Positions 1 to 64,000 of a DNA stretch of 64,000 nt are shown here, in pieces. Origin of the DNA: Plasmodiophora brassicae (Eukaryota). The stretch's first letter is position 1. Each line of letters opens with the position of its first letter. The stretch covers positions 1,116,001-1,180,000 of the forward strand of contig CP145416.1 of assembly GCA_036867785.1 (NCBI GenBank). The letters run 5' to 3'. The position numbers and the translations under genes were made by a program. The notes beneath the pieces were generated by a model. It searched no databases and was not told the origin of the DNA. It was given only the letters and a program-made list of their open reading frames with translations.

Positions 1-256
1 CGGAGATCTTGATGCCGGACTCCTTCAGGCCCGTCAGCCTTTCCTTCTGCGCAGCTTCCAGCCGCGCCAGACGATCCTTGAGCGCCGCGTTCTCGCGCTG
101 GCCGGTCCCGCTCCCGGCCGCCGCTGCTTGCAGACGTTCAACCTCCGCCTCCAGCCGATCCTGCTGCCGCTGGGCCTCGGACAGCGCAGCGCTTATCTGG
201 GCGATCACGGCCTCTGCTTGGGCCAGGTCGGCTGGGATGCTTGGGATCGTCGCCAT
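1..256 (-). CDS. 5' part of probable Gag of an LTR retrotransposon (runs off window)
   Basis: ATG at 256 opens 85 stop-free codons (MATIPSIPADLAQAEAVIAQ...LKESGIKIS), coiled-coil-like, 21 nt downstream of the LTR-like segment; absent from the ORF track because there is no stop in the window. Confidence 0.65.
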   Translation of the reverse strand, partial: MATIPSIPADLAQAEAVIAQISAALSEAQRQQDRLEAEVERLQAAAAGSGTGQRENAALKDRLARLEAAQKERLTGLKESGIKIS

Positions 257-257
257 C

Positions 258-277
258 AGAGAGTGGGACTCTTAATC
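258..277 (-). promoter_or_regulatory. Primer-binding site complementary to the tRNA-Lys(CUU) anticodon arm
   Basis: Minus strand GATTAAGAGTCCCACTCTCT directly abuts the LTR end; the plus strand reads TGGGACTCTTAATC as in eukaryotic tRNA-Lys(CUU). Confidence 0.7.
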
Positions 278-457
278 TGATTCAAGCAGTTCGAAGCGCT
301 TAGGAAAGTGAAAGTCCCCAGTGTATCTAACGTGGGGGAAGCCGACGTCCCCATGACGTCGCACACACAGTGGCACGGTCGCCACTGTGCACCAGTTGCG
401 TCACGTCGTCGTGACTCATGGGTCGGCCACTGTCGCTAGCCTTCCCATTATGAATCA
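278..457 (-). mobile_element. 180-bp 5' LTR
   Basis: Begins TGATTCA and ends TGAATCA (TG..CA, 7-bp inverted termini); followed by the PBS and ORF; its outer edge interrupts a host reading frame. Confidence 0.72.
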
Positions 458-1769
458 AGAATGAGCGTGAACTGGATGCCGCAGATCTGAAAGGTTACAT
501 ATGTTATGATTGCGTGCACAACGCCTATGCAAAGGTCAGGAAACGCCAGTCTAGGCGCTGACATCCACGTACCGATCAAAAGCGAGCACACGACTGTGCG
601 AACGACGCTCCTCTTGAGACTCTTCACTAGGTTCCTCGTATCTGCCTCAGAGAACGGTGACAAGTCCTCGATCGTGCCCATGTGTGGCTCCGTCAGCAAG
701 TAGAACAGGAACGACAGGAACGTGACAAATGCGACAATTGCATTGCTTGTACGACTGTCCAGAAAATATATCAATAAGTTCCTGAACCTCCAACAATATG
801 CTTGTCATCAACCTGACTAGCGACAACGACACGTTGAGAAACGTTGAGACATGCTGGCCGGCCCAGGCAACCAAAGCAATCGCCTAAAAGATATTGGTCC
901 AAATGATATAAAAGCTCAATATGCACCAATTCAAGATATACCTGCTCCTTTGCACGATCAGCGTCCCACGGGGGAATTTGCATGCCCCAGGATTTCGCAT
1001 AGGAGACAACGGTCTTGTAGATAGACGACGAGCCAAAGTCGGCAAGAATTTGTTTGATCTCCTCATTGCTTCCGACAAACTCTTGAATGGCTGAAACCAT
1101 AGTGTTTACCTGATTCAAATAATAGCAAATCGATATTGTGGAACGCAGAGACTATGACAGAATTACCTCATCAGCTCCATTTTTCAGAATGATTGCCAAT
1201 GGCATAACGATAAGGAATATAACCAGAACTAAGAGAAGCGATCCGACGACAGTGGCAGAATTCCCGACTAAGAAGAAGATTGCAGCCAGCAAGGTTATGG
1301 TCCAGACGATAACACTGAACAGCGACGGATCGATAGCAATGATGCCCAAGTAGATAGGCAGCAATGCTGCGATAATAAAAGGTCTGTATGGGACAATATA
1401 TGAGGTTGCCCGATGATGCAGATCCATTAGAACTGTTACGAGACAATCAGCTGCGTCTGTAGCGACAATCGCTGCAATAATGAGCTTACAATCCCGAGGC
1501 TTGGCCAGAATCATGAACCAGGTTATAGCCCAGAATAAAGCACCGAGATGTGGCCAGATAATAAGCAGATCGTAGTACAGGACCAGGCCGACAACAATAC
1601 ATATGGCCATCTGCGACAGCTGGTGGAACGTTTTCTGTACCTTCTGACGTTTAACGTCCTCCTCCGTCAGCGCTGTCGCGTTCGTCTCTCCAGACGACAT
1701 CGAATCCGCTGCCAGTCCATCGTCAAACTGCTCCAGCACCTCATCGATCACCGTCTCCGGGCCCGACAT
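458..1769 (-). CDS. TMEM245/AI-2E-like multi-pass membrane protein, 3'-truncated by the LTR
   Basis: Hydrophobic exons (IIWPHLGALFWAI; FVTFLSFLFYLL; HAIITYVTFQICGIQF) joined by GT-AG introns (e.g. about 1110-1166); the frame runs into the LTR and stops. Confidence 0.65.
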
Positions 1770-1938
1770 CGCCTATATCACCCGTCGCCGCGGGCGCTGC
1801 CAGCGTATCGTGCAGCAGCAAAACCGGGCACACACGACCCGTGTTGAAAATAGTGTCGCGGTCCAGACTCCATCACGTTCGGCAGGACGTCAAGGCAGTC
1901 CCAGGAAAGAATTTATTTTTCAGAAGGCGAAGAGGCGA

Positions 1939-2787
1939 TCAGGGGACGCTGCGAAGCGCATTGGAGGTCGGCTTCGGGGCGACGACGACGACGGGCCCGC
2001 TGGGGACAACGGCGCTGGGGCCGCCGACGCGATCATTGCCTCCGGTCAGGCTGTTGTTTCGCCCGGATTCGAGCTTGAGCCGGGTGGCGAGTTGGCTGAG
2101 AATGTAGAATTCGAATTTGATTTTGATGGAGTATACGCTGGCTTTGAGCATGACCTGGTAGTTGTACAGGTTGACGTACTCGGTGACAAGGACGGAAATG
2201 TCAAGAATTAGGACGAAAACGTTTGCTGCGATCTGCCGCATAACGAATGGTGTCGACAAGCTGTCGAACATTGTCTTTCTCGAGAAGCTGTGTATGTACA
2301 TGGCGCCGAGGATCGTCTCTTGCAGGCAGAATAACGTGACTTGAATCTTCTCGATGATGCTGTAACCAACAGTCCATGGCTCGGTCCCAATAACGTTCGA
2401 TCCGAACGTGAAGACTGTTGTCAAGAAATGCGAAAAGATGATGTTGAAAATGATAAAGTAGCGAACGTAGCGAATTTGCTTTGGGTCAATCCCGACGAGG
2501 CCCAACCGGGAGTACATGACCATGGAGAATCCGGTGACCATACAGTACCATCCGATGGTGACAATAATCAAGGGTCGATAGATGGTGCTGTTGGCAGCGT
2601 ACCATCCGTAGAACAGATCAAGATAGGAGAGGACGAACGGGATCAGACTACCGCTGGCGAGGACCAGGGACCAGAAGTACAGCCCGCTGTACTTGCTGAA
2701 TTTGGTGAAGACCAGAAGCAACGTTTCACAGCTGTTGTACAAGGCTATCGCCGACGTTGCCACGTGGAACGTCTGGGTGACATCCAT
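1939..2787 (-). CDS. Intronless ~7-TM integral membrane protein resembling an ascomycete family
   Basis: MDVTQ start; motifs SGLYFWSL, GWYCMVTGFSMVMYSRL, EKIQVTLFCLQE, YSIKIKFEFYIL; about seven hydrophobic segments. Confidence 0.75.
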   Translation of the reverse strand: MDVTQTFHVATSAIALYNSCETLLLVFTKFSKYSGLYFWSLVLASGSLIPFVLSYLDLFYGWYAANSTIYRPLIIVTIGWYCMVTGFSMVMYSRLGLVGIDPKQIRYVRYFIIFNIIFSHFLTTVFTFGSNVIGTEPWTVGYSIIEKIQVTLFCLQETILGAMYIHSFSRKTMFDSLSTPFVMRQIAANVFVLILDISVLVTEYVNLYNYQVMLKASVYSIKIKFEFYILSQLATRLKLESGRNNSLTGGNDRVGGPSAVVPSGPVVVVAPKPTSNALRSVP

Positions 2788-3009
2788 AGAACCTCGCTTT
2801 CTCTCCTGAGTTCGTAGCGACGGTGTACCGACCACGAATGCAGTGTCCAGTCAAGACTGCTGCACGTCTCTCCTTGTCACAGAAAAGTAAACCTGCGAAA
2901 GCGTTGGCAAGATGCTCGGCACTGGGATTTAGATTGTCCAGATGACATGTCCGCCCCACCCGTACCTACTCAAACAGGCTGATAACCCCCATTGAGCAAC
3001 TCGGGAGCG

Positions 3010-3160
3010 ACAGAAGTGGAGCCCGCTGAACTCGCTGACCCTGCTGAAGACGTCGAGCAACTTTCCGCAGTTGTTGTACAAGGGTGTCACCGACGTCGCC
3101 ACGCGGAACGACTCGATGACATCCATAAGACAGAGCGTTCGTTGCCTTTTACGTTCGTAA
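3010..3160 (-). pseudogene. Degenerate copy of the 5' end of the neighbouring 7-TM gene
   Basis: MDVIESFRVATSVTPLYNNCGKLLDVFSRVSEFSGLHF aligns with MDVTQTFHVATSAIALYNSCETLLLVFTKFSKYSGLYF, then similarity stops. Confidence 0.8.
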
Positions 3161-3831
3161 CTATGTTACTTCATAGTCAAGTTGAAAGGGGCGCAAGCGC
3201 CACCGGTTGGTCCACTGGTATTTTACGTACCTACGAGCCGATAATCGCTACCGAGGCTCGGAATCGCCAAGTCGAATACTTGTTCAAATGGTGCTTTCGA
3301 CCCAGAGCATCACCAAACCAAGCAGACCGGAAGCATGTTGCATCCATTCCATGAACTGAACGATCTCCGCCTAGATCAGCGGCCTTCCTCAAGACATGTC
3401 CAATAGTACCTCTGACAGGCTGACGCATGAACGCTCACCAAAGGATACTAAAACGATTGCTGTATTCAGGTTTTAGGATCAAGCATAGTAAGAGCAGTAA
3501 TCCAGCGGCTCATAAGACTCGAAAGTTACTGTCATCGACAGATCTCCAATAACCTTCTTTCTAATCATTGCCCGCCCGCGTCGTGCGTCTGTGCCAGTGC
3601 AGCCCATATCAACCTCGAAACGGCCTTTTGATGTCATCACATACCACCGGACTTGGCCCGGGCGATATCAGACCGAACATGAACCTTCACCGTAACAGTC
3701 ATTTCACTGGTCGACGCGATCTGCAGCAAGGCCCAGTGCCACGACCACCAATGACTATAACTCGACGAATCCGTCGACCGTCGTTGGTGTGCAGCCACGG
3801 AGTCCGAGGCGGACAGGCGACGTGGTTGCCG

Positions 3832-4927
3832 ATGAGCAATACCGGGCCTTTGAAGTACGGGTTGAACCTTCCCAAGAAGCGGAAAGCGGTGACGGCGCCA
3901 TTGAACGTGTTTGAGAATGCGGTCGCCGCGAACGCTAGCGCCAATGTCGCCTCTCGTGTTTCTGCAAATGGAGATCAGCAGCGCCGGAAGGTTCGGACAC
4001 CATTCCGTGGGTGTCGGCGTGATCTGACAGCTCTGTAGGCGGAGGAAGAGAAGGCAAGGTTGCTTGCAGAAGATCCGAATGTCTATGAATTCGACAGTGT
4101 CTACGACGATATGGCTGCGGCGAAGAAGGAGCGGCTCAACTCAAAGTTAACCTCTGCGTCGTCTCGCCAGGTATGTGCTTTGTGGACGTTTCAAAGTGTG
4201 CAGGTGTACTGATATTCCAGTACAGCCGAGGTACATGGAGGCATTGCAGAAACGGGCTCTGGAAAGGAAGCGAGAGCAGGAAGTCGTGTACCAGAATATT
4301 ATCAGGAAGGAACGCGTCGCAGAAGACCATTTGTATCAGTCGACGGAGGCGTTCGTGACGGCTGGATACAAAGAACAGATGATGAAGGACAATGCTTGGC
4401 AGGTCGAGCAGGACCGTATTGACGAACAGCATGCCGGTCCGACATCCCGGGGAATGGCCGGCTTCCTCTCCAATGTTCTTGCACCATCTGTCCCGTCTTC
4501 GATTAGTGCTGTCGTGGACGATCATACCCCCAAGAAACCACCGAATCGTGAGGACAAACATCATGGCAAATCGGCTCCTACTAGAGCCCAGGAGCCACCT
4601 GCTGAGAAGCCATTGTCAAGAAGAGATCGTGAACTTGCTGCTTCTCCGTCTTCGCAACGAAAGCAGGCGCCTCCACACGCTGCTGTTGCTCGGGAGCAGG
4701 CCCGCGAAGCTGAAATTGGAGCTGTATCTCCGTCTCAGGAGCAGGCTCAACAATCCGCTGCCGTTGTCCCAGAACAGTCCCGTGCAACGGAGCCTGCACC
4801 TGTACCTGCTCCTCAGGAACAGACTCGAAGAACAACATTGGATTCCGCTGCTGCTGCAAGGGAGCGATATCTCCAGCGGAAACGTGAACGCGAAGCCATC
4901 AAGGAACAAGGCGCTGGGTCGGGATAA
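3832..4927 (+). CDS. NSRP1: Nuclear speckle splicing regulator NSRP1/CCDC55-like
   Basis: KYGLNLPKK; AEDPNVYEFDSVYDDM; PRYMEAL...FVTAGYK; C-terminal AARERYLQRK; introns about 3991-4038 and 4171-4224. Confidence 0.85.
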
Positions 4928-5280
4928 ACACGTCCGTCATCGACTGACTGAAAGCTGTTTGTCCAGCTCGATGGTCTCGGTAGGCATCATCGTGCGTTTG
5001 CTTCGTCCGAGCACATAAACAACAAGAGCATGTATTATTCATACTTACATGTGTCGAATCGTCGAGAGCACATTGGCGCACAGGGTTTGAAACGAGGCCT
5101 GCAGATACTGTTTCCTCCTTTCAAGAGACACATTTTAGAGCATGAAACGAAAATGCCTACGTAGCTATGTAGGGCATCCTGTTCGAGAGATGGCATAAGT
5201 ATCGTCACTAGGGAAACGCATACGCCAGTTGCTGAATAACATTAAAAGTATTCTTTATAGATCGGTTGAAGGTTGTTCTA

Positions 5281-7076
5281 TCAGGTCATTGGTACATTCG
5301 GGCCAACCGTCGGCGTCCAGCGATGACGCAGGTAGTAGACCAGCTTTGTACAGTAGGTCGTGATGAAGTAAATGGGCAGCCCGGCAAACGTCAGGAGCAG
5401 GGCGTAGCGCGACGTTGTTGCTGTCGATGGATTCGGGTCGAACAGGCTGTATGCCACCAGGAACAGGCATGCCAGAGTAAAGGCAATGGGAGTGACTGGG
5501 TACAATGCCACCTTATAGACACGCGGCGCAGGCATCGTGAAACGCAAACGAATCAACGCAGCGCCAACAAGGGCGAAGACGATCTACCGGACGATGCGTC
5601 AGGCGAACGTAAACGAATCTGCCAGCGCCTTACGATCTGTCCGATCATGAAGTAGTTCATCACCTGATCCAGGTTGGGCACACAAATCTGCAACACGATC
5701 GCCCAGGCAGCACACGCGACAATCGAGACGAACGGGACGCCTCGCGACGATACCCGGCCAAATGGCGATGGGAACAGGTGATCGCGCGCCGCCGAATAGA
5801 AGACGCGTGTGCACCCGGCCAGTTTCGCGTTGGCGCTCCCGGCTGCACATAAAGCGATCAGGATCGACGTGACAGAGCACAGCGACGATCCGCCGATGCG
5901 GGAGAAGAACGGCGCCGCCAGGCTGGCGGTGCTCATCTCGTTCGGCTCCAGCACCGACATGAACGACACGATCACCAGAAGCCCAAGACCTGTAACGCTG
6001 CTTATCCCAGCCAGGAACACGCGAGGAACGTCGCGCGACGGATTCAGCATTTCCTCAGACAGCTATCCGAACGACGTCAACCACACGAGAAGACTGACAT
6101 TGAACCACTCTCCTACAGGTGCAAGCATCTGGAACCCTGCAAGAGCAACTGCCAAGTTAGACCTGATACAATCGCAAGAAGACATGCCGGCGTACCGTTG
6201 AACGCGAAGACTGCCTTCATGATGGCGTACACGACGAAATCCCAGTTGAGACCATCGAACAAGTTTCCCATCGACATGACGTCGGCACGAGCAGGCGTCG
6301 CCACACTGCGGTGGATGACGGCGGAGAGAAGAACGGCGCCCACCGTCAGGAACTTCACGTCTGAGGCATGATAAGAAACAGGGATATGATCCATAGGGAA
6401 TTATCGTACAGAGCAGAACGCGTTGGAGCAGAGCGGAGCTGCTCGACCCAGCCAGGTTGACGCCAGCAATGAACACGACCAGGCCAATCGACACGAGCTG
6501 GATGACAAGAGGCGTGTCCGGAACGGCCCAGGCAAGCCCGCTCACCAGGTACACGGCGCAGACACCTGTTATTGCCGCCAACGCGCCGGGTCCAATAACG
6601 ACGAAGAGCATAAACACTGACGGGGGCAATATCATGAATGTGGCGGTGATGATGTGGCCCGTCTCACCATACCGTAGCAGAAGGCAGAGACCCTACCGAA
6701 GGCAGCCTTCAGGTAGGTGGATTCGCTTCCAGCAGACACGAGTAACGTGGCCAGCTCGCTGTAGCACAGCGCCCCGGCCAGCGCTAATAGGCCGCTGATG
6801 GTCCATGCCACCAGGGTCCCGATTGGGCCAACCGATTTGTAAATGTACCCGGGACTGACGAACAGCCCGGCACCGATCAGCGATCCGATGACGAATGCGA
6901 ACCCGTCTGATGTCACCACATTGGCAAGGGCATCATCGCAAAGGAATCCAGGCCGGTTCGGTACCGAAGAACGTCAGCGTTCGCTTGAGCTGGTTGCACG
7001 CATCAGGGCCAAGATTGACCATTAGTGTCGGCTCGGCGCCTGTGCCGTCGTCCTTCACAGCGCTCCGTGACGCCAT
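5281..7076 (-). CDS. APC-superfamily (LAT-like) amino acid permease, multi-exon
   Basis: GSLIGAGLFVSPG, GALCYSELAT, NPSRDVPR, TRVFYSAARDHLFP motifs. Confidence 0.88.
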
Positions 7077-7754
7077 GTGCACGGTTTGATGCTGGTGTCC
7101 GCAATGCAAGGCGGACGTTCGTTGTTGCACCTCACGACAGAACTTGCGGACGGACGGTGCCAACGGCCGACGCTGGGTGCCCTTGTCCGTCCTGGCACTG
7201 GCGCCTGCGCCCGAAATAGATTTCCAGCACGTTCATTGATTCGCGACCCGCAGGGGCCTGTGAGCACGGCCATCGAAAGCAGTTGTGTTCCTCAAGCGAG
7301 ACGAAATCGATATCGACTCCTGCGGCACGGAGCGACATTCTGAGGATGTCAACGTGTCCTCGAAATGCAACCGTCTACTGTGGCGTGGCCTGCCACCTGC
7401 GCTGCGCATTAACGTCGATAAATACTATAGGTAGAAACGTTCAGCACCAGTCTGACGAGGAGTCGATTGCCACTGTACATTATATAGGGCCACGTGCAGT
7501 AAATTCCGCGTCCAATTCCGTTGGGAGTCGTTGGGGAACTTGGTCTTGGACCGGAAGTGCCCGTGGACCACTGAGGTGGACGGAACTGCTTTTATTTGTT
7601 TGCGTTCGCTGCGTTTCGTACGTTGTAGGTTGCAGGTTCCGGTTGGTCAACATACCAACTTAGCATCCAGCATGGCCGCAGTCCGTCATAGCAGCCGTTT
7701 GGTAGGTAGCAAATAGCAATAGGCGTCCTGCGCGAATTCGTCGGCCGACCGGCA

Positions 7755-8353
7755 ATGCTTCGAGCGATATTGCGCTGCAGACCGTCGGGCGTTATCGTTG
7801 CGCGCCGCTGCTTGGCAACGTTCGATGTCGTTGATCGCGTGATGGTGCCACGCGACCAAGTCCAGATCACGTTCGCTCGGTCGGCGGGCCCGGGCGGCCA
7901 GAACGTCAACAAGGTCAACACGAAGGTAGTGACGACTCCGGCCGGCGCCTTTTCGGTTTGATCGCGAAACCGGACGGTATCAGGTCGAGATTCGTTTCAA
8001 CGTCGAGACCGCGAAATGGCTGAGCGACGAAGCGAAGCAGCGGCTGATGAATCAGCAGGGTCATCGCATCACGAAGGCCAACGAGCTCGTTGTCACGTCC
8101 ATGGTGTCGCGGTCGCAACATCGTAACCTGGAAGACGCCATGCAGAAATTACAGTACATTGTCTCGTGTTCTGCCATCGTCCCGGATTGCCTGACCGTTT
8201 ATCGACAGAGGGTACATCGACGAGGCCCACAAGGTCGAGAAGGAATGGATCCCGACGGAAAAGCCGGTGTCTGCGAAGCTGACCCGGCTTAAAGACAAGA
8301 AGTTGCACTCAATGAAGAAAGCCGCCCGGCGCAAGCCTGATCCCGACTTCTAA
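7755..8353 (+). CDS. ICT1: Peptidyl-tRNA hydrolase ICT1/ArfB-like, probably mitochondrial
   Basis: FARSAGPGGQNVNKVNTK GGQ motif, RSQHRNLEDA, basic C-tail, Arg-rich presequence; two introns. Confidence 0.9.
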
Positions 8354-8506
8354 TATATGATGAAGGACTTCTGTACTACTACTTGCTATACCTGTGGACA
8401 TGTCCGACATTAGGGCGCAGCCTCATATAGTGCAGCCACGGGATCCGTCAACGCCGTAGCGGACTTTGCAGGGCGACCCACACCCCGATTGCCATCGCTG
8501 TGAACG

Positions 8507-9694
8507 ATGTCGCACCGTAAGTTCGAGGCACCGCGACATGGTTCGCTTGGTTTCCTGCCACGAAAGCGCTCGCGCACGATCCGCGGCCGAGTTCGCCATT
8601 TCCCGAAGGACAGTCCAGAGGCGGCCCCGCACCTAACTGCCTTCATGGCCTACAAGGCCGGCATGACGCACGTGCTCCGTGATGTCATCCGTCCCGGGTC
8701 GAAGTTGCACAAGAAGGAGGCCGTCGAGGCTGTCACCATTCTTGAGGCCCCCGCGATGGTCGTTGTCGGCCTGGTTGGGTACGTCGAGACGCCGCGTGGT
8801 CTGCGCACCCTGTCGACCGTCTGGGCGAACCACCTCAGCGACGACCTCAAACGCCGCTTCTACAAGAACTTCTACCGCTCGAAGAAGAAGGCGTTCTCGA
8901 AGTACGCTAAGCGCGTTTCGGCTGAGGATAACCAGGACGTTCAGAAGGAGCTGAACCGCATCACCAAGCTGTGCACTGTCGTTCGTGTCCTGGTGCACAC
9001 CCAGGTTCGCAAGCTGAAGCTGCGGCAGAAGAAGGCGCACCTGATGGAGGTCCAGATCAACGGTGGTGACATCGCTGCCAAGGTCAAGTTCGGCTACGAC
9101 CTGTTTGAGAAGGAGGTCCCCGTCGCGGCCGTCTTCTCCGAGGGCGAATCTGTCGACCTGATCGGTGTCTCCAAGGGTTGCGGTGTCAAGGGTGTCATCT
9201 CCCGTTGGGGTGTCACGCGTCTGCCGCGCAAGACGCACCGTGGTCTGCGTAAGGTCGCCTGTATCGGTGCCTGGCACCCGGCCCGTGTGTCGTACTCCGT
9301 CGCGCGTGCCGGTCAGAAGGGCTACCACCACCGTACCGAGGCCAACAAGAAGATCTACAAGATCGGCTGCGGCATCAAGCACGAGTCGTCCGCCAATGGC
9401 AATGCGTCGACGGAGGCGGACCCGACCGTTAAACATATTACGCCGATGGGCGGGTTCCCCCACTACGGTGAGGTCAACGAGGACTACGTCATGATCAAGG
9501 GCTGTGTCATCGGTAGCAAGAAGCGTGTCATCACGCTGCGCAAGGCCATGCACAAGTCGACGAAGCGTCGCGAGACCGAGGAGCCCGGCATCAAGTTCAT
9601 CGACACGTCCAGCAAGTTCGGTCATGGTCGGTTCCAGACTGCGGCCGAGAAGGCCGAGTTCCTTGGCCCGCTCAAGCCGCGCGACGAGGAATGA
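8507..9694 (+). CDS. RPL3: 60S ribosomal protein L3 (uL3), intronless
   Basis: [46 protein letters not shown]. Confidence 0.99.
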
Positions 9695-9755
9695 ACCACG
9701 CCATCGTCCTCAATACAATCATCCAGTCGCTTACCTTATCATGCAGATGTGTTTA

Positions 9756-11273
9756 CTATGCGACAGCGAAGGCCTGGAGCAGGCGGATGATCCGCGGGTA
9801 CAGACGAACGTGGGCGTCAACGCCCCAGGTGAAGTCCAGATGGGCATACTCGTTAATGATCTGCCAGTCGACGACGATATCCGGTCGGATCTCACGACGA
9901 AGATAGTCGTTATCAACAATGTCGCCTAGTGTGTCCTGGTCGCCCAGGAACACGGCAACGGGGACGTTCACCTTCGAGAGATCGTAGACCGGGGGTGTGA
10001 CCTTCCCGTACCGGACCAGGTTCTCTATTGGCCCCAGGTCGACCTTTGCGAATCGCTTGTGCTTGACCATCTGGGTCCAATGGGCCATGTTCTGATAAGG
10101 GACAGTTGTCAGGACCTGCGGCTGGTATGGCGCTGGGTGCTTGTATACGCTACCTGCATCGAAGTCCCAGCTGGCGTATGCTTCGTGTACAGCTGAAGGC
10201 GGGTGCAGTTCAGGTTGTGCCCGGGCGTGCCGTTCGTGCCTTCGATCATGAATAGGAACAGGGAGCACGCGTCCTTCCCAATGATCGACGTATCGCAGAA
10301 GAATTTGGCGGTCAGCTCCCTGAGTGCAATGTCAGCGCAATCCCGATGTCCACCCACTGCGGCGAATCACCAGATTTCGCCATGCGGTGCAAAGTCGCCT
10401 GTGCCCGGCCAGCGCGCGATCTCCTCCAGGTCGAACTCGGCCAGGAAGTGCAGAAGCTTCGACCGTATGTTCCGTACTATGCAGGATTTGATCAGGCGTA
10501 CGTGGACGACACATGGCGCGTCTTACGTACCGAAGACGGCAGGACCCAGGGCGATAAACAGGTGGACCTTGTCGTTAAGCTCAGACGACTCGGAGAAGTG
10601 AGCAAAGGCAAGTGTGGCGCCTTGGCTGTGTCCAATATAGGCTAGCGATGCCTGACCCGACACATGGAGCGCTATTCGAATAGGTTACGTCATCAGCCGG
10701 GTCGAAATGCGGGCCCTGTGAGGCGGCGCGACGAACCGTGATTAACAAAGGCGGGCATATCGAATTCGGCCATCTCATCAAACGAAAACCGCCACTTGTC
10801 CTTGCTGTTGCCCAGCGGAGGGCTGAAGTTATTCCCGCGTGAATTGCTCAGCCTGGATGGACGACGTCAATGCCGGCAGAGCTTCATTAGCGACGGGGGA
10901 CCTACCATACGTCGAAGCCATTATCTGCCAGGATATAGGCCAACGATTGTTCCCGTTCGTTAAGCAGGAACGCAGCAGCTGAATCCAATAGCCCATGCTG
11001 CAGAAGAACGACCGGTCTTGGGCCTAGCGAAGGCCCTCGGCGGCCATGCGGAATCCGGAACATGTTCAACAGAAACCTTGCGGAACGTTAGGCTTCGGTG
11101 GACATAATAAAGATGTCCGATGCTGCTGACCCGTCGCGCGCGACAACCTCATGGGTCTCGCACGGGTACCCATTATACGCAACCAGCTGCGGCACCGTCA
11201 GCGAGCACTCTGGGATATCGGCCGACGCGAATAACGCCAGCACGGCAACGACGACACCGCCGGAACGCAACAT
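9756..11273 (-). CDS. Secreted acid lipase (lysosomal/gastric lipase family), multi-exon
   Basis: Signal peptide MLRSGGVVVAVLALFASA; GYPCETHEVVARDG; LQHGLLDS; NSRGNNFS; PPVYDLSKV; YAHLDFTWG. Confidence 0.9.
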
Positions 11274-11342
11274 GCGCCGATCGGCAAGCGGACCAACGAC
11301 GACGCGCACCTGGTGGAACTCCCCGCCAGACCAGGCGACGGT

Positions 11343-12380
11343 ATGGCCTGCAGGCGGGGCAAATGTTCCCCATGGGCCACATGACGCGTGGCCCGTCGTG
11401 CGTTACGAGTTACGGCGTTACCGCGGGACGTGGGCCGCCTGTAACAGGGACGGCGAGTTGGCGCCAATCGCAGCCGTGGAAATGTGTGCAGCGTGCAGGC
11501 GGGTCGACTGACGCGGGCCGCCACAGGTACCGGATGGTCGGCGTTCACGTTCGCCCGCAGCTGGGCGTCAGACCCGCAACGCGGGGCATGCACGGCACCA
11601 GCGTTATCGACCGATAGACAGGTTCCTTGAGGGGAGGGCCGGCCTTGGGTGTAGGTACGGCCATCTAGATCTTGCTGATGGCCCTCTCCACAGTGCAGGG
11701 CTGCGCGATCGTGAGACAATAGAGATGATCCATTTGTGGCGTTTCCTGTCCCGTGTTGCGGTCGACAAGGACATCCGTTTCAGCACGGAGGCGGGGCTAC
11801 ACGAACTGGTTGCCGATGCATCGGGGCTCTTTCCATCGGCAACCCGTTCGCGTAGCCAAGCTGCTGGTTGAGCGTTTTGTGGAATACCTACTGGAACGTT
11901 GTCCCCAGTGGACAACACCGGGTATGTTTTACGTAGGAGGGGTGCGTTCCCATTTACAGCACGGGTTCTTTGCTGGCGCTGAAATTGAATCGCTGATCTG
12001 GTCGGCCGAGGTCTGCACTGAACAAGTTCATCACAGGCGAGCTGCGCAAGTGAACCATGCAACTTGTACACCAGCAGGAAGCCGACAAGCGTCTGAAAAC
12101 GAGAGCGTGGTACAAATGGCTGGTCGGCGACATCCGTTCCCGCATGATCAAAGATAATCAGTGACAATCCATGGAATGCCCACCGCCAGTTGTTATGGAT
12201 GGCTTCCATATCTTGCCAGGCACGAGGTGATCGCCTACGTCACCCACCAAGATGGAAACGAACCTCAGTAGCACCCGCAGACAGGTGCCGTACGACACCG
12301 GCCCATCGCTTATCCCGGTGTCGGCGAACGCTGAGCGTGCAACCATGGTCACCGTCGAGCGTTTCATAATCATCTAGTTC
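11343..12380 (+). CDS. Probable multi-exon gene, weak STK19-like resemblance
   Basis: GT..CTGAC..CAG intron-like segments; peptides LAPIAAVEMYRMV, LRDRETIEMIHL, VERFVEYLLERCP, HGFFAGAEIESLI; model unresolved. Confidence 0.3.
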
Positions 12381-12503
12381 GTCGATGAAATCCAGCCGGG
12401 GACGATCGCTGCGTCGCCCGCATGGACGGCACTGGCGTTACCTTAACGCCCACTTGGCGATCTCGTTCGAGTACTCGTAATAACAGGGTTCGGCGGGACG
12501 GTC

Positions 12504-15500
12504 ATGGGCGACATGGCGACGGTGCCGGCGCCATCGTCGACGTTGCCGGCGAAGCGCGGTTCGGCGTCGGGCGATCTGCAGAAGCACGCCGAGCAGGTTC
12601 GCACGATGCGGGCCTGCATCGAAAGCGCCGGCAGCGCCGACCAGGTCCGGGAGCATTTACAGACCAGCGACTTCTACGCCCGCACCGTCTCGATCGTCAA
12701 GTCGGCGATGCTGGCCGACCCGGCGACGACCGTTGCCGCTCTGGACCTGCTGCTCGCCGTCCTCGACATGTCCCGCGACCACATCCCGCTCTTCTTCAAG
12801 CGCTGCCGATCCGGGATCGACGTCCTCGCCAGGGTCCTCGTCGACTGTGCGAATCGCCCGTCGCCCTGCATCCGACACGTCGTCCCGGTCCTGAACACGC
12901 TGTCAGCGACGTCCCCAGGGACCGTCCTGGCCAGGTGCGCTCAGTCGCTCGCCAGCTTCTGGGACGTCCACGACCTGCACCCGCCCGATCCCGACCTCGA
13001 CCTGGACCTGGCTCGACTCGTCGCGTCCATCGTCACGAGAGGTGATCGCTCCTACGCAAGCGCCCCGCTTGGTTGCCTCTAACCAGCCCTGACAGACGAC
13101 CTGGACGGGCACATTGCCACGTTGCTGATGTCGGACGCGGTCGTGTCGACGCTGTCCTGCGGGTTGATCCGGTCGTGTGGCAGCCTCGTCGGCGAGTACG
13201 AGCGCACAGGGCGCGTTAGCGACCCTGGGGCATCGGCGTCGTCGACGTTCGCGGCGGCCCTGTGTGCGATCGCGGCCGCCAAACCCGACGCCTGGCCGCT
13301 GATCAACCTAATGCAGTCGAACGGGTCGATCTGCACCATCATGGACGCCATCGACGTGGCCGGGTCGGCGGGGCGCGTCGAAGCGCACGCCAGACTGATC
13401 GTCCTGCTCGGGTTCATGGAGATCGATGCGGATTCGATCGGGAAGGCCGAGGTCAGGGAGACGCTGGAGCGGTTCGTGCGCCTGGAGACGTGCTGCCGGG
13501 AGATGTGGGCGGCGCCCGGCAACGACGACGTCGTCAGCGCGTCGCTGAACGAACTCAGCGAGATGCTGGCGGCGCCGCTGTTCGGCGAGGTCGCCATCTG
13601 CATCCCGGATATCGTCAAGCTGCTGATCAACTGCTTGGGCAACATTGACGAGATGGTGATGGTGCCCGCGCTGAACGCCACGTACCTGTTCCTGCTGGCC
13701 TGCCCCGACGCCCAGCAGCAGTTCCTGGATCGGGGCGGGTTCGACGCGCTCGCTGAGTGCCTCCACGACTACAACGTGGAGATCCGGGTGACGTCGATGG
13801 AGATCCTGAGCATCGTGGCGGCACGCCACCCAGAGAACCGGTCCATGCTGCAGTCGTCCGGCATCGTCAAGTACATCCTCGAGCTGATCGGGCAGTTCGG
13901 GCGCGACGACGACGTCGGCGTACAGATCGTCGAGGCGGGCGCCGGCGTTCTCGGGCTGGCGCTCACCGAGACGCCCGCCAACCAAGAGTACATGTCCGAC
14001 CACGACGGCGTCAGCATCCTCCTCAGCACCATTCGCGCCTGCATCGCCGGCGAGGGCGACATCGCCCAGACCACGATCGACGCGCTGCTGCTGGCCCTGA
14101 ACAACCTCGTCTACAGGAACAGGTGCCGTCGTCATCGTTGTACGAGAATCGGGACCCCGGTCGCTGACCATTAGTCGGGGGCAGGCGGGCGCAGGAAGAG
14201 TTCAGGAAGCACGGCGGGTTCGAGGTCGCGTTCCGGTTGTGGAACGACGACGACGACGCGCTGCTGGCGAGCGTGTTGAACCTGCTGGTGAACGCGATCG
14301 ACACGTGCGAACCGAACCAGGAGATGGTGTGCACGGCGGCGTTCCAGGCGCGGATGACGTCGCTGCTCGACGGCGGCCATGCGGCGATCTCGTGCGTGTT
14401 GCTGTCGCATGCGACCTGGAACCACGAACGGAACCAGGCGCTGTTCTCGACCGAGGCGGTCGTCGAGCTCCTGCTGAAGCACGTTGCGTCGAATGCCAAG
14501 CAGGACCAGCTGAGCCTGTTCGCGCTTATGGCGTTGTCGAACCTCAGCTATCAGAACAGCGCGCTGCAGGACCTGGTCGCAAAGTTCGACGGCGTTGCCG
14601 TCGTGCACGAGGCGTTGGTTCGCGCGACACAGCAAGGCGACGCCGTCACGTATGGCGCGATCACGACCGCCTTGGGCAACGTCGTGCACCGCCACGACGT
14701 TAACGGGACAGCGTTGGTGGGTCTCGGCGGCGTTGACCTGCTTCTGACGTACATCACCGACAACGACGACGACGACACGAGCGAGTTCGGGGCGCTGGGC
14801 TCCAGCGCGTTCCTGACGATCGTCCAGATGGGCGAAACGTCGTTGACGCATATCCTCCAGGTGCTGAAGACGGGCAAGGCACCTGCCGTCACCGGGAACG
14901 CATGCGCCGGCGCTCCCGATGACGGCATGGACCCGCTGATCCCGTACCTGACCGCCCTGAACGGGATCATCTACCTAAGCCCGGCCATGGCCGAGTTCGT
15001 CATCCGATCGGAAGGCCTGGCCACCATCGTCGGCCTTCTGAGACACGAGTCGAAACGAGCCTTAGCTGGGTAACGATCGGGAGAGCGACGTCGCACCTGA
15101 GTGCACCACCTGAGCAGACCGTATTAGGTACATCCTCTTTATCCTGGTGAACCTGACCGTGTCGCAGCAGAAGCCGGTGCAGGCGCGAGCGAGGTCAGAG
15201 GGAGCATTCGACGCGCTGGAATCGTGCCTACGTTGGTTGGGCGCCGGCGAGCCGGATGACGACGACGCGGCGTTCTCCCGGGGCGAGATCCGACGTGTCA
15301 TCTACCAGGTGCTGGACAACCTTCTCACCGGCAACACAAGCAACACGCGCGAGTTCCTGTCCAGGACGTTGATGATCGAGACGCTGCTGTCCGATTGTGG
15401 GGAGCTGACCGGCGCCCGGCGGAACGCGACAGCGTTGCCCGAGGCCGCTGAAGTCCTACTGACGCTCTGCGAGCAGCCTCGGGCGACGGATGCCATTGGA

Positions 15501-15611
15501 GTCGATCGCGTTCGTCCGCTGCTCGAGATCATCCAGCAGCGGACGTCGTCGCAGACGATGCACGACAAGGCTCAGCATCTGCTCCAACAGATTTCAGGAC
15601 GACGGCACTGA
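12504..15611 (+). CDS. Large armadillo/HEAT-repeat protein
   Basis: Four long in-register ORFs with ARM motifs (QQFLDRGGFDALAECL, NQEYMSDHDGVSILL, ALSNLSYQN, GGVDLLL). Confidence 0.8.
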
Positions 15612-15713
15612 ATACAGGAACGCCGAGCAACGCGGTCGTGAGCGTCGTGCCAGGGTGTATTGGGGACGCGAGCCGTGCACGATCAGAGCAGGCATCATAA
15701 TGCCTGGGGCGCA

Positions 15714-16362
15714 TTACCGGAACGTCTTGGCGAAGGTTTCCCTGGCAGTCTGGAAAGCTTGGGCGAGCGATTGCTCGGCGATGGGCGCGTCCCTGTCGGC
15801 GCCCTTCATGGCGACGCCGTCAACCACAAGGACGCTGTCCGTTTCGAGAATGATGCCATCGTCCAGGATTTCGTCGATGGTCAGCAGCAGGACGTCGAGG
15901 TTGTCGATGAGCGGCTGCCGATCAATGGGAACGCGCAGGAGCGACGTCAGGCTCTCTTCCAGACAGACCAGGACGTGATGCAGGACGAGTTCGTTCTCGT
16001 CGGCAGCACCGATGACGTAGACGAAGGCGTCGCCGTAGAATTTGAAAACGGTCACGTACTGATCGAACATGACGACCTCGCCTGTATCGCGTCACTTAAA
16101 CCGAGCAATGACGGCGGATCTGGGCCGGATCTACCTTCTTTCCTCGCATTCAGGATGCGACTCGTTTTACCGAATACGGCTCGCTCGAGCGCCAGTTGCT
16201 TATCCAGGGCGAGCAGGTCGGGATCGAAGTACTTCACACCAATGCGCGTCCCCTGTCCATCCAGCACGACGGCGGCTTTCACCTTCGACTGGATCTAGCA
16301 CCGCAACGCATACGATCAGCAGACGTCACGAGACCGTGCCACTCATCGACACTCACCGACAT
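15714..16362 (-). CDS. COPZ1: Coatomer subunit zeta
   Basis: VKAAVVLDGQGTRIGVKYF; YVIGAADENELVL; LLLTIDEILDDGIILETD; 6-nt first coding exon. Confidence 0.92.
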
Positions 16363-16997
16363 GGCTGTCCCAAAATCCCCAGCAACTCCGGGGCGCGCCG
16401 CCAAAAAGCCATTCACGCCAGCGCCCCATTCACCAGTGCAGAATAGATACGGGCTGGGGGACGTCACTGTTTGGCACAGTGTGCTTGAACCCCGCCGCTT
16501 CTGACCCATTCTCGAGACTGTCACCTGCATTCCCGGGATGTCGACGGATCGGACGGGTCGGGCAGGAGGAACGGTTTCTGTTGCTTGCCCAAAAATAGAC
16601 CCGACGAAGGTGTGCGCTGCTTCCCGCCCCGCGTCGGAAGACGCCCGTCAGCGACATGGCATGCATTGTTGATTGGGGCAGCGAGCCTTGCCAGCGTGAC
16701 GCCACGCGTCGTGTTATGCGCATAGCAGTGCGTCAGCCATGATCGTGGGCGTGCTGCCATTCGATACAGACTGCGGGCTGTTATGTATTCTGTCCGACCT
16801 GTACGAATCCCGTCGGCGGGGTGCTCCCGCGAGTGGCGCACAAATGGCGCGCACTTTTCCGGACGATTTTGCGCGTGTCGTGCAGCAAGGGCACACTGAC
16901 ATTGTGCGAATCTCCCCGTATAACCATTGGGCGTGACGGCGCCGGTGCCCTGGTCGACCACCGCCACCACGTCGTCGTCGACATCGGTCGAGATTCA

Positions 16998-18246
16998 ATG
17001 CCTGGACAGAAACGCCAACGGGAGTCGCCGTCGTTCGGGCCGCTGCCGTCACCGAGCATTGGCCCCGGGTTCTCCTGCGGCACGCCGACAATCGGCCCAT
17101 TGCCCGCTGTTCGGTCCATCACCAACACGCCGCTATTCCGGTCCAGCCCGAGGACGACCCCGTCCGGGCTGTTCAATTCGCCGAGTACGTCACCGTAATC
17201 CATCTGTTCGTGGGTCGTCTCTAACCGTGTGTGCAGTGTTTTCTGTGCGAACGCCGGTGCTAGATTTCCAACCGACACCGCCAATGTTCGCCAGCGCGTA
17301 TGGCAGCAACAGTAACCCGCATGGCGCGAACGCGTCGTCAAACGTGCACCAGTCACTGCTGATGTCGCCGATGCCGTTCATGAATTCGCCGTCGACGCCG
17401 ATGCCGTCACATGACCTACAAAATTCGCTCCTGCTGGATTCCGTACCGGGCCTGTCTCTCAATGGGTATGTCTCCTCAATTACGTATATGTACTCACAGA
17501 ACTTACTTGAATTTCCGTACTAGGCCCCAGGCTCAGTCGTCCGTACTAGAACGGTTCAAGAAGTTTTTCGATAATCAGCGAGTCTTGGACGATTCCATTG
17601 CAGGGCACTTTCAAAAGCAGGTTGGTTGGCTTATCGTTGCTCGCTTGTATGCTTCCCGGGCTCAATCGTGGCTTTGTAGTCATCGATGCCTAGTATGACC
17701 GTCAATCATCGTGCCGGTATTATGCCCGTGATTGACGACGACGAGGAGGATGACGATGACCCGTCGTCTGGCGATGCATCTGGCGATTCACCGTTACTCG
17801 GTGCGGACGTGGACTTATCGACGCTTGTGGGCGAATCCGTCGCAAACGACCAGTCCTTGCGTCCTGGTAGCAGCTGTCACCAGTGTAAGAGCAGGAGGAC
17901 GAACGGCCAGCTCTCGCATTGCAGCGGCAACAACAAGCGCAAGTCGTGCCGGAAGAAGTACTGCGACCAATGTCTGACGAAGTTCTATCAAATGCACTCG
18001 TCCAGGCATAAATCGTATCGCGACCGTAAATGGTCGTGCCCATCGTGCCAGGGTATGTGCTGCTGTGCAGCCTGCCGGCGCTCCAAGACGAAGGTCGCAA
18101 GGGCGCCGAACGGAAAAACCCCCGAGATGTACTCGCCGGCGACGTCGATGGCCGTCGGACTGGTGTACTTTGGCGACTTTGACCTCCTCAGTGGGGAGGC
18201 TCTCCCGTCATCCACAAGTGACCCCAAGCCATCTGACGATAGCTAA
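16998..18246 (+). CDS. zf-4CXXC_R1 (CDCA7/JMJD1-type) zinc-finger protein
   Basis: SSCHQCKSRR...C...CRKKYCDQCLTKFY...WSCPSCQGMCCCAACRR; S/P-rich upstream exons. Confidence 0.8.
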
Positions 18247-18510
18247 TGTATCAACTGTGTTTTGTGTTTCACTTGCGATGGTTCACCTGTCACCGAGCAG
18301 CAACGACGGTTCGCCAGTGCAGTCGAACAATTTTAATCGCATGTGACCGGCCGGCCACCGTGTCGATGGGTTCGTCGCATGTTCACACACGTCGCGGGAC
18401 ATCCTCAGGTGCATGCAACGATGCGCGCGCGCTGTGAGACGCCCCAAATTCAGGTGCAGTCGGCGAACACGTGCAGCTGCAGATCGCGTGACGCAGATTG
18501 GCAACCCGCG

Positions 18511-19471
18511 ATGGACGTCGACGAGCACGGCATGGCGGGCGTGCACCGGGCGGCGTCCCAGGGCCTGCTGGACGAATGCGCCGGGCTGCTGCGGTCGGAT
18601 CCCAGCCTGGTCGAGTGTCGGGATTCGGTCGGGAATACGCCGCTGCACTGGGCGGTGGTCAACCCGGACCTCGTTGCCGTCGTCGTCGGCACCAACGCTG
18701 ATGTCAACGCGCGTAATCGCAAAGGCGATACCCCGCTCATGAAGGCTGTGGCCAGAGACCGGCCTCGTTCCGTGTCCGTTCTCGCTGACCATGGCGCGGA
18801 TGTCTCACTACAAAACGCATTGGGTAGGCAACGGCATTGTCAAGTCGTTTCCTGTCGCCTGATCGTCTTGGACAGGGAGGACGGCACTGATGATGGCCGC
18901 TGAACTGGGCAATCTCGAAATCGTCCGGTGTCTGCTGGGTCATGGTGCCGACCCCAGAGTACAGGACGCATCTGGGTGGACGGCATTGCACTTTGCATCG
19001 TTGGGCGCCTGGCCGCAATACGAAAGCCATCGGGGTGCGATGAAGGCTCTGCTGGCGAGCGGTGCCGACGTGAATGCTGTCGAGAAGACATGCGGGTGGA
19101 CGCCGATTCATGTCGCCACCGACGCCAGTGCTGTCCGGATCCTGGCGGGCGCCGGTGCCGACATCAACCGCGCTGATCGGGACGGTCGTGCCCCTGTCCA
19201 CTACCTGAACGCAGATGGCGTTGCCGAATTGCACACGCTCAACGCTCGGCTTGACGCTGTGGACCGGTTCCATCGAACCGCATTGCACCTGTGTGCCAGC
19301 CCCGAGAAAGCCATCATCCTGATCGCGCTGTGCCCCAACGACATCAACCGGCCCGACGCGCAGGGGAAGACGCCCCTGGATTGGGCGCTGACCCGACCCG
19401 AGGTCGCTCGCGTCATCCGGGAACGTGGCGGCCAAACCAGCAACAACGTATCGCGCTGCTCGATTATGTAG
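18511..19471 (+). CDS. Ankyrin-repeat protein
   Basis: GNTPLHWA, GDTPLMKA, GWTALHFA, GWTPIHVA, GKTPLDWA; one intron near 18823-18875. Confidence 0.92.
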
Positions 19472-19820
19472 AACTCCTTGTTCCAGCGTTGCATGCAGGC
19501 GCAGATGCGTGAACGGGAAATCTGAACACACGCCTTCGATTCGGGTTTCCAGAGCGACCGGTAGCGGACGGTTTCTCTCTCTCTCGCTCGCTGTGGTTGG
19601 TCGGTGCCCGTGCCCCGGGTCGGCTCAGCGTTTTGCTGCCGACTTCCGACCGCAGGGGCGTCCTGGAAAATGTCGTGTTGTGGTTTGGCACGTGTGGGAA
19701 TCTGTTGGGCTTGGGCGGGCATGGGGTTGCGGTTGGACTCCTAGTAGCAGAAGTCTGCGCCCGGAGGTCTCTCACGGACCTCGACGTGCTCAACCGTACC
19801 ATTGCAACGCTGATTCCAAT

Positions 19821-21727
19821 ATGAGCGTCGATGTCGCGCCGGACGTCGACGTCGACATGGGCGGCGCCACGCCGCCCGACGCCGCCGCACCCGCTCCGCT
19901 CGACGCTATCGGCGACCACGAGGAGGTCTGGATCGTGAGGTCGACCGGCGAAGCGTACAGGACTTACGCCGAGTACATTCAACGCGTGGCCGACCTTCGC
20001 CGGCCCGTCTTCACCTGCGCCGTCACCGGGCGCACCGGTTTGCGATACGAGGAGTCGCTATCGGGCGAGCGACACGTTCAGGAGCGGTTGTCGTCGTTCC
20101 CCGATGATCTTGTCCGTCCGCTTCTGTCACATTGCCATGGGTCCACCGCGAAGCTCTCCGAACTGGTCGCCACCGCGTATTCGTTGCTGAACGGCGCCGT
20201 TGCGAAACAGATCATCAAGCTGATGATCCGACAGTCGACATCACGACCGCCGTTCCCAGGTTCACCCTGGATTGTCCATCAGAACCTGCTCGACGAGTAC
20301 GACGTCCCCATCGCGAAGCTTCCGCCCGAGGTCCAGGACGTCATTGACCAGCATCGCGCCGGCAAGACCATCCGAAAGCGACCGGAAGGGATGCTGGCAG
20401 CACCGTCCGAGCCGCTCATCATTAAGTACCCGATCGAAGATGCACGACTGCCTGGCTATGCATCGTTGGCCGCCGAACTTCCTGCACTAAGGCCGCCGCC
20501 GGAGTGGACCTGCGATCCCGAGCTGAAGGTGTTCGGCAGCCTGTACATGAGTTGGCACTTCCTGTGGAGGTTCCATGAGGAGCTGGCCGTGTCGCGTTTC
20601 TCGCTGGACGACTGGATCGAGGCGATGCGCGACCCGCAGGAATCGTCGATCTTCGCCGAAGTCGTCGCCGCGCTCGTCCACGTCATTGCGCCGCAATCGT
20701 CGTCGCCGAAGAACAAGTCGGCGTTCGAGATCGACAGCGTGCTGCAGATTCTGGAGGCACTGAACGAGGAGATCGAAGAGCTAACTGGCACGGGGCTGGA
20801 GGACATGTCGCGAATCGAGGACGCCCTCGATTCGACGGCACATTTGTACGCGGTCGATCCTGCGCTCCGGTAATTACCGTCCCGCTGTTGCACGCCTGTT
20901 GATACTGATATGTGGCATGCGCCAGGGCCTATATTGTCCGGCTGTTGTGCGACCAGGCGCTGGGCACGGAAACGCTTCGCGAGGCGATCGATGCCGACCT
21001 CGCGGGGCGAAACGAACTGCGGCAATCGCAACGACAATCCGTTGCCGATGAGCGGAAAGAGCTTCGGGAGCAGAAGGCGATGATCAAGGAGGAGCGCACG
21101 CTACTGAGCCAGAGCAAGGCGGTCGACCTTGTCGAGCAAACGCGTCAGGAGTTCGAGGCCAAGGAAGGCGTTGAGAAGACGCGGCAGCAACTGCTGTCGG
21201 AACAGAAGAGGGTGCGACAGGCGGAGGCGGAACAGCGCACCCTTCTCGCCGAGCAGCAGAAAGCGGAAGCGCGCCTGCGTGCCCTCGAGTCCAAGTACGA
21301 AGCTGCCCTCAAGGACGGTGGTCGCGGCAAGCTACAGGCCTTCGTCGTGCAGATGCGTGAGCTCCAGATCCGATGCCTGCCGCTGGGCCAGGACCGGTAC
21401 AAGAACGACTACTTCTGGACGCCCTCCTGCGACGGTCGCATCGTCGTCGCCAGATGGACGGACGGCGTCTGGGGCTGGTACGACACCGTTGAAGACCTGC
21501 GCGCGCTTCATGCCCTGCTGAACGACAAAGGCATCCGCGAAGCCGACCTTCTCGAGAAACTCACCCTGCTGGAATCCGTCATCGCCAGCGAACGCGGGGC
21601 GCACCTGAACCGCCTGGGCGGCAGCGACGCCGCCCGGGCCGCCAAGCGCAAGACTCGGGCGGCGGCCCGCGATGGCGACTACACCGATCGCGTCTGGTCG
21701 AACAAGCTCAGACGCGTCTCCGTATAA
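19821..21727 (+). CDS. ACF1/Itc1-like ISWI partner (WAC, DDT, WHIM/WSD)
   Basis: WAC: EEVWIVRSTGEAYRTYAEY...FTCAVTGRTGLRYEE; DDT: WHFLWRFHEELAVSRFSLDDW; WSD: PLGQDRYKNDYFW...LNDKGIREADL. Confidence 0.88.
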
Positions 21728-21901
21728 CAAGCATTGTTATCGTGTCAATAATAATTCATGTCGTTGCGAGCGGCCGGCCTCGCAATGCTTCGCCGTCTGC
21801 GGTTTCCACCGGACCAGATCAGCAGTTCCACCGGAGCAGAGTAGCGGTCCCATCGGAGCCGTTCGGACGCAGCGCGCGCGTTGGCCACTGGACCGGTCGC
21901 C

Positions 21902-23824
21902 ATGGGCAAGCCTGTGCGGGAACGCGCCGGCCGGCGAAGTGGCGGCGAGAAACGGGATCGCAGAAAGGCCGCCGCGCAGAAGCAGGACGCTGCCGCCCGC
22001 TGCATGACGGCCAGCCGCGGGTCGTCGTCGTCGTCGGGGGCGGCGGCGGCGGCGGCGTGCGCACACGTCACCAAGGCGACGGCCAAGGGTGCCAAAGCGC
22101 ATCGCAAACGATTGACGGTCGACCATTGCCAGTCGTGCGACGCGCCGTCAGCCTGGCTGTGTCTGACGTGCGGCAACGTCGGGTGCGGGCGCGACGACGC
22201 CGGCCACGCCGAAGAGCATTTCAAGTCGAATGGCATCAAGCATTGCATTTCGTTCTGCGCGATGCAGGCGCGGTTCTGGTGCTATGCCTGCGACGACGAA
22301 GTCGACATCGACCCTGAGGCGATGTTCGCGAAGACGTGGCGGCGCCAGGCCCTGGATAAGCTCACCAAGACATTGACGCTGAAGTCGGCCCGGGAGCGGA
22401 ACAGCAACGACGACGACGATGCAGTGAAAAAGTACGCGAACGAGATGGCGAACAGCGGCGACGTCTCCGGGCCGCGCGGCATCAAGAACATTGGCAACAC
22501 GTGCTTCTTCGCGTCACTGATGCAGTCGGTGTGTGTGGCGCGCCCGCTGCGTGCGTACTTCAACAAGAAGTCCAGCGCTGACGATCGGCCTCTGCACGCG
22601 GGCCTGCGCGCCTTCTCCTCGCTTCTGCTGTCGTCAGGGTCCGCTGCCAATCCGGGCGCCTTGCTCGACCTCGTATCGCAACGGCATCGCATCTTCCGCG
22701 GACGGCAGCAGCACGACGCGCATGAGCTCCTGAGGTGCCTCGTCGCCGCACTGCACGAGGAGTACTTGGACGATGTTGTCGCGATGAGGAAGGCGGCCGT
22801 CAGGTCATGGGACGTGGACGATATGCGACGATTCCTTCGAGAAGCGATACCGGCTCTGCCGAACGATGTCGTCGACGACCTGGCACCGCTGCTCGTGGAC
22901 AGCAAATACGACGATGATCTCGTGCCGGAGCAGCACCGTGACGCGTTCGCGAGCCTGCATCGCGCGCTTCGCCACGGCAGGTCGCCGTTCATTCGCGTGA
23001 CGCTGCCGTCGCTTGTCGACGACACGTTCGGCGGCATGCTGCAATCGCATATTCGCTGCCTGGCCTGCCAGCACGTTTCGAATACGCTCGAACCGTGCTA
23101 TGACCTGTCGCTGTCGATCACCCCGTCGGTTGCGCTGGCGTCGCCGCGGCATCATCAGCGAAAGACGCCGAAGAAAGCGTCGACCGTTCCTGAAGATGAA
23201 GACGTCCTGGTGGCCGTCACCATCGATCTGCTGGTCGACGCCGTCGTGAACCTGTCGATCAGCGCTGTCGAGGTCCACGAGTCCACCGTTCGGCAGCAGT
23301 ACAAGGCGTCACAAGCCCAGGTACGGCTATCGTATGTATCGCTGCGTTGGCTGCGCCTGATGTGGCACATGCGATGACAGCTACGTGGGCCCTGCACCGT
23401 CAGTGACTGCCTAAGAGCATTCTTTAGCGCCGAGATTCTGACGGGCGACAACGCGTACGATTGTTCTAAGTGCAAGAGGCGCAGCGCTAGCAGCAAGCTG
23501 TACACGGTCGAACGGACACCGGCTGTCCTCGTTCTCCATCTGAAACGTTTCTCGCAAGACGGCAGACGCCTTCACAAAGAGGATAAGCACATTGGCTTTG
23601 ATATCGATCTCGACCTGCGCCCGTACTCATCGTCCAGCTCGGCGTCCTATTCCCTGTTCGCGGTGGTCGTGCACATGGGATCGATGGGCGGCGGTCACTA
23701 CGTGGCCTACGTGAAACGCCATGGTGGCCAATGGATGTACTTCTCGGATGCCACGGTTGCGCCCGTATCCGTCGAACGCGTCCTGTCGCAACAGGCATAC
23801 CTGTTACTCTACGAGCGCACATGA
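21902..23824 (+). CDS. ZnF-UBP ubiquitin-specific protease (USP16/USP45-like)
   Basis: WLCLTCGNVGCGR..HAEEH; Cys box GIKNIGNTCFF; QQHDAHELL; His box VVVHMGSMGGGHYVAYV; AYLLLYER then stop. Confidence 0.92.
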
Positions 23825-24121
23825 TGATACACCAACCAATCAACCGTTGACAAGGGGCTCGTTCGCCGAGAGCACCTGTCAGGCGATTCAACGCAATCGG
23901 CCACGATCATGGCAGGCCTTGGTGCTGCTGTTCGCCGCCTCCAGCTACCTACAAGGCGGCAGCATGACGTCTGCGTCGTCATTCTGTTACTGTTCATTCG
24001 TTGTCCCCAGTGCCGATCAACAACACCATCTGACGCATGTGGCAATCCGATATGATTCGCCTGACGTCCCGCTTCGAACCGGCGCGGCGTGATACGACAG
24101 GAGACGAGGCTGGGTGCGAAG

Positions 24122-24315
24122 TATTTTTCGTCAACTTTTCCTCCTGTGACGAGCATCGACTCTCGTTGACTTTTCGTCGCCTTTTCGTCTCCTTTGCGCA
24201 GCCTTTTGTGACTGGTTTTCGTCTCCTTTTTGAAAAAGGAGCTCCTCGAGCTCCTTTTTGAAAAAGGAGTTGAGAACAGTGGAACGTCACAGAAGAAGGA
24301 GACGAAAAAGTCGAC
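24122..24315. repeat. Palindromic fold-back element with TTTTCGTC repeats
   Basis: Two copies of CTCCTTTTTGAAAAAGGAG (24223-24241, 24251-24269); four TTTTCGTC units; inverted AAGGAGACGAAAA at 24296-24308. Confidence 0.85.
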
Positions 24316-24661
24316 CCAAAATCACTTCGACCAGGCTCTGTGAAGCGCGCGACGAGCCGTAGTAGTACCTGAATCTGCGTTAGCGCAGACCGAGTCGCTC
24401 TAATCTGTGACGTCGGCCAGTTCCGCCTTGTGAATCGCAGCCCGTAGCGTAAGCCTTTAGCGCAAGTCGCTCGACTGGCCGCGCGCCGCACGGGTGCGTG
24501 TAACGGTTTGAAGGCGTCGACGTTGTTGAGGATGTGTGGCGCCTCGGCACCAGTGTCAGTTCTGATCACCCAGCGCACAGTGAGCGTGGGAAGCGGTGAA
24601 CGACGCCCGGAGGATTTCAACCGACTGGAGTCGGTCATTTCGGCCCAGGGCGACCAGAAGA

Positions 24662-48600: not shown

Positions 48601-49155
48601 GCGTCTGCCATCGAGCAGGAGCTGAAGCTGGAGAGACAGCGGACGAAAGCAATGCGTGAGGAGATCGACGCGTTGCAGGCCGCCGTCAAGACGGTCGATA
48701 GCGTCAAGGAGGCGCTTCGCGGCCACATCCTGAGTTCCAGCGACGATCCCGAAAAGTCGTCCAACACATCGCTGCTGAAGCTGATCGATGATTACCAGTC
48801 GACGGTCAGGGAGCTCGAGGAGAAGAAGAAAGCGTTGGCGGCCAAGACGAAGGAATGCCAACGCCTGCGAAAGACACGGGCGTCCTTCGAGTCAGCGCTG
48901 AAGAGAAAGGTCGACGAAGCGTTGGCGATGTCGAATCCTCACGAAGACACTCTGCTGGCACAAACAGCGCCGACGACACCAATGGCCACGACTGGCATCG
49001 GACAACGATCCATCATCGTCGAGCACCCGGTCGCCCCAGTTCGATTACGACGGAGCGCGTCGACCACCGCTAACGACTACCAGGCACCCTGGAAGCCGGC
49101 CGGTAACCGACCTGATCGGCATAGCCGATACGCCTCAATCGATGAGAACTCGTAA
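45636..49155 (+). CDS. Large coiled-coil protein (about 1100 aa)
   Basis: Three long E/K/A/L-rich heptad ORFs separated by short introns. Confidence 0.8.
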
Positions 49156-49280
49156 ACTACCATAATGAACGTCGGCACTGACCGGCCTGTCAGGGGACGG
49201 ACAACAAACAACAATGAATAACGTAGTACAATGAACAGGACGATGATGGCAGGTCTTAAGGCCGACCGTAATGCCAATTG

Positions 49281-51720
49281 TTACTTGCCGCTGTGAAAGC
49301 TGAGGATTGCGTTCCTCATTCCTTCCAGCTGAACCTCGATGTTCTTCGTCGCATCTCGTGCGCGATTCAATTCCTGCCAATCCGTTGAGCCGATTGCGAC
49401 TAACCCATTGCGACAGATACGGACCCGCTTCAGGGAGTCGATCTCAGTATCCTTGGCCGTAATCGTCGCGGTGGCGTTTACCAGACTCCCTGATAGACTC
49501 TACGCGAACGACGGATCAGTCAGCAGAACACGTCGAGGCGGATATCATGCCATCAGACGTTGCATTGTGCCTCATGCATCCCTGCAAGGGATCCCATACG
49601 ATCAATCTCCTGTTGTCGATCCTGAACATCAGCGCGACATTCGTCGAGTGACTAAGACCATAAATTCAGACGTACGAACGACATATTTTCAAGCGCGATG
49701 GCATACAATCTTCAGCTGATCAATTTCAGCGGCAAGTCTCTGTGTTGTACGAGTGTGCTCTTCAGCGCTGGATGCACGATCGGAAGCACTCTGGTTTATA
49801 GCCTGGATAACAGAGATGACCATTCGGTTACCAAGTAAGGAGACGCCGGATACCACCTTGTGGACCTCCTCGAGCTGCTGCTGGAGAGTACGACATTTCT
49901 GCTCGAACTCGCAATCCCTGGCGTGAGACTGCATCGCCTTAGCAAGTCCCTTGAGCCCACACAGTCAATCAGTATCAGATCGTAGTGGGCAAGTATAGGC
50001 ATACCGATTGCAGCTGTGTCTTCTCTTCCAGGTGGGCCACCGCGGCGATATCGTTCAACTGGAAAGGTCAGACAATGAGCGGCGCAGCGAGTGCCGGACG
50101 ACTCACCCGTTTGAGTTGCTCGCGTTCTTGTTCGAGACAATCAACGATCATTTGCTGCTGCGTCTCCCGCCGCTTGGAAGCTTCCTAACGCAGCGTCACC
50201 AACGATGTTATCGCAGCAAATGCAGCATACGCGAACCGTCATTTCAGCGATAGAGGCAAGCAGGCGCTGCCTGTCCGCATCAGCACCTGTTGCTCGTTGA
50301 CGCAGCCGATCAATGAATCTTCTTGCGCCATCCAGTTCCGAGAGGGACGTCGACAACTTTTTATGCACTTTCTGCTCCCGCTCCTCACACTGTCGCAACT
50401 GAACCACAGCTTGGCCCATTTCGTTCTCCATCTTGGTCATTCTATCTTGATGGAAGCGCTATTTGGCCAAACATTCAGATTATGCACTCGAGCGAATGTA
50501 CAAACGTACATCGATGTGCTGAAGCAGATTCGTCTTCTCCGTAATCTCCTACAGATGTGTCAACGTGAATTTGTCTGCGTTGAACATTCACCCACCGCAT
50601 TCAGCTTAGATTCGACGGCGCTCTTTTGATCAAGAGTGTCGAGACACTTTTCAAGTGCTTTTGATCTCTCCATCAAGTCCTGTGAGCGTCGGCCATCAGA
50701 GATAGTTCCATCGTACTTTCGTCGACTCATATAACATACGCGCTTCATCGTGAAAAAATGAGCAGGCATACCGTTCGATGCCGCCTTTACAGGGACACGC
50801 CCAGCCTGCTTGCACGCGGTCGGTCAGGGGCATGCAGACCGTAACGATGAAATTGACACTGACATCCCCGTCCAAGGACGGACTCTTGGTGTGCGAGGGC
50901 ATCCTATAATGTTCCTTCGCACGACAAGGATCAGATACCGCCCTCGCCATCGAACGGACCGGAGCGCTTCTACCTCGGCTGTAACAGTCTGCCCAAATGT
51001 TTCTGTAGGCCCAGAAACTTGGTCGCCTTCAGCAAGTCTCTGCTCGTGAGTTCGTGTTTCAGTTCGCGAATTATGACAACGCAGACGAGGACAACCTTGT
51101 TCCGGAGCTCTTCCTCCAGCTCAAGACATCGCTCCTACAACGAAATGTAAGCATTGGCCCACACGATGCAATGAATCGACTCACGTGGAGTTCCTCTACT
51201 TTCTGGTTGGCGGCCTTCAGTTTTGTCTCCATCTCCTCAAATTCCTGATAGAGGAAGTTGTAATCTCTCCGTGGCGTTCCTGGCGTCATCAGGAACGCGT
51301 CCTCCGATAAGGCAGCGGTCTGGAACATCACTGTTCAAAAGCAGGTTGCATTGCGAATACAACTGAGCACCGTACCGAAATGAAGCTGAATCGAGAGCTG
51401 TCATCTCTGGCAAAATTGTCGTGGAACCCAACGGATTTGCCCTTCGTCGCAGACGGTCCCTGGAAACAAGCCGAGCAACGTTACACGATTCCGACGAGCC
51501 AGCATTCACAGGTCATCAGTACAGGGTCCGATAGGCTTAACTCGGCGATGATGTCGTCGATCTGCTGGATTGCCGAGATGATGAAGTCCGTCCGGCGAAC
51601 CTCGAGCTGGTCCCGGATGACGATCAGCCGCTCGACGACGCCGAGCGCAGCTGCCCGGGTGCCCAAAAGACAGGCAGCACCGACCAGAAAGACCCACAAC
51701 CGGCCGACCCCGCAACCCAT
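49281..51720 (-). CDS. Multi-exon coiled-coil protein with hydrophobic N-terminus (may be two genes)
   Basis: MGCGVGRLWVFLVGAACLLG; exons QEFEEMETKLKAANQKVEEL, MENEMGQAVVQLRQCEERE; ends ILSFHSGK. Confidence 0.5.
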
Positions 51721-52005
51721 GACCGGCGCCGCCCTTCGTTCGTGCCAAGTGCAAACGTGACTGACGCGTGCGAACCCAGTTTGAAGCCGGGGCCCTATTT
51801 TGCCCGCGTGCCCATGTAACACCCCCCGTCCCCCTCGTCCCTTGCTGGGACACGCCGCACGCGCCAAAACGTCCAACGACTACGTCACGTCCCGAGCGAT
51901 AGGTACCCTCCCAATTCCCATTCATTCACTGGTACTGTACTGGGTCCGGGGTGTCCCCTTCGAGTGCGGTGGCAGGGAACCCCGCACGCTCACAATGCAC
52001 TGGTT

Positions 52006-53390
52006 TCAAGCCCGGGGCGCAGAGACGTCAACCGTGGCCTGTTGTGGGCGCGGTGCCTTACTTGAGGAGGCGGATCCGGGCGGCAGAGTGGCGATGTATG
52101 GTGCTGGATCGAAGCCGAACACGCCATAGCGGGCGACGGCGGCGTTGATGGTCGTTGGTGTCCAGTAGCGATGTCCGGGCGGCGGGATGCCGAGCAGGGC
52201 GCGCTGTTCGACAGATGCGTTTGCGACGATCTTCTCCATGATTGGCGTCGAATACCAGTACCTGCCGGTGTCCTATCAGTGCCCTGCTGATGCCCATGTG
52301 GAAAGCATCGTCAGGTTACATGTTCTTGGCCCAGCCACGATTCCAAACGGATACCCAGTGTGCATCCGCACGTTTGTACCCAAGGTTCGCAACGACTCGC
52401 AGCGCGCCAGGTTTAACGGGGGTACCGCGGTGCCAAACGTCATGCCTGGGACGACTCTTTGTTAATGCACTTTTAAAGGCGATTCGGCAGCGCTACAGAC
52501 CTGTACAGAAGGACAGTCCCCATGCGAAACTTGACGTGAAGTTCCCGTTCGTATAGGCCTTGTCGCAGCTGGAAGTAGTCGGGATGGTGCTCGGCCAGGT
52601 ACTGCTCACACGCTGTGCGGTCGTTGACAAACGGGATCCCGCCGTACCCGGGCATGGCGACGAGTGGGTACTCGTACGCCGGGTCATCACTGCCGCGTCG
52701 TGGACTGACCGCTGTTCCACCACCGCAATCGTCCACATCGGAGAGGTACACGATCATAGCAACACATTCGGGCTCGTACCAACCTGAGTCTCGTCAACAT
52801 CAACTGGGGGCATCGTTGCCGTGCTGCATGTATACCAGGAGGGTGCAGGAGCGTGTTGTTGCCATAATCGCAGTGCATGCGCTGGTCGTTATTCGACTGC
52901 CCGCCCACTTTCGAACATTCGACACCGCGTTTCGGCCAGATGTCCGACTGGATTAGGCGAAGGTCGGTCACGACCGTGCCCAGCAACTGCGCCGCCGCCC
53001 TGATCAGGTTCGGGTGCAACGGGATCTCATCGCACCGTCCCAGGCATGTGGGAAATTCCCTAATGTCCCACATTGAGCACTTCGCCTCGCACCTTCCCGT
53101 TGCGTCATGTACAATTTCCCTCCCGACCCAAAGTCTTCAGCGTCGTGCGTCTGCAATGCCTGGATGGCTTCCTCCCTGTTGTAGACGCTGTAGACGCGAC
53201 GTCCAGGTGCCCCATGAGCGCGCACGCACCTGCACGCCGTGACGAGGTCGTCCGGAAGCAGACCCTGAACGAGCGCGTACCCCTTCTCGCGCCATGAGCT
53301 CACATGCCCTGGCGTAAGCAGGCCCGCATCGCCGACGCCGGCCTGAACGTCTGTCGGGATCGCCCACCGGATCGCCTTCACAGTTGACAT
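52006..53390 (-). CDS. PhyH-like Fe(II)/2-oxoglutarate dioxygenase
   Basis: SWREKGYALVQGLL; QRMHCDYGNN (HxD); IVYLSDVDDCGGGTAV; GTVLLY; WHRGTPV. Confidence 0.8.
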
Positions 53391-53596
53391 CGCTCCTTGC
53401 GGTTGTTGACCCCGTCTCCGTGGCAATGCAAAACGAAGCGTCGTTGATGAGACGATGACGTGTACAACGGGAAGGTCGGCAATTGGCCACCTTGTAAGGA
53501 ATTGGGGGCCTTGCGCGCAACGACGGGCGTGATGACGTACGTCTTACAAACAGGGCCCCCCAATTTGGGTTTGAACCGGGGTGCCGTGCGCGGCAG

Positions 53597-54568
53597 ATGG
53601 TCGTGCAGGCGAGCGACGCGATGAAGGTGACGCCGGCGATGTCGGCGCTGGCGGGGCGGTTCACGCTGAACCAGGTCATGCTACGGGTTCGCGACCCGCG
53701 CCGCTCCGTCCCGTTCTACGAGAAGCACTTCGCGATGCGCCTGATCGAGAAACGGGATTTCTCCGATTTCTCGCTGTACTTCCTGGTGACGGTGCCGCCG
53801 GGCACGCCGCCCGACGTCTACGGTCGGGAGTACCTGAAATCGGGCGACTATGGATGCTGCCTGGAGCTGACCCATAATCATGGCACGGAGAACGACCCCG
53901 AATTCTCGTATCACGCTGGGAATACGCCCCCGCTGGGGTTCGGCCACCTGGGGTTCCTCGTCGACGACCTGTCGGGGCATTGCCATCGCATGATCGGCGA
54001 CGGCGTTCGTTTCGACAAAGAACCGTCAAAGGGTTGTAACTACGCGTTCGCCGTCGACCCTGATGGGTACCGGGTGGAAGTCCTCCAACGATCGGGAACG
54101 CCATCGCCCGGGCCGTCCACGTCGTCGTTCCACCACGCCATGCTTCGAGTCGCTGACATTGCCAGGAGCCTCGAGTTCTACCAGAAGATCTGCGGGTTCC
54201 ACCTGCTGCATGCGACATATGTCCCTGGCGAACGTTACTGGTCCTACTATCTGGGATGTGGGCTGCCGCCGACCGATCACGTCCCCGATGAAGCCGCGCG
54301 CACGAGGCTCTTCTCGTATCCAGGGCAACTCCTCGAGCTTACCATTGCCGATGAACCCGAAGTCAGGTACCACAACGGGAACGTCGACCCGCGCGGCTTT
54401 GGCCATCTGGCCATCATGGTCGACGACGTGTACGAGGCGTGCGCCGAAATGGAGCGGTGCGGCGTGGCGTTCCAGAAGAAGCCCGATGACGGGCGCATGA
54501 AGGGCCTGGCGTTCATCCTGGACCCGGATGGGTACTGGATTGAAGTCGTCAAACGCGGCGCAAACTAA
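53597..54568 (+). CDS. GLO1: Glyoxalase I, fused two-domain type, intronless
   Basis: LNQVMLRVRDP; LELTHNHGTE; GFGHLGF; FHHAMLRV; YHNGNVDPRGFGHL; LAFILDPDGYWIE. Confidence 0.95.
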   Translation: MVVQASDAMKVTPAMSALAGRFTLNQVMLRVRDPRRSVPFYEKHFAMRLIEKRDFSDFSLYFLVTVPPGTPPDVYGREYLKSGDYGCCLELTHNHGTENDPEFSYHAGNTPPLGFGHLGFLVDDLSGHCHRMIGDGVRFDKEPSKGCNYAFAVDPDGYRVEVLQRSGTPSPGPSTSSFHHAMLRVADIARSLEFYQKICGFHLLHATYVPGERYWSYYLGCGLPPTDHVPDEAARTRLFSYPGQLLELTIADEPEVRYHNGNVDPRGFGHLAIMVDDVYEACAEMERCGVAFQKKPDDGRMKGLAFILDPDGYWIEVVKRGAN

Positions 54569-54683
54569 GGCCCCCCGGGTTCGTTGTCTGATGGTTTCTA
54601 ACCGCGGCGACATCTGCGAATCGTTATAATCATATACCTATGTGTTCTATGTACGGTATGCACAATCACAACGAAGCGTGCCA

Positions 54684-56940
54684 TCACTCGAACTGGAACA
54701 GCTCATTGTCGTTCGAGAAGACAGCGTCCTGCCGGCGCACCGGTCGTACCAGTCCTGCGCTCTGCAGGAAGATCCCGATCCGGACGGCCGACCGTGCCGA
54801 CAGGCCCCGGTCCACGATGACGTTGACGAACGTCGACGCCATCCACCCCGAGTACGTCTTGAACATGCGCACGTGCGACGTGACCTCGATCGACTCGCGT
54901 AGGTGCCGGACGGTCAACGGGACCAGGGCGCCCTGCTCGTCGAGGACCTCGTCGACCAGGCTGTCGGGGACGCGATGCTTGATGGGCAGCAGCGCCGCCC
55001 GTCGCAGCGCCTTCGCCATGCGCTTCGGGAAGAACATGCCGGTGGCGAACTCGCCGATGGCCTCGACCAGATCGTGCTGGTTACCGGCGTCCTTGACCTT
55101 GATCGGGACGATCCGCAGCAGCAGCCGGGCGTCTTCCAGCGCATCGCAGATCGCAGCCGCCTTGCCCGGCCCGCCAACCCTCTTCTCGTCCAACCGGGAC
55201 GACCTGCTGTAGCAACCTATTGCCCGCAGCAGGGTGGTCGTCGCCAGCGCAAGGTCGCTGTCCAGCGGGTCGTGCTTTCCCCCCGCGGTTAGGCGAAACC
55301 CGCCCACGCCCTGGAACGGCCCTGTGCGCGTCTCGTGTCACATCACGGGTCGTGACGCGACATGGCGCCATCGGGCACCGACCTGACAGGGAGAACGATG
55401 GCGCGTTGCAGAAGATCTGGTCGCGGACCAGTTCGGCGACGTCGACCATGTTGTTCCATTCCACCGCGTGCGTACTGCTGGAGAACCCTAATAGGCGACG
55501 GGTCGGCGACGGGTCATGCTCCCGACACTGTCGACGTTACGATTCGGTGCGAGACGCTGAAGGAACTTTGTAGCGATGACGCGAGCGGTCTCGACGCTGT
55601 TCTTTCGCTCGGCGAACTCGAGGACGACCTCGAGCGCGGGCCGGAACCGGGGCGTCGTAAGGAACAGGTTGGCCAGCAGTGCCGACACGACCGCATGGAT
55701 CGACGCCACCGATTCGTCATCGCCGGCGGCGCTGACCGCCTTCAGCAGCGTCAGCGGCTGCACGTGCCAGTCGGGGACCGTCGTCGTGATCTTTGTGCAA
55801 TTCTGCCTGTTGTCGACCAGGGCGACCAGGTCCCCCAGCGCCGCCCGTTTCAGCGATCGGGACGCCTTCGACACGGCAACAAAGTACGGGTCCCATAGCG
55901 CCGCACGCTCCACGCTGCAGAAGGTGAGGTGCCCGGCGCTTCTGCCCCCAGCGGGCCCGTCTTCGAGCGCGCGCACGTACTCCACTGGGTCCACCAGGAC
56001 ACAGATCGCCAGCAGCGCTCCCGCCATCTGCGCCGCGCGTGTCAGATACCGCCTGGGAACATCCGGGGGACCCTGGTCACCTTCGGGGAGAAGACGGGTG
56101 TGATGTGCGCGCGCGTAAAGCGCACGTACGCGTCGAGGAAAGTCGCACAGGTCGTGCAAGTCGGGTCGGGATGGGATCTGCACCCATGCGAGCGTCGATG
56201 GCGCTCGTGTAGGACCCAGGCGAGGATGACGGCGATGGGTTGGGTACCGGGGGCGGCAAGAGCCAGGCGGACGCAGTCGCCGGTGACGAACGCAGGGGAC
56301 AGGATCGCCCTGGTCAGCAGGCGGTGCACGCGGCGAACGGTGTCGGCCTTGGTGGCGTCCAGCCCGAGCTCCTGGTCGGTCTTATGCAGGGTGGACCCCA
56401 CACCGCCGGACACGTTCTCGAGCAACGCCAGGAGGAGCGACGCGTCGTCGGGAAACCCGGACACAACGTCGGAGACGTGGTCGGGCGTCAACGTGACGCC
56501 GGATAGAATGGCGTCCAGGTTGGCGTCGGCCAGCAGGGGCTCTGCCAGAGCGCAGAGCCGCGACTGAAGGGAAGACGTCGTGCGAGACGCGCTGGTGGAC
56601 GATGCGGTCACGTCGTTCGGGCGGGACAGCACAGCATTCAACCAGCTGATCGAATCGGCGGAACGCTGCACCGGGCTCAGCGTCTGCCAGTTGCCCGCCA
56701 TGGACCAGGAGCACTCAAAGTCGTCGTCATTGCGCTCGGGAACGGACCCTGGCGCCGTCACCGCGAACATCGATAGCGGTATGGATGCCTTCTCGATCGG
56801 GACGCCCGGCTCCGTGCCGTCATGCGCCCGAAACCCGATGTCGTTCTAGAACGATCGCGAACTCCCCGGGGCGGCGCTGTGGCGTTCCCATACGGGTGCC
56901 ACGGCTGTCTGGATGGGCGCCGAACAATGTCGGGTCATCA
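54684..56940 (-). CDS. Helical uncharacterised protein with C-terminal DEP-like domain; start uncertain
   Basis: Terminal IEVTSHVRMFKTYSGWMASTFVNVIV...SARSAVRIGIFLQSAGLVRPV...FSNDNELFQF follows the DEP pattern. Confidence 0.6.
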
Positions 56941-57144
56941 CGTTCGCGGCGTTACGACCGAGTCAGTAGAGGTTGGACCCGGTTTCAACATGATGGCTGC
57001 TGGGCAAAAACGGACCTAAGGCTGTGAAAAAACCGTCTGGCTCGTTCAGCCCGCACTTCATCTGTGGCCATCGGGACTTGCGCCATTCTGCGGATCGTCG
57101 GCGGCTCCCACATATGGGACCCGGGGCACTCCTCGGAGGGTCAT

Positions 57145-57559
57145 ATGGTGGTTAGCGGCACCATGGTGTTCAGCTCAGCCGCCGTCTTCACGACGCCCGA
57201 CAGCGAAGTCCCCGCGATTCCGTTCCAGTACGCTGCGGGCGCTGTGGCCGTGTACCCGGTTCGCCTGCAGGAAGCAACCTTTGACGTCCGGGTTCCACTG
57301 TCCGCGTCCGATCGACAGCCTCTCCATCCGCGTTACCAGACACGGTACGTCCCCTTTTCTGGAACGGCCGCCGTTCTTGAAGCAACTCTGAGATTTGGGT
57401 GCTTGCAGGTTCGCGTGCGTGTATTGCCATCACCACAAGCTGGGATGCAACTACCAGCGGCCATGTGAGCGCTGCGTTCGGGCAGGCCTAGCCGATCAGT
57501 GCGTCGATCGACCCCATTCCTGCAAGCGCGGGTCACGTCAACGGGTCCTGTCTGAATGA
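57145..57559 (+). CDS. Small Zn(II)2Cys6 binuclear-cluster protein, two exons
   Basis: Intron 57345-57408 (GTACGT..TGCAG) joins RYQTR to FACVYCHHHKLGCNYQRPCERCVRAGLADQCVDRP (Cx2Cx6Cx5Cx2Cx8C); stop at 57557-57559. Confidence 0.85.
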
Positions 57560-57720
57560 GACCGCCAAATGAAGCGACCGTCTCTTCCCGATCTCGAGCT
57601 CCCAAAAGCCACAAATACAAAGCACACTTCCACGCGCGCCTTCGTGGATATAGCGTTGATGGAATCACATTGTAGTCGCAACCGTGGATACTTGACACGT
57701 ATAAACAACCGACGTTAAAC

Positions 57721-60686
57721 CTATATTCTTCTAGGAATGCTGTAGAATGAATCGGCGGGCGAAGTTCGTTCCAGCTCGAGCGCCGTCAGCAAGGCCTCAC
57801 TGGCCTGCTTGAACTTCCCCTGCGATTCCAGAGCTACGCCCATCTCAAACCTGTTCAAGAACGGGCACCGTTCAGGCGGGATTCGCATTGACGCACTCTA
57901 CGCTAACCAGGTCTCATGTAACGTCGAATCGATTCTCAATGCAGACGTCAGCGACTCGTGTGCGATTACGCTTCGATGCATCTGCAACGTGTTAACAGCG
58001 CCATCGAACTGCGAATCCAGAACTGGCACCTTGTTGTGGATGGCACCCATTCGCGTGAGGGCCTCTGTGTGGCTGCCATCGAACGCCAAAGCGCTTTCGT
58101 AGTCCGACACGGCTGTGTCCAGGTCGTTTGCGTTTTCAGAGAGTCTAGCTCTCTGCCAACAGCTAGGTCAGTCCCATGGACACGGCGTCGGTTGCCACGT
58201 GTTACCTTGGCAAGAATGTCTGGCATCCAAGAAGACGATCCCATCTCTCTCGCCGCGTCGATGGCGATGAAAGCGTGTGCAAGAAGTTCCGTAAGAGAGC
58301 ACGCTCTTGAAACGAATTCGTAAAACTCCCCCAACGAGAGCAGTGTCCGGTACTTGATGGCATTCGGATCATCCATCTTCAGCGCCGTACTTGAATACAT
58401 TCGGAGCACTGTGCACGCAATGTATCACAGCCAATGCGAAGGCGGGGCCGATGAACTTACACTGAGGAGGCAACGCCAACGAGGTCTCTGGCACTCCAGA
58501 AGACAATAATGGCCTGTCCCGGTCCAGTGTGGGGAAGGACCACTGGCCAATTTGAACGTACGTGATGGAGTCACGGAACAACAGTTCGACAACGTCCACA
58601 AAGGCGGACACAGTTCTTGTGATTGTGGACCTCAGCTCTTGTTCGGTAAGCTCCTCAGAATACAGTTGGGCGCATAGTATTCGGGCTTTTGTATAGCGAA
58701 ATGTACTGCGTTTTCGAATTAGACAGATACGCCGTCAAAGCTCACACAAGGGTGTACCACTGGTGGTCCGGACCACATTCTGCCAACCCGACGTTGCAGA
58801 CGTCGAGCGCGTCAGCGTACTTCTTCTGCGACGACATCAGAAGAGCTAGCAGCTGCCAGCAGTGGGGGTGGTTGGTATTCAGCGATAGGCAATATTTGCA
58901 AAGTCGGATAGCAGTCTCAACCTGGGAGCAACCCATTCAGAACCAGGGGACCACAAGGAGTCCCGGACACGAACCTCGCGAATATCTGCATGAATCGCTG
59001 CTAAACTGAAAACGACAGGCTGGTCACGAGGCCGGGCCTTCGCAGATGATGTCAGAGAGCGTAACGACAGCTGCTGATAGTGCTTCCGTCTCGAAAAGGT
59101 CCAAATCTGAGGTTAACCCAAACCATCAGGGTGAACCGATGCGAGTCACGACACCCGGCGCCAAACCTCGTACGCATATCGGCTTGCAGCAGTACCAGAA
59201 GCATATTCTGCAACGTAACGCAAGGGATGGTCTTTGGGACAGAGTTCCAGGGCTTGGTTCGCAAACTCATGCGCTTGTTGTGAGCTCGACAAGTAGTTCA
59301 TGGAGACTTTGGAGGCAAGCAGCAGACGAAGGACGTGACCCGGTTCAAGCTGCAGCGACATTTTGAGCGCGAGAAACGCCTCAACATAATCGCCCGTGCA
59401 CATTAGCGCCATGGCTCTTGTGGCCCATAGGTCCGGATTATTCAATTCAACAGCAATCGCGTCACGATACAGATCGGTGATTGCGACGAAGTTCCCCGAC
59501 ATGCACCAGATCAAACTTAAAATTCGCCTTGCATGCCGCGCAATGCAATGATCCGCTGCGGGGCCGCTGATGGCACATGCGACTTGCATGACCGCCTCCT
59601 CGTATGGCGAGCGCGGCAACGCATCCTTCGACTTCGACGCACCATCGTACTATACCACCCTGAATGGAACGAACGAAGCAGCAAGGTGCAAACAACTGAC
59701 GTGTGGCGATGCGGCGTAGAGATTGTACAGCTTCAAATTGTAGAAGACGAGAAGTTCTGCACACCGTACAAGAACGCCTTGTCGTATTCGCTGATCTGAC
59801 GACGCTTCACTGCGAGTGCACACGCGTCGAAACGTTTCCAGGAACCCAGCATAATTTCCTAGCTTCGCCATTGTTCGACACTTTCCAGTTATGGAAGCAA
59901 TCGCCACTATGCAGATGCTTAGAATAATCATGCAGGACGACGACAACGGACAAACCGTTAACAACAGAAGCGACCCTGGCATTGCAAGCGCTCTGCAGTC
60001 TTTCGTCTCGATCGTTCGTATCCTCAGGCCGAGTCGCAAGCGAAAGATGGGGCATGATCAATGACTTCCACACTTCGACATACTGAACATGCGCATCCGC
60101 GTAGTTATGCAACCGTTCCTGCAGCATCGCTCGCAGAGTCAGACTCTGCAACAGCAGGATCCAGCGGTCTGGGATTCGCCTGACGGCTGAAAGGGCCGGT
60201 TAGGGCACTGTACACCCGATTGCTAATGGACACTGATCACCTTCACCGGTCCGGTAGATGCATTGCGCTCCACCAGGCAGTTTGACCTGGCTGAGGATCT
60301 CGATACCTCTTCGGACCGTATTGTCGCCCATCGTTCTCAACGAGACCGTCGAATAGCCGCATCCGTCAAATTCAAAAGGAGCCTCCCCGAACATAGCGAT
60401 GCAAGCCAACCGTAAGTGGGCGTCCTGCGCGTAACGATGTAAGATGCAGATAAATACTTGGACGAAATACGCTGACGTGGATGGATTCGCACAGATGGAC
60501 GGCCTTATTGTAGAATTCTGAAGCGGCCAACACATCCTTCTGAAGATACAGAGCTGCATCGCCCTGAAGGCAGTGGCCCAGCGCCTGCTCCTCGGACGTC
60601 CTCGTCGATTTCACCAGTTCAACGCCAGCGTCTCGCACGCCATTCCAATCCCTTAGTAGGCGGCTAATGCTGTCCGATGACGCCAT
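57721..60686 (-). CDS. TTC7: TTC7/Ypp1-like TPR protein, many introns
   Basis: PRSPYEEAV; WQLLALLMSSQKKYADALDVC; ends ASEALLTALELERTSPADSFYSIPRRI. Confidence 0.82.
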
Positions 60687-61417
60687 TCGACGGGGGCGTT
60701 CCGGGGTGGTCTCACCAATGTCAAGCCAGCATCATTGCCAAAATATCCACGCCCTTCTCCGGGAAGGCTCCAGCTCGAAACTCCCGATTTGTTTTGCACC
60801 GAATGCGCCGCGCTGAACTGATGGAACGTATTAGCCAAGTCGGTTTGCTCGAATACATCGACTCGGCAGAGCAAGTCGCTCTTTTGTGTACCCATATTGT
60901 GATGCCTGCCTGGATAAATACCTTGGGGCGTGCGACTGTACACATCAACCCACCTGAGAATGAGTAAATGACGATGTGGGGCAACGAAACGACACCGACA
61001 CCTCCCATGCGGCAACAAAGATACCTGGTGATCACCAGGCATGTGTACGAGTCAACTGCATCGGGCGAAGTCCTTCTGGACAGATCCGGTCGTAACACAT
61101 TCCTCAAGTGCACAATCTCGCAAGCTTACGTTAAGGCCAGCCGACTCTTCGACGGGGTTCGTCAGCTTACCTGTCAGGTGAAGTTTACCAACCAGCTATC
61201 AAACAATGCATGGACGTACATCCCAGTTCGAACTTCAGACTCCTACCGACATCGGTCGATACATTTCGGGACGGGTACCTGGGAAGTCCAGGGGGCTCCC
61301 ATGAGTAGTGACAGCCGAACAATGCGTTCCACAGACGCGCCAGGTGAATGCCGATTGCCGACTATCCGCGTCAATTTTTGGTCGCAGCAGCTGGCCGTCG
61401 CGGCAGGTGGCATCTGC

Positions 61418-64000: not shown

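Follow-up and report, generated by a model that had tools for sequence, protein, structure and literature searches.

The first 462 nucleotides of the stretch of DNA analysed here (64,000 nt in length, referred to below as the window) raise the question of what kind of mobile element runs off the left edge, and which primer would start its reverse transcription. The original prediction was of an LTR retrotransposon with a primer-binding site (PBS) directed at the anticodon stem-loop of tRNA-Lys(CUU), and not at the 3′ CCA end of a tRNA. Our analysis makes it probable that window 1-462 carries the beginning (5′ end) of a Ty1/copia-type LTR retrotransposon, full-length at ∼5.1 kb and lying on the minus strand, and that this element is primed by a half-tRNA-Lys(CUU). 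Which tRNA serves as primer is among the few non-coding traits by which lineages of LTR retroelements are defined, and it ties replication of an element to the cleavage of a host tRNA.

Ends of the element and the site of insertion

Read along the minus strand, the 5′ LTR runs from 457 to 278 and is 180 bp in length, with TG...CA ends. It begins with TGATTCA and finishes with TGAATCA, and inverted-repeat pairing showed that these 7-bp terminal arms (451-457 and 278-284) are 100% complementary, in agreement with the segment originally described. The PBS, GATTAAGAGTCCCA, directly adjoins the LTR at 277-264 and is followed by the seven bases CTCTCTG and an ATG at 256-254. The spacer between LTR and ATG is therefore 21 nt (277-257), and both the PBS and the ATG lie where they had been predicted. 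On the other side of the LTR, the letters AGAAT (plus strand) occupy 458-462.

The interior of the LTR contains several short perfect palindromes between 343 and 433, including CACAGTGGC/GCCACTGTG at 366-389 and CGACGTC/GACGTCG at 343-361. The same region also has candidate bZIP-type sites, with letters similar to TGAGTCA.

We mapped contigs from four public runs (X1, X10, X15 and X16) on window 1-1500. Run X1 is possibly the source of the window, and is not regarded as independent. In all four runs, contigs broke exactly at 277|278 and 457|458, with different continuations beyond both edges, indicating that the edges of the LTR are not guesswork. The distinct continuations numbered at least three before 278 and three behind 457-459, and one 180-nt contig covered 278-457 exactly in both X16 and X15. 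Mean word depth, which in contigs is not a copy number, was 265.4 in the flank, 2268.6 in the internal region and 4418-7650 in the LTR bins of X1; the corresponding values in X10 were 91, 364-442 and 921-1463. Together with the contig breaks, these steps in depth point to a repeated sequence whose LTR is present in greater abundance than its interior, and we read nothing further from them. Runs X15 and X16, which are guessed to be RNA, carried contigs over the LTR, the PBS and gag, and these were not counted for or against transcription of the element.

The full length of the element was obtained from a single contig of X15 (record 17; 4,816 nt). Letters 2-297 of this contig correspond to window 296->1, and its final 30 to 457->428. 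The contig starts 19 nt before the end of an LTR, passes through the PBS and gag and beyond the edge of the window, and enters the start of an LTR. By our own arithmetic, this geometry corresponds to an element of 5,126 nt, of which 4,766 nt separate the two LTRs. Matching sizes were found for a contig of X1 (4,824 nt) and for the longest contig (4,825 nt) encoding the database protein P0002 described below. Two direct LTRs around an internal region are thus documented by the assembly contigs and not by the window itself, as no second LTR copy was found anywhere in its 64 kb. The expectation that a second LTR and gag/pol would be found to the left was borne out in part, since the 4,816-nt contig supplied gag and the start of a second LTR. 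A polypurine tract ahead of the 3′ LTR would fall outside the window, and no loose contig end behind 457 could be traced to the 3′ end of the element itself.

We found both states of the insertion site. In X10, the letters before 458 end in ...CAAGCAGGAG and are joined straight to 458, AGAATGAGCG, with no LTR in between. X15 shares 25 of these flank letters with X10, but there they lead into AGAAT and then the LTR end at 278. AGAAT is present on both sides of the element (from X15, and from window 458-462, where we read agaat), forming a 5-bp target-site duplication with a matching empty site in X10. This copy of the element is a true insertion, and the pair of empty and filled sites is the strongest evidence for it. 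The empty site in X10, the filled site in X15 and the 5-bp duplication indicate a polymorphic insertion, which differs between runs from different studies. Being present in some runs and absent in another, it can be used as a strain marker, and is a sign of recent activity. We infer that the retrotransposon family is probably still active.

Run X10 also contained diverged variants of the element. A loose end before 314 belonged to a 9,356-nt contig carrying a diverged LTR (window 314-363), and a diverged gag showed 8 differences over 82-209. These variants indicate that the family also has older copies.

Coding capacity and superfamily

The ATG at 256 opens an ORF on the minus strand that runs off the left end of the window after 85 residues (1-256). 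As originally proposed, these first 85 codons are coiled-coil-like, and the residues are identical (85/85, 100%) to the start of P0002, a database protein of 489 aa found on three contigs. In full, the ORF (ORF1) would encode gag and a protease-like beta-barrel. Comparison of P0002 with Pfam gave matches to Pol_BBD (41.3 bits; cut-off 27), zf-CCHC (27.2 bits; cut-off 20.8) and Retrotran_gag_2 (24.8 bits, E 1.7e-5, which is below its cut-off of 27). Retrotran_gag_2 is the gag polypeptide of copia-type LTR elements. The original prediction had held that the superfamily could not be called without pol; because the ORF1 protein carries Retrotran_gag_2, zf-CCHC and Pol_BBD, it can be called, and on this domain content the superfamily is Ty1/copia. 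Along with the two LTRs, the target-site duplication and the empty site, the gag ORF upholds the reading of this locus as an LTR retrotransposon. A tblastn search of the window with nine protein queries for any other gag or pol matched only 256->2. [quoted passage not shown]

A HMMER search with P0002 over 1.84 billion representative sequences detected 876 relatives at E<=1e-3; at E<=1e-10 and E<=1e-30 the numbers fell to 72 and 19. Distant long relatives, among them P0073 and P0074, align through the ORF1 region and continue into integrase and then reverse transcriptase, which is the order seen in copia. No relative has a counterpart of the coiled-coil-like first 85 residues; the matches of relatives begin at query residues 65-90. 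This N-terminal extension belongs to Gag, because no later Met precedes the conserved block.

We aligned P0002 (alignments A1 and A2) with 14 ORF1-type relatives (27-47% identical to it), picked from the top 22 matches after leaving out shorter or fragmentary ones (P0007, P0009, P0012, P0017, P0018, P0020 and P0021). Residues Q486, D487 and F488 are invariant in these relatives, and all 14 end 0-5 residues after this QDF, which is preceded by ..LYYLDL.. (P0002 residues 476-489, outside the window). None of the 19 representatives at E<=1e-30 is longer than 489 aa. At the QDF column, P0073 and P0074, which are single-ORF copia polyproteins, read on into integrase. This pattern suggests a conserved stop after the protease-like domain and, with it, some recoding or re-initiation step for the expression of pol; the junction of protease and integrase may be a conserved site of recoding.

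We also searched environmental and other contig collections for relatives of the element. A metagenome scan with P0002 returned 64 loci, all of which were distant (at most 33% identity). GATTAAGAGTC was absent from all 64 loci, and the 17 one-mismatch matches to the 10-mer ATTAAGAGTC in their 424,686 bases were at about chance level, with none at an LTR end. No tRNA gene was detected in the 32 of these 64 loci that were scanned. Pattern searches gave 7 matches in a viral contig collection (alignment A2) and 34 in a collection of prokaryotic genome contigs (alignment A3), and no relative was present among either set. A soil-metagenome contig (L002:1-4853) is a complete copia-like element with a single ORF of 1,404 aa (408-4622), and its first 120 nt are repeated at its end. 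Some 85 nt ahead of its ATG, this contig reads ..CAACA and then GGTCATGAGCCCGG, which resembles a PBS of the half-tRNA-Met type.

The primer-binding site and the proposed primer

The 14-mer GATTAAGAGTCCCA occurs only once in the window, even when two mismatches are allowed. Its reverse complement, TGGGACTCTTAATC, is identical in 14/14 positions to the first 14 letters of the primer TGGGACTCTTAATCCCAGGG printed for the human tsRNA 'LysCTT' (PMC6932762), the comparison being with a human and not with the host tRNA. The printed LysCTT sequence continues with CCA after these 14 letters, which would close the anticodon stem. In standard tRNA numbering, these 14 letters cover positions 27-31 (the 5′ side of the anticodon stem), the loop CUCUUAA, which contains the anticodon CUU, and bases 39-40 of the 3′ strand. 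Both of the stem pairs that can be tested within the 14-mer, A31-U39 and G30-C40, are Watson-Crick pairs. An exact match of 14 nt to one chosen position of a tRNA would be expected with odds of ∼1 in 2.7e8 per tRNA species by our own arithmetic, and chance is therefore no explanation.

The tRNA complementarity of the element stops at nucleotide 40, exactly at the edge of the LTR. In the parts of the literature available to us, the half-tRNA primers of hemiviruses are stated to end at this nucleotide. Judged against the printed human LysCTT sequence, the PBS is of the hemivirus type, in that it complements an anticodon stem-loop up to about nucleotide 40 and not a 3′ CCA end, as the original prediction had proposed. 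Anticodon stems vary among eukaryotes, and two mammalian forms, ..CTCTTAATCCCAGGG and ..CTCTTAATCTCAGGG, are in print. The window contains no tRNA gene within its 64 kb, and a search of window 1-1500 against Rfam gave zero matches at E<=1. We infer that the host tRNA-Lys(CUU) probably carries the matching anticodon arm.

Conservation of the PBS across copies, a point raised in the original prediction, was also seen. All contigs across 1-306 have an identical PBS, with 0 other letters in X1, X15 and X16 over this interval. Since these are young copies of one family, their identity does not constitute independent evidence of selection.

These observations allow a mechanism to be proposed. The element would have inserted just downstream of a host gene, with duplication of 5 bp of the target. 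The tRNA-Lys(CUU) would be cut in its anticodon stem after nucleotide 40, and the last 14 nt (27-40) of the resulting 5′ fragment would pair with the PBS abutting the LTR. Minus-strand DNA synthesis would then most likely be primed by this 5′ fragment and not by the 3′ CCA end of the tRNA, which would correspond to the hemivirus mode of copia and Ty5, operating with a different tRNA. A cleaved 5′ fragment is the natural reading because an intact tRNA has no free 3′-OH at nucleotide 40, and on the match at the LTR edge a cleaved tRNA-Lys(CUU) half is most likely the primer.

We weighed three other explanations against this proposal. The match to tRNA-Lys could be real without the primer being a cleaved half-tRNA if, for example, an intact tRNA-Lys annealed for packaging or positioning and priming were carried out by something else. 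Experimental demonstration of half-tRNA priming is confined to copia and Ty5 in the accessible parts of the literature, and such priming is putative for the element described here. In addition, the end of the LTR and the PBS lie in a local hairpin (255-281, minus strand) predicted from the minimum-free-energy fold of 457->230, and could have another role. However, the complementary stretch begins at the first base after the LTR, where minus-strand synthesis must start, and it ends at the reported terminus of hemivirus primers, a position at which the intact tRNA offers no 3′-OH. We therefore consider this explanation unlikely. A different possibility is that the match to tRNA-Lys is incidental and that the real PBS is a conventional one, directed at a tRNA 3′ CCA end and situated deeper in the element at TGGCGACGATCCC, which starts at 255 and overlaps the ATG. 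There is indeed a TGG with G+C-rich letters behind it at a distance of 22 nt from the LTR, but this site is within the ORF, whereas copia-type PBSs abut the LTR, and neither G53 nor T54-Psi55-C56, invariant under standard tRNA rules, is present when its longer complement is taken as the 3′ end of a tRNA. An exact 14/14 match to an anticodon arm at the very edge of the LTR is also most unlikely to be incidental. The candidate at 255, lying 22 nt inside, in the ORF and without the invariant T-arm letters, was rejected as unlikely, and we give this explanation a very low probability.

A third explanation is self-priming of the Tf1 kind, in which the 5′ end of the transcript would fold back on the PBS and be cut to generate the primer. 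Self-priming is known for Tf1 and, as far as the available parts of the sources go, is predicted for some plant copia lineages, such as TAR. When the 14-mer was compared with the LTR, however, the best ungapped complementarity was 9/14 and the longest exact complementary run was 6 nt, which makes a Tf1-like self-primer unlikely. Moreover, the only pairing partners of the PBS in the predicted 457->230 fold are the ∼10 bases just downstream of it. Self-priming is thus the least probable of these explanations, and to us an extremely improbable one. In the predicted small hairpin itself, AUCAGA/UCUGAU and GAGU/ACUC would be the paired segments, with the LTR end and the PBS on one side and the spacer ahead of the ATG on the other.

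Taken together, the results describe a copia-type LTR retrotransposon that is well supported and recently mobile. Its PBS is hemivirus-style, and priming by a tRNA-Lys(CUU) half is plausible on the complementarity found. With exact ends, a target-site duplication, an empty site and a PBS ending at nucleotide 40, the element is a cleanly documented case.

Known elements, the neighbouring gene and the rest of the window

The original prediction had suggested that a Lys half-tRNA primer might be undescribed. [quoted passage not shown] A PBS of the half-tRNA-Lys type is already in print; the kind of element found here has been described before, and no new mechanism is involved. As in FunCo1, the present element combines a Copia affiliation with a PBS internal to tRNA-Lys, and 10/11 letters of ATTAAGAGTCT are shared with window 276->266 when compared with the part of that description available to us. 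The 11th letter of the FunCo1 PBS is T, whereas here it is C, which would correspond to a different base of the tRNA stem and may simply follow the host tRNA. FunCo1 is defined by RT/RNaseH phylogeny, while the element described here is known from its LTR, PBS and gag. In the part of the source available, the hosts of FunCo1 are given as Pezizomycotina (270 species), with 2 copies in Lipomyces and none in 245 Basidiomycota genomes (PMC5445492).

We used the ribosomal protein uL3 encoded in the window (8507-9694) to place the host relative to this range. Its scores were 578.7 to 5xxb and 575-578 to 8ip8, 4v3p, 8azw and 7qiw, followed by 564.7 to 7olc, 547.9 to 7r81 and 532.6 to 3j6x. We take 7olc and 7r81 to be ribosome chains of Chaetomium and Neurospora, and the higher-scoring entries to be from plants, animals and apicomplexans, with which the database listing is consistent. 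From a host in the Pezizomycotina, far higher scores to 7olc and 7r81 would be expected. The uL3 protein is no closer to the Chaetomium and Neurospora chains than to the plant, animal and apicomplexan ones, which weakly suggests a host outside the Pezizomycotina, the range of FunCo1, and to that extent speaks against placing the element in this clade. A tRNA-Lys(CUU) half-primer site in an apparently non-Pezizomycotina, plant-associated eukaryote would widen the range of such sites beyond the fungal FunCo1 clade, as far as that clade is described in the available part of its source.

The hemivirus-type Pseudoviridae (copia, Ty5, 1731 and Osser) resemble the element in having a PBS that abuts the LTR and is directed at an anticodon stem-loop, a primer ending at nucleotide 40, and the Ty1/copia type of coding region. 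They use initiator tRNA-Met, whereas the match here is to tRNA-Lys(CUU), and, unlike in these viruses, ORF1 of the element stops after the protease-like domain. In Candida albicans, the available part of one study (PMC4139406) describes LTR families with half-tRNA or anticodon-loop PBSs for tRNA-Arg(UCU) and iMet. The Tca2 group of this yeast, as given there, shares with our element a PBS next to the LTR that corresponds to the internal region of a non-initiator tRNA, but differs in that this is tRNA-Arg(UCU) and not tRNA-Lys(CUU), and in having a yeast host.

Half-tRNA PBSs have been reported more widely within Copia. In rust fungi, Copia and the non-autonomous Helenus elements have anticodon-loop or half-tRNA PBSs for Tyr, Ile, Asp, Asn and iMet (PMC10886601, available part), and the plant lineages Bianca, Osser, Bryco and Gymco-II are listed with 1/2tRNA-Met and 1/2tRNA-Ile (PMC6317226, available part). 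As in the present case, half-tRNA PBSs in the accessible portions of these two sources occur only within the Copia superfamily, and the tRNA species changes from lineage to lineage. tRNA-Lys is not among the half-tRNA primers that these portions give for the rust-fungus and plant lineages (PMC10886601, PMC6317226).

A more speculative reading, which we hold only tentatively and think rather doubtful, combines the primer with the conserved stop in ORF1. The element could represent a branch of half-tRNA-primed copia elements, non-fungal and so far undescribed, in which tRNA-Lys(CUU) has become the settled choice and the gag-protease ORF always stops at ...LYYLDL..QDF just before integrase. If this were true, such a branch would carry a conserved recoding or re-initiation signal for pol at a point that other copia elements pass without a break in the reading frame.

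Immediately upstream of the insertion is a minus-strand gene with gaps at 755-812, 883-940 and 1106-1162 (58, 58 and 57 nt). Contigs of X15 and X16, the runs guessed to be RNA, skip these three intervals, whose CT..AC ends correspond to GT..AG on the minus strand, and the two DNA runs, X1 and X10, do not skip them. These gaps of 57-58 nt are short spliceosomal introns in the gene adjoining the insertion. One spliced contig of this gene extends into the LTR by 28 nt.

The window is clearly eukaryotic, because it encodes uL3 and UCH and WAC/DDT domains and because the neighbouring gene has introns of 57-58 nt. Between 46001 and 48000, the plus strand shows a strong purine bias (GC skew 0.152, AT skew 0.311) over a 600-aa ORF without a Pfam family. 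At 24658-25684 lies a near-perfect palindrome of ∼1 kb, built of nested inverted repeats (55-158 nt, 93-98% complementary), and this palindrome overlaps two ORFs on opposite strands. Further along, 69-nt tandem units at 26822-28094 encode leucine-rich repeats, and the ORF at 26306-27424 matches LRR_14 and LRR_4.
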